Source: a phage | Assembly: GCA_012813795.1 (NCBI GenBank) | Contig: GCA_012813795.1_4087.1 | DNA length: 64,000 nucleotides | Direction: 5' to 3' (one strand) | Shown: one piece after another, positions 1 through 64,000 of the stretch | Numbering within the stretch: position 1 is the stretch's first letter | How the letters are laid out: each line of letters starts with the position of its first letter | Made by a program: the position numbers and the translations under genes | Notes under the pieces: generated by a model | The model's input: only the letters and a program-made list of their open reading frames with translations | Told to the model about the DNA's origin: nothing | Database searches by the model: none

Positions 1-18235: not shown

Positions 18236-20155
18236 TTAGTTTTGTTTCACCCCACCCCATTTTTCATAGATGGCAATAATTTTATCTATGTTGTTTGGTG
18301 TAGTTGTTTCAGTATACCCGTCTGGCATTTCTTGTTTAGTTAAAACACCTTTACCAAATCGTTTCTTACATTCTTTTTCAGCCTGTTTACAATCACCATC
18401 AGTATTAAAGAAGAATGTATGTGATGATACAACTTCAAATTTACAGCTTTTATTTTGGCTTTTATGTCGAGTACCTTTATTTTTTTCTATACCATATTTT
18501 ATTGCAATAGGGATGTCACCATCTTTAATTATATTAATATAAGCATATTGTTGGGTATATCCAACTTCATGTGAGTGTCCACTTTTACGGTCAACATGTG
18601 CATACGGTGTTGTAAAAAATTCACCATATTCGGGATGAATTATACACACATTAGTTGCTGTGTTAATATATTCTACTTTAGAATAATCATACAAATCACC
18701 ATGTACTTCTTTGGCTTTTTTAATGAAATCTTCTTTATTTTTAAATCGTAATCTACAGAATGGGTGTTGTCCCCCTTTTAAGTGGTGGTAAGGGGATGTG
18801 TGATATTCTCCATATTCTGGGTGGATAATACATACATGGTCATCAATACCAATATATTCTACTTTCGAATAATCATACAAATCACCATGTACTTCTTTGG
18901 CTTTTTTAATGAAATCTTCAGTGCACATTCGGGCTAAATCACTCCTTGATTTTACCCCACGAATTGGACAACCTTGCCCTGATAAATGAGATGATGGTGT
19001 TTGCCAAAATTCACCATACATAGGATCGATGATACATATTTTAGTATTACTGTTAATATATTCTACTTTCGAATAATCATACAAATCACCATGTACTTCT
19101 TTGGCTTTTTTAATGAAATCCAAAGTCGTTCCAGTCCTTTTGTTTTTTAATAATACTTTCGCACGTTTTGGATTATTGGCACCGTTTAAATGATTATTTG
19201 GTGTTTGCCAAAATTCACCATACATAGGATCGATGATACATATTTTAGTATTATTGTTAATATATTCTACTTTAGAATAATCATACAAATCACCATGTAC
19301 TTCTTTGGCTTTTTTAATGAAATCTTTTAATGTTAATTTTACATTTTTAGTTACAATATGCAAATTACATCCAGTTCTAGATAATAAATGATTAACAGGT
19401 GTAATTTCAAATTCACCATATTCATTATGAATCAATGTTACTTTTGTTCGGTAATCAACATAATTTATTTTTGAATAATCATATGTGTTTTTGAATTTCT
19501 CTTTAGATCTTTGTATAAATTCTTCTCTAGAAAGTTTTTGTTTTTCAGTTGTCTTTATTCTACCAGCTTTTGGATGTCCTTGTCCCTTCACATGACATTC
19601 TGGTGTTTGCTTAAATTCGCCAAATTCTGGATGAATTATTAAGACTTTAGTTTTGTAATCAACATAATTTATTTTTGAATAATCATATATGTTTCCATGT
19701 GTTTTTAATGCACGTTCTAAAAACATTTCCTTTGAAATTTTATTTTTTATATTTTTTTCTTTTAATTTATCCAAACCATGTTTTGGATGACCTACTCCGT
19801 TAAAATGATCTCCAACCAAAATCCAATGTTCACCATATACAGGATGAATGATACAAACTTTATTTTTGGAATTTACATAGTTTACTTTTGAATAATCATA
19901 CAAATCACCATGTACTTCACTAAATTTTTTCAATACACTTTCTTGTGTTAATTTTTTATTCTTCTTTCTGGATGGATTGTTTGAACCGTTCAAATGGTTA
20001 CCTGGAAGCATCCAAAATTCTTCATTACGTTCAATATCAATTATGCATATTTTTTGGGCGTGGTTTGTATATTCAACTTTAGAATAATCATACATGTCTC
20101 CATGTATTTTTTTAAATTCTGTAATAATACTTTCGGTTGACCACTTTTTACGCAT
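18236..20155 (-). CDS. tandem-repeat protein (8 repeats of about 55 aa, core HGDxYDYSKVxY...CIIHPxYGEF) with distinct C-terminal domain
   Basis: 639-aa ORF; repeats nearly identical at DNA level; function unknown. Confidence 0.7.
   Translation of the reverse strand: MRKKWSTESIITEFKKIHGDMYDYSKVEYTNHAQKICIIDIERNEEFWMLPGNHLNGSNNPSRKKNKKLTQESVLKKFSEVHGDLYDYSKVNYVNSKNKVCIIHPVYGEHWILVGDHFNGVGHPKHGLDKLKEKNIKNKISKEMFLERALKTHGNIYDYSKINYVDYKTKVLIIHPEFGEFKQTPECHVKGQGHPKAGRIKTTEKQKLSREEFIQRSKEKFKNTYDYSKINYVDYRTKVTLIHNEYGEFEITPVNHLLSRTGCNLHIVTKNVKLTLKDFIKKAKEVHGDLYDYSKVEYINNNTKICIIDPMYGEFWQTPNNHLNGANNPKRAKVLLKNKRTGTTLDFIKKAKEVHGDLYDYSKVEYINSNTKICIIDPMYGEFWQTPSSHLSGQGCPIRGVKSRSDLARMCTEDFIKKAKEVHGDLYDYSKVEYIGIDDHVCIIHPEYGEYHTSPYHHLKGGQHPFCRLRFKNKEDFIKKAKEVHGDLYDYSKVEYINTATNVCIIHPEYGEFFTTPYAHVDRKSGHSHEVGYTQQYAYINIIKDGDIPIAIKYGIEKNKGTRHKSQNKSCKFEVVSSHTFFFNTDGDCKQAEKECKKRFGKGVLTKQEMPDGYTETTTPNNIDKIIAIYEKWGGVKQN
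18640..20140 (-). repeat. intragenic tandem DNA repeats (about 165-bp units)
   Basis: ttctactttcgaataatcatacaaatcaccatgtacttctttggcttttttaatgaaatc recurs several times. Confidence 0.6.
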
Positions 20156-20384
20156 TACTTAAAACTCCTTTCCAGTACTGAACCCGTCCAGCACCATTAA
20201 TCTTAGCCTGAATCTTATCTTTTTCGACAAGACCTTCTTTGTAATCTATGGACGTATTATCGCACTGAATTACATCTAAGTCAAGTACTTCTTGTGTACT
20301 TAATGAAGTATTGTCTGCAATTTGTTGTAAAGTAATTATATCAGTACCGAAGAATTCTGCTAAACGTATAAAAGATAGTTTCAT
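20148..20384 (-). CDS. hypothetical protein
   Basis: 78 aa; GAGG RBS; downstream of module A2. Confidence 0.55.
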   Translation of the reverse strand: MKLSFIRLAEFFGTDIITLQQIADNTSLSTQEVLDLDVIQCDNTSIDYKEGLVEKDKIQAKINGAGRVQYWKGVLSNA

Positions 20385-20410
20385 GTATTACCTCTTGAGT
20401 TGATGAAATG

Positions 20411-20443
20411 ATTATAGCAAAAAGGGCTGACCGAAGTCAACCC
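20411..20443 (-). promoter_or_regulatory. family-A module (hairpin + TTGACT-N18-TATAAT)
   Basis: revcomp GGGTTGAC-ttcg-GTCAGCCC-tttttgc-TATAAT. Confidence 0.65.
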
Positions 20444-20449
20444 CTTATA

Positions 20450-20677
20450 TCATTTATTGTTGTATTCATACCAACACAGTTTAATATTATATACCAAATC
20501 CTCATAATCACTACATTGCACTATCCATGAATATTTTTCGTCAAATGTATATTTGGGTGAATTAATCATCCATCTTATAGATGCTTTTGTTTTATCAGGA
20601 TTAAATTTATACGTTTCGCGTGACTTGTATGAATCAAGCTTCGCAATCGCATATTTTTTGAATTCTTCATCATTCAT
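20450..20677 (-). CDS. hypothetical protein
   Basis: 75 aa; ATGA overlap with denV stop. Confidence 0.5.
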
Positions 20678-21111
20678 TGTATCATATCAACATAATATAT
20701 AGGTAGCTCAACATCAGTAAACTTATACCACTTAGACTTCATCTGAAGCTTCTCAATCAAACGCTCGCGTGATGTTTTAATCTCGGACTCCGATGGTACG
20801 TAGTCATTACAAAACTCAGCAGGGAAGCCGCTAATGTCGTTTACTTCAGTGTTTTGAATCTTCATACCACGACGCAAACATTCGTTAACAATATCAATAT
20901 GACGCTTCTGTAAGTACAGTAACTTGTCGTAGAAGAATGTTACATGACCTGAACCTAACAGATAAGTACTGTTAATTTTGAAATCACGTACACGCTTACG
21001 TGCTTGAACATGTTTTTGTACAGCACCAAATACACGTGGGAGTTCACGGTATTCAGCCATCAGGTGTTGGTCGGCAAGTTCGTTAACGTGTACTAAGTTA
21101 ATGCGTGTCAT
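20674..21111 (-). CDS. denV: pyrimidine-dimer DNA glycosylase (T4 endonuclease V family)
   Basis: N-terminus [31 protein letters not shown]...[10 protein letters not shown] recalled as near-identical to T4 EndoV incl. Thr2, Arg22, Glu23, Arg26; GAGGA RBS. Confidence 0.85.
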
Positions 21112-21139
21112 GTATTCATCCTCTCGTTTCGATGAAATG

Positions 21140-21172
21140 ATTATAGCAAAAAGGGCTGACCGAAGTCAACCC
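21140..21172 (-). promoter_or_regulatory. family-A module (hairpin + TTGACT-N18-TATAAT)
   Basis: same element as 20411..20443, upstream of denV. Confidence 0.65.
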
Positions 21173-21185
21173 AAATTTAACGAAT

Positions 21186-21752
21186 TTATTTAATGTGATT
21201 TGCAACATCTTTTGCAAGCTGAATTGATACATCATCCCAGGCTTTTTCCAAGATATATGTCAATGAATTTGCACCAATAGTTGGATCTTTTAGATAAGAT
21301 GTGTATGTATTCTCCCATACTTGTTCTTTATATGTAATACGCACTTTTAATGTTGCACCACCAACATCCATACCAGGAGTGATGTTAAAAATTCCAGCAC
21401 TGTATTCGAACTTACTTTTAGCATCAAGTACTTCAATAATAAGTGGTGTTCCATTTATGTTAAGTGTTGCGTATTGTGCAATTGCTTCTTCAACACGACT
21501 ACTGATTGCAACACCTGTTGGAATACGTGTACGCGATCCACCACCAACAAACCCAGAAGCACCTTGAATATCGATGCGACTAACAAATGTATTTGGTTCC
21601 CACACAATATTAACAGTTGGATTACCAACATCAACTGATTTCATTAATGTGACGTTTTTATAATCCAAACGATTATTAAATGGTAAATTTATAGTACATC
21701 CAGACAATATTGTAACAGTAGATAGTACTAAAATAATTAGTAGTTTTTTCAT
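21186..21752 (-). CDS. putative lipoprotein
   Basis: MKKLLIILVLSTVTILSGC signal peptide with lipobox. Confidence 0.65.
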   Translation of the reverse strand: MKKLLIILVLSTVTILSGCTINLPFNNRLDYKNVTLMKSVDVGNPTVNIVWEPNTFVSRIDIQGASGFVGGGSRTRIPTGVAISSRVEEAIAQYATLNINGTPLIIEVLDAKSKFEYSAGIFNITPGMDVGGATLKVRITYKEQVWENTYTSYLKDPTIGANSLTYILEKAWDDVSIQLAKDVANHIK

Positions 21753-21837
21753 TTCACATTATCCTCGTAAAATATATTAAATGGTAGTACATACTAATGT
21801 AACAAATGCAACGATTAAAACAATTTCCATAAACTTA

Positions 21838-22209
21838 TCAATCTCCATAATCAAGTTTAACTAACTTACCATTCAAATATCCAAAGTTTTCTGGCTTCGC
21901 ATCTGAATAGAAGAAGTCAGTACTTAACTCTGAATCCAATGCTAAAGCACACAACTCCACCCAAAATAAACCCCTATGTTGTACTGGCTTACAACGTTTC
22001 TGTACTGTTATTAAGCCAGTACGCGATGACCACAGAGTAGGACATATCCCACTGTCACTACGCTTGGAGTACTGCATCCATGAGCGTTCATTGAGGTTAG
22101 CTATCATTCCAGTTAGGAATAACTTCCAGCTTTTGAAGGTTGGAATCTTGATAGCATAATCCCCAATGAGGATAACTGTTCTTGTTGCACCTTTCAAATC
22201 TATATTCAT
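21838..22209 (-). CDS. truncated protein-kinase-like protein
   Basis: YAIKIP (beta3 Lys-like) and DAKPENFGYLNGKLVKLDYGD (catalytic loop + DFG-like) at kinase-like spacing; ORF ends right after DYG. Confidence 0.45.
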   Translation of the reverse strand: MNIDLKGATRTVILIGDYAIKIPTFKSWKLFLTGMIANLNERSWMQYSKRSDSGICPTLWSSRTGLITVQKRCKPVQHRGLFWVELCALALDSELSTDFFYSDAKPENFGYLNGKLVKLDYGD

Positions 22210-22219
22210 ATTTTTTTAA

Positions 22220-22471
22220 TTATAAGAACACAAACCAAGTCCAGAATAAATTCCACACTACAAATAAAGACATAGTGGTTTTATGTACAATATCAGCAGT
22301 ACTGGTCCATCCTCCACCGTGTCCTATTCCATTTATGAATAGAACTAAGAACAAGATACCATTTACTACAATAGTACATACTAAGTACACAAACACATTC
22401 CATGCAAGTTCAGGGGATACTAAAGTAAATGGTAAAACAATTAGTAGTATTAGAACTAATAATATTTTCAT
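22220..22471 (-). CDS. small membrane protein
   Basis: 83 aa hydrophobic; GTGAGG RBS. Confidence 0.55.
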   Translation of the reverse strand: MKILLVLILLIVLPFTLVSPELAWNVFVYLVCTIVVNGILFLVLFINGIGHGGGWTSTADIVHKTTMSLFVVWNLFWTWFVFL

Positions 22472-22510
22472 TTATCGCCTCACTTAATTAACGTGACATA
22501 TCACGTAATA

Positions 22511-22687
22511 TTAGTACGAATCAGATTCCCAGTACTCGATTGCTTCTTTCAGCAATTCGTTAGCACGTTGTTTTGCAACACGAGCGGGTAACTGATATGT
22601 GTACATTAACTGACGCTTTACTTCATTTAATGAACACTGTTCATGATATAGGGCATCCATCAGTCGATTGCGAGTACGTAGTTTCAT
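22511..22687 (-). CDS. hypothetical small protein (58 aa, below track cutoff)
   Basis: ATG with AAGGA RBS; no internal stops; fills gap between neighbours. Confidence 0.45.
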   Translation of the reverse strand: MKLRTRNRLMDALYHEQCSLNEVKRQLMYTYQLPARVAKQRANELLKEAIEYWESDSY

Positions 22688-22698
22688 ATAAGTTATCC

Positions 22699-23253
22699 TT
22701 ATTTCAAAGAATCATAGTAAGCAGTGTCAAAGATTGGAGTCATCATAACATAGTCAATACGGTCAATGTAAGTTGAACTCCACATTTCAGGTTTATCATA
22801 TAAATGACGTTCACGTTCATTTATAATAGTTAATACTTCTTCCAATTTACTACGTGAAGCCATCAAAGTATCACGGGAGCCATAAGTGAAGTACTCAGTC
22901 CATTGATATTCATATGCAGTATAGATGGATTGAATAGTTCCATCTTTGAAATGAGCTAAGGCATAACCTTTCTCTACAAAGTTATCAGGTGGAAGAACTT
23001 CATCTGGATTAGTTGTTAGTGCTTCTGCTAACTTTTCTTTAATTTCAGTTAACGTGCACACTGAACGAATGTTCTTCAGGTTTGATACTTGAAAATCACT
23101 GTACTTCCCAAAGAAAAAGACACGCCAATCTTTAGGTTCATTATCAGATACTGTAGCATTAGGATGATGGGCGAGTAAACGAAGAAGGCCAGCTTTGTGA
23201 CCGTTAATGTAGATTTCATGGATGTGGTTGGCAGTTTTCTTAAAAGTAATCAT
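22699..23253 (-). CDS. hypothetical protein
   Basis: 184 aa; downstream of promoter 23301..23328. Confidence 0.6.
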   Translation of the reverse strand: MITFKKTANHIHEIYINGHKAGLLRLLAHHPNATVSDNEPKDWRVFFFGKYSDFQVSNLKNIRSVCTLTEIKEKLAEALTTNPDEVLPPDNFVEKGYALAHFKDGTIQSIYTAYEYQWTEYFTYGSRDTLMASRSKLEEVLTIINERERHLYDKPEMWSSTYIDRIDYVMMTPIFDTAYYDSLK

Positions 23254-23300
23254 GGTAGTTCCTCGATTGTAGGGATGAGAAGTTCATCCCCTTGATAAAC

Positions 23301-23328
23301 ATTATACAGTACTAGTTGAGTTTGTCAA
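23301..23328 (-). promoter_or_regulatory. family-B promoter TTGACA-N16-(CAGTACTG)TATAAT
   Basis: revcomp of tgtcaa 23323-23328 and attata 23301-23306; GC hairpin in 5' leader. Confidence 0.6.
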
Positions 23329-23338
23329 ATACTTTTCA

Positions 23339-23677
23339 TCAACGCTCTGGTAATTTGTCTCGGAGTTTCTCAAGTTTCATAATCAAAGAGAAGAGTCCCC
23401 ACGCGAAAAACCAAACTACAGTCCCAAAAACAACAAAGAATGTTGATAGTGTGCACATCATTCCACCAGTACTTTGGATACCAGTTAGCAGTACTTCACC
23501 CACTGCCATAGTTAAGAATACAAATGCGAAGAAGTGAATTGGTGCATCATCCCAATAGCGTTTGTAGAATGTATTGTATCGGAAGAATAATAAAATATAC
23601 CCAAGCATATAGTACATCCATCCGATACCCGATAAAACAAACGATATCATGTTTAATTCATACATATAATCATTCAT
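23339..23677 (-). CDS. small membrane protein (start uncertain)
   Basis: hydrophobic; several in-frame Met near upstream stop. Confidence 0.5.
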   Translation of the reverse strand: MNDYMYELNMISFVLSGIGWMYYMLGYILLFFRYNTFYKRYWDDAPIHFFAFVFLTMAVGEVLLTGIQSTGGMMCTLSTFFVVFGTVVWFFAWGLFSLIMKLEKLRDKLPER

Positions 23678-23930
23678 TATCAGGTTCATCACAGTTCATA
23701 AGAGCGTTACGGGCAATCCTTGCGGATTGTGCCAGGGACAATACACTCTCCAGTGTAGCAACACTGTAAGAGTTAGATCCAATGGTAATCAGAAGAGATT
23801 GTGAATTATCAACGTCAATATAACCAACTTCAACGCGTTGTGGAGGACCATCGTTCAGTACATAGTTAGTGTCATGTTCAACACGAGCAAGACGGATTTG
23901 TGTAAACATTTTCAATTCAGGGTTTTGCAT
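23670..23930 (-). CDS. hypothetical protein
   Basis: 86 aa. Confidence 0.5.
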   Translation of the reverse strand: MQNPELKMFTQIRLARVEHDTNYVLNDGPPQRVEVGYIDVDNSQSLLITIGSNSYSVATLESVLSLAQSARIARNALMNCDEPDNE

Positions 23931-23943
23931 TAGATATCTCCAG

Positions 23944-24219
23944 TTATAAAAGTTCTAAGAATAATTTATTACATGCATCTTTATGTTTCAAATAATATAG
24001 ATAATAAAGATTCGGTTCACCGTTCTTCGATGAAAGATCAAAGTAATTTAAATTTCGAACATGAACCATAAAGCAAATTAATTCTTTTGCACCAACCTCC
24101 CCATACTTCACGATAAGTTCATCTAAGTGGATGTAACTTTTAGAGTCTTTCAGTTCTTCAATATCACTTAAAATTTCTTCATAACGCATTGAGCCAACTA
24201 AACGTTCGTATGTGTTCAT
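23944..24219 (-). CDS. hypothetical protein
   Basis: 91 aa; AAAGGAG RBS; downstream of module A4. Confidence 0.6.
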   Translation of the reverse strand: MNTYERLVGSMRYEEILSDIEELKDSKSYIHLDELIVKYGEVGAKELICFMVHVRNLNYFDLSSKNGEPNLYYLYYLKHKDACNKLFLELL

Positions 24220-24247
24220 AGAGTTTCTCCTTTTAGGTTATGAGAGT

Positions 24248-24280
24248 ATTATAGCAAAAAAGGCTGACCGAAGTCAACCT
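24248..24280 (-). promoter_or_regulatory. family-A module (hairpin + TTGACT-N18-TATAAT)
   Basis: revcomp AGGTTGAC-ttcg-GTCAGCCT-tttttgc-TATAAT. Confidence 0.65.
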
Positions 24281-24288
24281 CTTTTTTA

Positions 24289-25839
24289 TCATTTACCGTA
24301 CTTGTGCATGATATCCTTTTCCCAATCAGTTACGTTACCATTTTCGTAATCCTGGAAAGAGTTATCAAGCGTGTTCAATGCGTACTCATATGCTTCTGGT
24401 GAATCGATATCAACATCGTCTGCACCATTCACTAGGTCGTTCCATGCCTTTTGTAGTTTACGGGCATTGTTATCAACCTTATGTTTAATCCAACTAATAT
24501 TGCTGTTAATGCTCTTAGGATCTGCACCAGCTTTCTTGCCAATTTCAGCAATCCACATCATTAGCTTTTGTAGTTCATGAATTGACTTATCAGTCATTTT
24601 ACGACCTTTAGCCAATTCAGCGTCCATTTCTGAAGTGTTTGCTTCACCATTAGAACCAACATTAATACCATTTTTAGCAAGAAGTTTACCTAGTTCAAAG
24701 AATGCTGCTTCTGCTGGGAAATCATATCCTTTGTCTTGGTAGTTGTTCCATGCACTATCAAACTCATCTACAAAACTATTTGCATATTGTGGATTATCGA
24801 CTAATGCTTTGTACACAGCCATAGCATGTTCAAAACCTTCTTTGTCTGAACCAAATTCTTGCATATCAGGACGATGAATGTAACCATCCATATCAACTGT
24901 ATCCGGTAAATCACCATAGTCTGGTTCAGCGTCCTTCTGGTCAACAGCACCTTCTTCATCTTTGCGAAGGAGATATCCATCAGGAGTTACTTTCTCACCG
25001 TGTTCAGCTTCATACTTCTTCATTGCACCGAATACTGCATTCATTGCAGTAATGAAGCGAGATTTCTCACCAGGTTTATATGATTCTAATGCTTTCTTCA
25101 ACGCATCTGCTGCAAGTTTAATCTTTTCATCTTTACCTTCAAGACGATTTTGTAACTTAGCTTGTACATTCTTAACTTGTTGTGCATTAGTCTTATCTTC
25201 TGCACCAATTTTTCCAAATGTAGAAACGATTGAGTCAAGATTTGCTACTTCTTGTGCAGGTTCATCAAACTCAATATCATCATCAGCCTGTGGCTTACCT
25301 TCAAGTGCACGCATGATAGTACTGAATACTTCAACAGGATTATTGCTACTATTACCTTCCATACTATCAAGAACAGCTTGTGCTTTATCTTTGAGTTGTT
25401 CTTTAGGAACCGCTTGAAGTGCTTTTACGATACCTTGAATTAGTTGTGGTTTGTTAGCAAAGATCTTCCCAAGTTTATCACTTAACTCTTTGACAGGGTT
25501 AGCAGCTTTAGGTTGTGCAGGGGCTTCTGGTGCTGCTTTAGGTTGTTCTTGTGCATTATCCAGTGCAGCCAATTGTTGCTTCTGCTGTGGGTTCAAAAGG
25601 CCAAGACTGTTGAAGTACTTCAATTTTTCATACTGGGACATGTTTGAAGTATCAAGACCCTGTGATGCAACTGTGTTTGCTTTCCCAGCTTCTCCCGTTC
25701 CTTGGTTGCGAGAACCACGGGAACCTTGACCTGCGTCATGACTTGATTGGCGGCGATTTTTTTCAGCCCATTTCTCCGAATGTCCAGAAAGTGTTGCCCC
25801 ACTTTTTGATTTAAAATTATCTGGCATTTTTTTCTCCAT
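24289..25839 (-). CDS. large acidic/Lys-rich hypothetical protein (516 aa)
   Basis: long ORF; GGAG RBS; low-complexity Q/K/A/E-rich N-terminal half. Confidence 0.65.
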   Translation of the reverse strand: MEKKMPDNFKSKSGATLSGHSEKWAEKNRRQSSHDAGQGSRGSRNQGTGEAGKANTVASQGLDTSNMSQYEKLKYFNSLGLLNPQQKQQLAALDNAQEQPKAAPEAPAQPKAANPVKELSDKLGKIFANKPQLIQGIVKALQAVPKEQLKDKAQAVLDSMEGNSSNNPVEVFSTIMRALEGKPQADDDIEFDEPAQEVANLDSIVSTFGKIGAEDKTNAQQVKNVQAKLQNRLEGKDEKIKLAADALKKALESYKPGEKSRFITAMNAVFGAMKKYEAEHGEKVTPDGYLLRKDEEGAVDQKDAEPDYGDLPDTVDMDGYIHRPDMQEFGSDKEGFEHAMAVYKALVDNPQYANSFVDEFDSAWNNYQDKGYDFPAEAAFFELGKLLAKNGINVGSNGEANTSEMDAELAKGRKMTDKSIHELQKLMMWIAEIGKKAGADPKSINSNISWIKHKVDNNARKLQKAWNDLVNGADDVDIDSPEAYEYALNTLDNSFQDYENGNVTDWEKDIMHKYGK

Positions 25840-25873
25840 AGATTATTAAATGTTACCTCTATGTCATATTTAT

Positions 25874-25906
25874 AGAATAGCAAAAAGGGTCAACAAAAGT
25901 CAACCC
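25874..25906 (-). promoter_or_regulatory. family-A module variant (hairpin + TTGACT, weak -10 TATTCT)
   Basis: GGGTTGAC-tttt-GTTGACCC then tttttgctattct. Confidence 0.5.
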
Positions 25907-25910
25907 TTTT

Positions 25911-26138
25911 TTAATATGAAGTATTGTTCAAGAATGTAACTTTTGCACACGATATCTCAAATGACATATAACGTGTCATATCTCGAAATTCATTTTCTAT
26001 GCATTGTAACAGTACTTCAACTTCATTTTCACCAATGTAATACTCATCTCTGACGAATATCTCACTGGTGTATTTCTCACTACTAATACTTTTCTCTCTT
26101 ACGTTAAGTAGGTATTCAATTTTATACCTTTTCATCAC
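25911..26138 (-). CDS. hypothetical protein
   Basis: 75 aa; ATGA overlap. Confidence 0.5.
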   Translation of the reverse strand: MMKRYKIEYLLNVREKSISSEKYTSEIFVRDEYYIGENEVEVLLQCIENEFRDMTRYMSFEISCAKVTFLNNTSY

Positions 26139-26566
26139 AACTCCGATGAGAATATAAATCCTTTCATATCCTCTTTAGTTAGGGAAAGTTCTGGAATGTA
26201 CTTTAAAATAATGCACTTAGGTTTAGCTAATGCAGCTTGCAGTACTGAATCAACTAAAGGACGCAGTACATCTGCACTGTAGTTCTTATTCTCAATGTTG
26301 AATATCTTATTCTTCACATCTGCACCTGGTAGCTTATTGATACCTTCAAAGATCTTATGCATTACATCTTCTTCAGTACTGATATATGCCCATGCAGGTA
26401 ATGGTAGGCACTCAATTACCTGACCGAGTTCATCCATAACTGCAATACTGCGAACACAGGCAGAACTCATGAACAAACGCCCACGAACAAAGGTATCAGT
26501 TTCCAGATTAACAAATGCAAAGATATCGATTTCATTAAGTTCAGTACTATTAACGTTAACCCACAT
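26135..26566 (-). CDS. hypothetical protein
   Basis: 143 aa. Confidence 0.55.
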   Translation of the reverse strand: MWVNVNSTELNEIDIFAFVNLETDTFVRGRLFMSSACVRSIAVMDELGQVIECLPLPAWAYISTEEDVMHKIFEGINKLPGADVKNKIFNIENKNYSADVLRPLVDSVLQAALAKPKCIILKYIPELSLTKEDMKGFIFSSEL

Positions 26567-26577
26567 ATTTTTTCCTG

Positions 26578-27156
26578 TTATAGATCACGGACAATATTCA
26601 TCAAACAAGTCTTAGGTTTGATACATTTGAAGAAGTACACCATCGTCTTATATTGTTTAATTATATCATCCAAATTTGGCGTTAGCAAGCTTTCTTGAAA
26701 ATATTCTTCTTCGCTCAAGTTTGGGAGGTCTTTCACGTCACAATTCAACTCAATAATATTAGAACTTGTGGTATACTCATCGATAGTTTTAAGTTGAACA
26801 ATCTCCCACTCAAATATACCAGCACTCAATGTACCGATAATACGAATACGTTCCGGCTTATCAGATGCATCTCTGCAATAGATACGTATAAACCCAGTAC
26901 CGTATCGTCTGTAATCATCTATCGTAATGTCCAGACCATCGTATACGAAGGATACTGAAATAATATTTTCAGTTGGATGTGCATCTTTCCCTGTACTATT
27001 GTTAGTACTTATATATCTAATATCAATCTTGTTAGATACTATCTTTCTACTCAGGGCAGAAAGTTTATTGTGTGCTTTGATAAAACCTAAGCATATATCA
27101 TTGAACCTTCCACTTTTATTCTTCTTTGATACTTTAAACTTACCTTTACGGTTCAT
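26578..27156 (-). CDS. EExYFQ-motif family protein
   Basis: 192 aa with EEEYFQES; -10 of module A6 only 8 nt from ATG (possibly leaderless). Confidence 0.55.
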   Translation of the reverse strand: MNRKGKFKVSKKNKSGRFNDICLGFIKAHNKLSALSRKIVSNKIDIRYISTNNSTGKDAHPTENIISVSFVYDGLDITIDDYRRYGTGFIRIYCRDASDKPERIRIIGTLSAGIFEWEIVQLKTIDEYTTSSNIIELNCDVKDLPNLSEEEYFQESLLTPNLDDIIKQYKTMVYFFKCIKPKTCLMNIVRDL

Positions 27157-27164
27157 AAGTCACC

Positions 27165-27195
27165 ATTATACAAAAGGGCTGACTTATGTCAACCC
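27165..27195 (-). promoter_or_regulatory. family-A module (hairpin + TTGACA-N17-TATAAT)
   Basis: revcomp GGGTTGAC-ataa-GTCAGCCC-ttttg-TATAAT. Confidence 0.6.
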
Positions 27196-27201
27196 CGTAG
27201 T

Positions 27202-27426
27202 TTAATATCTTTTTACTTCACATGGTACATATGGTTTGTACAAAATGATTATATCATTCACAAGGAAAATCACTGTTCCTCTATCATTGTGTATTGCCAT
27301 CTTAACCGACTTACCCTGATATGTCTCTGTGTAGCCACCGCTAACGTTTGTACACTTCACAAAGTACTTGATTCTGGCTTGTACTATTGTGCTCACAAAC
27401 ATTAATGCCACCAGCATGTATTTCAT
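27202..27426 (-). CDS. small secreted protein (signal peptide)
   Basis: MKYMLVALMFVSTIVQA signal-like N-terminus. Confidence 0.5.
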   Translation of the reverse strand: MKYMLVALMFVSTIVQARIKYFVKCTNVSGGYTETYQGKSVKMAIHNDRGTVIFLVNDIIILYKPYVPCEVKRY

Positions 27427-27447
27427 TTACTCGTGTCCATCAGACTA

Positions 27448-27711
27448 TTAGAATTGAATAGCAATACCTTTAGATGTAATTTCAAACGTACAGTTGTAGC
27501 GAGCCGCCATATCAATATACATATGTTCAGAATACCACGGAACGTTGATATCCGGTTGATTATCATATACCAGGCAGTCATTGTCACCAATGTGCTCGAC
27601 TTTAAATGGGACACCCATTTCAGTTAAAAACAACTCAGCACCTGGTGTGCGACGAAGGAACTCCACATCATCACGCAGACGAAAACCATGATAGTTCAAT
27701 TTCAGTTTCAT
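27448..27711 (-). CDS. hypothetical protein
   Basis: 87 aa. Confidence 0.5.
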   Translation of the reverse strand: MKLKLNYHGFRLRDDVEFLRRTPGAELFLTEMGVPFKVEHIGDNDCLVYDNQPDINVPWYSEHMYIDMAARYNCTFEITSKGIAIQF

Positions 27712-28068
27712 TTAATCCCCTATTGAATAGTTGTTCATTTGTGCAATTATGTTCATTATAACACAAATAACGTACAAGTCGAACTTTATTTTGTTGTGAT
27801 TAATTACACTATTATCGGGTACATACCCAACACACTCCACTGTGTATTCAAGGAATGATAGTTCAGAATCATCTGAATCTATATCTGCCTTAATGAAGTA
27901 CTTTAAATGTGGATGTGTATTAGTGTATGAACTTAAAATCTGTTGGAACTTGTTTCGTAGTTCACGAGTTAACTTTATGTAATCTTCATCGTCACGTTGG
28001 TCGAAATACGGATCTTGTGGTATCTCATAACTCAAGAACTTTGCAAATCGTGTTGATGTTTTATTCAT
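27712..28068 (-). CDS. hypothetical protein
   Basis: start moved to Met12 just after upstream stop. Confidence 0.5.
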   Translation of the reverse strand: MNKTSTRFAKFLSYEIPQDPYFDQRDDEDYIKLTRELRNKFQQILSSYTNTHPHLKYFIKADIDSDDSELSFLEYTVECVGYVPDNSVINHNKIKFDLYVICVIMNIIAQMNNYSIGD

Positions 28069-28501
28069 ATGCCATCTCTTCCTTATTAAATCTTGTAGCA
28101 CGAAATTCTTCTTTAGCTTCCTTTACTGACATAATACGAAGTAGTTTTGCACTACCATAATAGTACTGCACTTGGTTATGTCCAATGTCTACATGGTTAT
28201 CTGGAACTTCATACACAAAAACAGAAAATCCTGAACGATGAAGTTTACCTAAGTCCATTGTAAAGAATCTGAACAGGTCGTTTAAACTTTGGCATCCAAA
28301 TGCCCAGCCACGCTTTATAGAATAAATTCCATCGTCGGTGGGTTCTGGTTGAAATTGTGTAGGTGTGGTCATACACAAACGTTCAAATCCATTTTTAGTA
28401 CTGTATCGCGAAGAGTACCGTGCGAACGGTCCTACTGTTTTTGCAGGATCTAAGTTAGGTTCAATATAACTGAATTTAAGTTCAAAACGATATACATACA
28501 T
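28061..28501 (-). CDS. hypothetical protein
   Basis: 146 aa; downstream of module A7. Confidence 0.6.
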   Translation of the reverse strand: MYVYRFELKFSYIEPNLDPAKTVGPFARYSSRYSTKNGFERLCMTTPTQFQPEPTDDGIYSIKRGWAFGCQSLNDLFRFFTMDLGKLHRSGFSVFVYEVPDNHVDIGHNQVQYYYGSAKLLRIMSVKEAKEEFRATRFNKEEMAYE

Positions 28502-28530
28502 AATTAAAATCCCCAGTAGTAGATGAAATG

Positions 28531-28563
28531 ATTATAACAAAAAAGGCTGACCGAAGTCAACCT
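28531..28563 (-). promoter_or_regulatory. family-A module (hairpin + TTGACT-N18-TATAAT)
   Basis: revcomp AGGTTGAC-ttcg-GTCAGCCT-tttttgt-TATAAT. Confidence 0.65.
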
Positions 28564-28763
28564 TTATTTTGAAGTTCTTGAACTAATTGTCGTACTTCTT
28601 TGATGTTACGACACTGCTTTACAGTGAAGTAATCATACTTACGACCATAGGTTCTTGGGTCATCACCTTCCATATACTGCTGCACATCAAAGATTTGTAA
28701 GTAGGGATGCTGTATAACACGAATGTTATCACATTGATAAATCAACATATGTTTAGTCCTCAT
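28557..28763 (-). CDS. hypothetical protein
   Basis: start moved to Met6 ATG (track start is GTG). Confidence 0.5.
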   Translation of the reverse strand: MRTKHMLIYQCDNIRVIQHPYLQIFDVQQYMEGDDPRTYGRKYDYFTVKQCRNIKEVRQLVQELQNKG

Positions 28764-28887
28764 ATTTACACAAGCCACCGAATGTTGCCTGTTTTGCTGC
28801 CTTACGCATCATCACAAGTTTAACATACTGTTCGCCATTACTTTCTTCATATACATCAACTTGAAGAAATGCAAGCATATTGGGATC

Positions 28888-28920
28888 AGTATAACAAAAA
28901 AGGCTGACGTTAGTCAACCT
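28888..28920 (-). promoter_or_regulatory. family-A module variant (hairpin + TTGACT-N18-TATACT)
   Basis: AGGTTGAC-taac-GTCAGCCT then ttttttgttatactg. Confidence 0.5.
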
Positions 28921-28927
28921 TTTTTAA

Positions 28928-29281
28928 TCAATCATCATATGTACACTCACCTCCAAAATCAGCCTCCTTATCTCCAATACGTTTAAGTACGAGTTTGACT
29001 TCTTGTGTTCCGTCTTCACCCTCTATCATATTCACTTGAAGGTAGGCTCTATAATCAGTGTCACCTGTTTTTGCATATTCAGTGAAACTGATATCACCAA
29101 CAGTATGGTCTTTAACGTATGTATATTCAATGCCATCGATGTAAATGATATCAAGGTCATCTGAATCCCCTTGGAATATGTGTTGTTCAGAATTCTCTTT
29201 ACAAAGCAATCCGGCTAAGGGTGCAGCATAAGAGACACCACACATAATAATACACATAAAAAATAATATAACTTTCATCAT
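28928..29281 (-). CDS. small secreted protein (signal peptide)
   Basis: MMKVILFFMCIIMCGVSYA signal-like N-terminus. Confidence 0.55.
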   Translation of the reverse strand: MMKVILFFMCIIMCGVSYAAPLAGLLCKENSEQHIFQGDSDDLDIIYIDGIEYTYVKDHTVGDISFTEYAKTGDTDYRAYLQVNMIEGEDGTQEVKLVLKRIGDKEADFGGECTYDD

Positions 29282-29652
29282 TTTTTCCTCTGCATATCTC
29301 TGTTCAATACCATTTCACGATACATATTATACAACACATCAATCTTATAAACAATATACCACAAACAACAAATACTTGCCATACCTGCGGTCATAGAAAC
29401 ATTACTATTAGATACAAATCCCAATTGTTCCAAAATGATCATCATAAAATACAATGTATTGGTAATAATAGATGAATTCCATGCTGGTGAATCCACATCA
29501 AAATGCATTGTTATTTTTAAAATGATTCCATCTGATTGTTTTAAAATGTAATACCATATACCATAGATTGACCCCATCATAAAAGTTACAAAACAAATAC
29601 CAAAAATGATTTGTGGAAGTACTAATGAGAACCCAATGATACTATTGAACAT
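29278..29652 (-). CDS. small membrane protein
   Basis: 124 aa hydrophobic; ATGA overlap. Confidence 0.55.
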   Translation of the reverse strand: MFNSIIGFSLVLPQIIFGICFVTFMMGSIYGIWYYILKQSDGIILKITMHFDVDSPAWNSSIITNTLYFMMIILEQLGFVSNSNVSMTAGMASICCLWYIVYKIDVLYNMYREMVLNRDMQRKK

Positions 29653-29666
29653 AGATTTACCTTAAA

Positions 29667-30032
29667 TTATATTTGACAATGTAAATGAAGTTTATCAAGA
29701 TCCAGACTTCTTTTATTGGAATGATCACGGTAAACCACTACATATATATCCCCTGTATTATTTTCAGGATCAACTATCAGTATGACATTAGCAATTATAC
29801 CAGAATCAGTTCTAAATGTCGATACCTTTTTGTTGCCAATTTTACTTTCACTAACAAAACGATAATTTTCACCATCTATTAGTATATCAGTACCATTATA
29901 TGGATCACTGGAAAACGTATGCCACTGTCCATCATTTCCTATGCAATCGAACCACGCAACGTCCTCGTTAGCTTCAACTGGCATAACATTAAGTGCCATT
30001 ATCATGGCAATTATAATTGTAAGCTTTCCCAT
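29667..30032 (-). CDS. small secreted protein (signal peptide)
   Basis: start moved to Met18 (GAGG RBS); MGKLTIIIAMIMALNVMPVEA. Confidence 0.55.
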   Translation of the reverse strand: MGKLTIIIAMIMALNVMPVEANEDVAWFDCIGNDGQWHTFSSDPYNGTDILIDGENYRFVSESKIGNKKVSTFRTDSGIIANVILIVDPENNTGDIYVVVYRDHSNKRSLDLDKLHLHCQI

Positions 30033-30124
30033 ATTAACCTCAAAATAATAAAAAAAATACTTGTGTACATAACTAGTACACAAGTATTTAATACTATTCT
30101 GTATTTTATATGAGTACTTGGTTA

Positions 30125-30457
30125 TTACTTATCAGATTTTGATTTAAACTTCATTTTAAGTAAGAAAATCCAATCAGAAACCAAACCACTAAACAAACAT
30201 TGAATAAACCATACAATAGCTACTAAATTTTCAACAACGGAAATCCATGCAAGTACAGTAGATAGTGGTAATAAAAAGCCCAATAGCCACACAACAGCAT
30301 ACACACATACTAAAACATAAAAGATCCCAACTACTGGACTATCCAGATTGAATAGTTTACGTAGGTCATTTTTAACTTCTTCATCTTTCTGGAATGCTTC
30401 AAAAAGTAATACAAAAAGAAGAACAAAACAAGGGATAGAAATAATAAATGATAACAT
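30125..30457 (-). CDS. small membrane protein
   Basis: 110 aa hydrophobic. Confidence 0.55.
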   Translation of the reverse strand: MLSFIISIPCFVLLFVLLFEAFQKDEEVKNDLRKLFNLDSPVVGIFYVLVCVYAVVWLLGFLLPLSTVLAWISVVENLVAIVWFIQCLFSGLVSDWIFLLKMKFKSKSDK

Positions 30458-30477
30458 TAGTAGTTCCTCATATTAAT

Positions 30478-30738
30478 TTAACGGAGTTGGCTGTCTTTAC
30501 TTCCACGTCTATTATAACGCTCTTGATATACCTTGTCAACCTTTGATTGACACTGAACACATCGTTTTACACCCTTCAGTACTAACCTCCGCTTCTCTGG
30601 TATCTCACAGTCACAGTCGATGCAGTACTCTTCAGACTCACCACTATACAGATTTGAGCGAGCAAAGTCAATAGCATTATCAATAGTTGCTTGTATCGTT
30701 TCTAAATGGTTATCTGGTGAACCAAACCCTACTGCCAT
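30478..30738 (-). CDS. TraR/DksA-type C4 zinc-finger protein
   Basis: CIDCDCEIPEKRRLVLKGVKRCVQCQ gives CxxC-N17-CxxC. Confidence 0.6.
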   Translation of the reverse strand: MAVGFGSPDNHLETIQATIDNAIDFARSNLYSGESEEYCIDCDCEIPEKRRLVLKGVKRCVQCQSKVDKVYQERYNRRGSKDSQLR

Positions 30739-30770
30739 AATATCCCCCTTAGTAGAAGGATATTATAGGT

Positions 30771-31013
30771 CTAACCTTCAAGTTTGTCAAGTACTTCTTT
30801 TTCTTGGAACAACATTAGGAATGAAATATATAGTAGTATATGACTCACAATCATCATCCAATCAGTAGACCAATAAAGAGTCAGACTTACCAATACCCAT
30901 GCAGTATTCAAGAGAAATACTTTTACAGCATCATAAAATTTACCCCATACTAAAGTTAAAATAGTTGGAGAAAAGTTAACTAATAAAATCAGTACAACGT
31001 ATAAAATTAACAT
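30771..31013 (-). CDS. small membrane protein
   Basis: start moved to Met15 overlapping upstream stop by 1 nt. Confidence 0.5.
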   Translation of the reverse strand: MLILYVVLILLVNFSPTILTLVWGKFYDAVKVFLLNTAWVLVSLTLYWSTDWMMIVSHILLYISFLMLFQEKEVLDKLEG

Positions 31014-31678
31014 TATAGTGTTTCCTTTTTCTTTACTGGGATTAGTTCGTAACAATAAACAACATCAATACCTTCTTCATCATACAAGTACTCATGCTTT
31101 TTCTTATGAGTACCAATGTATGTGCCGTGCTTATGCCAACGCCACCCACCATGTTCAGGTTGATCTTCCTTGTACACAGGATGAAATCCAATAACAACTT
31201 CCATTTCAGATGTAAGAACATTCTTATGTTTCTTAAGGATCTGCTGTAAGTTGTCAGCTACACCGTAAGGGGAATTACAATGTGTTGACAATGGGAATGG
31301 TCTACCACTTGGCAATAATTCACTCTCATACGAAGCACTACACATAGCAAGAAAATCATCAGAATTATAGAACTCACCATTGTTCGTATTAATATATTGC
31401 AGACTTTTAATAACTTCATAGTCTGTCATAAAGTTAATGACTTTATCTATACCATAACCCGCTAATATACCAGGTGTAGGTGTCTGCACAGCACAAAATA
31501 AACGATTACTATCTTCTTCCGTTAGATTAGCCTTTTCCCAGAATGGATGCTTTCTGTCAAAACGACTTTCGTATAAAGTTCCTTTGATACCATCGCTATC
31601 GTATGGAACTTTCTCAAGATACATACCACGACTTTGTACCATATCATCACTAATAATGTAACTTAAATTGGCGAGCAT
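31013..31678 (-). CDS. hypothetical protein
   Basis: 221 aa. Confidence 0.6.
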   Translation of the reverse strand: MLANLSYIISDDMVQSRGMYLEKVPYDSDGIKGTLYESRFDRKHPFWEKANLTEEDSNRLFCAVQTPTPGILAGYGIDKVINFMTDYEVIKSLQYINTNNGEFYNSDDFLAMCSASYESELLPSGRPFPLSTHCNSPYGVADNLQQILKKHKNVLTSEMEVVIGFHPVYKEDQPEHGGWRWHKHGTYIGTHKKKHEYLYDEEGIDVVYCYELIPVKKKETL

Positions 31679-31742
31679 ACGTATTCCTCAGTTAATTCAT
31701 AATACAGATATAATACTCGCTTTTTACATGCGTGTCAAGTTT

Positions 31743-31955
31743 TTAAAGCGTAGGCCACACTTTAAATTGTAGTTGCTGATACTGTACATCTACGGTTTCT
31801 TTCTTATCAAAGGATTCAGATACTTTAATCTCAGCTTCGTACTCACCTTCTGCATGTACGACAAATTTAAATTCTTCAACATGTGAGAAACGCATACCAC
31901 GATCACCATCAAAACGGAAAACCTGCACTGTACCTTCTACTAGATATAAATTCAT
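31743..31955 (-). CDS. hypothetical protein
   Basis: 70 aa. Confidence 0.5.
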   Translation of the reverse strand: MNLYLVEGTVQVFRFDGDRGMRFSHVEEFKFVVHAEGEYEAEIKVSESFDKKETVDVQYQQLQFKVWPTL

Positions 31956-32176
31956 TCTTCATCATCCTCTTCTAAAAGTTTAATAGATTTAATTGTTTCA
32001 ATATAACGTTGTGTCTTTGTTGTATTGAACTTTGTCAGGTCATTTAACAGTAAAGAGAGTACATGGGCTACATCGCGACCCCTAACATACATCGTGCGTT
32101 CACTCATGACCTTTTCATAGCCACGAATGTTATCAAATTCAGATATACCCACGTATTCAATCACGTATCTGTTCAT
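31952..32176 (-). CDS. hypothetical protein
   Basis: 74 aa; ATGA overlap. Confidence 0.5.
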   Translation of the reverse strand: MNRYVIEYVGISEFDNIRGYEKVMSERTMYVRGRDVAHVLSLLLNDLTKFNTTKTQRYIETIKSIKLLEEDDEE

Positions 32177-32679
32177 TTATCATCCACTTGTATGTCAAAG
32201 GCTTTACAGAAATTATCTACTCTTTTACCAGGAACTGACATGTATATGTTATATGGCAATTCACATACCTTATTGGAAATTGCCAGTACTTTAGGAATAT
32301 CAGGATCGTGTAGTTCAAAGTTGTATAGCAATGAACTTTGGAATACACCCTCTTCAGTACTGTAATCTACAATGAACAGTTCGTGTGATGATGGTATATC
32401 ATATTCTACAATGTTTTTGTGATTCGGTCTATTATGAAAGTGAATTTCATATGTATCACGCACCGTTGGTTTAGATAGATAAACCGCAGATTCAAAAAGA
32501 TCACCAATACCGAATGTAACATCACACAGCTTATCACCGTTTGTATCATACAAATAGAACATTGTACTATCAAATACTTTATCAGATACAATATTCATAG
32601 TATTGTACGTACCATTGTAGCTCTCATTGAAGTTGATAAACTCTATGAACTTTACAAACTTATCAGTACTAAGATTCAC
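32173..32679 (-). CDS. hypothetical protein
   Basis: 168 aa. Confidence 0.6.
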   Translation of the reverse strand: MNLSTDKFVKFIEFINFNESYNGTYNTMNIVSDKVFDSTMFYLYDTNGDKLCDVTFGIGDLFESAVYLSKPTVRDTYEIHFHNRPNHKNIVEYDIPSSHELFIVDYSTEEGVFQSSLLYNFELHDPDIPKVLAISNKVCELPYNIYMSVPGKRVDNFCKAFDIQVDDK

Positions 32680-32879
32680 TACTTCACCTCAATGACCTTA
32701 AGGTTAACAAAGTCACCTTTGACCTTCATACATTTGTATTCGGTACGAGTTTCTTCACCAGCATCACGAGGCCAGTGTGTCGCAGAATAACACTGCTCAG
32801 GTGTTTTATATACACCGTCACCGAATGTATGTGTGATTTCACCATTTGTTAGTACTACGGCTAGATATAAAGTAAACAT
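32679..32879 (-). CDS. hypothetical protein
   Basis: 66 aa. Confidence 0.45.
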   Translation of the reverse strand: MFTLYLAVVLTNGEITHTFGDGVYKTPEQCYSATHWPRDAGEETRTEYKCMKVKGDFVNLKVIEVK

Positions 32880-32888
32880 GTGTATTCC

Positions 32889-33035
32889 TCAAAAAAACTT
32901 ATTAATGATAACTGCAAACAGTCCCAGTACTGCAATAATTACAGATACCCACATTACCGCATTCACTGTACCAGTTAGTTCTTTATCAAACTCCCTGCAC
33001 TTCTTGCGGTACTCTTCCCATTCTTTGTTGTTCAC
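32889..33035 (-). CDS. small C-terminally membrane-anchored protein (GTG start)
   Basis: GTG 6 nt after GGGAG and just after upstream TAA; track ORF 32889..33203 overlaps 33037..33246 by 167 nt. Confidence 0.4.
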   Translation of the reverse strand: MNNKEWEEYRKKCREFDKELTGTVNAVMWVSVIIAVLGLFAVIINKFF

Positions 33036-33036
33036 C

Positions 33037-33246
33037 TTATGCTCCCAATAAATCAGTTGCTTTCTTGAGAACAACGTCAATTGTTTCCAGTACTGCACCT
33101 TTGTGTTCAATTGATACAATATTATTATAAGTATCAAGGTCCAAGTATTCCATGTATTCAGTTTTGAATACACGAACATCAGTACTAGTGATTTTAAGAT
33201 CACAACCTTTATTCCAGATAACCTGCATCATTTCATTGGTAGTCAT
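33037..33246 (-). CDS. hypothetical protein
   Basis: 69 aa hydrophilic. Confidence 0.5.
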   Translation of the reverse strand: MTTNEMMQVIWNKGCDLKITSTDVRVFKTEYMEYLDLDTYNNIVSIEHKGAVLETIDVVLKKATDLLGA

Positions 33247-33521
33247 TATTCAACCTTATCATAAACAAGTTTGTGAGTGCTTATTACTTTGTTGAGTTGC
33301 CCAGGACATTCATATACGTATAATCTCTCCTGACGTTTTTCCCAACCACCACAAATACGTCCTGCTTGTGTACATATTTCATATTCGTTAATAAAAGACT
33401 TACCTGTGAATGTACAATCATAACGAACTAAGTCTTTTGCACTAAACCTGCCGTAATCATTACATGCTGTAAGAAACATTGTACAGAATACAACAAACAC
33501 AGTCAATAGTTTTTTAATCAT
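33246..33521 (-). CDS. putative lipoprotein
   Basis: signal peptide ending LTAC; Cys-rich mature part. Confidence 0.6.
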   Translation of the reverse strand: MIKKLLTVFVVFCTMFLTACNDYGRFSAKDLVRYDCTFTGKSFINEYEICTQAGRICGGWEKRQERLYVYECPGQLNKVISTHKLVYDKVE

Positions 33522-33886
33522 TTAAGATCTCCCCAACGGCAACCCTTCATATGATTCAAATTCACCTCAACTATTTCATGTGTGTCAGTGCACAATATCG
33601 ACAGTTTTTTTGTAAAATCACCTGGTGAACTTTCATATTTCACACAATAGCCCTCGATACGGAGAACCGAGTGGGTCCATGATTCCCACTCAATCCAAAT
33701 TTCATTTGGGTGATATACAATATCTTCGTTTAACTTGTGATATTCATCCAGTGGAAGCTGTGTAGTGATATCAATATATTTTACATTTCGACTGAGTTTT
33801 TCAAGCTGATATCGTGTATTAGCTAGATATTCTTCGTCATTCAAACGTTTTAAGATATTTGCCGAACGAGTAGTATCAAGACTCAT
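33518..33886 (-). CDS. hypothetical protein
   Basis: 122 aa. Confidence 0.55.
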   Translation of the reverse strand: MSLDTTRSANILKRLNDEEYLANTRYQLEKLSRNVKYIDITTQLPLDEYHKLNEDIVYHPNEIWIEWESWTHSVLRIEGYCVKYESSPGDFTKKLSILCTDTHEIVEVNLNHMKGCRWGDLK

Positions 33887-33888
33887 TG

Positions 33889-34134
33889 TTATTCTCCATG
33901 AACCACAGATGTATCCACGCGAACTTTACCACTCATATAAGACGTAGTAGTGTTTGCATTAGGACAGTACACAGTGTACAAAGATGCACCAGCACCGTCT
34001 TGTTGCATACGATAAATCTTACACCCTGCTTCTTTGAGTTCAGTTGGTAAAACAAACTCACTAGTTCGTTCTTTGGTTGAAGCATCACATGCAGTGAGTA
34101 GGAAAGCAATTAGTACTGCTACAATATATTTCAT
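33889..34134 (-). CDS. putative lipoprotein
   Basis: MKYIVAVLIAFLLTAC lipobox. Confidence 0.6.
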   Translation of the reverse strand: MKYIVAVLIAFLLTACDASTKERTSEFVLPTELKEAGCKIYRMQQDGAGASLYTVYCPNANTTTSYMSGKVRVDTSVVHGE

Positions 34135-34442
34135 TAACGAACCTCCACTTCTTGAGAAAGAGCATGAGTCAGTGCATTTGAATTCGAACCATTCATTTCA
34201 CGCTGACATACAAACATAATGGCATCTTGTACTGAACCTGCGATTTCATACTCACGACCTTCTGGATCAGTTACCAGATGTTCAACGATACAACCACCAC
34301 GCAGTACAGAAGCACCAGTACTTACACTAATCCTGTAACCTAAAAAATCAAACTGCATACATGCGTCAGTAGGTTTCATCCAATAACCGCTGTTTTGATT
34401 CAAATCGATGATTACAAAACCTTGAGTGTTAGTTTGAAACAT
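34134..34442 (-). CDS. hypothetical protein
   Basis: 102 aa; long 5' leader from promoter 34536..34564. Confidence 0.55.
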   Translation of the reverse strand: MFQTNTQGFVIIDLNQNSGYWMKPTDACMQFDFLGYRISVSTGASVLRGGCIVEHLVTDPEGREYEIAGSVQDAIMFVCQREMNGSNSNALTHALSQEVEVR

Positions 34443-34535
34443 AGTTAATTCCTCATTTAATTTAAAAGGGTGGAAACGCAGTGACGAGTACGATTATGCT
34501 GTCTTTCCTTTCACTGCATTCCCTTTGATATAAAC

Positions 34536-34564
34536 ATTATACTGCTATTATTCAGTACTGTCAA
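34536..34564 (-). promoter_or_regulatory. family-B promoter TTGACA(GTACTG)-N17-TATAAT
   Basis: revcomp of tgtcaa 34559-34564 and attata 34536-34541. Confidence 0.6.
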
Positions 34565-34839
34565 TCGATATAAGTACCTTTTTTAACATCACAGACTTCT
34601 TCCATCCAATGTGGATTTTCGTTTTTATCAGTGAAGATTTGTTCTGCTTCTTCTTTTGTTTCAGCTAGGACGATACGGTCCCCATCATCCAAAACACGGA
34701 TACGATAAACTTTCAGTTCTTGTTTCTGCTCAAGGATATTACACAGTTCACGTGCTTTTTCTTCATCGCACTCCCCTTCATTAGCATAAAACCAGATTGC
34801 TTTTTTAATAAGGTCACGTTCTTCTTTGGTAAAAGACAT
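34561..34839 (-). CDS. hypothetical protein
   Basis: 92 aa acidic. Confidence 0.55.
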   Translation of the reverse strand: MSFTKEERDLIKKAIWFYANEGECDEEKARELCNILEQKQELKVYRIRVLDDGDRIVLAETKEEAEQIFTDKNENPHWMEEVCDVKKGTYID

Positions 34840-34884
34840 AATATTTCCTATTATTTGTTAAAGTGGGTGTCGTTTGATATAAAC

Positions 34885-34912
34885 ATTATACAGTACTGAT
34901 ATCTTCTGTCAA
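34885..34912 (-). promoter_or_regulatory. family-B promoter TTGACA-N16-(CAGTACTG)TATAAT
   Basis: revcomp of tgtcaa 34907-34912 and attata 34885-34890. Confidence 0.6.
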
Positions 34913-35010
34913 GTATTAATCACCAAAAATCATCATATACCCAAACCAACAAACACAGATGACTAAAACTAACAATACCAACGATAATCTCTAAAGTCAC
35001 GTTTGCATCC

Positions 35011-35211
35011 TTAATCAATGATTTTATATTCACGATGACCATAGAAGCCAGCCTCAAGGATGTGATTACCATCAGCATCTTCCAAGTCCCAGCCACGGGA
35101 TGTTTCGGCAATAATAGTCATGATGTGACCTTTAGTGAAGGTTCCACTCATAGTAGATACGTCTTCAAGTAATTGAACCTGCTTACCAACATTTGTATTC
35201 GATTGAAACAT
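35011..35211 (-). CDS. hypothetical protein
   Basis: 66 aa; AAAGGA RBS. Confidence 0.5.
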   Translation of the reverse strand: MFQSNTNVGKQVQLLEDVSTMSGTFTKGHIMTIIAETSRGWDLEDADGNHILEAGFYGHREYKIID

Positions 35212-35299
35212 TTATTTTTCCTTTAAGGTTGGATATATGCCAGTGCACCAATACCGATAACAACTACAGTGAATACAACCAGAAATATATTAAGTTTCA

Positions 35300-35467
35300 T
35301 CATTGTTTAATCACCTCGATTACTTTATCGATCTTAGTTCCAATACTTTCAGTACTTTCAGTTTTAGATGTACAGTAATCTGGACGGGTGTCAGGAAACT
35401 TCTCAGTTACCCATGAATGTCCATAGATGCCTAAACCGATACCAACGATTAAGATAATGATTTGCAT
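35300..35467 (-). CDS. small membrane protein (55 aa, below track cutoff)
   Basis: ATG 5 nt after GAGGAA; N-terminal hydrophobic helix; a 26-aa hydrophobic ORF (35223..35303) follows with TGATG overlap. Confidence 0.45.
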   Translation of the reverse strand: MQIIILIVGIGLGIYGHSWVTEKFPDTRPDYCTSKTESTESIGTKIDKVIEVIKQ

Positions 35468-35481
35468 GATAGTTCCTCTAA

Positions 35482-36276
35482 TTAAATTACATAGGGTTTA
35501 TAGTAATGAATCTCATTTGCTATTGCAGTGAAAACTTTCTTATTAAATCTTTCACCATAATCACGAAGTGATTCACCTTCTACGCTTTCAATAAAGTAAT
35601 TATATACTGGTAGTCGTGCACTGTCAATACCTATAAACGATTTCATGTAAATTTGTACTAAACGATTCATACCTGAATTTAAACATTCAACATCAAAGTG
35701 CTTGATACCTTTGTCTAAGTGCTTGAATGCATTGATGATACCACGCTTGAAATCACGCTCCATAGTACTGAATAGATTCTCAGGAAACACTGTAATCGGA
35801 GACATGGATTTAAGAATGTATGTATCTTTTGCATTCTTGATGTACTCAATGAAGCAGTAGTTTACATTAGGCTCAATTGAACGGTCTGCATTATGATACC
35901 AGTACTTAAACTCGCTGTACTCTGCGAACTTATGCTGGCGTAAGGCATTACAATCCTCACACAGTGCAGTCATGTTCTCTTTATCATTACCACCCTGAAG
36001 ACAGTCAAGTACATTATGGTCTAACGTCATGCGTACAAGGCGTTTCCCTTTAAGTACATAAGGTCTGAATTTATAACGGTCTTTAGTACTGTGCTTATGT
36101 AAAGTGAATACTACATTGGATTCACCACAACAATCACATTTAAAGCCGTCACGAGACATTACATGAATGAGTTTGCGAGTATTAGGTCCAAACTCAGATT
36201 TAGTAATATTATCCACAATTTCTGATGGTTGGTAATATTTTGAATTCAGTCGAATCAATTCATCGATAGTACTCAT
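35482..36276 (-). CDS. HNH endonuclease
   Basis: CDCCGES...TLDHNVLDCLQGGNDKENMTALCEDCN (His/Asn/Cys HNH pattern); start moved to Met7 (GAGGA RBS). Confidence 0.7.
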   Translation of the reverse strand: MSTIDELIRLNSKYYQPSEIVDNITKSEFGPNTRKLIHVMSRDGFKCDCCGESNVVFTLHKHSTKDRYKFRPYVLKGKRLVRMTLDHNVLDCLQGGNDKENMTALCEDCNALRQHKFAEYSEFKYWYHNADRSIEPNVNYCFIEYIKNAKDTYILKSMSPITVFPENLFSTMERDFKRGIINAFKHLDKGIKHFDVECLNSGMNRLVQIYMKSFIGIDSARLPVYNYFIESVEGESLRDYGERFNKKVFTAIANEIHYYKPYVI

Positions 36277-36277
36277 T

Positions 36278-36502
36278 TTAGATTTCCTCTTCACTGCATT
36301 CGGTGATTACTTTTTTAACCTCTATAACTCTTACTAAATGATACCCGCACCTATGGTTGAAATTAAACATGTTTACTAATGCATCAGCTTCTGTTTTTGC
36401 CCTAAATTGGAGATTATATATGTGCATAGTTTCATCGAGTGAGGCTTCACCTTTGCTATTGAAAACAATTTTACAAACTTCAAACCTTACTCGATAAATC
36501 AT
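36278..36502 (-). CDS. hypothetical protein
   Basis: 74 aa. Confidence 0.5.
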   Translation of the reverse strand: MIYRVRFEVCKIVFNSKGEASLDETMHIYNLQFRAKTEADALVNMFNFNHRCGYHLVRVIEVKKVITECSEEEI

Positions 36503-36708
36503 TGAGTTTGTCCTACAATAAATTTCGCTTTAATATCACTTTTGTAACACCACATTTGTTCTTCACTAACTGTCATCCAAGAATTTTTGTTTACTTGTTC
36601 GTATGTACTATCACGTACAGAAAAACATTGGTTTAATGAATTCATAGGGGTAATTTGTACACCGGATTGCATTGAAAGAGCAACAATTAAAAAGATTGTA
36701 GTATTCAT
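36499..36708 (-). CDS. small secreted/membrane protein
   Basis: 69 aa, hydrophobic N-terminus. Confidence 0.5.
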   Translation of the reverse strand: MNTTIFLIVALSMQSGVQITPMNSLNQCFSVRDSTYEQVNKNSWMTVSEEQMWCYKSDIKAKFIVGQTQ

Positions 36709-37332
36709 TGAATGTTCCTTAATAGTTAGTCATCCATCTCTTCGAGATGTCTGTTCGCTTCTAATACTACGTATTCTACGCGAATGATTAATAACTGTCA
36801 AGGACTTTTAATATTGACGGGATTTGAGGAAGGGATTTTTCTTCCCCCCGCTGGGAGGGGAATTTGACGCTGATGGTATCAGAGCTATTGCATTGAAGAT
36901 TACTCTTAATGAGTACGAAAGCGGGTCATCCTGTTTCTCTCTACTTCAGTTTCATATGACGGTCTACACTTTTAAACATAGTGTATCTTCATTAAGTATC
37001 TATGCAATCAAATACTTAATGTGAGTACTCAAATTTTGGACGCAACTTTCCTGTACAAAATTTGATAACTCTCCCTTAGATAATTCGTAAGGTGTTATCC
37101 TTATATGTCTATCTAGGAACCACCAGCCATCCTAACGTGGTTCTTTATAGTGCCGCATTGCCGTGAGGGGTTCATAATATGCCCACATCTGACGGGTTTC
37201 TTCTGCACTTCGCACTGCTGGACTGCTCAACTGCCCTCTACATTTTCGAGTGGATCAGGTTCATGTCATCCATGCCAACAGAATTGTACAATATCATTGT
37301 ATCATGAACATCCATTTTGTCCCATAAAAAAA

Positions 37333-37357
37333 GGGCTGACCTAAGTCAACCCTTTTT
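37333..37357 (-). terminator. family-A hairpin without -10 (terminator after sigma-factor gene)
   Basis: revcomp GGGTTGAC-ttag-GTCAGCCC-ttttttt; no TATAAT follows. Confidence 0.6.
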
Positions 37358-37359
37358 CT

Positions 37360-38322
37360 TTAGAAATCTTCGTATTCGTACCCTTTTTCAAGTACTATTT
37401 TTTTAAGCTTTTGAATAGCTTCACTATATTTTCGGTGCACAGATGAACGGGACTTAACAATGTTTCCTTTATCATCAACATATCCATTATCAGAAATTTC
37501 ACGAAGGGTTTCTGCTTTGTAATCCCCAAGACCATGAACACGCATGATAATTTCTCGTTCTTTAGTACTCAATTCGTCAATGATTTCTGTGATTGCATAA
37601 CGTAATGGATTACAAATGCTATCAACATTAAGGTTATAATCACGAGCAGATGAACTCAGAATATCCCCAAGGGTTCCGTCTGAATCTGAACCCAGTTGTG
37701 CATCAAGAGTCGTATATGCATTCTGGTATAACAAACAGTTCTTAACGTGCTGAAGCTCGATACCAGTACTCTCAGAGATTAATTCTGGTGTTGGTCGCTT
37801 ACCGTGTTCACGTTGATATGATTCATTAAATCGACGTACTTGGATGTTATGAACGCTCATATAACGTGGTAAGTACACCATGTAATTTGCATCTGAACTT
37901 TCATTATACATAGTCATATAAACGGACGTTGTTGCATATGTAATGAATTTGACATTCTTACTAAGATCAAAGGTTTTAAGTGCTCGCATAAAACCTTCTA
38001 CGCCATATGCAATTTTATCTTCAAACGGAATATAACATGTACACTTTGAAGCAACGTCAACAATCATACCATAGTTGTAACGAAGTAATAGGTCAGTATT
38101 CTTTTTTACATTAATCCCAGCACGAATCTCTTCTATGATAGATTCATTAGTTACACCTGCTGGACGTTTAATACTGATATTACTTTTACTACGAACTTTA
38201 TGTGGAATATCATCTTCAATAACTTCTGATGGTTCAATTGCTTCCAATGGATTGACTTCTTCATTCGCAAAACATTCATCCAGTACTTCTTCGGAAATTG
38301 CGTTTAAGTCTAGTTTCTTCAC
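37360..38322 (-). CDS. RNA polymerase sigma factor, sigma-70 family
   Basis: region-2-like GVEGFMRALKTFDLSKNVKFITYATTSVYMTM and region-4-like LSTKEREIIMRVHGL...TLREIS; GTG start 6 nt after AGGAG. Confidence 0.75.
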   Translation of the reverse strand: MKKLDLNAISEEVLDECFANEEVNPLEAIEPSEVIEDDIPHKVRSKSNISIKRPAGVTNESIIEEIRAGINVKKNTDLLLRYNYGMIVDVASKCTCYIPFEDKIAYGVEGFMRALKTFDLSKNVKFITYATTSVYMTMYNESSDANYMVYLPRYMSVHNIQVRRFNESYQREHGKRPTPELISESTGIELQHVKNCLLYQNAYTTLDAQLGSDSDGTLGDILSSSARDYNLNVDSICNPLRYAITEIIDELSTKEREIIMRVHGLGDYKAETLREISDNGYVDDKGNIVKSRSSVHRKYSEAIQKLKKIVLEKGYEYEDF

Positions 38323-38343
38323 TTACTTCTCCTAATGAAAAAA

Positions 38344-38841
38344 TCAAAATTGGTATACATTAATATTGTCGTCAGTATATTCATCGTGGTTTTTTACCTC
38401 TTTGAAAGTACTGAATATTTTTTGAAGTAGTGTGTCTTGGTTCTCATGCACAGCAGCATCAACCATGTACTCTCCACCACTTCCCATGAAGAATACATAT
38501 TCCTCATGCATGAACTCAAGGTACTTAAAAAACTTCCCGTTCTTTGTTCCTAAGTGAATACAATAATCTTTGGACAACAAGACACAATGGCAGTTCTCTT
38601 TTCTACTGGGCAGTACTATATCACCATATATCAAATACATCAAGACTTTATTGATTTCATTCACTGAACCTGCTGCACTAAACAGACGATCATGAATGTA
38701 TAATGATTTTTGAGTAACTACACCATATTGTTTTTTTGGTTTTAACGGGAATAATCCGAGAAAGTACCTCTCTGTAGAGGTTGTTACTCTTGAATCAGTG
38801 AGCAATAATCCAACACGCTTGTCAACATATACTGTAGTCAT
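38344..38841 (-). CDS. hypothetical protein
   Basis: 165 aa. Confidence 0.6.
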   Translation of the reverse strand: MTTVYVDKRVGLLLTDSRVTTSTERYFLGLFPLKPKKQYGVVTQKSLYIHDRLFSAAGSVNEINKVLMYLIYGDIVLPSRKENCHCVLLSKDYCIHLGTKNGKFFKYLEFMHEEYVFFMGSGGEYMVDAAVHENQDTLLQKIFSTFKEVKNHDEYTDDNINVYQF

Positions 38842-38842
38842 T

Positions 38843-39268
38843 CTACACCTTATCTAAGAATGCGGAATATATATCAATTTCTCTTCCTTTCAATACCTTA
38901 TCAAATGGGAAGGGATCTTTACTTCCAGTTAATATACCAAGTTTTGTGAAAAAATACAAGGCAATGAATTCAGTTATTTTGATGTTTTTCTTACTCTTAA
39001 CCAATTCTGCATAAGCAGAATTATAATCAAATTTTGTAGATGAACCATCAAATCCAAAATAGTGAATGTTGTAATTTTTTGAAAAGTTACTAACTGTCAT
39101 TCTTTCACATATCAAATCAATGGCTACTTTGGACCTACAATGCTTATTGAGTAAATCATAATTACAATTATTCAATGCCTCGTATATATCAAAAGACTCT
39201 TGAGCCAGTGTATGTACTTTAGGCTTAATTAGTTTACTTAGTAAGTACCTTATCTTTTTCAGAATCAT
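38843..39268 (-). CDS. hypothetical protein
   Basis: 141 aa; start overlaps upstream gene by 35 nt. Confidence 0.5.
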   Translation of the reverse strand: MILKKIRYLLSKLIKPKVHTLAQESFDIYEALNNCNYDLLNKHCRSKVAIDLICERMTVSNFSKNYNIHYFGFDGSSTKFDYNSAYAELVKSKKNIKITEFIALYFFTKLGILTGSKDPFPFDKVLKGREIDIYSAFLDKV

Positions 39269-39701
39269 AATAGTACTGCATCTCCGAAAGTAACATTACC
39301 TTATCAATATCAGGGAATGAATCAATAAGTAATGCTTTGATTTCATCCTTTAGCTCTTTGGCTTTTACAGACCATCCTTTGTAATAAGCTTGGAGGATGG
39401 GATCTTTCTTATGCATAGTATCTAATGCATTAACAGCGTAATCCACATGAAATGCAAGTACACCACATAGTTCTTCAATGTACTTCATCTTCATGTTATG
39501 AATATCGCGTTTAGCAGCGTTTGCAAGCACTGTGAACGCAGAATGCATATCACTAAGAGTATGTACTTCAAGTTTATAAAGGTCTTCACAAATGGCTACA
39601 ACGCGTTTTTCTGCCTTGGCTTGCTTAGAGTCTGCTTGGAAAAACAATTCAGACGGTGGATAGACCTTAGTTTTTTCTACCCATTGAACTAATTTATTCA
39701 C
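39234..39701 (-). CDS. hypothetical protein
   Basis: 155 aa. Confidence 0.6.
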   Translation of the reverse strand: MNKLVQWVEKTKVYPPSELFFQADSKQAKAEKRVVAICEDLYKLEVHTLSDMHSAFTVLANAAKRDIHNMKMKYIEELCGVLAFHVDYAVNALDTMHKKDPILQAYYKGWSVKAKELKDEIKALLIDSFPDIDKVMLLSEMQYYYDSEKDKVLTK

Positions 39702-39973
39702 AGTACACCCTCTTCAAAAGATTCAGAAATGATCAGAGCATCATCGTAGTCGTCAGCAACAGAACGTACTACATCTAAATTAGTTTTACCTTGAACACTC
39801 TTAACATCGTTCATGAGATAATTAAGATCTACTTTAGTAACTTTTTCAGAATCGAATACACAAAAAGTAAGTTCAGTATCAGGGCAAATGTTTTTAAGAT
39901 TATTAGAAATAACTTTTTTAAAATCAAAAGACGGAGAAGCAACCAGGTTTACTGCTACTAGAATAGAGTTCAT
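39698..39973 (-). CDS. hypothetical protein
   Basis: 91 aa; downstream of promoter 40014..40042. Confidence 0.55.
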   Translation of the reverse strand: MNSILVAVNLVASPSFDFKKVISNNLKNICPDTELTFCVFDSEKVTKVDLNYLMNDVKSVQGKTNLDVVRSVADDYDDALIISESFEEGVL

Positions 39974-40013
39974 TGTGTTTTTCCTTTTTGGTTTTCAATT
40001 AAAGTAGGAGTAC

Positions 40014-40042
40014 ATTGTACTCCTATATTTCAGTACTGTCAA
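40014..40042 (-). promoter_or_regulatory. family-B promoter TTGACA(GTACTG)-N17-TACAAT
   Basis: revcomp of tgtcaa 40037-40042 and attgta 40014-40019. Confidence 0.55.
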
Positions 40043-40046
40043 GTAC

Positions 40047-40298
40047 TTAGATACCTAAAACTGCATTTAGTTCTTTGCGTTTGTTAAAAGAATCTGATTC
40101 AATCTTACTTTTCTTATTGAACATTGATTCGATATCTTTGTAGATACCTTCGATGCTTTTAGTAACTACCCATTCTGATTCTTGTAACATACCTTGAAGT
40201 CTAGCGTATTCAACCTTAATAGTGTCACGTAGTTCTTGACATTGGACTTCATTTTTCTGTAAAGCTTCAGTTAATGATTTCACCACATCGAGATTCAT
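40047..40298 (-). CDS. hypothetical protein (predicted coiled-coil)
   Basis: 83 aa, charged. Confidence 0.5.
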   Translation of the reverse strand: MNLDVVKSLTEALQKNEVQCQELRDTIKVEYARLQGMLQESEWVVTKSIEGIYKDIESMFNKKSKIESDSFNKRKELNAVLGI

Positions 40299-40352
40299 AT
40301 GTGTCCCTCCTTTGTTTTGATAAAATAATTATATCCCTTAACACATTTTATG

Positions 40353-40778
40353 TCAAGATGTTTTTGTTCCTTCCCTTGCCTCTCGTTCAAGAAACTCTTG
40401 GATTATTGAATTTTGTCGTGAACGAACAACTATTGTCATTAACAAAAGTATTGATGATGCAACACCAGGAATGATCTCACCCATTTGAATGAAATAAACT
40501 GTCAGTAATGCAAATGGTACAATAGTTACTGAACTGATCGTTTTCCACCCAAAGTCATTCGCAAAGTTGTTTTTATCTTTCTCGTCATTATCCATTGCAA
40601 TTGTTAGTAACGTAATAAGAGCAGCCAAACCCGCACACAGGCAGTATCCAACAATAGCAATAGTAAACCACGCTGGATTAAGTACTGTACCAATCGAATA
40701 CTTTGTGCATAATACGTCAATTAGACATAAAATACCAAATGAAAAGGGAGCGAGTAATAGTTTATAGTATGTTCTCAT
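40353..40778 (-). CDS. polytopic membrane protein
   Basis: 141 aa, about 4 hydrophobic segments. Confidence 0.6.
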   Translation of the reverse strand: MRTYYKLLLAPFSFGILCLIDVLCTKYSIGTVLNPAWFTIAIVGYCLCAGLAALITLLTIAMDNDEKDKNNFANDFGWKTISSVTIVPFALLTVYFIQMGEIIPGVASSILLLMTIVVRSRQNSIIQEFLEREAREGTKTS

Positions 40779-41221
40779 TATAAATCTACCTTTGTTGTTG
40801 GAATTGACTTCCTACGTATCTCTTCCGCAGTTTGCATGTCTTCGTACTCCTGTGCAAACTTGTTTTGAACCGTTCGCATACGTTCAAGGACAATAAACAA
40901 AATCATTGCCATGCCCATATATGAATAGTATTCATAGTTCAAAGCATAAATGATACATGGAATGAACGGGAGTGTTAGATACCACCCATAGTGTTTAAAT
41001 TCAAAAACTACTGCATAGAAACGTCTTGCATCGTCTTCATCACTAAAGATCATAAAAGCACTAGAAAAAAAGACACCAAGAAAAAATAAAAGTGAAAACA
41101 CTGAAACTACTGTTTGGTACTTGTTATCATCTGTGACTTGAAAGAAGTCCAGTACTGGTAATGAAAACCAAGACAAAATACCAAGAAGATAAATGTATTT
41201 TACGGATTTGATAGAAATCAT
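40778..41221 (-). CDS. polytopic membrane protein
   Basis: start moved to Met5 (ATGA overlap with upstream stop). Confidence 0.55.
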   Translation of the reverse strand: MISIKSVKYIYLLGILSWFSLPVLDFFQVTDDNKYQTVVSVFSLLFFLGVFFSSAFMIFSDEDDARRFYAVVFEFKHYGWYLTLPFIPCIIYALNYEYYSYMGMAMILFIVLERMRTVQNKFAQEYEDMQTAEEIRRKSIPTTKVDL

Positions 41222-41676
41222 TTTAAACCCCATGCTTGTTTGATTAAGTTAATTTGACTTTGATTTACAACTTCTTTTTTAGCTGCCGCTTTTTCTACCT
41301 TATCCATCACATAAACTTGTGCATCTTTATCCAACATAAACTTACCATCAATCAAGTTACCAAATACTTTAGAATTTCGTGCTGGGTAAGGACCAATCTC
41401 ATCAATGGTTCGTACTTGTTTATCTACAATGGTCGCTTTAATGAATCCAGTTTCCAGTACTGTTGTCATTACTGTCATTTCAATTGCAACAGGTGAATCT
41501 TCCCAGTAAGCCACCCACTTGGTAAAGCCACGATCTTTATCAGATTTTGTCGCTTTTAATTTAATAGAAGCATTGAAAATGTACTGTTTGAAGTTTCCTT
41601 CAACCACTTCACTGATACTCAAGTACCCTTCACGTTGCTCGGTATTGCGTTTAAATTGGGTAGCTAATACTGTCAT
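41218..41676 (-). CDS. hypothetical protein
   Basis: 152 aa. Confidence 0.6.
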   Translation of the reverse strand: MTVLATQFKRNTEQREGYLSISEVVEGNFKQYIFNASIKLKATKSDKDRGFTKWVAYWEDSPVAIEMTVMTTVLETGFIKATIVDKQVRTIDEIGPYPARNSKVFGNLIDGKFMLDKDAQVYVMDKVEKAAAKKEVVNQSQINLIKQAWGLK

Positions 41677-41740
41677 GGTTGGTTCCTCATTAGATTATAA
41701 ATTAGTGTTGTGTTTCATTGGTAGTATCTTATCACTTCAC

Positions 41741-42205
41741 CTATAGCCTGTCAAGAACATCTGTAGTTTTATTTTGTAGTGCTTTTAGGATCAAACGAAT
41801 ATAGTACGGTGGTAAAACGAATCTTTCCATTGAGTTATATGAAAGATACATATCACTAAGTTTTAGTTCAGAACTGCTGTTACCTGGTTCTATAAAATGG
41901 ATCACCCCAGGATTTTTCATCACAACTTTGTATCCATTAACATTGTTGATAGCATTTCGACAAACCAGTTCAATGTTTGCTAAATCACTAATACTATAGT
42001 TTAGATTATATGATGAATGATATGAAGACACAACTAAAAATTCTTTGGGTAACAAATATGTCCAAAATAATGATTTAAAAAAAGCAAGATTTCCCTCAAA
42101 CTTAGATATAGATTTACTATATGCAATATGTTCAACATCATCAATGATAGAAAAAATCAATTGATATACAATAACAAATAGACTAATACATATCAGTGCT
42201 GTCAT
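41741..42205 (-). CDS. membrane-anchored hypothetical protein
   Basis: 154 aa, N-terminal hydrophobic segment. Confidence 0.55.
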   Translation of the reverse strand: MTALICISLFVIVYQLIFSIIDDVEHIAYSKSISKFEGNLAFFKSLFWTYLLPKEFLVVSSYHSSYNLNYSISDLANIELVCRNAINNVNGYKVVMKNPGVIHFIEPGNSSSELKLSDMYLSYNSMERFVLPPYYIRLILKALQNKTTDVLDRL

Positions 42206-42528
42206 TCATCAAACCCTCGTATGTAATTAAAAACTTCTACGCATTCTAATGTTTTTTCATCATCATTCATGTCATAGCCTTGAAGGAAATCTTCACGATC
42301 AACTCTCTTTGCCATCAAGTCAGTTTCTGAAATCATGGAATTGTAAAATGAAAACATATCCTTATAGTACTGCTTATTGTGTTGTTCATCCTTTACCTTA
42401 GCATAACCAGCACAATATGATGGGGATTTAACATCCTTCCATCGCACTTTATCAGCATAAACTGGATTGATGAAGCACGTAGTTAAGAATAGTACTGCTA
42501 CTATAGCCATGAAGCTCTTTAGCATCAT
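42202..42528 (-). CDS. small secreted protein (signal peptide)
   Basis: MMLKSFMAIVAVLFLTTCFINPVYA. Confidence 0.55.
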   Translation of the reverse strand: MMLKSFMAIVAVLFLTTCFINPVYADKVRWKDVKSPSYCAGYAKVKDEQHNKQYYKDMFSFYNSMISETDLMAKRVDREDFLQGYDMNDDEKTLECVEVFNYIRGFDE

Positions 42529-42767
42529 TATACCTCTTCGACAATAATATAGATTTCAACATCTTCACTGGAACTAAGATTTACTCTGTACTCAATATCA
42601 AGGATCTCGTACTGGGTATCATATGTATTTGTGATTGTCAGTACTGAACCAATAGATGGAAGTACTGGGAAATTCAATACATGTTGTACTGAACTAAATG
42701 AAAACTCTTTCTCACCGTTATATTGATTAGTAGTGTATTCATTTACTTCAATGTTACATTTAATCAT
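42528..42767 (-). CDS. hypothetical protein
   Basis: 79 aa. Confidence 0.5.
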   Translation of the reverse strand: MIKCNIEVNEYTTNQYNGEKEFSFSSVQHVLNFPVLPSIGSVLTITNTYDTQYEILDIEYRVNLSSSEDVEIYIIVEEV

Positions 42768-43348
42768 AGTGGTAGCTCCTGTAGTGGTTTAAGAATACTC
42801 ATAACTGGATGGTTCTCAATTAATGGACGACCTGGTACACCTGTTAATACTACTGGAATAGAACTAATGTCTTTTACGTAATTGAATCCCTCAAACGTAA
42901 ATTCTTGTTTTTTCTCATTATACAAGACCCACAGAATAACATCAGCTTTTTTCTGAATGTTTTTCAATTGTCTAGTACTGACACATGGACCAAAGTCTTT
43001 CCATGATTTATACTTAATACCTTTTACTTCTATACGCAACCCATTTACTTTAATGTCACATTCACCATCACGTCCATCACATTGGAATGCTGGATCAATG
43101 TTTAACTTAATACCAGTACTGGCTTCAATTTCAGAGAACAATACAAACGATGCGTGTTCACAAACCATTCCAACAAAATGACTATGAGCGTGATTAAACC
43201 CATAAGGTGATTTGTTTTCAGGTGCAAGAACTTGATATCGCTCAGACTTTTCGATTGCCTTCGCCATGAAAGAATCTGCTTCATCAGAGTATAGTTTCAC
43301 AGTCATCTTGCCATTTTTAACAATTAAACGATTTTCTAATACATTCAT
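42764..43348 (-). CDS. hypothetical protein, possible PD-(D/E)xK-like nuclease
   Basis: start moved to Met28 (AAGGAG RBS, downstream of promoter 43377..43404); D...EVK motif is weak evidence. Confidence 0.5.
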   Translation of the reverse strand: MNVLENRLIVKNGKMTVKLYSDEADSFMAKAIEKSERYQVLAPENKSPYGFNHAHSHFVGMVCEHASFVLFSEIEASTGIKLNIDPAFQCDGRDGECDIKVNGLRIEVKGIKYKSWKDFGPCVSTRQLKNIQKKADVILWVLYNEKKQEFTFEGFNYVKDISSIPVVLTGVPGRPLIENHPVMSILKPLQELPL

Positions 43349-43376
43349 AAAATACTCCTTTTCACTATTAATGTAC

Positions 43377-43404
43377 ATTATACTCAAAAATACAGGTCTG
43401 TCAA
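43377..43404 (-). promoter_or_regulatory. sigma70-like promoter TTGACA-N16-TATAAT (divergent region)
   Basis: revcomp of tgtcaa 43399-43404 and attata 43377-43382. Confidence 0.6.
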
Positions 43405-43469
43405 GGCCGATTTTCACCCTCATTATCATAAATATTTTATAAGCATTTCAACAATGAGGGGTTTGTTTT

Positions 43470-44627
43470 ATGTCTAGAACCATAGCTGATACCGGTGAAT
43501 ACAAGTTCGGTGAATGTGGTTATATCGTGGATGGTGCTTTACTAATCGATGGAACCAAATTAAAAAATATAAGAATTTACAGGCAGCGTAGTTATAAACT
43601 ATTTGATATTATAGATCCTGTAACAAACAAAATATATAGACGCGTACAAATTACTTCTTATGATAAGGTAGGAAATTTACTTAACTATAAAAAATCCGAT
43701 GATGAATTATTGGATGTTATTGCAAAGAATACTTTCTTTGTTCGTGGATACACTAATCATTTGAAACCTACAGATCCAACAGGGTTTGTAACTAAATTCC
43801 AATTACACAAAACGATATTTGGAAACTCCGATGTTACTTTTGATATGTACACACCAACTTGTTCAATTATTGATCGTGATATAGATAATATTTTAGTTAA
43901 TCCAGTTCATGTTGGGGATACTGAAATATCGGGTAAACTGTTCAATGCTGGACAAACCATCAACACAACAGGAATGACAATTACTGTAAAATTTTCAGAT
44001 GGGTCCGAGTATTCAACGAGTACAATAGTCAATGATGAATTCATTATAACAGTACCGGAAATTATGTCAACCGGAACTGCAACTATAACTCTTACGTCTG
44101 ATTTTTATAATACAAAAAGCGTTGATTTTAATATATTAGATGTTGGTGAGGATGACGGCTTAACCACTACTGTATCAGTAACTACATTCAGTACTGGGCC
44201 TGGTGATGTGTATAGTGCAAGAATCCCTGCTGATGTACATGGGCGTGGTAATAACTTAGCTATTCAGGTATATGATAATCATAATAATTTGGTATCTGCT
44301 GGCATTAATGTTAGCTCTACTGGTGATATTACAGTAACAATATATGATAATACACCTATAAAACTAAGTATATTGGGTAGTACATTACAAACATCTCCAT
44401 ATGTACAAAATGTCTCTTCTTCTGAATGGACACGCAATGGTGAAATGTATGAAATTAATATATCCAGTACTGGACACTTAAAAGAATTTGTTTTTGTTCA
44501 AGTATATGATAATAACAATGATGCAGTTCAATGTGAAATTCAGCTTGATGATGATGAGAATGTTACAATTACTTCTGTCGAAGCATTTGATGCAAAGATT
44601 GTAGTGTTTGGTTATAACAAACAATAA
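43470..44627 (+). CDS. hypothetical Thr/Ser/Asn-rich protein (385 aa); only + strand gene inside the - block
   Basis: ATG after GAGGGG; followed by bidirectional terminator. Confidence 0.65.
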   Translation: MSRTIADTGEYKFGECGYIVDGALLIDGTKLKNIRIYRQRSYKLFDIIDPVTNKIYRRVQITSYDKVGNLLNYKKSDDELLDVIAKNTFFVRGYTNHLKPTDPTGFVTKFQLHKTIFGNSDVTFDMYTPTCSIIDRDIDNILVNPVHVGDTEISGKLFNAGQTINTTGMTITVKFSDGSEYSTSTIVNDEFIITVPEIMSTGTATITLTSDFYNTKSVDFNILDVGEDDGLTTTVSVTTFSTGPGDVYSARIPADVHGRGNNLAIQVYDNHNNLVSAGINVSSTGDITVTIYDNTPIKLSILGSTLQTSPYVQNVSSSEWTRNGEMYEINISSTGHLKEFVFVQVYDNNNDAVQCEIQLDDDENVTITSVEAFDAKIVVFGYNKQ

Positions 44628-44654
44628 AAAAAAGCCTCCATATGGAGGCTTTTT
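44628..44654. terminator. bidirectional rho-independent terminator
   Basis: GCCTCCATATGGAGGC palindrome flanked by A-run and T-run between convergent genes. Confidence 0.8.
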
Positions 44655-44662
44655 CGTTCTCA

Positions 44663-45505
44663 TTACATAAAGTAATTGCGAATCACATATTCTAATGTTT
44701 TATCTTGGTGCTGCACTGCAACGGAATAAATTAGATTTTTAAATCCATCAATAGCAGCTTTCGATTCTTCTTCACCAAAATTCTTACTGATACTTTCGAA
44801 CATATCTTGTGCACGTTCAGAACTAACAACACTGTCAACGAATGCTGAAATTTCAGCACGCAACTGACGATCAAGCATATCACCAATCAGAATATCATCT
44901 GACTGTGAATCATCGTCGGTTTGTGCTGTGGTATCAGAATATCCAAAGATATCTTCAGATAGACCAAATTTCTTTTTAGCACCAGTAAATGCGGATTTCA
45001 CTTTAGATTTTACATCTTCTTTTTTGGAAGGTTGTTCTTGGGATTCAGGTTCTTCAGTTTCATATTCTTTTGTGAACATATGAGACAGCACTTGGTCAAG
45101 ATTATTAATCATACCATTTAACTTAGATTCTGCTGCGGCCCCCACGACTTTAAATGCTTCTTCATAAAGCTTATCTTCAGCCTTAGATTTTGCAGTACTA
45201 ACAGTTTCAGTGATTTTATCAGTACAATTTTTAAGAAGTTCAACAATTTCAGAAGATTTGCCATTTAGGATCTTATTGACCAACATATCCAACCCATCAG
45301 TTGGTTTGGATTTGTTTACTGGTTCACCATTTAATACCATTGCTAGTTCTTTTAGTGCAGCGTTAGATTCAAGACTAGAATCGAATTCTACCGATAACGT
45401 TGCCCCATTTGTCAACTCAATGACGAGATTATTGATAGACACATAAGAATGAGAATAAAGATCTTTATTGAATGATACAGTTTTGAATACGATAATGTTT
45501 GACAT
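44663..45505 (-). CDS. acidic hypothetical protein
   Basis: start moved to Met28 (GGAG RBS, just after upstream stop). Confidence 0.6.
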   Translation of the reverse strand: MSNIIVFKTVSFNKDLYSHSYVSINNLVIELTNGATLSVEFDSSLESNAALKELAMVLNGEPVNKSKPTDGLDMLVNKILNGKSSEIVELLKNCTDKITETVSTAKSKAEDKLYEEAFKVVGAAAESKLNGMINNLDQVLSHMFTKEYETEEPESQEQPSKKEDVKSKVKSAFTGAKKKFGLSEDIFGYSDTTAQTDDDSQSDDILIGDMLDRQLRAEISAFVDSVVSSERAQDMFESISKNFGEEESKAAIDGFKNLIYSVAVQHQDKTLEYVIRNYFM

Positions 45506-45515
45506 TTGAACTCCA

Positions 45516-45857
45516 TTAATTCCCAGACGCGGGAAAGTTTTTAAACATATAGTGACATTGTACCAGATTTTCGAAAGTAAGTCCAAAATCTAGAGTAACC
45601 ATCAGAGTTTGATATAAGTAATGACCAATCTCATTAGTTTCCGCATCTTTAAGATAGATTCCGAATTCAGTACAGCAAAATTGAACAACTTCATTATAAT
45701 CGATAAATTGTGATATTACAAGTACTTGGTCATATGAATTTGCATCAAAGCGAACCATGAACATTTCATTTGTTACAGGGTGGATAATAATACCACCCCT
45801 TGATATGACCTTTTCGTAATTATCACTCAAAAAATTAATTGTTGAGCTTAAATCCAT
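45516..45857 (-). CDS. hypothetical protein
   Basis: start moved to Met17 (1 nt after upstream TAA). Confidence 0.5.
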   Translation of the reverse strand: MDLSSTINFLSDNYEKVISRGGIIIHPVTNEMFMVRFDANSYDQVLVISQFIDYNEVVQFCCTEFGIYLKDAETNEIGHYLYQTLMVTLDFGLTFENLVQCHYMFKNFPASGN

Positions 45858-45858
45858 A

Positions 45859-46062
45859 TTATGCCTCGTTATAGAGTTTTCGTCCCGTGAGATGCTCATC
45901 TGCACAGAACTTCATTAAAAATGCTTTTTGTGAAAATCTCTGAAGCATTGAAACAGTTTCTTTTTTCATGTAAGCAATCTTATTGTCTACATCTAGCATT
46001 ATATCATGCTTTACGTTTAATTCCTGAATTGTTTTGTAAATTTCAAAATTTCGTTCTTTCAT
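45859..46062 (-). CDS. hypothetical protein
   Basis: start moved to Met4 ATG (track start is TTG). Confidence 0.45.
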   Translation of the reverse strand: MKERNFEIYKTIQELNVKHDIMLDVDNKIAYMKKETVSMLQRFSQKAFLMKFCADEHLTGRKLYNEA

Positions 46063-46372
46063 AGCCACCAAGATCCTCTAGTTCCCAAACAAGTTCTTTT
46101 GCTTCATCAATGTTATGGATGATTTGATAATGTCCAGAACTTGATGTTAGACGACTACCGTTTTGAGTAATGCAATAACCCCATGTTTTTGACTCATTAT
46201 GCATATCTCTCTGAAGTTTATATGGAGATTGTGGTTTCTTTTCTGCTATGTTTTCAGTATATAGGTCTTTTTCAATTTCCATACCACGAATGTGTGCATT
46301 CTTTTCAATACAACGGCAGATGATTATAGTAGCACAACATATTACAGTGATAATTATAGCATACATTTTCAA
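46043..46372 (-). CDS. membrane-anchored hypothetical protein
   Basis: 109 aa, N-terminal hydrophobic segment. Confidence 0.55.
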   Translation of the reverse strand: MKMYAIIITVICCATIIICRCIEKNAHIRGMEIEKDLYTENIAEKKPQSPYKLQRDMHNESKTWGYCITQNGSRLTSSSGHYQIIHNIDEAKELVWELEDLGGYERTKF

Positions 46373-46797
46373 TAACCTCTACTCTTACTAGTATGTTCAT
46401 TTATTGCATCTACCAGGTCATAACCCTGATAGTTAATACCATCAATTATAACTTTGTACTTATTACGTACCTTTGTGCCATCAGTTTTGGTCCAAATTGT
46501 GTTGTCTGGTGTAATAGATACAGTGTGATTTAAAATGAAATCAAACATCTGTTCCTTTGATAGTACTGTGACATTTTCAGTAATCATATCTACATTGATA
46601 CATTCACGAGTATGCTCAACACCTTCAAAAATGGCAACACCTTCGGTTTCTTTCAGTTTCTGTGCTTGAGCTTTAGCCGTTCCCATATCATCGGCATGAA
46701 CTGTTTCTGTACTGTATTCTACATTTAGTACGTTACCAGTATCTACGTCTTTCCATGTGTCACGAAAATGAACTTTAATCTTTGCTGTATTAGACAC
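46369..46797 (-). CDS. hypothetical protein
   Basis: 142 aa; ATGA overlap. Confidence 0.6.
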   Translation of the reverse strand: MSNTAKIKVHFRDTWKDVDTGNVLNVEYSTETVHADDMGTAKAQAQKLKETEGVAIFEGVEHTRECINVDMITENVTVLSKEQMFDFILNHTVSITPDNTIWTKTDGTKVRNKYKVIIDGINYQGYDLVDAINEHTSKSRGY

Positions 46798-47254
46798 GAC
46801 CGCTTACCTCATTTTCTTTCAATTTAGAACATACATAGAGAATAGCACCCAATTCGTCACGTGTCAAGTCCTGTAGGTCATATGCCACCTGCATCTGAAA
46901 GTAACTTTCATCACTAAGGTCAGTGAATTGGTCAACATTTTCTACATGCACAAAGAAGTTTTTGGGATCATCATTGTAATGTGAATTATAAGGTCTTATT
47001 GAAAACCCATGACTGTATATATCCAATACGAATTTAGCATTTAAATAGCCCTCTAAATCAAGAGATGCAAGAATCGAATTGGATCTTTCAAAAATGTCCA
47101 TGAAATTATTACGATAAGATCTTGCACAAATCAGTACATCACCGAGTTGGATATCAACTTTCTGTCCAGTCTTGGATTCAGCTAACCCAATGATGTACTC
47201 CATAAACCCAGGAAAATATTTCCTGGATTTAATATCTTTCAGTACTGGACGCAT
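46790..47254 (-). CDS. EExYFQ-motif family protein
   Basis: 154 aa; SDESYFQMQVAYDLQDLTRDEL. Confidence 0.6.
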   Translation of the reverse strand: MRPVLKDIKSRKYFPGFMEYIIGLAESKTGQKVDIQLGDVLICARSYRNNFMDIFERSNSILASLDLEGYLNAKFVLDIYSHGFSIRPYNSHYNDDPKNFFVHVENVDQFTDLSDESYFQMQVAYDLQDLTRDELGAILYVCSKLKENEVSGRV

Positions 47255-47700
47255 TACATGTACCTCGCAAAAGAATCAATCTCTTCTGCATCAATCTTAA
47301 TCATATCTTCTGTACTGCTTGTGAAGATGATATGTCCATCAGGTGTAAATTGCAACCTCTGATTGATTGAGTACTGCATATTACATGAATCATATTCACC
47401 CCAGTCAATGACATATGATGCCATTTTGTCATTTGCACCGAAGAACACAACATGAGTAACATCACGCTCTGACAGGCGATCTACCAATGAAGTTCCGTTG
47501 TAAAAATCAGCCTCCGTGTCTTTCTTAAAGACAATAGCAAACTTCTTCAGTACTGATTCAATTGACAAACCATTAGCATAACGATATGCACGTTGCGATT
47601 CATCACCAACATACATGTACAGAATGTCAGTGAACTTGAAGTTTTGAACTTCACAGTTTTCAAATACTAGTTGTACTTCTTCAATGTTACCAAATGCCAT
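47254..47700 (-). CDS. hypothetical protein
   Basis: start moved to Met24 (GGAG RBS). Confidence 0.55.
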   Translation of the reverse strand: MAFGNIEEVQLVFENCEVQNFKFTDILYMYVGDESQRAYRYANGLSIESVLKKFAIVFKKDTEADFYNGTSLVDRLSERDVTHVVFFGANDKMASYVIDWGEYDSCNMQYSINQRLQFTPDGHIIFTSSTEDMIKIDAEEIDSFARYM

Positions 47701-47790
47701 TTTATATCTCCGTGTACTCATATGTAATTCGATTACATATAGAAACAATTTAAATGTCAACCCATTCAAATCAGACAGTTATGTGGTCGT

Positions 47791-48258
47791 TCACACTGTA
47801 CCCTTATTTGGAATCATTGCACTTAATCTTATTAAATCACGAATTTCTTCATATGTCAAGTCATGGATATCATGTAGAGTTTGAATCTGGAAGTACTGTT
47901 CTTCGGTTAATGGATGATAATTAGCACCAACTTCAATGTGACAGATTTCTGTGCTCTCAATAACTGAACTTAAATCCAAATTAACAGCATTAAATGGTGT
48001 TAAATGTAATGTAACACCACCGGAATTCACAATTACAGTGTATGTACGTTCGGTTCCCCTGTACATGTGTAGCCTCAGTGAGTGAATTTTCTCAAATGAA
48101 GTTGCAGCCCCATGAAGTTTATATGCATATATCTCAATGCTATATGAAGCATTCCATTGTGATGGATGATAACGGCACATCTTTTTTACCATCATGTCAA
48201 TTGCAGCACCCACCATACGACCCAAGTACTCACGATTAACTACTTGATCAAATCGCAT
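47791..48258 (-). CDS. EExYFQ-motif family protein
   Basis: 155 aa; TEEQYFQIQTLHDIHDLTYEEI; GAGGA RBS. Confidence 0.6.
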   Translation of the reverse strand: MRFDQVVNREYLGRMVGAAIDMMVKKMCRYHPSQWNASYSIEIYAYKLHGAATSFEKIHSLRLHMYRGTERTYTVIVNSGGVTLHLTPFNAVNLDLSSVIESTEICHIEVGANYHPLTEEQYFQIQTLHDIHDLTYEEIRDLIRLSAMIPNKGTV

Positions 48259-48659
48259 CTGAAATCCTCAATAAATTTCTGTACTGAAACCATCAACTCA
48301 TAAGGAATTCGCATATCTTTCACAGTGCTATCCTGAAAGTACTCTTCTTCAGTAGTATACAACTTACTAGCTGCCATTTTAACATCTTCAAAATCATCAT
48401 GAAAGAATTCGTTCTCATTGACAATAACATTAATACGTGCGTCATTAACCAATGTACCAGGAACTAGGTGAATTCCAAATGATAGACCACTTTTAATATC
48501 CTGAATATGGATAGTCAGAACACCATTATTCAGATAGCACCAGTTTTCATCTCCGAAGTAAACGTTCAATCCTTCACCTGGATAACGAAACTCACCATGA
48601 TTATCAAGTGCATTGATGATCATTTCATTGTATTCTGTACTTAACTTATAATTTTTCAT
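48240..48659 (-). CDS. EExYFQ-motif family protein
   Basis: 139 aa; TEEEYFQDSTV. Confidence 0.6.
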   Translation of the reverse strand: MKNYKLSTEYNEMIINALDNHGEFRYPGEGLNVYFGDENWCYLNNGVLTIHIQDIKSGLSFGIHLVPGTLVNDARINVIVNENEFFHDDFEDVKMAASKLYTTEEEYFQDSTVKDMRIPYELMVSVQKFIEDFRCDLIK

Positions 48660-49129
48660 TCGTCCTCTTCCTCATATAGTTTGATACATTCAACGAAGTT
48701 TTTTGATAGTGCTTTATAAAAGTTATAATCAAAAACTAAATCATTGATTAAACTTTCCTGAAAGTATTCTTCTTCTGATTTATAATCTAACTTTAAATTA
48801 TCATCAGATGACAAAACTCGAACAAAGTGTGAGGCTCCATCTTCAGTACTAATATCGTAATAGATATTAATACTAATCACTATCTTGTTCTTGGTTCTTG
48901 GTTTCGTTAACTCAATTGTACAGTGCCATCCTTTGAGTTTGATTTCTTCAATGATAACATATTCATCCATGTATTCAAAGTAAATTAATGAACAGGAACG
49001 ATTAATATAAACACCCGGATAATGGTGTCTATCAAACATAAATTCTATCTTAGAGTTTTTAATAATTTCATCTGAAAGCATTTCAGTACTGATACCGTAC
49101 TGCATTAATACATCACGTATATTTGTCAT
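48656..49129 (-). CDS. EExYFQ-motif family protein
   Basis: 157 aa; SEEEYFQESLINDL. Confidence 0.6.
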   Translation of the reverse strand: MTNIRDVLMQYGISTEMLSDEIIKNSKIEFMFDRHHYPGVYINRSCSLIYFEYMDEYVIIEEIKLKGWHCTIELTKPRTKNKIVISINIYYDISTEDGASHFVRVLSSDDNLKLDYKSEEEYFQESLINDLVFDYNFYKALSKNFVECIKLYEEEDE

Positions 49130-49521
49130 AACTTACCTACGACGTAACAGATTCTGCGTAAGTCAAAGAATGAAATTTTACTCAAATCATACACAAAGCA
49201 TAATTGCTCATACATTTCTTCTTGTAACTCATACATTACAGGATCAATATCGATGGCAATCATCTTGTCTATATCAATTTCAATATGATCTTTGAATAAA
49301 TCAATGGATATGTCATTAGTCGTAGTGATGTTATCAATGGTTATAAAAATGTTATCACAATTGTAAAACTCGGTTAAGTATCCATTATTGTATGCACCAA
49401 CAGTAATAATCCCATCCTTATGTGTCAATGTATGACGTTGTACAAATTCATTAAGTCTAACAAGATTGTACATATACTCAATAGCATCGGAAAAGATATC
49501 GTCTTCTACAACCAAATTCAT
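49126..49521 (-). CDS. EExYFQ-like family protein (divergent motif EEMYEQ)
   Basis: start moved to Met24 (AAGGAG RBS directly after hairpin 49534..49568). Confidence 0.55.
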   Translation of the reverse strand: MNLVVEDDIFSDAIEYMYNLVRLNEFVQRHTLTHKDGIITVGAYNNGYLTEFYNCDNIFITIDNITTTNDISIDLFKDHIEIDIDKMIAIDIDPVMYELQEEMYEQLCFVYDLSKISFFDLRRICYVVGKL

Positions 49522-49533
49522 GGTGTTCTCCTT

Positions 49534-49568
49534 AAAAAGAAAAAAGGCCGATTCAATTTGAATCAGCC
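49534..49568 (-). terminator. hairpin + U-run directly upstream of an RBS (terminator/attenuator-like)
   Basis: revcomp GGCTGATTCAA-a-TTGAATCGGCC then ttttttcttttt AAGGAG. Confidence 0.5.
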
Positions 49569-49850
49569 TTAAGTATAACATTTGTGGCATTGAAAGTCAA
49601 TACCAAAATCAAAAGTAATAACCTAGAGGGAGGGTAGTTATTACTCGTTTAGTGACATATATAATGATAAACAGGAGGTAAAAAACATTATACATGTTAT
49701 ATCTCTCCAGAACTACAATGATAGGTACTGGACCTGGAGAGAATGGAAAGACAAACCACTCACAGTACCATTTTACGACAAAATATGTGATAGCTTCTGA
49801 AAGAAAAAGGAGGATTCAGTACTGCTCCAGAAGCTATCGGTATAACATTT

Positions 49851-50129
49851 TCAGTACTGAATGTTTAGTTTAGGATGAGTATGTCCATCTTCGATTTGTT
49901 TTAGAATCGAGTCACGAATTTCTACTGCCCCTTGATAACTATATTTATCTCGTGGGATCACCCATGTATATTCACCATCAGTGGTTTTAAAATCAATACA
50001 CGGGTTATCTTTATATTCAGATGCAACCATTGCAATTACATGAATAGAATTCAAAGAATGATTAGAATACGGATAATTATCTTTGAACTTAAAGGTCTTG
50101 AGTTCTTCAGGAGCTACAATGAATTCCAT
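49851..50129 (-). CDS. hypothetical protein
   Basis: 92 aa; stop lies inside palindrome TTCAGTACTGAA. Confidence 0.55.
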   Translation of the reverse strand: MEFIVAPEELKTFKFKDNYPYSNHSLNSIHVIAMVASEYKDNPCIDFKTTDGEYTWVIPRDKYSYQGAVEIRDSILKQIEDGHTHPKLNIQY

Positions 50130-50344
50130 TATTCATCCTCGTACTTCTTAAATGGTGGTACTGTTACATTGAAGTCTTTGCACATTTTAGTGGAACGAAC
50201 TTCAGTGTTGTTGTGGTAATTCTTCTTAAATTCATAAGAAACAAAATTACGAATACCTGGTGTATGAATAATTGCAAGAACAAAGGTACGACCAAAAAGA
50301 CATAACAAATTCCAGAACATATTAATCTCCAAATTAGTAGGCAT
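50129..50344 (-). CDS. hypothetical protein
   Basis: 71 aa. Confidence 0.45.
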   Translation of the reverse strand: MPTNLEINMFWNLLCLFGRTFVLAIIHTPGIRNFVSYEFKKNYHNNTEVRSTKMCKDFNVTVPPFKKYEDE

Positions 50345-50688
50345 TAATCAAACGTGATACATCTAGTATAGCGTTAATCTCTTCTAATGTCAAGTCACCA
50401 ATGTCATTTATCATTGAGTACTGAAACAGTGATTCTTCAGTGTAATTGCATTCTGGTACAGCGATAAGGATAGGCTGCTTGGATACGTCCAAAGTTATTT
50501 TAGCCATTGTGCTATATATATCAAATTGATATAATTGATTTTTGGAAGTATATGATATGTATATATTATTTGATTCAGATGGATGTACCAAGGTAAAACC
50601 ATCGTAACATAATAGTTTAATGTTCGGATCGTCAAAATTGCCTGTATAAAGGTTCTTTCGAACATCTTGTATTATACGTACTATTAGA

Positions 50689-50696
<8 letters not shown>
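50334..50696 (-). CDS. EExYFQ-motif family protein
   Basis: 120 aa; TEESLFQYSMINDIGDLTLEEI. Confidence 0.6.
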
Positions 50697-51465
<769 letters not shown>

Positions 51466-51468
51466 ACA

Positions 51469-51601
<133 letters not shown>

Positions 51602-51602
51602 A

Positions 51603-51702
<100 letters not shown>

Positions 51703-51746
51703 ATAGGCACATACGGGTCTGCTTTTAAGCTACTGATTCGGGAATC

Positions 51747-51792
<46 letters not shown>

Positions 51793-51799
51793 CGTTCTT

Positions 51800-52018
<219 letters not shown>

Positions 52019-52027
52019 TAATACCCT

Positions 52028-52429
52028 TTAGTAGTTTAAGTCAGCGGCGTTGAACACACCGAGTGAAGTCTTACCACGTAGTTTAGGGGAAATGACATAT
52101 TTTGTCAATGTCTTTTTACCGTACCAGTACTCGAAATCTTTTTCTTCTACATACGGATTAGGGAAATCCCATTTGCGTTCTTTATGAATTTGCTTGGCCT
52201 GGACTTGAAGCTTTTCAACTTCATCTGGTGGTACAGTATCTACATTATTAAACTGCATGTACATACCTTTTAACCCATCAAGAATTAATTTTTCAGTTTC
52301 TTTAACTAATGTAATCTTTTCGATTCCAGTACTGATATTCATGTAGTCATCTACATAACCATTCCAGATAACAATCTCTGGATTACCTTCGATTCCCTGA
52401 AGCATCTTGATCAAGTCATTCTTTTTCAT
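52028..52429 (-). CDS. hypothetical protein
   Basis: 133 aa. Confidence 0.6.
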   Translation of the reverse strand: MKKNDLIKMLQGIEGNPEIVIWNGYVDDYMNISTGIEKITLVKETEKLILDGLKGMYMQFNNVDTVPPDEVEKLQVQAKQIHKERKWDFPNPYVEEKDFEYWYGKKTLTKYVISPKLRGKTSLGVFNAADLNY

Positions 52430-52437
52430 TTGAATTC

Positions 52438-54078
<1,641 letters not shown>

Positions 54079-54263
54079 ATCACCAACTTTAATTAAAAAA
54101 ATGGATGGTGACGCTTTTAAACGCCGCTGTTAATTCAGCTTTATAACCACCCGTTTTAACTTGCCTTTCGGCTACCTTGACGTGGGGCGTACAGGCTACT
54201 AAAAGCAACTTCTGTAAACATATTTCCACGCCTTACCATTTTCATTATATCAGTACTTTTATC

Positions 54264-54503
54264 TTATACTTTAGTTAGTACTAAGTTGTTGATGTTGTTT
54301 ACATCTGGACAGACGTCGGTGCGATGCATCAATTCAATATCAAGAATGTATTGTTTGATTTTTGAAATGTCAATGTCTTTTTCTTGCATTACGATGATAC
54401 ATGACTCATTTAAAGTATATGTATCATAAGACCATCCCATTCCATCACCACGTGGAACTTTTTGTGATACATTATAACTATAACTCACAAAATACTTACC
54501 CAT
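54264..54503 (-). CDS. hypothetical protein
   Basis: start moved to Met11 ATG downstream of promoter 54536..54563 (track start is TTG next to the -10). Confidence 0.55.
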   Translation of the reverse strand: MGKYFVSYSYNVSQKVPRGDGMGWSYDTYTLNESCIIVMQEKDIDISKIKQYILDIELMHRTDVCPDVNNINNLVLTKV

Positions 54504-54531
54504 TTCAATATACCTTCTGTTGTTAAGATAC

Positions 54532-55385
<854 letters not shown>

Positions 55386-55386
55386 C

Positions 55387-55570
<184 letters not shown>

Positions 55571-55574
<4 letters not shown>

Positions 55575-56074
55575 TTACGTTGCATCCAATGTGAGCCAGT
55601 CCATACTTTTTTCTTTTCACGTTCTATCTGTCGTTTTTTTAATTCTTCATCCCACAGGATATTGTCATTCAAGAAATAGTCATATAGTTCTTTTAATTTC
55701 AAATTATCAGAAAATGCGGGAAAGTACTTATTATCGCATACCAAGCTCTCTTGGAAATGTGCATCTTCATCTGTGATGTATCGATATGTAAAAATTCTAT
55801 TCGGGTTTGGATAGATACCATTTGTTTCAGAGAAACATTTTCTAAGTAGACTTTTACCAAAATCACAGATAATAGTGTCTTTACGAACAAAATTCCAGCG
55901 AGTAACCATTGTAATTGTTAGAGTTTGATAATTCTGATCTAAGCTTATTCGATGTTCACCATCTTTGTGCTTATAGTGATAAGTGCCCTGTTTTCGAACT
56001 GTTCGTTCAAACTCATTAATATTAATTTTACTTAAAATTTCAGTAATACTTTCCGGTACATGCGTAATGAGCAT
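55571..56074 (-). CDS. EExYFQ-like family protein (EDAHFQES)
   Basis: 167 aa. Confidence 0.55.
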
Positions 56075-56119
56075 TATTGATCTCCTGTTTAAAACAAAAG
56101 AATAGCATATATATCAGTA

Positions 56120-56302
56120 CTAGTCAATTTTTTTACCTCTAACCGCAAGCTCATAGATGAACCAGCGATTACTATCCTCATCCAAGACAAATGATTTGAA
56201 CTTGTTCTTATCTTTTAAAATATCATAATGACCCTGGCGTACACCAAAGCCAAAATGATCATGTTTGAATTTTAATTCATCTAACCATTCTTGATGTGTC
56301 AT
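56120..56302 (-). CDS. MTHEEW-family mini-protein (MTHQEW)
   Basis: start moved to Met17 (ATGA overlap). Confidence 0.55.
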   Translation of the reverse strand: MTHQEWLDELKFKHDHFGFGVRQGHYDILKDKNKFKSFVLDEDSNRWFIYELAVRGKKID

Positions 56303-56484
56303 GTGTAACATCCAGTTGTTCGTGCTATAGCGTACATAGTCCCATAGCAATCATAATAGCTAATGATCGAATTGAAATAATCATCACTATCACGTAAAAT
56401 ACTTCCAAGACCACCGAATGCGAAGAAGAAAATATCATTTTCATACAGTTTATCGTTTCTTTTATGCCATTCATCTAGTGTCAT
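56299..56484 (-). CDS. MTHEEW-like mini-protein (MTLDEW)
   Basis: 61 aa. Confidence 0.5.
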   Translation of the reverse strand: MTLDEWHKRNDKLYENDIFFFAFGGLGSILRDSDDYFNSIISYYDCYGTMYAIARTTGCYT

Positions 56485-56485
56485 T

Positions 56486-56701
56486 TTATTTGTCCAGTAC
56501 TATCAAGTGTTTCATCTCTTCTTCGGTAAAGAATGCACTGTCGTGTACAATAGAACCATTTTCATCTATTACATAGTACAGGTTGCCATATCGTTGGACT
56601 TCAATTCCGTCGATTTCAATTCGTGGAAAATTATGCACAATACTGTCTGCACCGAAAACCTCACCAAAAAAGTTTGATGCTGGATTAATAATAACTTTCA
56701 T
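56486..56701 (-). CDS. hypothetical protein
   Basis: start moved to Met26 (GAGG RBS just after hairpin 56716..56746). Confidence 0.5.
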   Translation of the reverse strand: MKVIINPASNFFGEVFGADSIVHNFPRIEIDGIEVQRYGNLYYVIDENGSIVHDSAFFTEEEMKHLIVLDK

Positions 56702-56715
56702 ATGTACCTCGGAGT

Positions 56716-56746
56716 AAAAAAAATGAGTACTGCAAGCAGTACTCAT
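56716..56746 (-). terminator. hairpin + U-run (ATGAGTACT-gcttgc-AGTACTCAT)
   Basis: perfect 9-bp stem with AGTACT in each arm, followed by 7-8 U on - strand. Confidence 0.6.
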
Positions 56747-56754
56747 AAATAGTT

Positions 56755-57105
56755 TTATTTTTTGTAAAACAACCAACCGAATGCACGAACACCAGCATAC
56801 ATAATCATACTACGTGGCTTACCAACTTCAGTAGTACGTAGAGCCTGTAGTAGCACCTTATCACTATCTTTACGGGATAGCATACCAGTACTATACAAGT
56901 AGTCATGTATTGTTGCTGCGGCGTGACCCATATTACCGACTAGTTCAAATATACCACGAATACGTGGGACGCTTGCAAAATCAGTTTTGAAACCTGCGGG
57001 AACAACAATTTTAATACCGTTATACTCGTATTCTAGATCTTCTAGAACTTTCCAACGTTGACCTTCGTTATTAATTAATTCTACTTTAAGATTACTTTTA
57101 AACAT
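56755..57105 (-). CDS. hypothetical protein
   Basis: 116 aa. Confidence 0.55.
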   Translation of the reverse strand: MFKSNLKVELINNEGQRWKVLEDLEYEYNGIKIVVPAGFKTDFASVPRIRGIFELVGNMGHAAATIHDYLYSTGMLSRKDSDKVLLQALRTTEVGKPRSMIMYAGVRAFGWLFYKK

Positions 57106-57156
57106 AGTTACTCCTTAGATTAATCTATAGGTAACTATTTATTTTTTTTGAGAGTA

Positions 57157-57726
57157 TTAATATTCCTCAATTACTTCTAAGAAGGTATCCCATCCAGTAT
57201 AAGTAAAGTGGTCAAAATATTGTTTCTCACCACCGACCATATAAACTTCAATTGTACCATGATCAAATGCATCTTTTGGTTTACGTACAGCAGTTACAAT
57301 TGCTTTATGAGTGAAGTTATTGTAATCAGTGTACAGTACAATATCATTTACTTTAATCGTATCAGGTGTATAGATGGAAGCATTACGATTTAGGTTGTGC
57401 AGATAATGCTCAGCATACTCTTTGTTCTCAATAACACCATATACGTTACCAGGGAAAACCCTGCTACCATTACGTGTTAAGGCCCAGCCAGCCCCAACTT
57501 CTTGCAGTTCGTACACAAAATGTGTACACACTTTATCAACTTCGTGCAGTTCCCAAAAGTCACCATCGAGGTTTGAGAATTTGTAGATAGTATTAAGTTT
57601 TTCTCCTTCAAACGCAAGAAGAGCCACACCAATTTGAACTGTACCATCGTTTAACATAATGTTAAAGAGGTTGTTTGTGTTGAACATACGTTCAGCATTT
57701 TTTGGATTAAACTTCACTAAATTCAT
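57157..57726 (-). CDS. hypothetical protein
   Basis: 189 aa; downstream of promoter 57754..57782. Confidence 0.6.
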   Translation of the reverse strand: MNLVKFNPKNAERMFNTNNLFNIMLNDGTVQIGVALLAFEGEKLNTIYKFSNLDGDFWELHEVDKVCTHFVYELQEVGAGWALTRNGSRVFPGNVYGVIENKEYAEHYLHNLNRNASIYTPDTIKVNDIVLYTDYNNFTHKAIVTAVRKPKDAFDHGTIEVYMVGGEKQYFDHFTYTGWDTFLEVIEEY

Positions 57727-57753
57727 TTTATATTCTCCAGTGTTATTGGAACT

Positions 57754-57782
57754 ATTATATCAGTACTGGATAGTACTGTCAA
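57754..57782 (-). promoter_or_regulatory. family-B promoter TTGACA(GTACT)-N17-(CAGTACTG)-TATAAT
   Basis: revcomp of tgtcaa 57777-57782 and attata 57754-57759; spacer holds two AGTACT copies. Confidence 0.6.
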
Positions 57783-58171
57783 ATGTTTTTCATAACTTCT
57801 ACAATGAAATCAATTTTATCTTTGAGTTTATAAGGGATACATCCCGCATCACGCTCTAAAGAAGTAATTTTTTGGAACTCGTCTTCGTCTGATTCGGATA
57901 CATAGAATGGACTAGGTATAAATGATTCATCATCTGGAAGCTTCTTTGTTCGGTCAAACAATACTGCTGGGTTCACAAAATAAAATGCATTGATATCTGG
58001 GCGATAATACACACAATCAACCTTATAGTACTGATGTAACCACAAAGACAAAGAATATGTCCTTACATTTCCAATTGGTTTTGAGCCGGAAGCTATGTAA
58101 TTTATATTGTTTTTATCTTGAACCATTTCATAGATGTAATCAATGAGTTTTTGTAAGTCAGTATCAGACAT
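57779..58171 (-). CDS. hypothetical protein
   Basis: 130 aa. Confidence 0.6.
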   Translation of the reverse strand: MSDTDLQKLIDYIYEMVQDKNNINYIASGSKPIGNVRTYSLSLWLHQYYKVDCVYYRPDINAFYFVNPAVLFDRTKKLPDDESFIPSPFYVSESDEDEFQKITSLERDAGCIPYKLKDKIDFIVEVMKNI

Positions 58172-58182
58172 GAATTTTCCTT

Positions 58183-58212
58183 AAAAAAATACCCAGTATC
58201 TAATTACTGGGT
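58183..58212 (-). terminator. hairpin + U-run (ACCCAGTA-attaga-TACTGGGT) directly upstream of RBS
   Basis: 8-bp stem; A-run on + side, U-run on - side. Confidence 0.55.
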
Positions 58213-58220
58213 AATATATT

Positions 58221-58364
58221 TTATTTCTTTTCTGCTTCAGCAAACACTACTAAAATAGATGCACTGAGGTCGTCTACCATTTTAGTACTTTTTTCATCGA
58301 GATTTTTTGCAAGTGCTTGAATCTCTTGAAGTTTTAAAACCAAATCAACTTTCTGTGAACTCAT
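58221..58364 (-). CDS. small hypothetical protein (47 aa, below track cutoff)
   Basis: ATG 7 nt after AGGAG; charged helical-looking sequence. Confidence 0.45.
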   Translation of the reverse strand: MSSQKVDLVLKLQEIQALAKNLDEKSTKMVDDLSASILVVFAEAEKK

Positions 58365-58366
58365 TT

Positions 58367-58663
58367 TTAATCTCCTAAGTCTAGATTGATATCACTAATA
58401 TCAAGGATTGTTTTTTGTTTAACAACTTGTGTTACCTGAACTTCTTCAGGGATTTCTCGTTCTTCTGTTACATCTTTCTTCAGAACTTCAGGGATAATTC
58501 CGTGTTGAACATCACAATACATCGAGACTACGGTTTCAGCACAAGAAAGCATTTCGCGAACCTTGTACTGATATCCTTGTGGTAAATCTTTTACTGCGTC
58601 CATTACGTGTAGAAGTCGATTTTGAACTTCAACGAGGACTTTACTTGCTTCATCTGGTAACAT
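58367..58663 (-). CDS. hypothetical protein
   Basis: 98 aa. Confidence 0.55.
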   Translation of the reverse strand: MLPDEASKVLVEVQNRLLHVMDAVKDLPQGYQYKVREMLSCAETVVSMYCDVQHGIIPEVLKKDVTEEREIPEEVQVTQVVKQKTILDISDINLDLGD

Positions 58664-59241
58664 TATAACTCCACGATATCACTATCACGCTTATGCACAT
58701 GATTTGGTGCTGCGTTTTCTGAACTTGGTTTCTTTAACTCGTGTTCAAGTTTTAGAATACGTTTAAATGTATTTAAACTTGGACGTTTCTTATAAAATTC
58801 TTCCTTTCGTTGACCGTAGTAACGATGGATATATCCATAAGCATAGTATTTAGAACCAATCCAGATTTCACCTTCTGAATTAAGAACTTTAACATAACGT
58901 GGATCTGCATGACTAGTGCGATATTGATTTGCTACAAGTGTTGTTTCTTCATCGTTAGGATTGACAAACATAATCGTGTCATCAGATGGTGATAATTTCG
59001 CAATAAGTATTCCAGCTTCAGTCTTATCTAGTAATAGATTAATGGCTGTATCAGCTTCTTTATTATATGACATAGCTGACATAAGAAACTGGAAAGAACG
59101 AAAATATTTAGAACCACTTATGCATGTATTAATAATTAATCCTACCGTTATCAACACCAGAACACTAAGGCATCCAAATAAAAAATAATATTCTACACCC
59201 ATTTTCTTTTTTCCTCTATACTTTTGATTAAAAAGCCCCAT
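58663..59241 (-). CDS. membrane-anchored hypothetical protein
   Basis: 192 aa, N-terminal transmembrane segment. Confidence 0.6.
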   Translation of the reverse strand: MGLFNQKYRGKKKMGVEYYFLFGCLSVLVLITVGLIINTCISGSKYFRSFQFLMSAMSYNKEADTAINLLLDKTEAGILIAKLSPSDDTIMFVNPNDEETTLVANQYRTSHADPRYVKVLNSEGEIWIGSKYYAYGYIHRYYGQRKEEFYKKRPSLNTFKRILKLEHELKKPSSENAAPNHVHKRDSDIVEL

Positions 59242-59267
59242 CCATATGGACAGGGCATAAACCCTAA

Positions 59268-59477
59268 TTACTTACGATTTGCTTTACGCAGTTCGTGTAG
59301 TTCTTCTTGGAGATTTTTCTTCCAAGTGATGAGATGAGCGAACATGATTGGCTTAGCACCAGTACCGTGGAATTGAGCAAGTGCTTCTTCCGCTTGGTGA
59401 ATTTGGAACTGAATGTAGTTTACAGTGCGGTCAAAATCAGTTACGTCTAGTACTTGTGCTTTAATTTCTTGTGCCAT
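59268..59477 (-). CDS. hypothetical protein
   Basis: 69 aa. Confidence 0.5.
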   Translation of the reverse strand: MAQEIKAQVLDVTDFDRTVNYIQFQIHQAEEALAQFHGTGAKPIMFAHLITWKKNLQEELHELRKANRK

Positions 59478-59596
59478 TGTTAATACCCTTTTATTTCTTT
59501 TTTATAGAACCCTCAATCATTGAGGAAGTGATTTGCATTTTAACATCTGCCGATGAAAACATTATATCATTGGATTCGAAATTGTTCCACAACTTC

Positions 59597-59893
59597 TTAA
59601 GAATTTTTTAGAACAATCTCAACTACAGGTAAATCAGTGTTATTTGATTCTTGTTCATTGTAACCGTTACTGATAAGAACGTCAATAACTTTTTTAGAAT
59701 CAATTGTGAAACTTTCCAACTCAGTATAACGGTAATACCCGATAGTCTGGCTGAACTCGTACTCACCTGGACGTTGACGGCAACACGTTTGGGTTGCTGA
59801 CATGATATTATTAATTAGATAATATGATTCAGTACTTTCACATGTTGGTACATAGAACTTATTATCAAAAACTAGAACTTCATGTTTATTCAT
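59597..59893 (-). CDS. hypothetical protein
   Basis: 98 aa. Confidence 0.55.
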   Translation of the reverse strand: MNKHEVLVFDNKFYVPTCESTESYYLINNIMSATQTCCRQRPGEYEFSQTIGYYRYTELESFTIDSKKVIDVLISNGYNEQESNNTDLPVVEIVLKNS

Positions 59894-60161
59894 ACATTGA
59901 TCTCAGTTCAGATAGTAAACGCTCAGTGATTTCTTTTTGAATTCCAGTAATCTCACTATTCAGACATGATAGACGCTTGGACAGTGCTGAAAATTGTTTA
60001 GCATCTTCTTTAGAACGTTCGTTACGAACTTTATCTGAACTCCAGTTGGCATAGGATTGTTCATCCTTGCGGTTAAGAATATCCCAATCCAGACGAACAA
60101 TGCGGCGTTCTTCACGGAGTTTAGATAGGCGTTCTTTCAGTACTTCTGTTGATTCGGTCAT
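59886..60161 (-). CDS. hypothetical protein (predicted coiled-coil)
   Basis: start moved to Met47; removes overlap with 60172..60435. Confidence 0.5.
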   Translation of the reverse strand: MTESTEVLKERLSKLREERRIVRLDWDILNRKDEQSYANWSSDKVRNERSKEDAKQFSALSKRLSCLNSEITGIQKEITERLLSELRSMYE

Positions 60162-60171
60162 TCGCTTTCCC

Positions 60172-60435
60172 TTATTGAAGATTGACGATGTGAGGATTAT
60201 ACTCAACATAACCATTCTTTGCAAGAAGTTTTTTAATATCAGCATCTGTGGTAATATATTCTTCTGGATTGCGTGATTGAACGTCAACACGCTTAACAAA
60301 CGGTTCCTTAGTACTGATATCTCTCTTCAACCCTTGAATGCGTTGTAACATATCCAGAGGGTCTGGACTGAATTCATTACCAACATAAAGAGTGCTTTGA
60401 TGTTCACTGCCATATACGTATTCTAAAATTTTCAT
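60172..60435 (-). CDS. hypothetical protein
   Basis: 87 aa. Confidence 0.55.
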   Translation of the reverse strand: MKILEYVYGSEHQSTLYVGNEFSPDPLDMLQRIQGLKRDISTKEPFVKRVDVQSRNPEEYITTDADIKKLLAKNGYVEYNPHIVNLQ

Positions 60436-61226
60436 CGCTTATCCTCGTCAGTTACACCTTGTACTGGGAAGTACAAATCACAGTCATCTTTAGGGTTGAT
60501 TACTCTATATTGTTTAACGAGTATATCATTTACACCGCTGTTGTCAATGATTAAATCCATCACCTGATTCCATTTCTGTAGATCAACCACTGATATGTTT
60601 TTACGGTACAAATCATGCCCTTTACAATGAACAAACCCAATAACTTCACTGTTGTATTTGATACATACTGTGATTTCACCTTCAACTATGTTATTAAAAT
60701 TATAATACGATTTATCATATATAAGGTAACTTTCAAGGGCCGTACATTCAGATACAGCATCAGCAAGCATGTCTGCTATTTCAATTGAAATCTCACGATC
60801 CAAATGTTCTTCTACACAGTACTGTATTGTACCAAATACATCCTCCCCGACAGATGGTGCATTGATAGCGACTTTAAGTGGTGCTGGCTTTATATAAAGT
60901 TTTGGAAACTCATCAGTACTAATGAATACAGCATCACATATGTTATGTACAATCTCTGCATATGGAGTATACAGATAGAAAACATTAGTCTCATGTACAT
61001 CTGTTTCAATCCATACGTCCGAATCAGACAATTCACTTTTATTCAGTACACGATTTGTGAATCCAATGTGAAGACAATCGTGTTCTTCCTCGTTATTAAT
61101 TTTAATAGGACAAAACATGATGTAAGGATAACGTTTTAAGTACCCGTTAAATTTACGGCGTACATCACGGTCGCAATTCATCAAGTACTTTGTTAAGTTA
61201 TCTTTTAATATCTTTTCAATACTCAT
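60432..61226 (-). CDS. hypothetical protein (start uncertain, 61226 or 61250)
   Basis: 272-aa track ORF; Met9 chosen to limit overlap. Confidence 0.6.
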   Translation of the reverse strand: MSIEKILKDNLTKYLMNCDRDVRRKFNGYLKRYPYIMFCPIKINNEEEHDCLHIGFTNRVLNKSELSDSDVWIETDVHETNVFYLYTPYAEIVHNICDAVFISTDEFPKLYIKPAPLKVAINAPSVGEDVFGTIQYCVEEHLDREISIEIADMLADAVSECTALESYLIYDKSYYNFNNIVEGEITVCIKYNSEVIGFVHCKGHDLYRKNISVVDLQKWNQVMDLIIDNSGVNDILVKQYRVINPKDDCDLYFPVQGVTDEDKR

Positions 61227-61470
61227 TATCCGATTTCTCATCTTGCTCATATGGACTTTTGCGGTTCATCACCCAAACAACAAATAGTAACCAAATCACA
61301 AAACCTAATATACGCAATGCAAAGTCAATATCAGTGTTAGTTCCACCATTATATTGGTAAATGATGGATGGAATCAAAGCAACTACAATTGTGATTAAGG
61401 TCATAAGAGCGAATACAACACCTTCAACGATGATTTTCACTTGTTCCCATATAGTTTTAAGATGTTCCAT
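61216..61470 (-). CDS. small membrane protein
   Basis: 84 aa, two hydrophobic segments. Confidence 0.55.
   Translation of the reverse strand: MEHLKTIWEQVKIIVEGVVFALMTLITIVVALIPSIIYQYNGGTNTDIDFALRILGFVIWLLFVVWVMNRKSPYEQDEKSDNEY

Positions 61471-64000: not shown

What the first reader, a model, noticed from the sequence alone, without database searches (positions are those of the whole stretch)
18236..20155. 639-aa protein built from eight near-identical ~55-aa repeats
Repeats have the core F(I/L)KKAKEVHGDLYDYSKVEYIN-NTKICIIDP-YGEF-TP--HL-G; the most similar units are nearly identical at the nucleotide level, implying recent expansion. The C-terminal 130 residues form a distinct Cys/Lys-rich domain. 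The repeat resembles motifs I associate with nuclease-associated DNA-binding modules, but I cannot assign it.
Basis: partly seen in the sequence, partly recalled or inferred. Interest (0 to 1): 0.5.

Follow-up and report, generated by a model that had tools for sequence, protein, structure and literature searches.

The report
Phage homing-type nuclease with repeat array
This jumbo-coliphage gene most likely encodes a selfish, homing-type DNA-cutting enzyme whose DNA-binding part is a chain of eight copies of one small module; the design is already described for phages, so it is fairly ordinary, except that all eight modules lack the module's usual zinc-binding residues.

Summary
The 639-aa ORF (18236..20155, minus strand) is real and holds eight tandem units plus a separate C-terminal domain. 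The units are not near-identical. Their period is 62-71 aa and pairwise identity is 26-81%. Only R5/R6 look recently duplicated. R5-R8 share an exact 50-nt block, while their 3' halves are saturated at synonymous sites, which points to gene conversion or mosaicism.

The units are clear homologues of the CapR/DUF4379/DUF723 treble-clef DNA-binding repeats found 5-11 times per protein in thousands of phage nucleases. All eight lack the family's C-H-C-C zinc ligands.

The window is an Asteriusvirus about 97% identical to phage A4 on both flanks. In relatives the same slot holds different nuclease genes with 0-1, 2, 3 or 5 repeats, one of them frameshifted.

This matches the repeat-bearing T5orf172 homing endonucleases described by Barth et al. 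2023. It is a new member of a known kind. The zinc-less modules are the only mildly novel point.

The parts
18236..20155 (-). Complete gene, 639 codons plus stop. Layout: MRKK, eight DNA-binding repeats, then a C-terminal nuclease domain.
   Evidence: ORF list. PHROG 681 'endonuclease' at E 3e-94, covering aa 336-638. AGGAG lies 9 nt upstream of the ATG.
19952..20143 (-). Repeat R1 (aa 5-68). It is the most divergent unit and has a 1-aa insertion in the hairpin. Residues at the four ligand positions: D-R-N-R.
19739..19951 (-). Repeat R2 (aa 69-139). Ligand positions: H-Y-H-H.
19535..19738 (-). Repeat R3 (aa 140-207). Ligand positions: H-F-H-A.
19337..19534 (-). Repeat R4 (aa 208-273). Ligand positions: H-Y-C-L.
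19133..19336 (-). Repeat R5 (aa 274-341). Ligand positions: D-Y-N-R. It is 95% identical to R6 over 138 nt.
18929..19132 (-). Repeat R6 (aa 342-409). Ligand positions: D-Y-C-R.
18743..18928 (-). Repeat R7 (aa 410-471). Ligand positions: H-Y-H-C.
18557..18742 (-). Repeat R8 (aa 472-533). Ligand positions: H-Y-gap-S. Weak homology (about 60-70% identity) to phages A4, phAPEC6 and E9.1 begins inside this unit, at window 18718.
18239..18556 (-). C-terminal T5orf172/MUG113-like GIY-YIG-fold nuclease domain (aa 534-639). Family-invariant residues include Y539 (18539-18541), K553 (18497-18499), G555, R563 (18467-18469), E593 (18377-18379) and E616 (18308-18310).
18681..18730 (-). Exact 50-nt block GATTTCATTAAAAAAGCCAAAGAAGTACATGGTGATTTGTATGATTATTC, one of four identical copies. 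The others are at 18867-18916, 19071-19120 and 19275-19324. It is a likely substrate or footprint of gene conversion and unequal recombination.
   Evidence: 4 exact matches against 0 expected. dS is 0-0.09 in this block, while the rest of the units is saturated.
20148..20384 (-). Upstream 78-aa gene, conserved in all relatives. Its end overlaps the nuclease ATG by 8 nt, so the two genes form one transcription unit.
   Evidence: No Pfam hit.
20411..20442 (-). Terminator-promoter cassette upstream of the 78-aa gene. It consists of a hairpin containing the -35 TTGACT, a T-run, and a TG-extended TATAAT.
18197..18233 (-). The same terminator-promoter cassette immediately after the nuclease stop codon. 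It ends the unit and starts transcription of the next gene, a 256-aa AAA-type ATPase.
18360..20152 (.). Segment that differs from the about 97%-identical phage A4. There is no homology from 20152 to 18718, and 60-70% identity from 18718 to about 18395. Identity returns to 93-100% below about 18360, inside the nuclease domain.

Best explanation
The gene most likely encodes a free-standing homing-type endonuclease of an Asteriusvirus jumbo coliphage.

Shown here:
- The N-terminal 530 residues are a chain of eight independently folding modules of about 54 aa. They are homologous to the CapR/DUF4379/DUF723 treble-clef DNA-binding repeats.
- The C-terminal ~105 residues form a divergent T5orf172/MUG113-type domain with the GIY-YIG fold. 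The family-invariant residues that align with T5orf172/MUG113 motifs (Tyr, Lys-x-Gly, Arg, Glu, Glu) are present.
- The gene sits in a slot that holds different nuclease genes in close relatives.
- In those relatives the nuclease genes in this slot carry different numbers of repeats.

Inferred:
- The modules line up along DNA and together recognise a long target.
- The nuclease domain then cuts nearby.
- Repair from the nuclease-carrying genome during co-infection spreads the gene and its flanks.
- The repeated, partly identical DNA lets unequal recombination and gene conversion add, delete or overwrite modules. That would retarget the enzyme.
- All eight modules have replaced the family's C-H-C-C zinc ligands. 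R1, R5 and R6 carry Asp at the first position and Arg at the fourth, with Tyr at the second in R5 and R6; R2, R3, R4, R7 and R8 carry His then Tyr/Phe. They probably fold without a canonical zinc site.
For: Repeats:
- Eight units score 90-111 bits against their own profile.
- That profile finds 907-909 units in 120 homologous proteins, 5-11 per protein.
- The whole protein matches 7771 proteins at E<=1e-5.
- The consensus of those units passes Pfam's gathering score for DUF4379 (25.4 bits against 24.5). It also matches CapR and DUF723 below their thresholds. Homologues P0001 and P0023 hit DUF4379 and DUF723 at 67-83 bits.
- CapR binds DNA specifically (PMC8096241).

Nuclease domain:
- 510 cluster representatives carry it; in every one of the 150 listed it lies at or near the C-terminus.
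- 20-21 of 51 hit T5orf172/MUG113, best E 8e-6 and 4.5e-6.
- hhalign to MUG113-positive tails gives 86% probability and E 4.8e-6. It aligns YAYIN to ILYYL, KYGI to KIGIT, Arg to Arg, and DGYTET to SGNTEL.

Homing-gene signatures:
- Flanks are about 97% identical to phage A4, but homology stops at the start codon and resumes inside the nuclease domain.
- 121Q and PBECO4 carry unrelated nucleases in the same slot, with breakpoints at the gene borders.
- A4 has 2 repeats, phAPEC6 has 3, and Turkey3 has 5. The E9.1 copy is frameshifted.
- The same architecture and the same recombination behaviour are described for T5orf172 homing endonucleases in PMC10448857.
Against: - The protein's own sequence hits no Pfam, NCBIfam or PDB entry. 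Every family assignment therefore goes through homologues or a predicted fold.
- The zinc ligands are absent from all eight modules. In CapR, mutating the four Cys residues abolishes DNA binding (PMC8096241), so DNA binding here is not assured.
- The repeat model has no significant neighbour among solved structures.
- No relative with an empty slot was found, so no target site could be read off.
- No cleavage or homing data exist.
Confidence: 0.75

Rival explanations
1. Domesticated derivative. The protein has the same parts but no longer homes. The phage would use it as a weapon or regulator, for example to cut a competing phage or satellite or to repress a promoter. The CapR repressor and the Odn nuclease of the ICP1/PLE system are examples of this route.
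For: CapR-type modules have been co-opted as a transcriptional repressor, and T5orf172 nucleases as anti-satellite effectors (PMC8096241, PMC10448857). The gene has no promoter of its own and is translationally coupled to a conserved 78-aa gene. Every relative examined keeps some nuclease in this slot.
Against: No PADLOC defence-model hit. The slot shows turnover, a frameshifted allele and breakpoints at the gene borders, which is typical of selfish genes rather than conserved host functions. The catalytic-motif residues are retained, so a pure repressor role is unlikely.
Confidence: 0.12
2. Decaying remnant. The gene is an inactive homing endonuclease whose DNA-binding modules were disabled when they lost their zinc ligands. 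It persists only because too little time has passed for it to be deleted.
For: None of the eight modules keeps C-H-C-C. Cys-to-Ser changes abolish CapR DNA binding (PMC8096241). Between R5 and R6, dN/dS is close to 1 (0.78 overall). Decay is normal for these genes, as in the frameshifted E9.1 copy.
Against: The 639-codon frame is intact. The ligand replacements are not random. The D-Y/F-(N/H/S)-R combination recurs as a coherent set in Turkey3 and in whole arrays of 7-9 modules in marine metagenomes, including a 76-member cluster. That argues for a selected zinc-free version. Other family-conserved positions (Y15, D16, Y17, S18, Y22, G37, F39, H46) are mostly kept. The nuclease motifs are intact. 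Loss of zinc chelation with retention of the fold is documented for treble-clef domains (PMC4999995).
Confidence: 0.1
3. Not a DNA enzyme. The repeats would bind RNA or protein, and the C-terminal domain would be a non-catalytic fold.
Against: Homologous arrays are fused to several unrelated DNA nuclease domains: T5orf172, Vsr/DUF559 and GIY-YIG. CapR binds DNA (PMC8096241). The conserved Tyr/Arg/Glu set matches GIY-YIG chemistry.
Confidence: 0.03

Closest known systems
T5orf172 homing endonucleases with repeated CapR/DUF723/DUF4379 domains (Vibrio phage ICP1 gp174 and relatives, phage Helene; Barth et al. 2023, PMC10448857)
   Same: An N-terminal chain of repeated small DNA-binding modules followed by a C-terminal T5orf172-type GIY-YIG nuclease. 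Repeats recombine to give in-frame gains and losses. Domains are swapped between genes. The genes sit at boundaries of exchange between related phages.
   Different: Here the host is an E. coli jumbo phage. There are eight modules, and none has the zinc ligands. Both the modules and the nuclease domain are too divergent to hit the Pfam models on their own. The family is reached only through homologues.
CapR, capsid-operon repressor of the Vibrio cholerae satellite PLE (Netter et al. 2021, PMC8096241; Pfam PF21817)
   Same: The same DNA-binding module family. CapR provides the only experimental evidence that this module binds DNA specifically.
   Different: CapR has no nuclease domain. Its DNA binding depends on the four Cys residues, which are absent here.
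Group II intron-associated phage endonucleases with 3-5 CapR-like domains plus a Vsr/EDxHD nuclease (PMC12350094)
   Same: A tandem array of ~60-aa CapR/DUF4379/DUF723-like modules followed by a ~100-aa C-terminal nuclease domain.
   Different: A different nuclease superfamily, and located inside an intron. The gene here is free-standing and has a GIY-YIG fold.
I-TevI and the T4 Seg proteins (classical GIY-YIG homing endonucleases)
   Different: The domain order is reversed: in I-TevI the nuclease is N-terminal. I-TevI has a single zinc finger plus a helix-turn-helix, not a repeat array. No NUMOD-type Pfam hit was found here.
Same-slot nucleases of other Asteriusviruses (A4_225, phAPEC6 gp019 'exonuclease ABC C subunit', Turkey3 'DUF4379 domain-containing protein', PBECO4 gp306, 121Q gp221)
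   Same: The same genomic slot. A4, phAPEC6, E9.1 and Turkey3 share the same nuclease domain (phmmer E 1e-46 to 1e-53) and zinc-less repeats of the His or Asp type.
   Different: A4 and phAPEC6 have an unrelated 330-aa Cys-rich N-terminus and only 2-3 repeats. Turkey3 has 5 repeats. PBECO4 and 121Q have another nuclease domain and 0-1 canonical repeat. No database protein exceeds about 52% identity to the window protein.

Membership tests
T5orf172 / MUG113 (GIY-YIG superfamily) nuclease domain | The protein's own sequence matches Pfam PF10544 or PF13455 | tested here: not met
   No hit for the whole protein at E<=1 or for the isolated C-terminal domain at E<=10. HMMER's speed filters drop most matches above E about 0.1.
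T5orf172 / MUG113 (GIY-YIG superfamily) nuclease domain | Homologues of the domain match the Pfam models, and a profile of the family aligns to recognised members | tested here: met
   20 of 51 homologues hit T5orf172 (best E 8.2e-6) and 21 of 51 hit MUG113 (best E 4.5e-6). hhalign of the family profile against MUG113-positive tails gives 86% probability and E 4.8e-6.
T5orf172 / MUG113 (GIY-YIG superfamily) nuclease domain | GIY-YIG fold: a three-stranded sheet with flanking helices | tested here: met
T5orf172 / MUG113 (GIY-YIG superfamily) nuclease domain | Conserved catalytic-motif residues: the Tyr of 'GIY', the K/Y-x-G of 'YIG', Arg, and the metal-binding Glu | tested here: met
   Y539, K553, G555, R563, E593 and E616 are invariant across 51 family members and present in the window protein. 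Y539, K553, G555, R563 and E616 align with the corresponding motif residues of the MUG113-positive tails; E593 falls in the matching conserved-Glu region. Their catalytic role is inferred.
T5orf172 / MUG113 (GIY-YIG superfamily) nuclease domain | DNA cleavage activity | not testable with these tools
   Needs biochemistry.
CapR / DUF4379 / DUF723 treble-clef DNA-binding repeat | Sequence homology of the units to the family | tested here: met
   A profile built from the eight window units finds 907-909 units in 120 proteins. The consensus of those units passes the DUF4379 gathering score and also matches CapR and DUF723. The homologues hit DUF4379 and DUF723 at 67-83 bits. The window units alone give no Pfam hit.
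CapR / DUF4379 / DUF723 treble-clef DNA-binding repeat | Four zinc ligands (C-H-C-C here; CxxC...CxC in CapR) | tested here: not met
   The window units read DRNR, HYHH, HFHA, HYCL, DYNR, DYCR, HYHC and HY-S. Among the 911 homologous units, positions 1 to 3 carry C, H and C in 91-92% of units each, and 68% of units carry all four ligands as C-H-C-C.
CapR / DUF4379 / DUF723 treble-clef DNA-binding repeat | Treble-clef-like fold: a beta-hairpin knuckle plus a short helix | tested here: inconclusive
   The AF2 model of R5-R6 has pLDDT 94.8. Each unit shows helix, hairpin, short helix. pTM is 0.59, so the units are not predicted to pack in a fixed arrangement. The input alignment is dominated by zinc-bearing homologues. 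There is no significant PDB neighbour.
CapR / DUF4379 / DUF723 treble-clef DNA-binding repeat | Sequence-specific DNA binding | not testable with these tools
   Shown only for CapR (PMC8096241).
Free-standing homing endonuclease gene | Variable occupancy of one intergenic slot among close relatives, with breakpoints at the gene borders | tested here: met
   Homology to seven relatives ends at 20152/20153. It resumes at 18233-18238 in five of them (121Q, PBECO4, Turkey3, E9.1, phAPEC6), although in A4, phAPEC6 and E9.1 a weaker match (about 86-87% identity) already runs from 18718. The slot holds five different gene versions. No relative with an empty slot was seen.
Free-standing homing endonuclease gene | Decayed or rearranged alleles in relatives | tested here: met
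   The E9.1 copy is split by a frameshift inside a repeat. A4 and phAPEC6 differ by one repeat.
Free-standing homing endonuclease gene | Cleavage of the cognate allele and biased inheritance in mixed infection | not testable with these tools
   Needs experiments.
HNH endonuclease (label of PHROG 559 and of some relatives' annotations) | An HNH / His-Me finger catalytic motif or Pfam HNH hit | tested here: not met
   No HNH family among the Pfam hits at E<=1. The PHROG 559 match covers aa 270-468, which is repeats only.
NUMOD nuclease-associated DNA-binding modules (NUMOD1/3/4) | A match to the NUMOD Pfam models | tested here: not met
   None among the Pfam hits at E<=1. The resemblance is functional: a modular DNA-binding domain attached to a nuclease.

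The most novel reading that the evidence does not exclude
The zinc-less units may be a distinct, metal-independent form of the CapR/DUF4379 module. In it an Asp/Tyr/Arg set or a His/Tyr set would replace the zinc site. Long arrays of these units would then read DNA module by module. The specificity would lie in the hypervariable positions that flank the near-invariant His (family columns 25-26, 42, 44-45, 48 and 50). That would make them a naturally shuffled recognition array, loosely comparable to zinc-finger or TALE arrays, and possibly re-engineerable.
Probability: 0.15. Interest if true: 0.6.

Novelty: new member of a known kind. Interest (0 to 1): 0.3.

Why it matters
The gene is a clear example, in a jumbo coliphage, of something already proposed for Vibrio phages. 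Homing-type nucleases are assembled from interchangeable DNA-binding repeats and nuclease domains, and they mark the points where related phages exchange DNA.

Two points may deserve follow-up:
- A whole subfamily of these modules, here and in marine metagenomes, lacks the zinc ligands that CapR needs for DNA binding.
- Pfam-based annotation misses both halves of this protein. Public records therefore label its relatives inconsistently as 'hypothetical', 'HNH endonuclease', 'exonuclease ABC C subunit' or 'restriction enzyme'.

Tried and rejected
- Tandem Repeats Finder found no array of the right period. The copies are too divergent and differ in length.
- Direct Pfam, NCBIfam and PDB sequence searches with the protein, single repeats and the C-terminal domain gave only sub-threshold hits: BDV_P40, DUF3903, WD40_alt, PAS_3 and tandem-95. 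All were rejected as noise.
- The word-indexed homologue search with the C-terminal domain returned a single protein. The exhaustive HMMER scan was needed to find the family.
- A profile of the C-terminal family against PDB sequences gave only a chance hit to TUP1.
- PADLOC gave no defence-system match.
- The exact protein is absent from the gene-position index. IMG/VR holds only a 44%-identical relative. Copy number could therefore not be compared among true orthologues of the array.
- The labels 'HNH endonuclease', 'exonuclease ABC C subunit' and 'restriction enzyme' on relatives were considered and rejected as family assignments.
- A simple 'recent tandem expansion' model was rejected for R7 and R8 because their 3' halves are saturated at synonymous sites.
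- My first local alignment suggested that the gene marks a 97%/86% identity boundary with A4. This was rejected. Both flanks are about 97% identical, and the low figure came from the divergent part of the nuclease gene.
Full report
**1. Observation**

The ORF list shows an ATG-initiated 639-aa frame at 18236..20155 on the minus strand. Anchoring on the motif YDYSK gives eight units with start-to-start spacings of 64, 71, 68, 66, 68, 68 and 62 aa. A six-frame motif scan found this motif only inside this gene within the 64-kb window.

At the DNA level, a 70-nt segment recurs eight times at spacings of 186-213 nt. One 138-nt pair, R5/R6, is 95% identical. An exact 50-nt block occurs four times against 0 expected in shuffles. 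Tandem Repeats Finder reports no array of this period.

The repeat structure is therefore real and far beyond chance. 'Near-identical' is an overstatement, though. Over a gap-free 57-aa core, pairwise identity is 26-81% at the amino-acid level and 46-83% at the nucleotide level.

The C-terminal part is a separate domain of about 105-112 aa. It has 3 Cys (2.3-2.8%, the same as the rest of the protein) and 13-15% Lys against 13% overall. It is not Cys/Lys-rich.

**2. How the repeats evolved**

In R5-R8, codons 5-26 (DFIKKAKEVHGDLYDYSKVEYI) differ by a single synonymous change, giving dS of 0-0.09. Codons 27-57 have dS of about 0.2 for R5/R6. For pairs involving R7 or R8, dS ranges from 0.7 to saturation.

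A recent duplication can explain R5/R6. For R7 and R8, the sharp break in divergence within a unit points to gene conversion or mosaic assembly that overwrote only the 5' part.

Across the wider family, the most variable positions lie mainly in the second half of the unit (columns 25-26, 42, 44-45, 48 and 50) and flank a near-invariant His.

**3. What the repeats are**

The protein itself has no significant Pfam, NCBIfam or PDB sequence match. It does match PHROG 681 'endonuclease' (E 3e-94) and PHROG 559. It also matches 7771 proteins at E<=1e-5, none more than about 52% identical.

A profile built only from the eight window units finds 907-909 units in the 120 best homologues, 5-11 per protein. 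Eight copies is therefore typical for this family.

The family consensus is EEFIEKAKEVHGDKYDYSKVEYVNSKTKVCIICPEHGEFWQTPSSHLSGSGCPKC. It passes the gathering score of Pfam DUF4379 ('probable treble clef zinc finger'). It also matches the CapR homology domain and DUF723 below their thresholds. Homologues P0001 and P0023 hit DUF4379 and DUF723 at 67-83 bits.

CapR is an experimentally shown sequence-specific DNA-binding protein, and its four Cys residues are required for binding (PMC8096241). Barth et al. (PMC10448857) describe T5orf172 homing endonucleases that carry several CapR/DUF723/DUF4379-type domains as 'beads on a string'. They report recombination between repeats producing in-frame deletions and domain swaps. 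A 2025 paper describes 3-5 such domains in front of a Vsr-like nuclease (PMC12350094).

**4. The zinc ligands are missing**

Among 911 homologous units, the first three ligand positions are C, H and C in 91-92% of units each. 68% of units read C-H-C-C at all four positions.

The eight window units read DRNR, HYHH, HFHA, HYCL, DYNR, DYCR, HYHC and HY-S. None is canonical.

The replacement is not random:
- The set D-Y/F-(N/H/S)-R recurs in Turkey3's five units.
- It also makes up whole arrays of 7-9 units in nine of the 120 homologues. These come from marine metagenomes, include a 76-member cluster, and end in a classic T5orf172-like tail.
- The His-type units (IIHPxYG...GHP) were seen only in the Asteriusvirus proteins.

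An AF2 model of R5-R6 is confident within each unit (pLDDT 94.8; helix, beta-hairpin, short helix). It has a low pTM of 0.59, so the units are not predicted to pack in a fixed way. The input alignment is dominated by zinc-bearing homologues, so this model does not prove zinc-free folding. No solved structure resembles it significantly. Loss of zinc chelation with retention of the fold is known in other treble-clef families (PMC4999995).

**5. What the C-terminal domain is**

An exhaustive HMMER scan found 510 cluster representatives at E<=0.001. In all 150 listed the domain lies at or near the C-terminus. Most of them have 0-1 detectable repeats, and none of the 150 best has more than 6.

- Y, K-x-G, R, F, E, G and E-T are invariant across 51 members. 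All are present here as Y539, K553, G555, R563, F583, E593, G613, E616 and T617.
- The window domain alone hits no Pfam family. However, 21 of 51 homologues hit MUG113 and 20 of 51 hit T5orf172, with best E-values of 4.5e-6 and 8.2e-6.
- hhalign of the family against MUG113-positive tails gives 86% probability and E 4.8e-6, with the motifs aligned.
- The AF2 model is very confident (pLDDT 93.7, pTM 0.84).

I conclude that this is a divergent T5orf172/MUG113-type GIY-YIG nuclease domain. Catalysis is inferred.

**6. Genomic context**

The window is an Asteriusvirus-like E. coli jumbo phage. Phage A4 (ON286972.1) is about 97% identical on both flanks of the gene.

The gene overlaps the end of a conserved 78-aa gene by 8 nt and has an AGGAG ribosome-binding site. 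The pair is bracketed by two copies of a 32-nt terminator-promoter cassette, which occurs five times in the window. The neighbours are a DenV-type pyrimidine dimer glycosylase and an AAA-type ATPase.

In seven relatives, homology ends at 20152/20153, the start codon. It resumes either at the stop codon or inside the gene. The slot holds:

| Phage | Gene product | Content |
|---|---|---|
| A4 | 565 aa | Unrelated Cys-rich 330-aa N-terminus, 2 repeats, same nuclease domain |
| phAPEC6 | 628 aa | As A4, but 3 repeats |
| E9.1 | Split in two | As phAPEC6, broken by a frameshift inside a repeat |
| Turkey3 | 432 aa | 5 zinc-less repeats plus the same nuclease domain, followed by three extra genes |
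| PBECO4 | 379 aa | Other N-terminus, one canonical repeat, a different T5orf172-like tail |
| 121Q | 487 aa | Other N-terminus, no detected repeat, a different T5orf172-like tail |

Sources for the table.

Against A4, identity is 93-100% up to about 18360. It is 60-70% from about 18395 to 18718, and there is no homology from there to 20152. The whole array and the first half of the nuclease domain have therefore been exchanged in an otherwise near-identical genome.

**7. Conclusion**

The anatomy, the family links and the behaviour of the locus all match a free-standing T5orf172-family homing-type endonuclease with a modular DNA-binding array. This kind is already described. I found nothing that requires a new mechanism.

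The exact protein is not in the public gene index or in IMG/VR, so it is a new member. Two details go beyond the published description. The zinc ligands are missing from all eight modules. Both halves of the protein are too divergent for Pfam to detect.

I rate interest at 0.3.

Noticed in passing
window 18197-18228, 20411-20442, 21140-21171, 24248-24279, 28531-28562 (all minus strand): A 32-nt intergenic cassette, GGTTGACTTCGGTCAGCCCTTTTTGCTATAAT, occurs five times against 0 expected. It combines a terminator-like hairpin, whose stem contains a -35 TTGACT, with a T-run and a TG-extended -10 TATAAT. It probably ends one transcription unit and starts the next. It could also serve as a recombination site for swapping gene cassettes.
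   Followed up: partly
window 51131-55260, minus strand: A cluster of five tRNA genes: Thr(tgt), Asn(gtt), Met(cat), Ser(act) and Ser(tga).
   Followed up: no
L002 (phage E9.1) 2014-3977; L003 (phAPEC6) 2014-3900; L001 (A4) 2435-4132: The same-slot nuclease differs by exactly one repeat between phAPEC6 (3) and A4 (2). In E9.1 it is split into two ORFs by a frameshift inside a repeat. The two E9.1 ORFs are annotated 'HNH endonuclease' and 'endonuclease'.
   Followed up: yes
L004 (phage Turkey3) 2992-7052: In Turkey3 the slot holds a 432-aa five-repeat nuclease followed by three further genes of 80, 471 and 352 aa. These are absent from the window, which suggests a small island of mobile genes.
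   Followed up: partly
proteins P0094, P0108, P0071, P0112, P0004, P0017, P0025, P0029 (marine metagenomes, some binned as Candidatus Thioglobus): Arrays of 7-9 units, almost all zinc-less of the D-Y/F-(N/H/S)-R type, are fused to a classic T5orf172-like tail (..YKIGIT..SGNTELF). One cluster has 76 members. The zinc-less form is therefore widespread and not peculiar to this phage.
   Followed up: partly
window 18575-18751 and 18782-18937, plus strand: Two antisense ORFs of 58 and 51 aa share the peptide FYFRIIIQITMYFFGFFNEIF. They are the reverse-strand image of the repeated 50-nt block and are very unlikely to be genes.
   Followed up: no
window 20148-20384, minus strand: A conserved 78-aa protein with no family match is translationally coupled to the nuclease gene (8-nt overlap). 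It is kept in every relative, whichever nuclease follows it.
   Followed up: partly
window 17398-18168, minus strand: A 256-aa P-loop AAA-type ATPase lies directly downstream. It is annotated 'transcriptional regulator FleQ' in Turkey3 and 'hypothetical' elsewhere. It gives only weak AAA and STAND-type Pfam hits, almost all below their gathering scores.
   Followed up: no

Follow-up and report, generated by a model that had tools for sequence, protein, structure and literature searches.

Known Minimal Kinases and Phage Kinases

To our knowledge, every characterised PKL enzyme possesses an alphaF helix and further C-lobe helices, and even the so-called "minimal" PKL enzymes, at roughly 170-220 aa, still keep an alphaF-centred C-lobe. 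The catalytic and regulatory spines are considered to have their scaffold in this C-lobe. The nearest systems, in architecture, to the phage protein described here (called mini-kinase below) are OspG/NleH, HopBF1, Ark1 and RIO/Bud32, which are all 50-150 residues longer and endowed with C-lobe helices. OspG (NleH/OspG, PDB 4q5h), whose activity requires bound E2~Ub, has a solved chain of 169 aa and keeps helices past the DFG motif, whereas mini-kinase has 123 aa; its targets are eukaryotic, whereas those of mini-kinase would be bacterial, and no sequence relationship between the two was detected in PDB searches. HopBF1 (PDB 6pwd) and Ark1/ArkI (PDB 8yv5, 7vnx) are about 50-90 residues longer, keep C-lobe helices, and recognise HSP90 and tRNA, respectively, by elements that are missing from mini-kinase. 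RIO/Bud32 kinases (220-290 aa) differ from it by their H-x-D-L-[ST]-x-x-N loop, their alphaF and their further helices; the mini-kinase ORF is matched by none of the Pfam RIO1, Kdo, WaaY and APH models, and shows no outstanding structural similarity to these kinases. The likeness to ePKs and PknB resides in the D-x-K-P-E-N-F ... D-[FY]-G arrangement, with a D-to-D distance of 17 residues as in TTK, and the difference in a G-x-T-R instead of a G-x-G-x-x-G loop, and in the absence of the HRD arginine, of APE, of the alphaF D220 and of alphaG-I.

Among phage proteins, the nearest functional analogy is found in T7 gp0.7/JSS1_004 (PHROG 2828), which belong to a different family. Both are early phage kinases whose broad phosphorylation of host proteins disarms defences (PMC13645617, PMC12345140). 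T7K is a 359-aa, two-domain protein that is almost confined to Autographiviridae (PMC13645617), whereas the mini-kinase family spans many phage groups. A kinship of mini-kinase with T7 gp0.7 was considered and rejected, as the hhalign probability is 0.04% and the only PHROG match is to 4301, not to 2828. Full-text literature searches brought up no account of a phage kinase family of roughly 120 aa, and no such phage family is among the 72 PKL families of KINtaro.

Mini-kinase is encoded in a window (the whole stretch of 64,000 nucleotides analysed here) from an Asteriusvirus, a jumbo coliphage of the 121Q/PBECO4/A4 type and of about 350 kb, whose best match is phage A4 (97% identity across the aligned parts). 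Copies with at least 90% protein identity are present in 35 phage records, and the gene is labelled "hypothetical protein" in every listed one of them. We propose, with a probability of about one half and relying largely on a structural model, that mini-kinase could act alone as a minimal, ATP-dependent phosphotransferase that is produced early and directed at targets in the host.

The Mini-Kinase Gene and Its Motifs

The gene and the parts that correspond to kinase motifs are the following.

21838..22209, minus strand (22209→21838): mini-kinase ORF, 123 codons, ATG start, TGA stop
22180..22191, minus strand: G7-A8-T9-R10, the beta1-beta2 'G-x-[TS]-R' loop, counterpart of the Gly-rich loop
22141..22158, minus strand: Y18-P23 (YAIKIP), beta3 with K21; strand 18-23 in the AlphaFold2 (AF2) model
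22087..22098, minus strand: N38-L39-N40-E41, alphaC with E41; helix 28-43 in the AF2 model
21886..21903, minus strand: D103-A-K105-P-E-N108, catalytic-loop motif D-x-K-P-E-N
21841..21852, minus strand: D120-Y121-G122-D123, DFG-type Mg-binding motif; stop at 21838-21840

The 123-aa translation is MNIDLKGATRTVILIGDYAIKIPTFKSWKLFLTGMIANLNERSWMQYSKRSDSGICPTLWSSRTGLITVQKRCKPVQHRGLFWVELCALALDSELSTDFFYSDAKPENFGYLNGKLVKLDYGD, in which YAIKIP occupies residues 18-23, with K21 as its lysine, and DAKPENFGYLNGKLVKLDYGD residues 103-123. A preliminary description of this DNA had pointed out a beta3-type lysine in YAIKIP, followed at kinase-like spacing by catalytic-loop and DYG motifs; this holds, as 82 residues separate K21 from D103 and the arrangement recurs throughout the family. 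The strand, which that description did not name, is the minus strand. The pattern is far above chance. The loop of the window ORF, D-A-K-P-E-N, is of the eukaryotic type, D-x-K-P-x-N being the Ser/Thr-type catalytic loop. Residues 101-103 read Y-S-D, without the HRD arginine, and the position of H164 is occupied by Y101, as by Y164 in PKA, and varies across the family. The same description had the protein stopping right after DYG, short of an activation segment and of a C-lobe, and this is also what we find: the C-terminus lies one residue past D-Y-G, the activation segment and the APE motif are absent from the ORF, as are subdomains VIII-IX and alphaF with D220, and the ORF consists of kinase subdomains I-VII only.

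The Short End as a Family Trait

A stop codon at this place gives the first impression of a decaying remnant, i.e., of a full-length kinase frameshifted or truncated in this particular genome, and nothing else speaks for such a remnant. The homologues show that the short end is shared. An exhaustive phmmer scan of 1.84 billion proteins, all cluster representatives, matched 846 cluster representatives at E≤1e-3 and 203 at E≤1e-10; the homologues listed are nearly all 110-135 aa long (median 123), and their alignment reaches the last residues. A word-indexed search with mini-kinase gave 15 homologues of 102-127 aa. When 260 aligned family members are considered, 79% have at most one residue past D-Y-G and 87% at most three, while more than 20 are seen in 2% only, the longest such end having 38. 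The short end at D-Y-G is the defining trait of the mini-kinase family.

The gene is moreover under purifying selection, with a dN/dS of 0.08-0.10 when the copies of the window, A4 and 121Q are compared. All three copies end in DYGD, and the DNA right after the stop is unrelated among the three. A frameshift or local truncation is therefore rejected, on the basis of the family-wide length and end point, of this dN/dS (~0.09) and of the unrelated DNA past the stop; the compact and confident AF2 model also argues against decay, to which we attribute a practically negligible probability. The idea that a downstream frame might hold the C-lobe is abandoned for the same reasons, and "truncated", as the protein had been called, is right in that it stops short of a C-lobe but wrong if a local lesion is meant.

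PHROG 4301, of "unknown function", is the sole family model to match the ORF, with an E of 1.7e-43, residues 2-122 lying on positions 40-167 of a 225-position profile. Some family members are longer. Their N-terminal extensions are of a putative TM or of an unknown type, possibly because of mis-called starts, and contain no Pfam match that could hint at a function through domain fusion.

Predicted Structure and Relationship to Protein Kinases

AlphaFold2, run template-free on an alignment of 141 sequences, gives a model with a pLDDT of 95.3 and a pTM of 0.86. Its N-terminal elements are β(2-4), β(10-15), β(18-23), α(28-43, 45-48), β(58-61) and β(68-71), and its C-terminal ones α(79-92), α(97-101), β(109-112) and β(115-118), in the kinase order β1-β2-β3-αC-β4-β5-αE-catalytic loop-β7-β8, after which the chain ends. 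The elements by which a PKL N-lobe is recognised, i.e., a five-stranded sheet with alphaC, then alphaE, the catalytic loop and the beta7-beta8 Mg-binding loop (PMC1821047), are all found in the model, and the predicted fold thus resembles the front two-thirds of a protein kinase.

Foldseek, which had been suggested as a check of the ORF, supports the kinase fold: the best 50 PDB matches are all PKL kinases, with probabilities of 0.96-1.00 and query-normalised TM values of 0.48-0.65. They include WbdD, Lpg2603, TTK, CK2, DYRK2 and PRPK, and 100-118 of the 123 mini-kinase residues align at 2.5-3.6 Å in the matches listed. The smallest solved kinases are matched as well, namely Ark1 (7.4; 173 aa), OspG (7.0; 169 aa) and HopBF1 (6.5; 176 aa). 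As no single known family stands out structurally, the model indicates that the mini-kinase family is a separate PKL family. Its nearest neighbours in BFVD are phage proteins, including one of Ralstonia phage RP12 (TM 0.82) that bears the UniProt name 'Protein kinase domain-containing protein'.

Searches based on sequence were much less conclusive. The ORF is without a Pfam match at E<=10 and misses the gathering threshold of PF00069/PF07714, Pfam gave nothing significant for the 141 family members, and the NCBIfam and PADLOC models do not match the ORF; the PADLOC model PD-T4-6 matches the long RP12 relative weakly (E 1.4e-4), across the catalytic loop and DFG. With phmmer, mini-kinase has no match in PDB. 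The family profile gave only sub-threshold PDB matches (E 0.17-0.6), 23 of 26 being protein kinases such as TTK/Mps1 and MAP3K8, and the catalytic loop and DFG are in register in the profile alignments shown. Comparison of the family by hhalign gave an E of 0.14 with PKA alone, and P=0.019 (probability 2.5%, 31 columns) with an ePK profile composed of PKA, CDK2, PknB and p38α, each validated full-length against PDB entries.

With a permissive threshold, the hhalign alignment is collinear with PKA over 125 columns, pairing G7 with G52, V12 with V57, A19 with A70, K21 with K72 and E41 with E91 of PKA, then D103 with D166, N108 with N171 and D120 with D184. D103, K105 and N108 of the catalytic loop are the counterparts of PKA D166, K168 and N171, and are in register with TTK as well. 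Kannan et al. (2007; PMC1821047) list ten key residues of the PKL fold, of which the six catalytic ones (G52, K72, E91, D166, N171, D184) are present and collinear in the ORF; P57, found in 135/161 family members, may match a seventh, P104, and the family alignment contains no counterpart of H158.

As none of the profile searches is significant, the support for a kinase is structural and by motif register, not by statistical homology, and the assignment hangs on a predicted, not a solved, structure. The kinase fold put forward in the preliminary description is thus upheld by AF2, Foldseek and the motif register, and left without backing by Pfam, NCBIfam, the PDB profiles and hhalign. At the level of sequence, these profile searches come close to the outcome named there as a refutation, the lack of any kinase-fold match.

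Conservation of the Putative Active Site

In the alignment of 141 diverse sequences, the sole strictly invariant columns are K21, E41 and D120, while G7, R10, V12, P23, F31, G34, N38, G65, G110, V117 and Y121 are conserved at 90% or more. The G-x-[TS]-R loop is kept (G7 in 157, T/S9 in 155 and R10 in 159 of 161 family members), and so are N38 (157/161), Y121 (145/161) and G122 (141/161). Position 105 is a lysine in 142 of the 161, position 103 alternates between D and E and position 108 between N and S, and G7, [DE]103, K105, [NS]108 and G110 are near-invariant.

Positions 103 and 108 vary together: among 263 members, the combination is D..N in 99, E..S in 146 and mixed in 9. Such a covariation is expected if the two residues serve one site. 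The Fisher test (P of 4e-59) takes no account of phylogeny and its value is due mainly to two clades, but mixed states are rare. The majority of the collected members (146/263) accordingly carry E-x-K-x-x-S instead of D-x-K-x-x-N, a loop for which we know of no precedent in active ePKs.

This pattern bears on the alternative that mini-kinase is a non-catalytic nucleotide-binding module, i.e., a pseudokinase-like switch, a decoy, an inhibitor or a nucleotide sponge, which would bind ATP or another nucleotide and act by binding a host protein, with no phosphotransfer. The alphaF helix and the whole substrate-binding lobe, present in all known active PKLs, are missing from it, and it is tiny and abundant in phage accessory regions, as are many stoichiometric inhibitors. 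K105 is lost in some relatives, namely those of the OBP and Kc263 types, and one of the two tandem paralogues of Aeromonas phage PS1 is degenerate. Pseudokinases, on the other hand, typically lack one or more of the catalytic Lys, the HRD-Asp and the DFG-Asp, whereas the Lys-Glu-Asp triad of the mini-kinase family is intact in 258/263 members and the catalytic-base position is likewise D or E in 258/263; the 103/108 coupling further argues for selection on catalytic geometry and not just on binding. A non-catalytic module is, in our opinion, distinctly unlikely. Since an intact triad and a coupled pair of base and metal ligand are together what catalysis would select for, and what is usually lost in pseudokinases, an active enzyme is favoured, and a minimal kinase appears from the sequences to fit better than a pseudokinase.

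Genomic Context

The surroundings of the gene are organised as follows.

23301..23328, minus strand: sigma70-type promoter TTGACA-16-TATAAT, 12/12 consensus, predicted by a consensus scan
22220..23253, minus strand: three upstream ORFs of the predicted operon, of 184 aa, 58 aa and 83 aa, the last a predicted membrane protein
21186..21752, minus strand: downstream lipoprotein-like ORF, 188 aa, with a signal peptide and the lipobox LSGC
21140..21172, minus strand: hairpin and T-run terminator (21172-21153) with an embedded TTGACT -35, found by a scan

Mini-kinase is the fourth of five co-oriented ORFs between this promoter, the nearest strong one upstream of the operon, and the terminator. The latter is followed by an extended -10 (TG-n-TATAAT), and the whole element is predicted to close the mini-kinase operon and to restart transcription for denV. 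It belongs to a family of repeats (D5) with five copies of the terminator/promoter cassette in the 18-26 kb region, which separate modules that differ among close relatives. The three upstream ORFs are conserved within Asteriusvirus only, and do not accompany the family in other phages; the 188-aa ORF is missing in A4, has an unrelated gene in its place in 121Q, and does not match the mini-kinase family HMM. None of the operon partners has a Pfam match. The layout of the operon would predict early transcription by the host RNA polymerase.

Distribution and Search for a C-Lobe Partner

The family spans T4-like, N4-like, rV5-like, FelixO1-like, jumbo, sipho and lambdoid phages. The gene lies alone between Rz and Nu1, in a moron slot, in Salmonella lambdoid prophages, and a prophage of Aquimarina (Bacteroidota) and a Methylococcus chromosome carry homologues too; a second ORF, of 134 aa, near the Methylococcus homologue is unrelated. 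To compare neighbourhoods, the ORFs within about ±2.5 kb of the gene were submitted to all-against-all BLASTP in 13 unrelated phage lineages.

Lineages 1-5: Asteriusvirus, T4-like JS10, T4-like Bas45, N4-like phi G17, rV5-like A5-4
Lineages 6-9: FelixO1-like SWJM-02, Aeromonas phage PS1, Aeromonas phage 2L372X, Erwinia phage Y3
Lineages 10-13: Ralstonia phage RP12, Pseudomonas phage OBP, Kosakonia phage Kc263, Pseudomonas siphovirus PaMx25

Apart from mini-kinase itself, no ORF common to all 13 lineages was found in these intervals. This result bears on the alternative of a split kinase, in which mini-kinase would be one half and the C-lobe would come in trans from a separately encoded phage protein, or else from a paralogue or another copy of mini-kinase in an obligate heterodimer. 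The exposed alphaE face would probably need covering, PS1 has its tandem paralogues, and OspG, which is also minimal, needs its bound partner E2~Ub. In the window, the downstream lipoprotein-like gene is a variable module and no kinase C-lobe, the family HMM finds no second family member in the 64 kb, and the prophage copies are solitary. As no neighbour is conserved across the 13 lineages, a C-lobe encoded by an adjacent gene is rejected, and a split kinase as a whole is very unlikely; a partner that is distant, unlinked or host-encoded, or self-association, is possible. Of the three options initially envisaged for this protein, a minimal kinase is the one that agrees best with the conserved catalytic residues, ahead of a pseudokinase, while a kinase split between adjacent genes does not withstand the comparison of lineages.

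The long relatives of jumbo phages, RP12 gp235 (209 aa), OBP gp197 (273 aa) and Kc263 'PknA' (267 aa), do not provide the C-lobe either. They are true homologues and share the I-VII core with mini-kinase, at 34-36% identity in the multiple alignment and 30-35% by tblastn, and differ from it by tails of 66-134 aa past D-Y-G. These tails carry no kinase C-lobe signal: they have no Pfam match and no APE or αF-like motif, and in the PDB search the kinase matches of RP12 reach at most about 20 residues past D-Y-G, while Kc263 has no match. Some of the long relatives are already annotated 'serine/threonine kinase' by submitters or UniProt, and such automatic labels mean that the resemblance has been noticed automatically, yet not studied.

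The neighbouring genes also bear on the substrate. The same fold and ATP site could serve a non-protein substrate, mini-kinase being then a small-molecule, nucleotide or nucleic-acid kinase (acting on 5'/2'-OH RNA/DNA ends and linked to repair) or an ATPase, or they could serve a different ATP-dependent chemistry, of the AMPylase/ligase type, as in SelO, SidJ or ATP-grasp enzymes. APH, Ark1 and SAICAR synthetase are indeed among the top structural matches, and the gene is adjacent to denV and rnlB in places. Such adjacency is limited to 2/13 lineages for denV, which is a common neighbour in Asteriusvirus and PaMx25 only, and to 1/13 for rnlB, and genes of this kind crowd early regions. The best sequence registers, moreover, are with the ePKs TTK, PKA and KIN28, and the D-x-K-P-E-N motif, with its Lys at +2, is typical of Ser/Thr protein kinases and not of APH, ChoK or RIO-type loops. 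A non-protein substrate or another chemistry is thus rather unlikely.

Proposed Mode of Action

If mini-kinase is a minimal phosphotransferase, its core would be composed of the N-lobe (beta1-beta5, alphaC), one alphaE-like helix, the catalytic loop and beta7-beta8-DFG, i.e., Hanks subdomains I-VII. Mg-ATP would be bound by the G-x-T-R loop and the K21-E41 pair together with N108 and D120, and D103, with the help of K105, could act as the catalytic base for the transfer of the gamma-phosphate. As the HRD arginine, the activation segment and alphaF-alphaI are all absent, loop phosphorylation would not regulate the cleft, which would stay open at all times. Self-association or the target itself might have to account for the recognition of substrates, and probably also for the stabilisation of the exposed alphaE face. 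A core without alphaF may also be unstable or inactive alone.

The most likely role would be that of a host-directed effector, in take-over or counter-defence, phosphorylating one or several host proteins on Ser/Thr, given the sigma70-driven, early-type accessory operon and the mobility of the single gene among unrelated phages. We infer in this way ATP binding, phosphotransfer, a protein substrate, the timing and the biological role of mini-kinase. A more specific version, in which it would be an autonomous, active protein kinase of ~115-125 residues used by many phages as an early, promiscuous effector that reprograms the host or disarms its defences, is put forward only tentatively, and we are inclined to doubt it.

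Biological Significance

As modelled, what is new in mini-kinase is a PKL family defined by ending at DFG. An active mini-kinase would be smaller than any kinase-like catalytic unit known so far and would redefine the minimal kinase; phosphotransfer would then require no more than subdomains I-VII, and could do without an alphaF scaffold, an activation segment or a lobe dedicated to substrate binding. It would likewise lend itself to engineering, as a very small scaffold without regulators, and serve as a natural experiment on the purpose of the C-lobe. The question is directly testable, as the carriers include Bas45/PaulHMueller, a phage of the BASEL collection isolated on E. coli K-12, in which the gene is bas45_0262. 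If inactive, mini-kinase would still represent a new class of kinase-derived nucleotide-binding module; if active, it would provide phages with a second kinase family beside T7 gp0.7, and a far more widespread one.

Active-site states of the mini-kinase family

In the family alignment, positions 103 and 108 (numbered on the window ORF) are coupled, being found either in the D-x-K-x-x-N state (n = 99) or in the E-x-K-x-x-S state (n = 146), with only 9 mixed cases. The mini-kinase of the window belongs to the former state; to our knowledge, the latter has no counterpart among active ePKs.

Window 21901-21903, codon of position 103
Window 21886-21888, codon of position 108

The record of Aeromonas phage PS1 contains three family matches in total, and tandem mini-kinase paralogues are found at its locus L006.

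L006 2142-2501, mini-kinase paralogue
L006 2501-2866, mini-kinase paralogue

A degenerate copy, whose G-x-T-R and A-x-K-x-P motifs cannot be recognised, is followed there by a canonical mini-kinase, with 36% identity over 81 aa. These paralogues may form a kinase/pseudokinase pair.

Genomic surroundings of the mini-kinase

In Asteriusvirus A4, the gene directly downstream of the mini-kinase is denV, encoding a T4 endonuclease V-type pyrimidine-dimer glycosylase. The same holds for PaMx25, an unrelated siphovirus of Pseudomonas; in the T4-like phage JS10, this position is occupied by the RNA ligase gene rnlB. This adjacency could reflect a link to nucleic-acid repair, or could arise by chance within early gene clusters.

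Window 20674-21111, minus strand, denV
L001 (compared locus carrying the mini-kinase) 1575-2012, denV
L005 (likewise) 2827-3312, denV
Window 21186-21752, minus strand, 188-aa lipoprotein-like ORF (MKKLLIILVLSTVTILSGC, lipobox)
Window 22220-22471, minus strand, 83-aa predicted membrane protein, strongly hydrophobic
Window 23339-23692, minus strand, 117-aa predicted membrane protein, strongly hydrophobic
Window 18236-20155, minus strand, 639-aa repeat ORF

The lipoprotein-like ORF, placed between the mini-kinase and denV in the window, is missing in phage A4, and in 121Q its place is taken by an 89-aa gene unrelated to it. A Pfam search of this ORF gave no match; it may be a moron that serves superinfection exclusion or modifies the envelope. 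The two predicted membrane proteins, conserved in Asteriusvirus only, share the early-type gene block of the mini-kinase. The 639-aa ORF is composed of eight tandem repeats of ~200 nt each (protein motif HGDLYDYSKVEY ... EF ... P..H..G) and a separate C-terminal domain; its Pfam search gave no significant match, BDV_P40 and DUF3903 alone appearing, under curated cut-offs.

An intergenic cassette, GGGTTGACTTCGGTCAGCCC-TTTTT-GCTATAAT, is present in five copies, read on the minus strand of the window.

18200-18237, minus strand, cassette
20414-20451, minus strand, cassette
21143-21180, minus strand, cassette
24251-24288, minus strand, cassette
25877-25914, minus strand, cassette

Its GC hairpin and T-run are predicted to form an intrinsic terminator, the hairpin stem containing a TTGACT -35 element, with an extended -10 18 nt further on. 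The gene modules that it brackets vary between the window, A4 and 121Q. The cassette resembles the promoter-early stem-loops (PeSL) of T4-type phages, elements with a proposed role in module shuffling.

Other small kinase-like proteins

When BFVD was searched with the predicted mini-kinase model, uncharacterised kinase-like proteins of 168-194 aa from jumbo phages of the RaK2 type were matched at 16-19% identity and a query-normalised TM of 0.67-0.72.

H6X4G3, Klebsiella phage RaK2, 194 aa
A0A1L2CVI5, Pectobacterium phage CBB, 194 aa
A0A1L2CVG3, Pectobacterium phage CBB, 168 aa

No counterpart of these proteins was detected within the 64-kb window. Given their presence in RaK2-like phages, several families of small kinase-like proteins may exist in jumbo phages.

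What the first reader, a model, noticed from the sequence alone, without database searches (positions are those of the whole stretch)
27202..34134. Cluster of small secreted proteins and lipoproteins
Within about 7 kb there are at least six small proteins with signal peptides or lipoboxes (27202, 28928, 29667, 33246 LTAC, 33889 LTAC, plus membrane proteins 29278, 30125, 30771), in addition to lipoproteins at 14147 and 21186 and a secreted protein at 42202. Lipobox and signal features suggest a Gram-negative host envelope. Such proteins are candidates for receptor masking or superinfection exclusion.
Basis: partly seen in the sequence, partly recalled or inferred. Interest (0 to 1): 0.45.

Follow-up and report, generated by a model that had tools for sequence, protein, structure and literature searches.

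The report
Early exported proteins of a jumbo coliphage
A giant E. coli virus carries a stretch of probably early-expressed genes for several small proteins sent to the bacterial envelope; they are real but of unknown function, they are not relatives of the known receptor-blocking proteins that public records name them after, and one pair is predicted to fold like bacterial lysozyme inhibitors.

Summary
The window is an Asteriusvirus jumbo coliphage, 98% identical to phage A4 over this region. The features are at the stated coordinates: three Sec-type signal-peptide proteins (A 27202, B 28928, D 29667), two lipobox lipoproteins (G 33246, H 33889) and four small membrane proteins. Export is supported by even cysteine counts in all mature domains and by signal/TM features retained in orthologues only 27-62% identical. 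Clustering is modest (Fisher p=0.003; interval-free permutation p=0.10).

The genes lie in a putative early region: 12 perfect sigma-70 consensus promoters, all on the coding strand (0.2 expected), plus PeSL-like terminator/promoter hairpins. One hairpin marks a mosaic breakpoint that left a stub of an older B allele.

Public labels for H and G ("Cor", "lytic conversion lipoprotein") fail. Genuine Cor is phrog_1119 and H is phrog_902, and the similarity vanishes once signal peptides are removed. There is no sequence match to Llp.

The parts
27202..27426 (-). A: 74-aa secreted protein. Predicted signal peptide 1-17 (VQA|R); mature part about 57 aa with 2 Cys.
   Evidence: Rule-based signal-peptide call. 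phrog_31284, unknown function. Found in 32 Asteriusvirus-type records only. The fEgEco12 orthologue is 45% identical but keeps the signal peptide and Cys25/Cys69.
28753..28917 (-). Stub (3' remnant) of an older allele of gene B; probably a pseudogene.
   Evidence: 100% identical over 41-45 aa to the C-terminus of fEgEco12 g541, while intact B is 57% identical to g541. It hits the C-terminal half of phrog_27330.
28897..28919 (-). PeSL-like composite terminator/promoter hairpin lying exactly at the junction between B and the stub.
   Evidence: Sequence GGTTGACTAACGTCAGCCTTTTT followed by TTATACT. Nine minus-strand copies in the window against 0 expected.
28928..29281 (-). B: 117-aa periplasmic protein. 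Signal peptide 1-19; mature part is an 8-stranded beta-barrel with invariant Cys27/Cys113.
29278..29652 (-). C: 124-aa membrane protein. Its stop overlaps the start of B.
   Evidence: Hydrophobic segments. phrog_31707. The orthologue is 27% identical and still polytopic.
29667..30032 (-). D: 121-aa periplasmic paralogue of B. Signal peptide 1-21 (VEA|N); Cys30/Cys119.
   Evidence: Pairwise BLASTP with B gives E=1e-4. The joint alignment has invariant Cys and core positions. phrog_25709 plus a weak phrog_27330 hit.
30055..30089 (-). Terminator-like hairpin (14-bp stem plus T-run) between E and D.
30125..30457 (-). E: 110-aa membrane protein with 3 TM segments.
   Evidence: phrog_31401. No detectable similarity to C.
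30771..31013 (-). F: 80-aa membrane protein with 2 TM segments.
   Evidence: No Pfam or PHROG family.
32889..33035 (-). I: 48-aa protein with a C-terminal TM segment (tail-anchored type).
   Evidence: Start taken from the A4 annotation. TM at 26-44. phrog_38271.
33246..33521 (-). G: 91-aa lipoprotein. Lipobox FLTA|C20, +2 Asn; 4 Cys in the mature part.
   Evidence: phrog_31263. 40 records, all Asteriusvirus-type jumbo phages. Unrelated to the H family (hhalign probability 3%) and to Cor.
33889..34134 (-). H: 81-aa lipoprotein. Lipobox LLTA|C16, +2 Asp. The mature part is about 65 aa and beta-rich, with invariant Cys38/Cys57, Pro30, Tyr41 and Gly-Lys 69-70.
   Evidence: phrog_902, E=2.8e-14. 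579 phage records. At least 150 protein clusters. Alignments A1 and A2. +2/+3 statistics. AF2 pLDDT 67.
34536..34564 (-). Perfect sigma-70 consensus promoter. Inferred to drive the operon 34442->31743, which contains H, G and I.
   Evidence: TTGACA-N17-TATAAT. No terminator-like site was found on the minus strand between 34536 and 31738. Genes overlap by 1-4 nt.
30511..30539 (-). Perfect sigma-70 consensus promoter upstream of E.
30762..30790 (-). Perfect sigma-70 consensus promoter upstream of the DksA/TraR zinc-finger gene.
27165..27196 (-). PeSL-like element just downstream of A: a hairpin terminator whose 5' arm carries TTGACA, followed by a T-run and TATAAT.

Best explanation
The interval is not one system. 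It is a stretch of the early, host-RNA-polymerase-transcribed, hyperplastic part of an Asteriusvirus jumbo coliphage genome. It has accumulated several unrelated families of small envelope-directed accessory proteins.

Shown:
- Five proteins have cleavable Sec or lipoprotein signals, and four are small membrane proteins.
- Their export features and cysteine pairs are conserved despite strong sequence divergence.
- The block is punctuated by perfect sigma-70 consensus promoters and PeSL-like terminator/promoter hairpins.
- It has undergone a mosaic replacement with a breakpoint at one such hairpin.

Inferred:
- The proteins are made soon after infection and remodel or protect the envelope of the infected cell, that is, superinfection exclusion in the broad sense.
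- The most concrete mechanistic lead concerns B and its paralogue D. They are soluble periplasmic 8-stranded beta-barrels closed by a first-strand/last-strand disulfide, like the MliC/PliC/ACP/PhiA inhibitors. They probably bind and inhibit a peptidoglycan hydrolase.
- The most plausible target is the tail-associated lysozyme of a superinfecting related phage. That would make B and D functional analogues of T4 Spackle with a different fold.
- H is a stand-alone lipoprotein of a family spread through virulent phages of Gammaproteobacteria. Its Asp at +2 predicts retention on the periplasmic face of the inner membrane, where it could interfere with a step after adsorption.
- G is a clade-specific lipoprotein, probably sorted to the outer membrane.
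- None of them is a Cor or Llp homologue.
For: - Identity of the phage and synteny.
- Signal, lipobox and TM calls.
- Even Cys counts in 8 of 8 exported proteins.
- Export features retained at 27-62% identity.
- 12 perfect TTGACA-N16/17-TATAAT sites, all on the minus strand against 0.2 expected, six of them in 27.1-35.7 kb.
- In the related phage CBB, RpoD-like promoters mark the presumed early host-takeover region, which also contains a sigma factor (PMC5259590). A4 annotates a sigma-70-family gene at the position of window 34561-34839.
- PeSL-like hairpins. One sits at the B/stub junction. The PeSL concept comes from PMC2839356 and PMC4122927.
- B model pLDDT 79, pTM 0.67.
- The invariant Cys pair sits on the first and last strands. 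The beta1-beta8 disulfide is preserved in ACP, MliC and PliC (PMC5507604).
- Asteriusvirus virions contain a 96-kDa lysozyme-family protein encoded beside the baseplate wedge gene (PMC7247149).
- T4 Spackle is an early periplasmic disulfide-bonded inhibitor of tail lysozyme gp5 (PMC7677548).
- H family: invariant lipobox, two Cys in 89 of 95 members, Asp at +2 in 42 of 95.
Against: - No function has been tested.
- The clustering is only borderline significant when the interval is not pre-chosen (p=0.10).
- Foldseek does not rank PliC/MliC among its top 50 hits for B. Its best hit is the lipocalin-like barrel Tp0751 (E=7e-3). Only the generic small beta-barrel fold is therefore robust, and such barrels have many functions.
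- The MliC/PliC active-site motifs SxSGAxY and YxxxTKG are absent from B and D, and the Pfam scan reported no family near threshold for B or D, so the MliC family was not matched.
- Early expression is inferred from promoter consensus only.
- The +2 Asp rule is an E. coli rule, and only 44% of H-family members have Asp at +2.
- The H model is of low confidence (pLDDT 67) and has no fold match.
Confidence: 0.45

Rival explanations
1. Receptor masking of the Cor/Llp type, which is the first reader's reading and the one implied by public annotations. G and/or H would be outer-membrane lipoproteins that bind the periplasmic side of the phage's outer-membrane receptor. This would block adsorption of other phages and stop progeny being lost on cell debris.
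For: - Both are small lipoproteins of Cor/Llp size (about 60-70 mature residues) with disulfide-capable Cys pairs.
- They sit in a promoter-rich, presumably early operon.
- fEgEco12 and vB_Ec-M-J label the homologues 'lytic conversion lipoprotein' and 'Cor'.
- G has Asn at +2, which is compatible with outer-membrane sorting.
Against: - Genuine T1 Cor is phrog_1119 (E=3e-30). H does not hit that family, and its pairwise similarity to Cor is confined to residues 2-24, the signal peptide.
- The mature-domain-only profile comparison gives probability 0.2%.
- There is no sequence match to any PDB chain, including Llp, for H, G or the H-family profile at E<=10.
- H has Asp at +2.
- H-family genes in Felixounavirus, Vequintavirinae, Demerecviridae, Obolenskvirus and Eneladusvirus lie among small genes, in several cases beside replication genes, and not next to receptor-binding protein genes.
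- The fEgEco12 paper gives no basis for its label.
Confidence: 0.12
2. Lysis control. B and D would hold the phage's own exported endolysin, or host autolysins, in check until the proper lysis time. Alternatively, the lipoproteins would be spanin components.
For: - Rak2-like phages are reported to have an endolysin with an N-terminal transmembrane domain, as in signal-arrest-release (SAR) endolysins, which accumulate in the envelope before lysis (PMC5259590).
Against: - The genes lie in a block of consensus sigma-70 promoters rather than among late genes.
- There is no i-spanin-like partner (N-terminal TM plus a long periplasmic coiled coil) next to G or H.
- H and G are not proline-rich.
- H has an inner-membrane sorting residue, whereas an o-spanin must sit in the outer membrane.
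- By analogy, T4 Spackle does not physiologically target the late endolysin (PMC7677548).
Confidence: 0.1
3. No common theme. Unrelated ORFan envelope proteins with miscellaneous or no important roles happen to lie together, simply because hyperplastic early regions collect small accessory genes and about a fifth of any proteome is membrane-bound or secreted.
For: - The interval-free permutation gives p=0.10.
- The families are unrelated to each other, apart from the B/D pair.
- The variable block also contains equally divergent cytoplasmic genes.
- Other envelope proteins are scattered across the window, and there is a second membrane-protein cluster at 14.7-17.4 kb.
Against: - Export features and Cys pairs are conserved under strong divergence.
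- The B/D duplication has been maintained in all Asteriusvirus relatives sampled.
- The H family persists in 579 phage genomes of many lineages.
These points argue that at least these genes are individually selected.
Confidence: 0.25

Closest known systems
T4 Spackle (gp61.3), a periplasmic inhibitor of the tail lysozyme gp5
   Same: A small early-gene product of a large virulent myovirus, exported by a cleavable signal peptide and stabilised by a disulfide. It acts in the periplasm against peptidoglycan hydrolysis by superinfecting phages (PMC7677548). B and D share the size, export signal, Cys pair and promoter-rich early-type setting, and Asteriusvirus virions carry a lysozyme-family protein.
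   Different: Spackle is an alpha-helical bundle, while B is predicted to be all-beta. There is no sequence similarity. Inhibition by B or D is untested.
MliC/PliC family, with the structurally related ACP (Neisseria) and PhiA (Brucella) peptidoglycan-hydrolase inhibitors
   Different: The Pfam scan of B and D reported no family near threshold, so the MliC family was not matched. The motifs SxSGAxY and YxxxTKG are absent. Foldseek ranks a lipocalin-like barrel first instead. These are bacterial proteins that defend against animal lysozymes or regulate a type IV secretion autolysin, and none was found reported from a phage.
Cor (T1, phi80, N15, HK022) and Llp (T5), superinfection-exclusion lipoproteins
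   Same: Small phage lipoproteins with a lipobox and a Cys pair. They are expressed during lytic growth to modify the infected cell's envelope.
   Different: There is no sequence or profile similarity beyond the signal peptide. Cor and Llp act at the inner leaflet of the outer membrane on FhuA, and their genes sit next to tail or receptor-binding protein genes. H has Asp at +2, and H-family genes sit in early/middle gene blocks.
PeSLs (promoter-early stem-loops) of T4-type phages
   Same: A composite intrinsic-terminator hairpin plus a near-consensus sigma-70 promoter, repeated between small genes of hyperplastic regions and found at indel or replacement boundaries (PMC2839356, PMC4122927).
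   Different: Here the -35 hexamer lies inside the 5' arm of the hairpin (GGTTGAC-loop-GTCAGCC), and the host genome is a Rak2/121Q-type jumbo phage. The PeSL paper read here (PMC4122927) mentions neither jumbo phages nor 121Q.
T4 Imm, a small inner-membrane exclusion protein
   Same: C, E, F and I are small membrane proteins encoded among early-type genes, as imm is.
   Different: Pfam reported no family near threshold for C, E, F or I. The resemblance is only one of gene class.

Membership tests
Cor superinfection exclusion protein (phrog_1119) | Sequence match of the mature domain to Cor | tested here: not met
   T1 Cor hits phrog_1119 at 3e-30. H hits only phrog_902 and phrog_6360, and G only phrog_31263. 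BLASTP similarity between H and Cor is limited to residues 2-24. Mature-only hhalign gives probability 0.2%.
Cor superinfection exclusion protein (phrog_1119) | Lipoprotein signal peptide with a lipobox | tested here: met
   LLTA|C in H and FLTA|C in G. This feature is generic to all lipoproteins and explains the spurious annotation.
Cor / Llp | Gene located next to tail or receptor-binding protein genes | tested here: not met
   T1 cor lies directly after the tail genes. H and G lie in an operon of small hypothetical genes. H homologues in six other phage groups lie among small hypothetical genes, in several cases next to polymerase, ligase or helicase genes.
T5 Llp | Sequence similarity to Llp (whose structure has been solved) | tested here: not met
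   phmmer of H and G and hmmsearch of the 95-sequence H-family profile against all PDB chains at E<=10 return only signal-peptide-type matches and no Llp.
T5 Llp | Fold similarity to Llp | tested here: inconclusive
   Foldseek of the H model against the PDB gives a best E of 2.1 and no Llp, but the model has pLDDT 67.
Cor / Llp | Sorting to the outer membrane, where the receptor FhuA is bound | not testable with these tools
   H has Asp at +2 (C-D-A-S), the classical E. coli Lol-avoidance residue (established knowledge). 42 of 95 family members have Asp at +2. G has Asn at +2. Localisation needs cell fractionation.
MliC/PliC lysozyme inhibitors (Pfam MliC family) | 8-stranded antiparallel beta-barrel | tested here: met
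MliC/PliC lysozyme inhibitors (Pfam MliC family) | Disulfide between the first and last strands | tested here: met
   Invariant Cys27 and Cys113 lie in predicted strands 25-29 and 109-115. The feature is described in PMC5507604. Bond geometry was not measured.
MliC/PliC lysozyme inhibitors (Pfam MliC family) | Conserved motifs SxSGAxY and YxxxTKG, and a match to the family HMM | tested here: not met
   SxSGAxY is absent from all 17 family members, and YxxxTKG is present in only one, P0135. Pfam reported no family near threshold for B or D at E<=1, so the MliC family was not matched.
MliC/PliC lysozyme inhibitors (Pfam MliC family) | Binds and inhibits a lysozyme | not testable with these tools
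   This needs biochemistry. ACP shows that the fold can inhibit lysozyme without the motifs (PMC5507604).
Spanins (o-spanin lipoprotein) | Adjacent or embedded i-spanin partner, and a proline-rich mature part | tested here: not met
   The neighbours of G and H have no N-terminal TM segment. H and G have 2 and 1 Pro in their mature parts. The setting is promoter-rich and early-type.
phrog_902 lipoprotein family (function unknown) | Profile match plus the conserved lipobox, Cys38/Cys57, Pro30 and Tyr41 | tested here: met
   E=2.8e-14. Alignments A1 and A2. 579 phage records.
PeSL composite promoter-terminator elements | Stem-loop plus T-run fused to a near-consensus sigma-70 promoter, repeated in a hyperplastic region, and found at a replacement boundary | tested here: met
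   Nine minus-strand copies against 0 expected. The copies at 27.2, 28.5 and 28.9 kb overlap promoter-like sites. The copy at 28897-28919 lies at the B/stub junction. The other boundary, near 32.68 kb, has no copy.

The most novel reading that the evidence does not exclude
B and D would be the first phage-encoded members of the MliC/PliC-fold inhibitor class. They would be early periplasmic proteins that neutralise the tail-associated lysozyme of superinfecting jumbo phages, an independent, all-beta reinvention of T4 Spackle. The maintained duplication and rapid divergence would reflect an arms race with variant tail lysozymes. In parallel, H would define a pan-lineage, inner-membrane-anchored exclusion lipoprotein of virulent phages, present in 579 genomes and currently unannotated or mis-annotated as Cor or Llp.
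Probability: 0.15. Interest if true: 0.65.

Novelty: new variant of a known kind. Interest (0 to 1): 0.4.

Why it matters
Superinfection exclusion and envelope remodelling by strictly lytic phages rest on a handful of characterised proteins: T4 Imm and Sp, T5 Llp, and T1 Cor. Jumbo phages are candidates for phage therapy, and most of their early genes are unannotated.

This analysis does three practical things:
- It removes two misleading public labels ('Cor', 'lytic conversion lipoprotein'), which rest on signal-peptide similarity.
- It singles out a lipoprotein family found in hundreds of virulent phage genomes that nobody has studied.
- It gives one concrete, testable mechanistic hypothesis: a PliC-fold periplasmic inhibitor aimed at a phage tail lysozyme.

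It also extends PeSL-type regulatory cassettes, with a caught-in-the-act allele replacement, to Rak2/121Q-type jumbo phages.

Tried and rejected
- Pfam scans of all nine cluster proteins gave nothing above or near threshold. NCBIfam scans of seven of them (A, B, C, D, E, G, H), plus the three outlying proteins at 14147, 21186 and 42202, gave nothing near threshold for the cluster proteins either.
- The precomputed Pfam tag PF16225 on all H homologues could not be reproduced: 0 of 95 members match it in the current Pfam copy. I disregard it.
- The hhalign hit of the H-family profile to T1 Cor (79% probability) is rejected as a signal-peptide artefact. It covers Cor residues 1-45, aligns the invariant Cys38 to Tyr, and drops to 0.2% with mature domains only.
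- G is not a remote member of the H family. Only a 12-residue LYVxxCP motif aligns, at 3% probability.
- The idea that C and E are paralogues, so that E-D / C-B would be a duplicated two-gene module, is rejected (BLASTP E=0.9). The small membrane proteins of the window are not paralogous in general.
- The idea that the envelope genes specifically are hypervariable is rejected. The whole block at 28.9-32.7 kb, cytoplasmic genes included, is divergent.
- No conserved gene neighbour accompanies H across phage groups.
- The fold search for H gave no significant match.
- The afdb50 fold library was unavailable.
- The fEgEco12 paper has no text on the lipoprotein annotation.
- Literature searches found no report of phage MliC/PliC-like exclusion factors or of the H family.
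- The first hairpin pattern had the wrong loop length. It was corrected.

Full report
**What the window is**

Megablast of 27,000-34,500 finds Escherichia phage A4 (Asteriusvirus, 355 kb) at 98.1% identity over the full length. About 37 other Asteriusvirus-type jumbo phages match at 86-91% over only 35% of the query. From about 14.1 kb to the end of the window, essentially all genes are on the minus strand. In A4 every gene of the interval is 'hypothetical protein' except a C4 zinc-finger protein. Two other records carry functional labels. fEgEco12 calls the homologues of both 'LTAC' lipoproteins 'lytic conversion lipoprotein'. vB_Ec-M-J calls the homologue of 33889-34134 'Cor superinfection exclusion protein'.

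**Checking the observation**

A rule-based scan of about 125 plausible genes used a PROSITE-type lipobox rule, a simple n/h/c-region Sec rule and Kyte-Doolittle TM segments. Inside the interval it recovers:
- A 27202-27426, signal peptide ending VQA|R
- B 28928-29281, ending SYA|A
- D 29667-30032, ending VEA|N; the start is at 30032, as annotated in A4
- G 33246-33521, lipobox FLTA|C
- H 33889-34134, lipobox LLTA|C
- membrane proteins C 29278-29652, E 30125-30457 and F 30771-31013

Outside the interval it recovers:
- 14147, lipobox IMTG|C; a DUF1190/YgiB homologue (Pfam E=5e-31; NCBIfam E=9e-45)
- 21186, lipobox ILSG|C
- 42202, signal peptide ending VYA|D

My Sec rule over-calls some membrane anchors (29278, 41741, 46043), so I counted only the robust set.

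Enrichment: 5 of 21 genes inside the interval against 3 of 104 outside gives Fisher p=0.003. A permutation scan over any run of 21 genes gives p=0.10, so the clustering is suggestive rather than compelling.

Three independent lines support real export:
- All eight exported candidates have an even number of cysteines in the mature part, against 53% even in the non-envelope background (p about 0.006).
- The fEgEco12 orthologues of A, B, C, D, E and F are only 27-62% identical, yet they keep the signal peptide, the cysteine positions and the TM segments.
- All 95 aligned relatives of H keep a canonical lipobox.

**Transcriptional setting**

The window contains 12 perfect TTGACA-N16/17-TATAAT sites against 0.2 expected. 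All are on the coding strand, and six lie between 27,165 and 35,627. One, at 34564-34536, precedes a tightly packed operon with 1-4 nt gene overlaps that contains H, G and I, and no terminator-like site follows it on that strand before 31.7 kb. Others precede E and the DksA/TraR zinc-finger gene.

In the related jumbo phage CBB, RpoD-like promoters are likewise concentrated in a block of short ORFs that includes a phage sigma factor, and the authors interpret that block as early host-takeover genes (PMC5259590). A4 annotates a sigma-70-family protein at the position of window 34561-34839. Early transcription by host RNA polymerase is therefore a well-founded inference, but it has not been shown.

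**A repeated regulatory element and a mosaic event**

Two terminator-like hairpins overlapped promoter-like sites. The generalised pattern GGTTGACW-N3-GTCARCC-Y-TTTT occurs nine times on the minus strand against 0 expected, always between genes. The 5' arm carries a -35-like TTGAC(A/T), the T-run acts as spacer, and a TATAAT-like box follows. This matches the PeSL (promoter-early stem-loop) concept: composite promoter-terminator cassettes that mediate modular shuffling in hyperplastic regions of T4-type phages (PMC2839356, PMC4122927).

Gene-by-gene comparison shows a contiguous block at about 28.9-32.7 kb that is syntenic with fEgEco12 and vB_Ec-M-J but only 27-62% identical in protein. The block includes cytoplasmic genes as well as B, C, D, E and F. 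The flanks are 83-100% identical.

The small ORF 28753-28917 is the 3' stub of the old B allele. It is 100% identical to the C-terminus of fEgEco12 g541, whereas the intact B next to it is 57% identical to g541. A PeSL-like hairpin (28897-28919) lies exactly between the stop codon of B and the stub. So the hypervariability belongs to the region, not to the envelope genes as such.

**Lipoprotein H**

H hits phrog_902 (E=2.8e-14), a family with no assigned function. tblastn finds it in 579 phage records, and every listed row outside Asteriusvirus is annotated 'hypothetical'. The groups include:
- Felixounavirus
- Vequintavirinae
- Eneladusvirus (Serratia phage BF)
- T5-like Vibrio phages
- Obolenskvirus (Acinetobacter)

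A profile search returns at least 150 clusters. The family keeps the lipid Cys and Cys38 invariant, and Pro30, Tyr41, Val55, Cys57-Pro58 and Lys70 nearly invariant. Of 95 aligned members, 89 have exactly two further Cys and 42 have Asp at +2. Asp at +2 is the classical E. coli Lol-avoidance signal (established knowledge), so H (C-D-A-S) is predicted to stay on the periplasmic face of the inner membrane.

In six unrelated phage groups the gene lies among small genes, in several cases next to polymerase, ligase or helicase genes. It has no conserved neighbour and is not next to receptor-binding protein genes.

**Testing the Cor and Llp labels**

- Genuine T1 Cor falls in phrog_1119, 'Cor superinfection exclusion protein', at 3e-30. 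It touches phrog_902 only through residues 1-36.
- BLASTP similarity between H and Cor is confined to residues 2-24.
- A full-length profile comparison gives 79% probability but covers only Cor residues 1-45 and aligns the invariant Cys38 to Tyr. With mature domains only, the probability is 0.2%.
- H, G and the 95-sequence H profile find no PDB chain, Llp included, at E<=10 beyond signal-peptide matches.
- The AF2 model of H (pLDDT 67) has no significant Foldseek match, so the fold test is inconclusive.
- The precomputed PF16225 tag is not reproducible.
- The fEgEco12 paper does not discuss its label.

I conclude that both public labels are signal-peptide artefacts.

**Lipoprotein G and protein A**

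G (phrog_31263) occurs in 40 records and A (phrog_31284) in 32, all Asteriusvirus-type jumbo phages. G is unrelated to H and to Cor. Nothing more can be said about their mechanism.

**Secreted paralogues B and D**

B and D are 22% identical (E=1e-4). They align with invariant Cys27, Asp39, Tyr53, Gly62, Val83, Val98 and Cys113 across 17 sequences. The family is very narrow: 17 clusters in the 5.8-billion-protein collection and 12 representatives among 1.84 billion.

All five fall within the top 14, among other small barrels such as Cap15, Tp0751 and a T6SS immunity protein.

Foldseek does not reproduce PliC. Its best hit is Tp0751 (E=7e-3, TM 0.49), followed by avidins and lipocalin-like barrels. 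The robust statement is therefore 'small periplasmic 8-stranded barrel'.

The family-invariant cysteines lie on the first and last predicted strands. A beta1-beta8 disulfide is exactly what is preserved across ACP, MliC and PliC (PMC5507604). The MliC/PliC motifs SxSGAxY and YxxxTKG are absent, as they are in ACP, which nevertheless inhibits lysozyme.

A plausible target exists. Asteriusvirus phAPEC6 virions contain a 96-kDa lysozyme-family protein encoded beside the baseplate wedge gene (PMC7247149). The precedent is T4 Spackle, an early, periplasmic, disulfide-bonded inhibitor of tail lysozyme gp5 that has a different, helical fold (PMC7677548). No phage MliC/PliC-like exclusion factor turned up in the literature searches.

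**Interpretation**

The interval is best read as part of an early, PeSL-punctuated hyperplastic region that has collected several unrelated envelope-directed accessory proteins. It is not a single system. A role in protecting or remodelling the infected cell's envelope is plausible, including superinfection exclusion.

For B and D there is a specific, testable mechanism: inhibition of a peptidoglycan hydrolase. Receptor masking of the Cor/Llp kind has no support for H and only generic plausibility for G. Spanin and lysis-control readings are disfavoured by the setting and by the lack of partner genes.

**Verdict**

The genes are already present, unannotated or mis-annotated, in public genomes. 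Interest is moderate, resting on the PliC-fold lead, the widespread uncharacterised H family and the PeSL-mediated allele replacement.

Noticed in passing
window minus strand at 18206-18228, 20420-20442, 21149-21171, 24257-24279, 25883-25905, 27172-27194, 28540-28562, 28897-28919, 37329-37351: A repeated intergenic hairpin, GGTTGAC(W)-N3-GTCAGCC(Y)TTTT, often with a TTCG loop. The -35-like TTGAC sits in its 5' arm and a TATAAT-like box follows. It is a PeSL-like composite terminator/promoter. There are nine coding-strand copies against 0 expected.
   Followed up: partly
window 28880-32680, with the stub ORF at 28753-28917: A mosaic block replacement relative to fEgEco12 and vB_Ec-M-J. The block is syntenic but only 27-62% identical in protein, while the flanks are 83-100% identical. 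The left breakpoint lies inside gene B and left a stub 100% identical to the old allele. The right boundary, near 32.68 kb, has no hairpin.
   Followed up: yes
window 23301, 27165, 30511, 30762, 34536, 34885, 35599, 40328, 43377, 44043, 51497, 57754 (start coordinates): Twelve perfect TTGACA-N16/17-TATAAT sigma-70 consensus promoters, all on the minus strand (0.2 expected). They mark 14-64 kb as a probable early region read by host RNA polymerase.
   Followed up: partly
window 246-12304 (+ strand): A tandem array of about 11 paralogous genes, each 290-450 aa, sharing the N-terminus MLPFVRMLEYGN. The one scanned (2417-3559) has RCC1-repeat / beta-propeller Pfam hits.
   Followed up: partly
window 14698-17397 (- strand): A second envelope cluster of seven consecutive small proteins (73-145 aa) with 1-4 TM segments each, directly downstream of the YgiB-like lipoprotein gene in the direction of transcription. 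They are not detectably paralogous by BLASTP.
   Followed up: partly
window 14147-14698 (- strand): A phage-encoded homologue of the E. coli lipoprotein YgiB (DUF1190; Pfam E=5e-31, NCBIfam PRK11653 E=9e-45), with lipobox IMTG|C and 4 Cys in the mature part. phrog_3739.
   Followed up: partly
window 30478-30738 and 27712-28068 (- strand): A DksA/TraR C4 zinc-finger gene (Pfam E=1.5e-7) and a 118-aa ORF are present in the window and in A4 but have no counterpart in the syntenic loci of fEgEco12 and vB_Ec-M-J. They are lineage-specific insertions in the hyperplastic block.
   Followed up: no
window 33518-33886 and 33889-34134 (- strand): H (80% identical) and the 122-aa gene between the two lipoproteins (65%) diverge markedly more from fEgEco12 than their immediate neighbours do: G 92%, 33037-33246 99%, 34134-34442 99%. 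This suggests faster evolution or a second small exchange.
   Followed up: no
window 51131-55260 (- strand): Five tRNA genes: Thr-TGT, Asn-GTT, Met-CAT, Ser-ACT and Ser-TGA. The ORF at 52867-53016 in the mechanical ORF list overlaps the tRNA-Met and tRNA-Ser genes and is probably not a real gene.
   Followed up: partly
protein clusters P0001-P0120 (homologues of window 33889-34134): Every homologue carries a precomputed Pfam tag, PF16225.11, in the large protein database. None of the 95 members scanned matches that family in the current Pfam-A copy at E<=10. The tag is stale or very weak and should not be used.
   Followed up: yes
L003 1-181 (vB_Ec-M-J EcMJ_535) and L002/L003 252-476: vB_Ec-M-J annotates a 79-aa gene just upstream of the orthologue of A as 'immunity to superinfection'. 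I did not test that label or look for a counterpart in the window.
   Followed up: no

What the first reader, a model, noticed from the sequence alone, without database searches (positions are those of the whole stretch)
36709..37359. 650-bp ORF-free, GC-richer island downstream of the sigma-factor gene: candidate structured RNA
Between the sigma gene stop (37360) and the next - strand gene start (36708) there is no credible ORF on either strand. Base composition shifts toward GC (runs such as cttccccccgctgggagggg) and there are several stable inverted repeats (GGAACCAC-n13-GTGGTTCC near 37117-37145; GGAAG-n8-CTTCC near 36826-36843). Nearly every other stretch of this block is coding, so a retained 650-bp noncoding segment is likely functional (sRNA, ribozyme or intron remnant, replication or packaging site).
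Basis: seen in the sequence. Interest (0 to 1): 0.6.

Follow-up and report, generated by a model that had tools for sequence, protein, structure and literature searches.

The report
Multi-copy structured RNA module, jumbo phage
The "empty" 650 bp after the sigma-factor gene holds one of four regularly spaced copies of an undescribed, intricately folded RNA of about 450 nt that is conserved across the Rak2-like giant phages and also sits in small bacterial defence islands, so it is probably a working part of the phage (most likely tied to genome replication), not junk.

Summary
Window 36709-37359 has no credible ORF, is GC-richer (0.40 vs 0.35) and carries a real hairpin.

The window is an Asteriusvirus jumbo phage, 99.8% identical to Escherichia phage A4 here. 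The gap holds a self-contained unit on the MINUS strand:
- its own promoter (GGGACA-16-TGaTACAAT);
- a roughly 430-480 nt RNA with at least 13 covarying helices and three pseudoknots;
- a highly conserved G-rich block flanked by two direct repeats that co-vary by identity.

No Rfam family matches, and deposited genomes leave it unannotated.

A4 carries four diverged copies and related genera carry five. All copies in a genome are co-oriented and 50-115 kb apart. On 63 distinct copies, 93% of cells pair, 54 of 69 pairs show compensatory changes, and no coding signal appears.

The same module, and nothing else from the phage, also sits near the end of ~9-kb low-GC integrative defence islands in Enterobacter, Serratia, Phytobacter, Silvania and E. 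coli.

That this is a new structured-RNA family is well supported. Its function is inferred: most likely a cis-acting, origin-associated RNA, with a trans-acting RNA as the main rival.

The parts
37325..37356 (-). Intrinsic terminator of the sigma-factor gene. On the minus strand it reads GGGUUGAC-UUAG-GUCAGCCC followed by U7. The same hairpin motif recurs elsewhere in the window.
   Evidence: Read from the sequence. Only terminator-type sRNA models brush it, all below threshold. The motif repeats at 18-29 kb.
37296..37323 (-). Promoter of the RNA: a -35-like GGGACA (37323-37318), a 16-nt spacer, and an extended -10 TGaTACAAT (37304-37296). The predicted start is near 37289.
   Evidence: Promoter scan. 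The equivalent TGAAACG/GGGACAA ... TGnTATAAT is seen upstream of the other copies, and TGnTAnnnT occurs in 44 of 63 5' flanks. It matches the 'divergent RpoD-like' promoter class described for phage CBB (PMC5259590). The start site is inferred, not mapped.
36864..37289 (-). Structured RNA core, about 426 nt. Helices in window coordinates:
- P2: 37275-37281 with 37215-37222, which lies in the loop of Pa (37224-37226/37212-37214). This is pseudoknot A.
- P3 hairpin: 37262-37274.
- P4: 37249-37255/37232-37238.
- Pb: 37205-37209/37149-37153.
- Pc: 37117-37123/37137-37143.
- Invariant AAGGGAG: 37071-37077.
- P6: 37068-37071/37023-37026.
- Pd: 37012-37021/36990-36999.
- PK1: the Pd loop 37002-37008 with 36887-36893.
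- Pe: 36956-36960/36925-36929, which crosses Pf (36944-36948/36894-36898) and Pg (36937-36941/36917-36921).
- Ph: 36912-36914/36902-36904.
   Evidence: RNAalifold on both strands. Strand-neutral and strand-specific helix searches. Pair counts on 63 copies. P2 and P3 covariation read directly from the flanks.
36864..36874 (-). Repeat R1 (AUCAGCGUCAA), at the 3' edge of the RNA core. In about half of the other copies an intrinsic terminator follows it directly; this copy has none.
   Evidence: Alignment. A hairpin plus T-run lies between R1 and the G-run in 32 of 59 copies. Identity covariation with R2.
36814..36860 (-). G-block. It contains the hairpin CCCC..GGGG with an invariant G-run (plus-strand C6 at 36844-36849), then AAGAAAAAUCCCUUCCUCAA, ending in repeat R2 (AUCCCGUCAA, 36814-36823). 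This is the most conserved stretch of the whole unit.
   Evidence: Invariant columns. The hairpin's C side varies only C to U, which is G.U in the minus sense. R1 and R2 co-vary at five positions, with one exception among 70 sequences. No complementary partner lies within 700 nt.
36773..36801 (-). Sigma-70-type promoter (TTGACA-17-TAGAAT) for the next minus-strand gene, which starts at 36708. It marks the downstream edge of the unit.
   Evidence: Promoter scan, 11 of 12 positions matched. Analogous TTGACA-type promoters follow other copies.

Best explanation
SHOWN. The gap is one copy of a previously undescribed noncoding module. Rak2-like jumbo phages carry it 4-5 times, always co-oriented and 50-115 kb apart. 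Each module has its own phage-type promoter, a roughly 430-480 nt RNA read from the window's minus strand that folds into a multi-domain structure with three pseudoknots, often an intrinsic terminator, and then a near-invariant G-rich block bracketed by two short direct repeats that are kept identical to each other.

INFERRED. The module most likely works in cis as a replication-origin-associated RNA. Transcription from the promoter would make a folded pre-primer or activator RNA. Its 3' repeat (R1) has the same sequence as the downstream repeat (R2), so it could anneal to the template strand there and start leading-strand synthesis in the direction of transcription. Several such starts would split the 350-kb genome into a few co-directional replicons.

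INFERRED. Small integrative defence islands of Enterobacterales carry one copy of just this module. This would let them be switched on or amplified when such a phage infects.
For: Structured RNA:
- 63 distinct copies, median 64% identity.
- 93.2% of cells paired, against 71.5% in shuffles and 36-46% when partners are slid.
- 54 of 69 pairs have changes on both sides; 853 double-change cells against 229; covariation score 0.523 against 0.172.
- PK1 is 99.7% paired, with 7 of 7 pairs covarying.

Strand:
- G.U cells outnumber A.C cells 188 to 39 in the minus sense.
- RNAalifold gives -45.1 (minus) against -34.7 (plus).
- A conserved extended -10 promoter lies 5' and terminators lie 3' in the minus sense.

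Not coding.

Cis-acting or origin reading:
- All copies in a genome are co-oriented and evenly spread. Serratia phage BF has them at 30/93/175/259/336 kb, and GAP32, CBB and Yen9-04 are nearly identical. A4 has them at 65/126/206/321 kb.
- Five orthologous paralog groups are kept at syntenic positions across genera.
- The promoter belongs to the class found near DNA-synthesis genes in CBB.
- T4 relatives start replication from R-loops made at origin promoters, with the RNA priming synthesis in one direction (PMC3016281).
- R1 and R2 co-vary by identity, copy by copy, even within one genome, and no complementary RNA partner exists.
- The islands share only this module with the phages and keep its whole structure. 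This is how satellites copy the cis elements of their helpers.
Against: - No experiment bears on replication.
- GC skew shows nothing at the copies; it simply follows gene strand.
- A tightly folded RNA would resist forming an R-loop.
- In about half of the copies a terminator precedes the G-block.
- T4 origins have no conserved RNA fold.
- The module is absent from 72,556 plasmids, so it is not an autonomous ColE1-like origin.
- Single-sequence folding energy is unremarkable: z = -1.57 for the minus strand and -2.44 for the plus strand.
- The helices were chosen on the same alignments used to count them, although both controls are far away from the observed values.
Confidence: 0.4

Rival explanations
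1. A trans-acting large structured RNA, for example an RNP scaffold, a ribozyme, or a decoy or anti-defence RNA, made from several paralogous genes. The islands would carry a copy to mimic or compete with it, or to use it themselves.
For: - The fold is elaborate: three pseudoknots.
- A sub-module (ACAAUAUAGAUCCGUCCAAAAU) occupies different insertion points in different paralogs. This kind of module swapping is typical of large folded RNAs such as RNase P (general knowledge).
- The unit has its own promoter and, in many copies, its own terminator.
- Large phage-borne RNAs of unknown function exist, such as GOLLD and ROOL (10.1101/2024.12.08.627333, listed).
Against: - Even spacing, strict co-orientation and syntenic retention of five diverged paralogs are not expected for a diffusible product.
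- It does not explain the conserved block downstream of the terminator or the R1=R2 identity.
- No protein partner is shared between the phages and the islands.
Confidence: 0.33
2. A cis-regulatory transcription element: a long leader, an insulator, or an infection sensor. In the phage it would control the genes downstream. In the islands, phage-driven transcription would run antisense into the CI-like repressor gene and switch the island on.
For: - Each copy is followed by a sigma-70-type promoter and genes.
- In the islands the RNA converges on the CI-like repressor gene.
- The c2-type copies have a hairpin plus U-run right after the promoter, which looks like an attenuator.
Against: - The c3-type copy points against its neighbouring genes.
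- Downstream genes have their own promoter.
- A sensor would need only the promoter, not a 450-nt covarying fold.
Confidence: 0.12
3. A DNA-level packaging, partition or recombination site that satellites copy in order to be handled by the phage machinery. The direct repeats would be crossover or recognition cores.
For: - Satellites commonly copy helper cos or pac sites (general knowledge).
- Jumbo-phage satellites exist (PMC12595487).
- Identity between partner sites is a requirement of site-specific recombination cores (general knowledge), and R1=R2 fits that.
- ParB-like genes lie next to the element in the Serratia fonticola island.
Against: - Covariation preserves base pairing with a G.U bias, which points to a single-stranded RNA and not to a duplex site.
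- R1 and R2 are only about 45-95 bp apart.
- Five internal pac sites do not fit the defined terminal repeats reported for CBB.
Confidence: 0.08
4. A decayed gene, an intron remnant or a selfish repeat with no function.
For: Some depositors small 'hypothetical proteins' here. HNH endonuclease genes lie near some copies.
Against: - No three-base periodicity, indels are not multiples of 3, and stop-free stretches are close to shuffled sequence (median 76 vs 63 aa).
- The core is more conserved than the flanking genes.
- Positions are syntenic across genera.
- The flanking genes are intact.
Confidence: 0.02

Closest known systems
Bacteriophage T4 R-loop origins, oriF and oriG (PMC3016281)
   Same: Both are in T4-related myoviruses. 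There are several origins per genome. [quoted passage not shown] The promoter here is of a non-canonical '-35' class linked to DNA-synthesis genes.
   Different: T4 origins share no sequence or RNA fold with one another. Here a 430-480 nt covarying, pseudoknotted RNA and a conserved G-block with twin repeats are the defining parts. Origin activity has not been tested.
ColE1/pMB1 RNA II pre-primer (general knowledge)
   Same: A structured RNA of about 500 nt from its own promoter, whose folding decides whether its 3' part hybridises with the template at the origin. No element-encoded initiator protein is needed.
   Different: No sequence relation. No antisense RNA I counterpart was identified. 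The module is not found on any of 72,556 plasmids. It is multi-copy within one genome.
Large phage-associated RNAs GOLLD and ROOL (Rfam; 10.1101/2024.12.08.627333)
   Same: Large, ornate noncoding RNAs carried by phages, with strong covariation and unknown function.
   Different: No Rfam model matches any of the 11 copies scanned. This one is not next to tRNA genes, and it has several evenly spaced paralogs per genome plus a conserved DNA block outside the RNA.
RNA-seq-defined ncRNAs of the related jumbo phage PA5oct (PMC7318152)
   Same: Four transcribed ORF-free regions of 236-619 nt in a phage of the same broad clade. Two are highly expressed throughout infection.
   Different: ncRNA002, the 451-nt one, shows no profile similarity to this family. 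The other three were not tested.
Satellite-helper sharing of cis elements, such as the P4/P2 cos site (general knowledge), and jumbo-phage satellites (PMC12595487)
   Same: Small integrase-bearing islands without structural genes that share only one short noncoding segment with a lytic phage. Their cargo is defence genes.
   Different: The shared segment here encodes a folded RNA. Mobilisation or induction of these Enterobacterales islands by Rak2-like phages has not been shown. The published jumbo satellites are 40-55 kb Pseudomonas elements, and no RNA is mentioned for them.

Membership tests
Any Rfam 15 family (including GOLLD, ROOL, OLE, HEARO, group I/II introns, RNase P, tmRNA, 6S) | A covariance-model score at or above the family's gathering threshold | tested here: not met
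   Whole window: only 5 tRNAs, at 51-55 kb. Region 36400-37600 at E<=10: only sub-threshold chance or terminator hits. Ten further copies from phages and islands: nothing apart from ffs in an E. coli flank. ARAGORN finds no tmRNA.
Group I or group II intron (or remnant) | It interrupts a gene, with exon continuity across the element | tested here: not met
   It lies between a complete sigma-factor gene with its own terminator and a complete downstream ORF with its own promoter. All paralogs are intergenic.
Protein-coding gene | A conserved reading frame, three-base periodicity of substitutions, and indels in multiples of 3 | tested here: not met
   Variability by phase is 0.239/0.259/0.226. 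Only 17% of gap runs are multiples of 3. The longest stop-free stretch is close to shuffled sequence (median 76 vs 63 aa).
T4-type R-loop replication origin | Several origins per genome | tested here: met
   There are 4-5 co-oriented copies in every complete genome with a full set detected, and only 2 in RaK2.
T4-type R-loop replication origin | A phage middle-type promoter directly upstream, with an easily unwound AT-rich stretch downstream | tested here: inconclusive
   The promoter class matches CBB's TGAAACG/-10 class, but its timing and activator are unknown. AT-rich DNA follows the G-block, yet about 430 nt of folded RNA lie in between.
T4-type R-loop replication origin | The transcript forms a persistent RNA-DNA hybrid and primes DNA synthesis | not testable with these tools
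   This needs marker-frequency, DRIP or 2D-gel data. GC skew is uninformative.
ColE1-type RNA-primed origin | It serves as an autonomous origin on plasmids | tested here: not met
   The island copy has no match in 72,556 PLSDB plasmids.
Phage satellite (island context only) | An integrative island with an integrase and regulators but no virion genes, sharing a cis element with a helper phage | tested here: met
   Gene content of L107-L110 and L176-L180. Only the module matches jumbo phages. The module is confirmed in the islands by nhmmer at E = 1e-82 to 1e-125.
Phage satellite (island context only) | Induction, replication or packaging that depends on the helper phage | not testable with these tools
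   This needs infection experiments.

The most novel reading that the evidence does not exclude
A new kind of replication-start module. A pseudoknotted RNA made in situ, together with a twin-repeat 'prime-and-realign' site, defines 4-5 evenly spaced, co-directional origins in giant phage genomes. A widespread family of ~9-kb Enterobacterales defence islands has copied this one module to become a satellite, or an infection-triggered amplicon, of Rak2-like jumbo phages.
Probability: 0.25. Interest if true: 0.9.

Novelty: new variant of a known kind. Interest (0 to 1): 0.8.

Why it matters
Rak2-like phages (121Q, PBECO4, RaK2, GAP32, CBB and others) are being developed for therapy, yet most of their genome is unexplained, and nothing was found here about how a 350-kb genome starts replication.

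A large, strongly covarying RNA with three pseudoknots is rare in any system. Finding one that is conserved from Escherichia phages to Xanthomonas phages, in a fixed number of evenly spaced co-oriented copies, gives a concrete and testable handle on genome replication or organisation.

The same module is the only thing these phages share with small defence-carrying islands in Enterobacter, Serratia, Phytobacter, Silvania and E. coli. This points to a second, RNA-linked route by which mobile islands may plug into jumbo-phage infection. It also gives a simple marker for finding such islands.

Tried and rejected
- **Rfam at permissive thresholds**: nothing.
- **Repeats inside the window**: only the terminator hairpin recurs. 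The paralogs lie outside the window and needed the whole A4 genome.
- **PA5oct ncRNA002 as a homolog**: no profile hit.
- **GC-skew test for origins**: skew tracks gene strand only.
- **Single-sequence folding energy to pick the strand**: not decisive, and the plus strand is even slightly lower. The strand was set from the G.U/A.C ratio, the promoter and the terminators instead.
- **A small peptide in the G-block (GGGGGG-AUG...)**: rejected. This copy has no AUG, and 1-nt indels shift the frame among copies (read).
- **The ACGAAGTGA loop motif as a genome-wide promoter element**: not enriched.
- **A protein partner shared by islands and phage**: none, only a DUF4326 cargo gene.
- **A sequence complementary to R1/R2 within 700 nt**: none at a consistent position.
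- **Plasmids**: no match.
- **HNH genes near copies**: their positions are inconsistent, so judged coincidental.
- **Helix 5** was entered one base out of register. The correct columns are 217-220/277-280, and this helix is nearly invariant anyway.
- **The 2023 catalogue of >10,000 viral RNA candidates (PMC10690425)** could not be checked for this motif.

Full report
**What the window is.** The region and its flanks are 99.8% identical to Escherichia phage A4, an Asteriusvirus jumbo myovirus of 355 kb. They are 81-87% identical to 121Q, PBECO4, phAPEC6 and other relatives. The window carries five tRNA genes at 51-55 kb.

**Checking the observation.**
- Between the sigma-factor gene (37360-38322, minus strand) and the next minus-strand ORF (36499-36708) there are only short chance ORFs.
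- GC is 0.401 against 0.347 for the window, the 98.7th percentile of equal-sized windows.
- The hairpin near 37117-37143 is real and conserved. The one near 36826-36843 is specific to this copy.
- No Rfam family reaches threshold, and even at E<=10 only terminator-like sRNA models touch the sigma terminator.

**Conservation and copy number.**
- A query limited to the gap finds 71 phage records. All are Rak2-like jumbo phages of Escherichia, Klebsiella, Salmonella, Erwinia, Yersinia, Serratia, Pectobacterium, Cronobacter and Xanthomonas.
- Identity is 94% within Asteriusvirus, higher than when the coding flanks are included. It is about 70% in other genera.
- There are 3-5 places per genome in most of these records (a single short match in the RaK2-group Klebsiella phages), and usually no annotated feature under the match.
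- I fetched the A4 genome and found four copies:
  - c1, this gap, at about 321 kb;
  - c2, at 65.2-65.6 kb;
  - c4, at 125.8-126.3 kb;
  - c3, at 205.6-206.1 kb.
- All four have the same orientation, each sits in a 650-900 bp ORF-free gap, and they are roughly 70-80% identical to this copy.

**Collecting copies.**
- Three motif scans of IMG/VR gave 78 profile hits, of which 63 were distinct and full-length. These form 44 clusters at 90% identity, with median pairwise identity 64% and minimum 50%.
- One very specific 30-nt pattern then found 65 metagenome loci and 4 loci in GTDB bacterial genomes. All were confirmed by nhmmer.
- In the BF/CBB/GAP32/Yen9-04/XbC2 clade the copies fall into five orthologous groups with one member per genome. 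The paralogs are therefore ancient and each has been retained.

**It is an RNA, on the minus strand.**
- RNAalifold finds heavy covariation on either strand, as expected. It is better on the minus strand: -45.1 against -34.7 kcal/mol.
- A strand-neutral helix search followed by strand-specific ones shows that helices are complete only in the minus sense.
- Over the final 69 pairs there are 188 G.U cells in the minus sense, against 39 A.C cells, which would be the G.U cells of the plus sense.
- A conserved promoter lies just 5' in the minus sense. Here it is GGGACA-16-TGaTACAAT at 37323-37296. Other copies have TGAAACG or GGGACAA followed by TGnTATAAT.
- This promoter matches the second promoter class described for phage CBB: a -35 of TGAAACG with a normal -10, found near DNA-synthesis genes (PMC5259590).
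- In 32 of 59 copies a canonical hairpin plus U-run follows the RNA in the minus sense.
- Single-sequence folding energies do not discriminate between the strands.

**Structure.** On the 63-sequence alignment A3, my 14-helix model gave these results:

| Measure | Observed | Shuffled | Partners slid |
|---|---|---|---|
| Cells paired | 93.2% | 71.5% | 36-46% |
| Double-change cells | 853 | 229 | 61-118 |
| Covariation score | 0.523 | 0.172 | below 0.1 |

- 54 of 69 pairs have changes on both sides. None of the 500 shuffles reached the observed value on any of the five measures.
- There are three pseudoknots:
  - The 5' strand CUGUUGG pairs with the loop of hairpin Pa. This helix is 7-8 bp and covaries as CUGAUUGA/UCAAUCAG, CUGAAAGG/CCUUUCAG and GUGUGG/CCACAC.
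  - The loop of the long hairpin Pd pairs with a strand about 110 nt downstream (PK1). It is 99.7% paired, with 7 of 7 pairs covarying.
  - Pe crosses Pf and Pg.
- A 22-nt sub-module sits at different insertion points in different paralog types.
- There is no coding signal.

**Features outside the fold.**
- After the RNA core comes repeat R1 (AUCAGCGUCAA), then the optional terminator.
- Next is the most conserved block of the unit, CCCC-UGC-GGGGGG-AUGAAAAUGCCUCAACAA, ending in repeat R2 (AUCCCGUCAA).
- R1 and R2 co-vary by identity at five positions, copy by copy, even between paralogs of one genome. Examples are ATC against ACC, CGUCA against UGUCA, CUUCA and CGACA, with one exception in 70 sequences.
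- No complementary sequence exists within 700 nt.
- Identity, as opposed to complementarity, fits one model well: the RNA's R1 could pair with the template DNA strand at R2. Sites that must match each other would also fit. This part is inference.

**Genome architecture.** In every complete genome all copies lie on one strand and are evenly spread.

| Genome | Copy positions (kb) |
|---|---|
| Serratia phage BF | 30 / 93 / 175 / 259 / 336 |
| GAP32 | 35 / 99 / 178 / 262 / 341 |
| CBB | 33 / 95 / 175 / 258 / 337 |
| Yersinia phage fHe-Yen9-04 | 25 / 94 / 175 / 261 / 335 |
| 121Q | 91 / 193 / 248 / 327 |
| A4 | 65 / 126 / 206 / 321 |

For five random points on a 357-kb circle, a smallest gap of at least 51 kb has a probability of about 0.007. 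This is my own arithmetic. Because these genomes are syntenic, it counts as one observation, not several.

**An unexpected second home.**
- The four GTDB hits are bacterial:
  - Serratia fonticola GTA-SR07, on a complete chromosome;
  - Serratia sp. 2723;
  - Silvania hatchlandensis;
  - an Enterobacteriaceae MAG.
- In S. fonticola only the module matches jumbo phages. Its flanks are the chromosomal genes rof and tilS.
- Every bacterial copy examined lies 0.5-2 kb from a boundary of a low-GC (30-38%) segment in a 55-60% GC genome.
- Neighbours are a large serine recombinase or tyrosine integrase, two ParB-like proteins in S. fonticola, and a CI-like S24 repressor.
- Following that repressor family gave ~9-kb islands in Enterobacter and Phytobacter. 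Their order is:
  - integrase;
  - the module, convergent with the repressor gene;
  - a CI-like/HTH_35 divergent pair;
  - three small core genes;
  - variable defence cargo (nSTAND/Avs-type NTPases, TIR, GmrSD, DUF4238).
- nhmmer confirms the module in these islands at E = 1e-82 to 1e-87.
- Two of 5,426 complete E. coli genomes have such an island. The one examined lies next to ffs, and PGAP annotates nothing over the element.
- Island copies form their own clade. Their nearest phage relative (82% for the Enterobacter copies) is the c3-type copy of an uncultured jumbo phage. They keep every helix, with fresh compensatory changes.
- No island core protein has a relative in the phage, and the module is absent from 72,556 plasmids.
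- Jumbo-phage satellites were recently shown to exist in Pseudomonas (PMC12595487), but no RNA was described there.

**Interpretation.**
- That this is a new, real, structured RNA family is well supported; I put it above 0.9.
- Its function is not shown.
- The cis-type evidence makes an origin-associated RNA the best single reading. That evidence is the even spacing, co-orientation, syntenic retention of diverged paralogs, a conserved DNA block beyond the terminator, twin identical repeats, a promoter of the DNA-synthesis class, and capture of just this module by integrative islands.
- The known precedents are T4's R-loop origins (PMC3016281) and ColE1 RNA II.
- The elaborate fold and the module swapping keep a trans-acting RNA as a close rival.
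- Regulatory, packaging or recombination roles are less likely, and a junk or coding origin is excluded.

**Caveats.**
- The alignments are from MAFFT, not structure-guided, so some helices (Pd, P2, P4) are under-counted.
- The helices were chosen on the same data used for counting.
- The transcription start and end are predicted, not mapped.
- The copies counted are related by descent.

Noticed in passing
L176-L180 and L107-L110 (bacterial loci); for example L179 3882-13370: A family of ~9-kb low-GC integrative islands in Enterobacter, Phytobacter, Serratia, Silvania and E. coli. They have a conserved core (integrase, the RNA module, a CI-like S24 repressor paired with HTH_35, a 286-aa protein, LprI, a small resolvase) and swappable defence cargo (nSTAND/Avs, TIR, GmrSD, DUF4238). 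They may be satellites of Rak2-like jumbo phages.
   Followed up: partly
window 36814-36874 (R1 at 36864-36874, R2 at 36814-36823): Two 10-11 nt direct repeats bracket the G-rich block and are kept identical to each other, copy by copy, at five variable positions. No complementary partner lies nearby.
   Followed up: partly
window 18200-28925 and 37325-37356: The same bidirectional terminator hairpin (AAAAAGGGCTGACCTAAGTCAACCCTTTTT and close variants) recurs at least ten times in the window.
   Followed up: no
window 35482-36294 (minus strand): A 270-aa ORF with an HNH-like motif (CDCCG...LDHN...CEDCN) lies two genes downstream of the element. The A4 record annotates three short ORFs over the same stretch, so either the gene is broken there or the calls differ.
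   Followed up: no
downstream of many copies, e.g. L010 ~1060-1200, L013 ~950-1120, L110 3560-3680: Hairpins whose stems vary while the loop stays conserved (ACGAAGUGA or ACGAACGUAGUGA). They sit in AT-rich DNA just upstream of a TTGACA-type promoter. The motif is not enriched genome-wide.
   Followed up: partly
c2-type copies: L005 ~15650-15720, L039, L026, L016: In one paralog type a hairpin plus a U7-U10 run sits immediately after the promoter, before the conserved RNA. It looks like an attenuator or a very short transcript.
   Followed up: no
window 52972-53063: ARAGORN calls a tRNA-Ser with anticodon ACT, which is unusual for bacterial-type tRNA sets. It lies in the phage tRNA cluster.
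   Followed up: no
window 1-~3300: Joining the window to the A4 record gives 358,817 bases against a record length of 355,528, and the far end does not wrap onto the start of the A4 record. The window therefore comes from a close relative of A4, or from a differently delimited genome, and not from this exact record.
   Followed up: no
L013, L024, L040 (Klebsiella phage RaK2): Only two copies were detected in RaK2, and they are the most divergent ones (they lack the domain between Pb2 and the Pb closing strand). Either further copies have diverged beyond the profile or the copy number is genuinely lower.
   Followed up: no
L180 11997-12590 versus A4 109188-109502: A DUF4326 cargo gene of the E. 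coli island has a 42%-identical relative in phage A4. It is the only protein-level link found between the islands and the phage.
   Followed up: no

What the first reader, a model, noticed from the sequence alone, without database searches (positions are those of the whole stretch)
37360..38322. Phage-encoded sigma-70 family factor
The 320-aa protein has recognisable region 2 (FITYATTSVYMTM after GVEGFMRALKTFD) and region 4 (LSTKEREIIMRVHGL...TLREISDN) signatures. Together with the -10-only promoters of the + strand array and the AGTACTG-containing promoters, this suggests the phage redirects host RNA polymerase with its own specificity factor.
Basis: partly seen in the sequence, partly recalled or inferred. 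Interest (0 to 1): 0.55.

Follow-up and report, generated by a model that had tools for sequence, protein, structure and literature searches.

The report
Jumbo-phage RpoD-like sigma factor gene

Summary
The ORF at 37360-38322 (minus strand, 320 aa, GTG start) is real and is a sigma-70-family protein: Pfam regions 2/3/4, PHROG 351 at 8e-51, PDB SigA/RpoS/RpoD hits, and a confident AlphaFold model. The window is about 98% identical to Escherichia phage A4 (Asteriusvirus), where the gene (A4_181) is already annotated as a sigma factor. [quoted passage not shown]

The promoter links are not supported. AGTACTG-containing promoters are near-perfect host sigma-70 promoters. The "-10-only" plus-strand array resembles the T4-late-like class, and the phage has a separate gp55-like late sigma.

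The best candidate regulon is a third class, tGGGACA-N13-TGnTATAAT: 21 sites in A4 against about 1 expected, all on the gene strand. They lie upstream of replication genes, the gp55-like sigma gene, a tRNA and an RNA family. This suggests a cascade: host sigma-70, then this sigma, then gp55-like sigma. That assignment is inferred.

The family is a small clade lacking the W433/W434 pair and carrying a beta-hairpin inside the region 4.2 helix-turn-helix.

In passing: directly downstream lies a covariation-supported ~500-nt structured RNA, 4-5 copies per genome, absent from Rfam.

The parts
37360..38322 (-). Sigma-70-family factor CDS, 320 aa, GTG start; ortholog of phage A4 A4_181 and 121Q gp167
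38329..38333 (-). Shine-Dalgarno AGGAG, 6 nt before the GTG
38179..38322 (-). Residues 1-48: acidic N-terminal region predicted disordered, with the family-conserved motif KKLDLNxIxEEVLDECF. Possibly a region-1.1-like or partner-binding segment; function unknown
37888..38109 (-). Sigma domain 2 (res 72-145). Keeps the equivalents of RpoD D403, F419, K426, F427, T429 and Y430; W433/W434 are replaced by T/S, and Q437/T440/R441 by M/Y/N
37648..37866 (-). Sigma domain 3 (res 153-225). The region 3.0 motif LPRYMSV replaces RpoD IPVHMIE (H455->Y, E458->V)
37387..37605 (-). Sigma domain 4 (res 240-312): helices 240-248, 253-263 and 273-279, then recognition helix 292-312 (SRSSVHRKYSEAIQKLKK)
37453..37485 (-). 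Family-specific ~10-residue beta-hairpin insertion (GYVDDKGNIVK, res 280-290) in the turn of the region 4.2 helix-turn-helix
37326..37355 (-). Intrinsic terminator of the sigma operon (GGGTTGAC-TTAG-GTCAGCCC followed by T7)
40328..40356 (-). Host-type early promoter TTGACA-N17-TATAAT (12/12 match) at the head of the gene block that ends with the sigma gene
40014..40042 (-). Second host-type early promoter, TTGACA-N17-TACAAT with AGTACTG in the spacer, upstream of the five-gene run 39973..37360
37296..37323 (-). Candidate target ('middle-class') promoter GGGACA-N13-TGA-TACAAT, immediately after the sigma terminator
36815..37289 (-). Structured non-coding RNA (~480 nt) transcribed from that promoter; one of four paralogs per genome. 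Putative regulon member, not part of the sigma gene
55271..55298 (-). Second middle-class promoter in the window, TGGACA-N13-TGA-TATAAT, directly upstream of tRNA-Ser (55260..55171)

Best explanation
The gene encodes an early-expressed, phage-encoded sigma-70-family factor belonging to a small clade restricted to RaK2/121Q/CBB-type jumbo phages. Host sigma-70 holoenzyme transcribes it from consensus early promoters (shown from sequence). The protein then most likely binds host core RNA polymerase through its sigma-2 and sigma-4 domains and directs it to a distinct 'middle' promoter class, tGGGACA-N13-TGnTATAAT with a strict 16-nt spacer (inferred). Its conserved A(-11)-flipping pocket residues would read the TATAAT. 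Its modified region 4.2 (R584 kept; E585S, R588H, Q589R; beta-hairpin in the HTH turn) would read the non-host -35-like hexamer. Those promoters precede replication and recombination genes, the gene for the gp55-like late sigma, a tRNA and a multi-copy structured RNA. The protein would therefore be the middle tier of a cascade: host sigma-70 (early), then this sigma (middle), then the gp55-like sigma (late, nATAAATA promoters).
For: Identity as a sigma. AlphaFold pLDDT is 80-89 over sigma 2/3/4, and the top 50 Foldseek PDB hits are all sigmaS/sigmaA/sigma70. Early expression: the gene is last in a co-directional block behind TTGACA-N17-TATAAT promoters at 40356 and 40042, and ends at an intrinsic terminator; the CBB ortholog also lies in the predicted early region (PMC5259590). 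A distinct class exists: 12 of 72 GGGACA copies in A4 are followed at exactly 16 nt by a TATAAT-like hexamer. There are 21 NRGACA-N13-TGn-TATAAT sites, all on the gene strand, against 1.08 +/- 1.02 in shuffles. Locations include upstream of the gp55-like sigma, SSB (x2), primase, topoisomerase II, an exonuclease, Clp proteins, tRNA-Ser and all four RNA paralogs. The same architecture was published for CBB as TGAAACG-N13-TGnTATAAT, upstream of DNA-synthesis genes and the gp55-like gene (PMC5259590 Table S6). Orthologous tandem SSB promoters keep the architecture in 121Q, JNE01, RaK2, fENko-Kae01, Yen9-04, CBB and XbC2 with lineage-specific hexamers. PA5oct, which gave no hit to this sigma, has TTGACA-N17-TATAAT at the orthologous SSB promoter. 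The -35-contacting positions of region 4.2 differ from RpoD, and generic sigma hits stop aligning exactly at the family-specific insertion.
Against: There are no expression or binding data; the link between this sigma and the middle class is correlative. The -10 part of the class is a textbook extended -10 (TGnTATAAT), which host sigma-70 can use without a -35 element. Meanwhile this sigma lacks the RpoD residues that read TG (H455, E458) and -12 (Q437, T440), as well as the W433/W434 pair. Covariation between the recognition helix and the -35-like hexamer is only partial and is confounded by phylogeny: fENko (SRTSLHRCY) and A4 (SRSSVHRKY) share GGGACA, JNE01 (ARSSLHRKY) has GGAACG, and CBB/Yen9-04 (SKATLSRRY) have GAAACG. 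The PA5oct contrast is a single lineage. Core-binding residues of region 2.2 are only partly conserved: D403 is kept, while Q406, E407 and N409 are not.
Confidence: 0.55

Rival explanations
1. The middle-class promoters are read by host sigma-70 through their extended -10. The GGGACA-type element would be bound by a separate phage activator (a MotA/AsiA-style 'sigma appropriation') or would be dispensable. The phage sigma would then serve another purpose, for example a general substitute that keeps phage TTGACA/TATAAT-type transcription going after host sigma-70 is inactivated.
For: TGnTATAAT is the optimal sigma-70 extended -10, and this sigma lacks the H455/E458/Q437/T440 equivalents. T4 middle promoters have the same logic, a sigma-70 -10 plus a replacement -35-region box (established knowledge). 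Ten of 42 exact host-type promoters in A4 also carry TGn.
Against: A strictly spaced, lineage-specific -35-like hexamer is conserved wherever this sigma family occurs, and it is replaced by TTGACA in PA5oct, which lacks the sigma. No AsiA-like sequence was detected in A4, but that check used tblastn with a sequence recalled from memory and has low sensitivity. The sigma's region 4.2 is the most diverged and family-specific part of the protein, as expected if it reads a new element.
Confidence: 0.25
2. One reading: the sigma recognises the '-10-only' promoters of the plus-strand array and/or the AGTACTG-containing promoters.
For: The eight array promoters (ATTAAATAnnnTATAATGAATA) have a TATAAT and no -35 or TGn. 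A sigma without strong -35 reading could in principle use them.
Against: The AGTACTG promoters are 11-12/12 matches to the host consensus and drive the early region that contains the sigma gene itself. AGTACT is enriched genome-wide and mostly in coding sequence. The array carries TTAAATA at the position where structural genes carry nATAAATA, and a dedicated gp55-like late sigma exists. The eight array promoters are near-identical because the genes are tandem paralogs, so their conservation says little.
Confidence: 0.1
3. The protein does not initiate transcription. It acts as a sigma decoy or competitor that occupies host core polymerase, or binds a host factor through its acidic N-terminus, to shut off host transcription.
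For: It has lost the W433/W434 pair used by group 1/2 sigmas at the upstream fork junction. Region 2.2 core-binding residues are diverged. The N-terminal motif is conserved, acidic and predicted disordered.
Against: The A(-11) pocket residues are retained (F419, K426, F427, T429, Y430 equivalents). All three DNA-reading domains are conserved across the family, and the recognition helix is well conserved and basic. Group 3 sigmas also lack the W-W pair yet are functional (established knowledge).
Confidence: 0.07

Closest known systems
Annotated orthologs in Asteriusvirus and related jumbo phages: A4 A4_181 (99% aa identity), 121Q gp167 and PBECO4 (73%), RaK2 ORF244 (42%), CBB_513 and GAP32 (34-35%). 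These are the 'RpoD-like sigma of group 2 jumbo phages' of Iyer et al. 2021 (PMC7824862)
   Same: Same gene and same genomic context: early region of short ORFs, with the gene followed by the RNA element. Same domain set, same insertion and same N-terminal motif.
   Different: Nothing substantive; the window phage is a close variant of A4. None of these orthologs appears to have been tested experimentally in the papers found.
Bacterial group 1/2 sigma factors (E. coli RpoD, RpoS; SigA)
   Same: Regions 2, 3 and 4 in the same order. The best profile and structure matches are to these proteins. Equivalents of D403, F427, T429, Y430 and P453 are conserved, and R584 is conserved.
   Different: No region 1.1/1.2 or non-conserved region. 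Scores are far below the RpoD/RpoS curated cut-offs (91 vs 354 bits). The W433/W434 pair is absent, H455/E458, Q437/T440/R441 and E585/R588/Q589 are changed, and there is a beta-hairpin insertion in the 4.2 HTH.
Bacillus phage SPO1 gp28 (middle sigma) and gp33/34 (late): the classic phage sigma cascade
   Same: Proposed logic: host primary sigma reads early promoters, an early phage sigma replaces it for middle genes, and the middle genes include the late sigma (established knowledge; PMC13401047 abstract).
   Different: No detectable sequence relationship was sought or found here. SPO1 sigmas are short and lack a region 3. In this phage the late factor is T4 gp55-like, not SPO1-like.
T4 middle transcription (AsiA + MotA sigma appropriation) and T4 late transcription (gp55/gp33/gp45)
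   Same: The middle-class promoters resemble T4 middle promoters in design: an excellent sigma-70-type (often extended) -10 plus a non-host element in place of the -35. The late class nATAAATA resembles T4 TATAAATA, and a gp55-like gene is present.
   Different: Here a complete RpoD-like sigma is encoded instead of, or in addition to, an appropriation system. No AsiA-like sequence was found, though the check was weak.
CBB/GAP32 'divergent RpoD-like promoters' (TGAAACG -35, Buttimer 2017; Abbasifar 2014)
   Same: Identical architecture and gene neighbourhoods: heptamer-N13-TGnTATAAT upstream of DNA-synthesis genes and the gp55-like gene.
   Different: The hexamer is GGGACA/GAGACA in Asteriusvirus and GAAACG/GGAACG in CBB, XbC2 and Yen9-04. 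That paper did not assign the class to the phage sigma.

Membership tests
Sigma-70 family (any group) | Sigma domain 2 (regions 2.1-2.4) with core-binding and -10 melting determinants | tested here: met
   Pfam Sigma70_r2 E 5e-5, 23.4 bits against a cut-off of 24. NCBIfam RpoD_Cterm 7e-26 over res 79-283. PDB SigA alignments run from res 74. AlphaFold gives a four-helix sigma-2 at pLDDT 80-89. The equivalents of D403, F419, K426, F427, T429 and Y430 are conserved.
Sigma-70 family (any group) | Sigma domain 4 with the region 4.2 helix-turn-helix | tested here: met
   Pfam Sigma70_r4 is partial only (res 248-278, 17.8 vs 24.1 bits). AlphaFold shows helices 240-248, 253-263, 273-279 and 292-312 with a beta-hairpin (281-289) inserted in the turn, pLDDT 82-87. 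The domain is present but atypical.
Sigma-70 groups 1-3 | Sigma domain 3 (regions 3.0-3.2) | tested here: met
   Pfam Sigma70_r3 E 1.1e-10, 41.9 bits, above the 25.3 cut-off.
Sigma-70 family (any group) | Binds core RNA polymerase and confers promoter-specific initiation | not testable with these tools
   Needs biochemistry or infected-cell pull-downs. No experimental paper on this family was found.
Group 1 primary sigma (RpoD/SigA equivalog) | Full-length match above curated cut-offs, including regions 1.1/1.2 | tested here: not met
   The best NCBIfam score is 91 bits against a cut-off of 354. All RpoD/RpoS equivalog models score far below their thresholds. The N-terminus (res 1-48) is disordered, acidic and unrelated in sequence.
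Group 1/2 sigma | Invariant W433/W434 pair and Q437/T440 (-12 and fork-junction recognition); H455/E458 (extended -10) | tested here: not met
   These positions are T132/S133, M136/Y139 and Y154/V157. The whole phage family lacks the W-W pair, while the nearest bacterial-type hits have it.
RpoD-like sigma clade of group 2 (RaK2-like) jumbo phages | Orthology with the annotated sigma of 121Q, RaK2, GAP32 and CBB, in the same genomic context | tested here: met
   tblastn gives 99% to A4, 73% to 121Q, 42% to RaK2 and 33-35% to GAP32/CBB/BF, all full length. The region is collinear with A4. The insertion and the N-terminal motif are shared. There are 17 clusters at E <= 1e-30, followed by a gap to generic sigmas.
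T4 gp55-type late sigma | Similarity to gp55 (a minimal region-2-like factor) | tested here: not met
   The Pfam, PHROG and NCBIfam hits are to the RpoD/RpoS/SigF/FliA type only. The gp55-like protein of this phage type is a different gene (A4_588), which lies outside the window.

The most novel reading that the evidence does not exclude
This sigma clade may be a mechanistically distinct variant of the sigma-70 family: no W-W pair, its own region 3.0 motif, and a beta-hairpin splitting the region 4.2 helix-turn-helix. It would read a hybrid promoter, a non-host -35-like hexamer at a rigid 16-nt spacing plus an extended -10. Its regulon would include the late sigma gene and also a previously undescribed, covariation-supported ~500-nt structured RNA kept in 4-5 copies in every RaK2-like jumbo phage. 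The sigma gene and one RNA copy would then form a conserved regulatory module whose RNA has an unknown, possibly central, role in jumbo-phage development.
Probability: 0.4. Interest if true: 0.7.

Novelty: already known. Interest (0 to 1): 0.3.

Why it matters
As stated, a phage-encoded sigma-70-family factor, the finding adds nothing new. [quoted passage not shown]

What would matter is the untested part. No member of this clade has an assigned promoter specificity. The analysis here gives a concrete, testable pairing: this sigma with the tGGGACA-N13-TGnTATAAT class. It also gives a three-tier sigma cascade for a large, therapeutically used group of coliphages, and a structural oddity (an HTH interrupted by a beta-hairpin) that could show how -35 recognition can be re-engineered.

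The more surprising by-product is the large structured RNA family next to the gene.

Tried and rejected
1. MAFFT alignment with E. coli RpoD placed the RpoD recognition helix opposite the phage 'GYVDDKGNIVK' segment. I rejected this after AlphaFold showed that segment to be a beta-hairpin followed by the real recognition helix.

2. I tested covariation between recognition-helix residues and the -35-like hexamer across seven phages. It is only partial and confounded by phylogeny, so I do not use it as positive evidence.

3. I looked for the CBB-type TGAAACG element in the window. Only chance occurrences without a properly spaced -10 were found.

4. AsiA-like protein: tblastn of T4 AsiA (sequence recalled from memory) against A4 gave nothing below E = 1. 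Sensitivity is low, and MotA was not tested.

5. The second 'sigma-70 family' annotation in A4 (A4_187; window 34839..34564) has no Pfam support, so I treat it as an unsupported annotation.

6. Pfam on the five upstream operon genes and three downstream ORFs gave no hits.

7. Rfam at gathering threshold and at E <= 1 on the gene-free region returned only terminator-like fragments.

9. My crude gene caller for A4 was used only to locate intergenic regions. Gene functions are quoted from the GenBank annotation.

Full report
**Observation.** The window holds an ORF at exactly 37360..38322 on the minus strand. It is 320 aa, starts with GTG and has an AGGAG 6 nt upstream. Profile searches leave no doubt about the family:
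- Pfam Sigma70_r3 1.1e-10 (above the curated cut-off), Sigma70_r2 5e-5 (0.6 bit below the cut-off), and Sigma70_r4 2e-3 covering only residues 248-278.
- PHROG 351 'RNA polymerase sigma factor' 8e-51 over the full length.
- NCBIfam RpoD_Cterm 7e-26, but far below every equivalog cut-off.
- PDB SigA/RpoD/RpoS chains 3e-18 to 1e-12 over residues ~75-278.
- An AlphaFold model built on 21 homologs is confident (pLDDT 80-89) over three helical domains. Its top 50 Foldseek matches in the PDB are all sigmaS/sigmaA/sigma70 chains.

**Provenance and prior knowledge.** The region is 98% identical in DNA, and collinear over the whole window, with Escherichia phage A4 (ON286972, Asteriusvirus, 355.5 kb). 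The protein is 99% identical to A4_181, annotated 'sigma-70 family RNA polymerase sigma factor'. Full-length orthologs are annotated as sigma factors in 121Q (gp167) and PBECO4 (73%), RaK2 (42%), and GAP32, CBB, BF and Yen9-04 (33-35%).

Iyer et al. 2021 list phage-encoded sigma factors, of a minimal and an RpoD-like type, as a defining trait of 'group 2' jumbo phages, which lack their own RNA polymerase (PMC7824862); the Sharanji paper calls the RpoD-like sigma a hallmark of group 2. Buttimer et al. 2017 place the CBB ortholog in the predicted early region (PMC5259590). The Sharanji, phAPEC6 and fEgEco12 papers simply note the gene. I found no experimental work on any member. The finding as stated is therefore already known.

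**Anatomy of the protein.** An exhaustive HMMER search of 1.84 billion representatives finds only 17 clusters with E <= 1e-30. There is then a gap to generic RpoD-type sigmas at 1e-21 and weaker. Family members align through residues ~311-318, whereas generic sigmas stop at 277-283. Family-wide alignments show four signatures.

1. An acidic N-terminus, predicted disordered, with a conserved KKLxLxxIxxEVLDExF motif in place of regions 1.1/1.2.
2. In region 2.3/2.4, the residues that form the A(-11) pocket of RpoD are kept (F419, K426, F427, T429, Y430; also D403). The W433/W434 pair is T/S here and is absent from the entire family. Q437/T440/R441 are M/Y/N.
3. Region 3.0 reads LPRYMSV instead of IPVHMIE (H455->Y, E458->V).
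4. In region 4.2 the helix TLREISD (273-279) is followed by a beta-hairpin (281-289, GYVDDKGNIV) and only then by the recognition helix SRSSVHRKYSEAIQKLKK (292-312).

On my manual register, which rests on the model's helix boundaries and is an inference, R584 is kept while E585, R588 and Q589 become S, H and R. The protein is thus a bona fide sigma-70-family member. It is neither an RpoD nor an RpoS ortholog, and its DNA-reading surfaces are altered.

**Context in the window.** The gene is the last of a co-directional run of small ORFs. That run lies behind a perfect TTGACA-N17-TATAAT promoter (40356-40328) and a TTGACA-N17-TACAAT promoter (40042-40014). The gene ends at a strong intrinsic terminator (37355-37326). 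The whole minus-strand part of the window is studded with perfect or near-perfect host-type promoters, the signature of an early region read by unmodified host holoenzyme.

The 'AGTACTG-containing promoters' are exactly these host-consensus promoters, with AGTACTG in the spacer (for example TTGACTAAATAGTTCAGTACTGTATAAT at 54563). They need no phage sigma. AGTACT is also the commonest hexamer of the window (178 copies). It is 7.7-fold over-represented across A4 (922 copies), with 83% of copies in coding sequence, so it does not mark a promoter class.

The plus-strand array (eight tandem paralogs annotated as kelch-like or 'DNA condensation' proteins) has near-identical cassettes: a hairpin, a T-run, then ATTAAATAnnnTATAATGAATAAAGGAGG. 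Genome-wide in A4, the most enriched upstream word outside host-type promoters is ATAAATA (31 observed against 1.2 expected). It lies mostly 30-55 nt before the capsid, portal, scaffold, sheath, baseplate and fibre genes. This matches the published T4-late-like class of CBB and GAP32. The array's TTAAATA sits in the equivalent position, and A4 encodes a separate gp55-like 'sigma factor for late transcription' (A4_588). The array is therefore better explained by the late system.

**A better candidate regulon.** Upstream of replication-type genes a third class appears: [G/T][G/A]GACA-N13-TG[A/C]TATAAT.
- Of the 72 GGGACA copies in A4, 12 are followed at exactly 16 nt by a TATAAT-like hexamer. 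By contrast, host-type TTGACA prefers a 17-nt spacer.
- With the TGn requirement there are 21 sites, all on the gene-sense strand, against 1.08 +/- 1.02 (maximum 4) in block shuffles.
- They precede the gp55-like sigma gene, SSB (two in tandem), primase, topoisomerase II, an exonuclease, PNK, Clp-type proteins, a nudix protein and tRNA-Ser (in the window at 55298-55271).
- They also precede four gene-free regions, one of which starts right after the sigma terminator (window 37323-37296).

CBB's published 'divergent RpoD-like' class has the same architecture (TGAAACG-N13-TGnTATAAT) in the same neighbourhoods, including the gp55-like gene (Table S6). Orthologous SSB promoters in 121Q, JNE01, RaK2, fENko-Kae01, Yen9-04, CBB and XbC2 keep the design with lineage-specific hexamers: GGGACA, GGAACG, TGAACA and GAAACG. 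PA5oct gave no hit to this sigma, and it has a plain TTGACA-N17-TATAAT promoter at the orthologous position.

**Mechanism proposed.**
- Shown: the protein is a sigma-70-family factor; it lies in a host-promoter-driven early block; a distinct, conserved, non-host promoter class exists; and a separate late sigma and late class exist.
- Inferred: the protein replaces sigma-70 on host core polymerase and reads the middle class, forming a three-tier cascade of host sigma-70, this sigma and the gp55-like sigma.
- Caveats: the -10 half of the class is an ideal sigma-70 extended -10, while this sigma lacks the RpoD residues that read TG and -12. Covariation between helix and hexamer is partial and confounded by phylogeny. 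The PA5oct contrast is a single lineage.

The main rival is host sigma-70 plus a phage activator, as with MotA/AsiA in T4. It stays open: my only check for AsiA was a weak tblastn with a remembered sequence.

**By-product.** The 620-nt gene-free stretch after the sigma gene has three paralogs in A4, each behind a middle-class promoter. It is conserved at about 70% nucleotide identity in CBB, GAP32, BF, Yen9-04, XbC2 and fENko, where the sigma protein is only 33-38% identical. It occurs in 4-5 copies per genome across 71 phage records and is almost never annotated.

Eighteen distinct copies give a consensus of 81 base pairs in 16 helices, and 46 pairs show compensatory changes. In the controls, 96.5% of cells are paired against 40-47% when partners are slid. 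The covariation score is 0.445 against 0.05-0.07 when partners are slid and 0.157 when shuffled, and 0 of 500 shuffles reach any observed measure. Rfam has no match, and I found no paper describing it. All 14 copies sampled from other phages are also preceded by the middle-class promoter.

**Verdict.** The protein interpretation is supported and the promoter links are not. Novelty is 'already known', and the interest of the finding as given is low to moderate. The untested specificity and the adjacent RNA family are the parts worth following.

Noticed in passing
window 36815-37289 (- strand); paralogs at A4 65170-65649, 125756-126315 and 205623-206146; loci L024-L038: A ~500-nt structured non-coding RNA family, 4-5 copies per genome in all RaK2/121Q/CBB-type jumbo phages, about 70% nt identity across genera, and each copy behind a middle-class promoter. 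It has 81 pairs, 46 with compensatory changes; 96.5% of cells are paired against ~42% for slid controls. No Rfam family matches, no conserved ORF is present and no literature was found. Function unknown.
   Followed up: partly
whole window (178 sites; e.g. 214-221, 4177-4184, 14007-14014) and the whole A4 genome: The palindrome AGTACT is the most frequent hexamer: 8.2x expected in the window, 922 copies (7.7x) in A4, and CAGTACTG occurs 41 times in the window. 83% of copies are in coding sequence, in all three frames (385/127/249). It is also 5-10x enriched in 121Q, BF, GAP32, Yen9-04 and metagenomic relatives. It appears in promoter spacers, terminator loops and RNA hairpins. The cause is unexplained; a binding or modification site is possible.
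   Followed up: partly
window - strand: -35 hexamers at 28560, 28917, 27192, 24277, 21169, 20440, 18226: Combined terminator-promoter cassettes. The -35 TTGACT lies inside the stem of an intrinsic terminator (GGGTTGACTTCGGTCAGCCC), and the terminator's T-run runs into TGCTATAAT. One ~45-nt unit therefore ends one transcript and starts the next.
   Followed up: no
A4 genome; window sites 37296-37323 and 55271-55298: Three promoter classes in this phage type: host-type TTGACA-N17-TATAAT (early regions), tGGGACA-N13-TGnTATAAT (replication genes, gp55-like sigma, tRNA, RNAs), and nATAAATA (structural genes). I did not find the middle class described for Asteriusvirus; the homologous class is published for CBB and GAP32.
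   Followed up: yes
window 35482-36294 (- strand): A 270-aa ORF with HNH-like Cys/His motifs (CDCCG...LDHN...CEDCN) lies in a stretch of the window (about 35737-36256) that does not align with A4. 121Q-type relatives annotate an HNH endonuclease nearby, so it is probably a mobile homing endonuclease insertion. There was no Pfam hit at E <= 0.01.
   Followed up: partly
window 282-10571 (+ strand): An array of eight tandem paralogous genes (about 270-396 aa; annotated in A4 as 'putative DNA condensation protein' or kelch-like, i.e. RCC1-type repeats). Each has its own hairpin terminator containing AGTACT and a near-identical promoter/RBS cassette.
   Followed up: partly
window 34564-34839 (- strand): The ortholog of A4_187 (92 aa) is annotated in A4 as a second 'sigma-70 family RNA polymerase sigma factor', but has no Pfam sigma match. 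The annotation looks unsupported.
   Followed up: partly
window 25859-25883 (- strand), upstream of the ORF 25827..24289: An exact T4-late consensus TATAAATA follows a TTGACT-containing terminator hairpin, upstream of a 512-aa gene inside an otherwise early-looking region. This may be a late-expressed gene embedded among early genes.
   Followed up: no
window 51131-55260 (- strand): A cluster of five tRNA genes (Thr, Asn, Met, and two Ser). The tRNA-Ser(UGA) at 55171-55260 is directly preceded by a middle-class promoter.
   Followed up: partly
A4 genome: All-G/C palindromic hexamers (GCGCGC, CCGCGG, CCCGGG, CGGCCG, GCCGGC, CGCGCG) have zero copies against about 10 expected each. This is consistent with restriction-site avoidance.
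   Followed up: no
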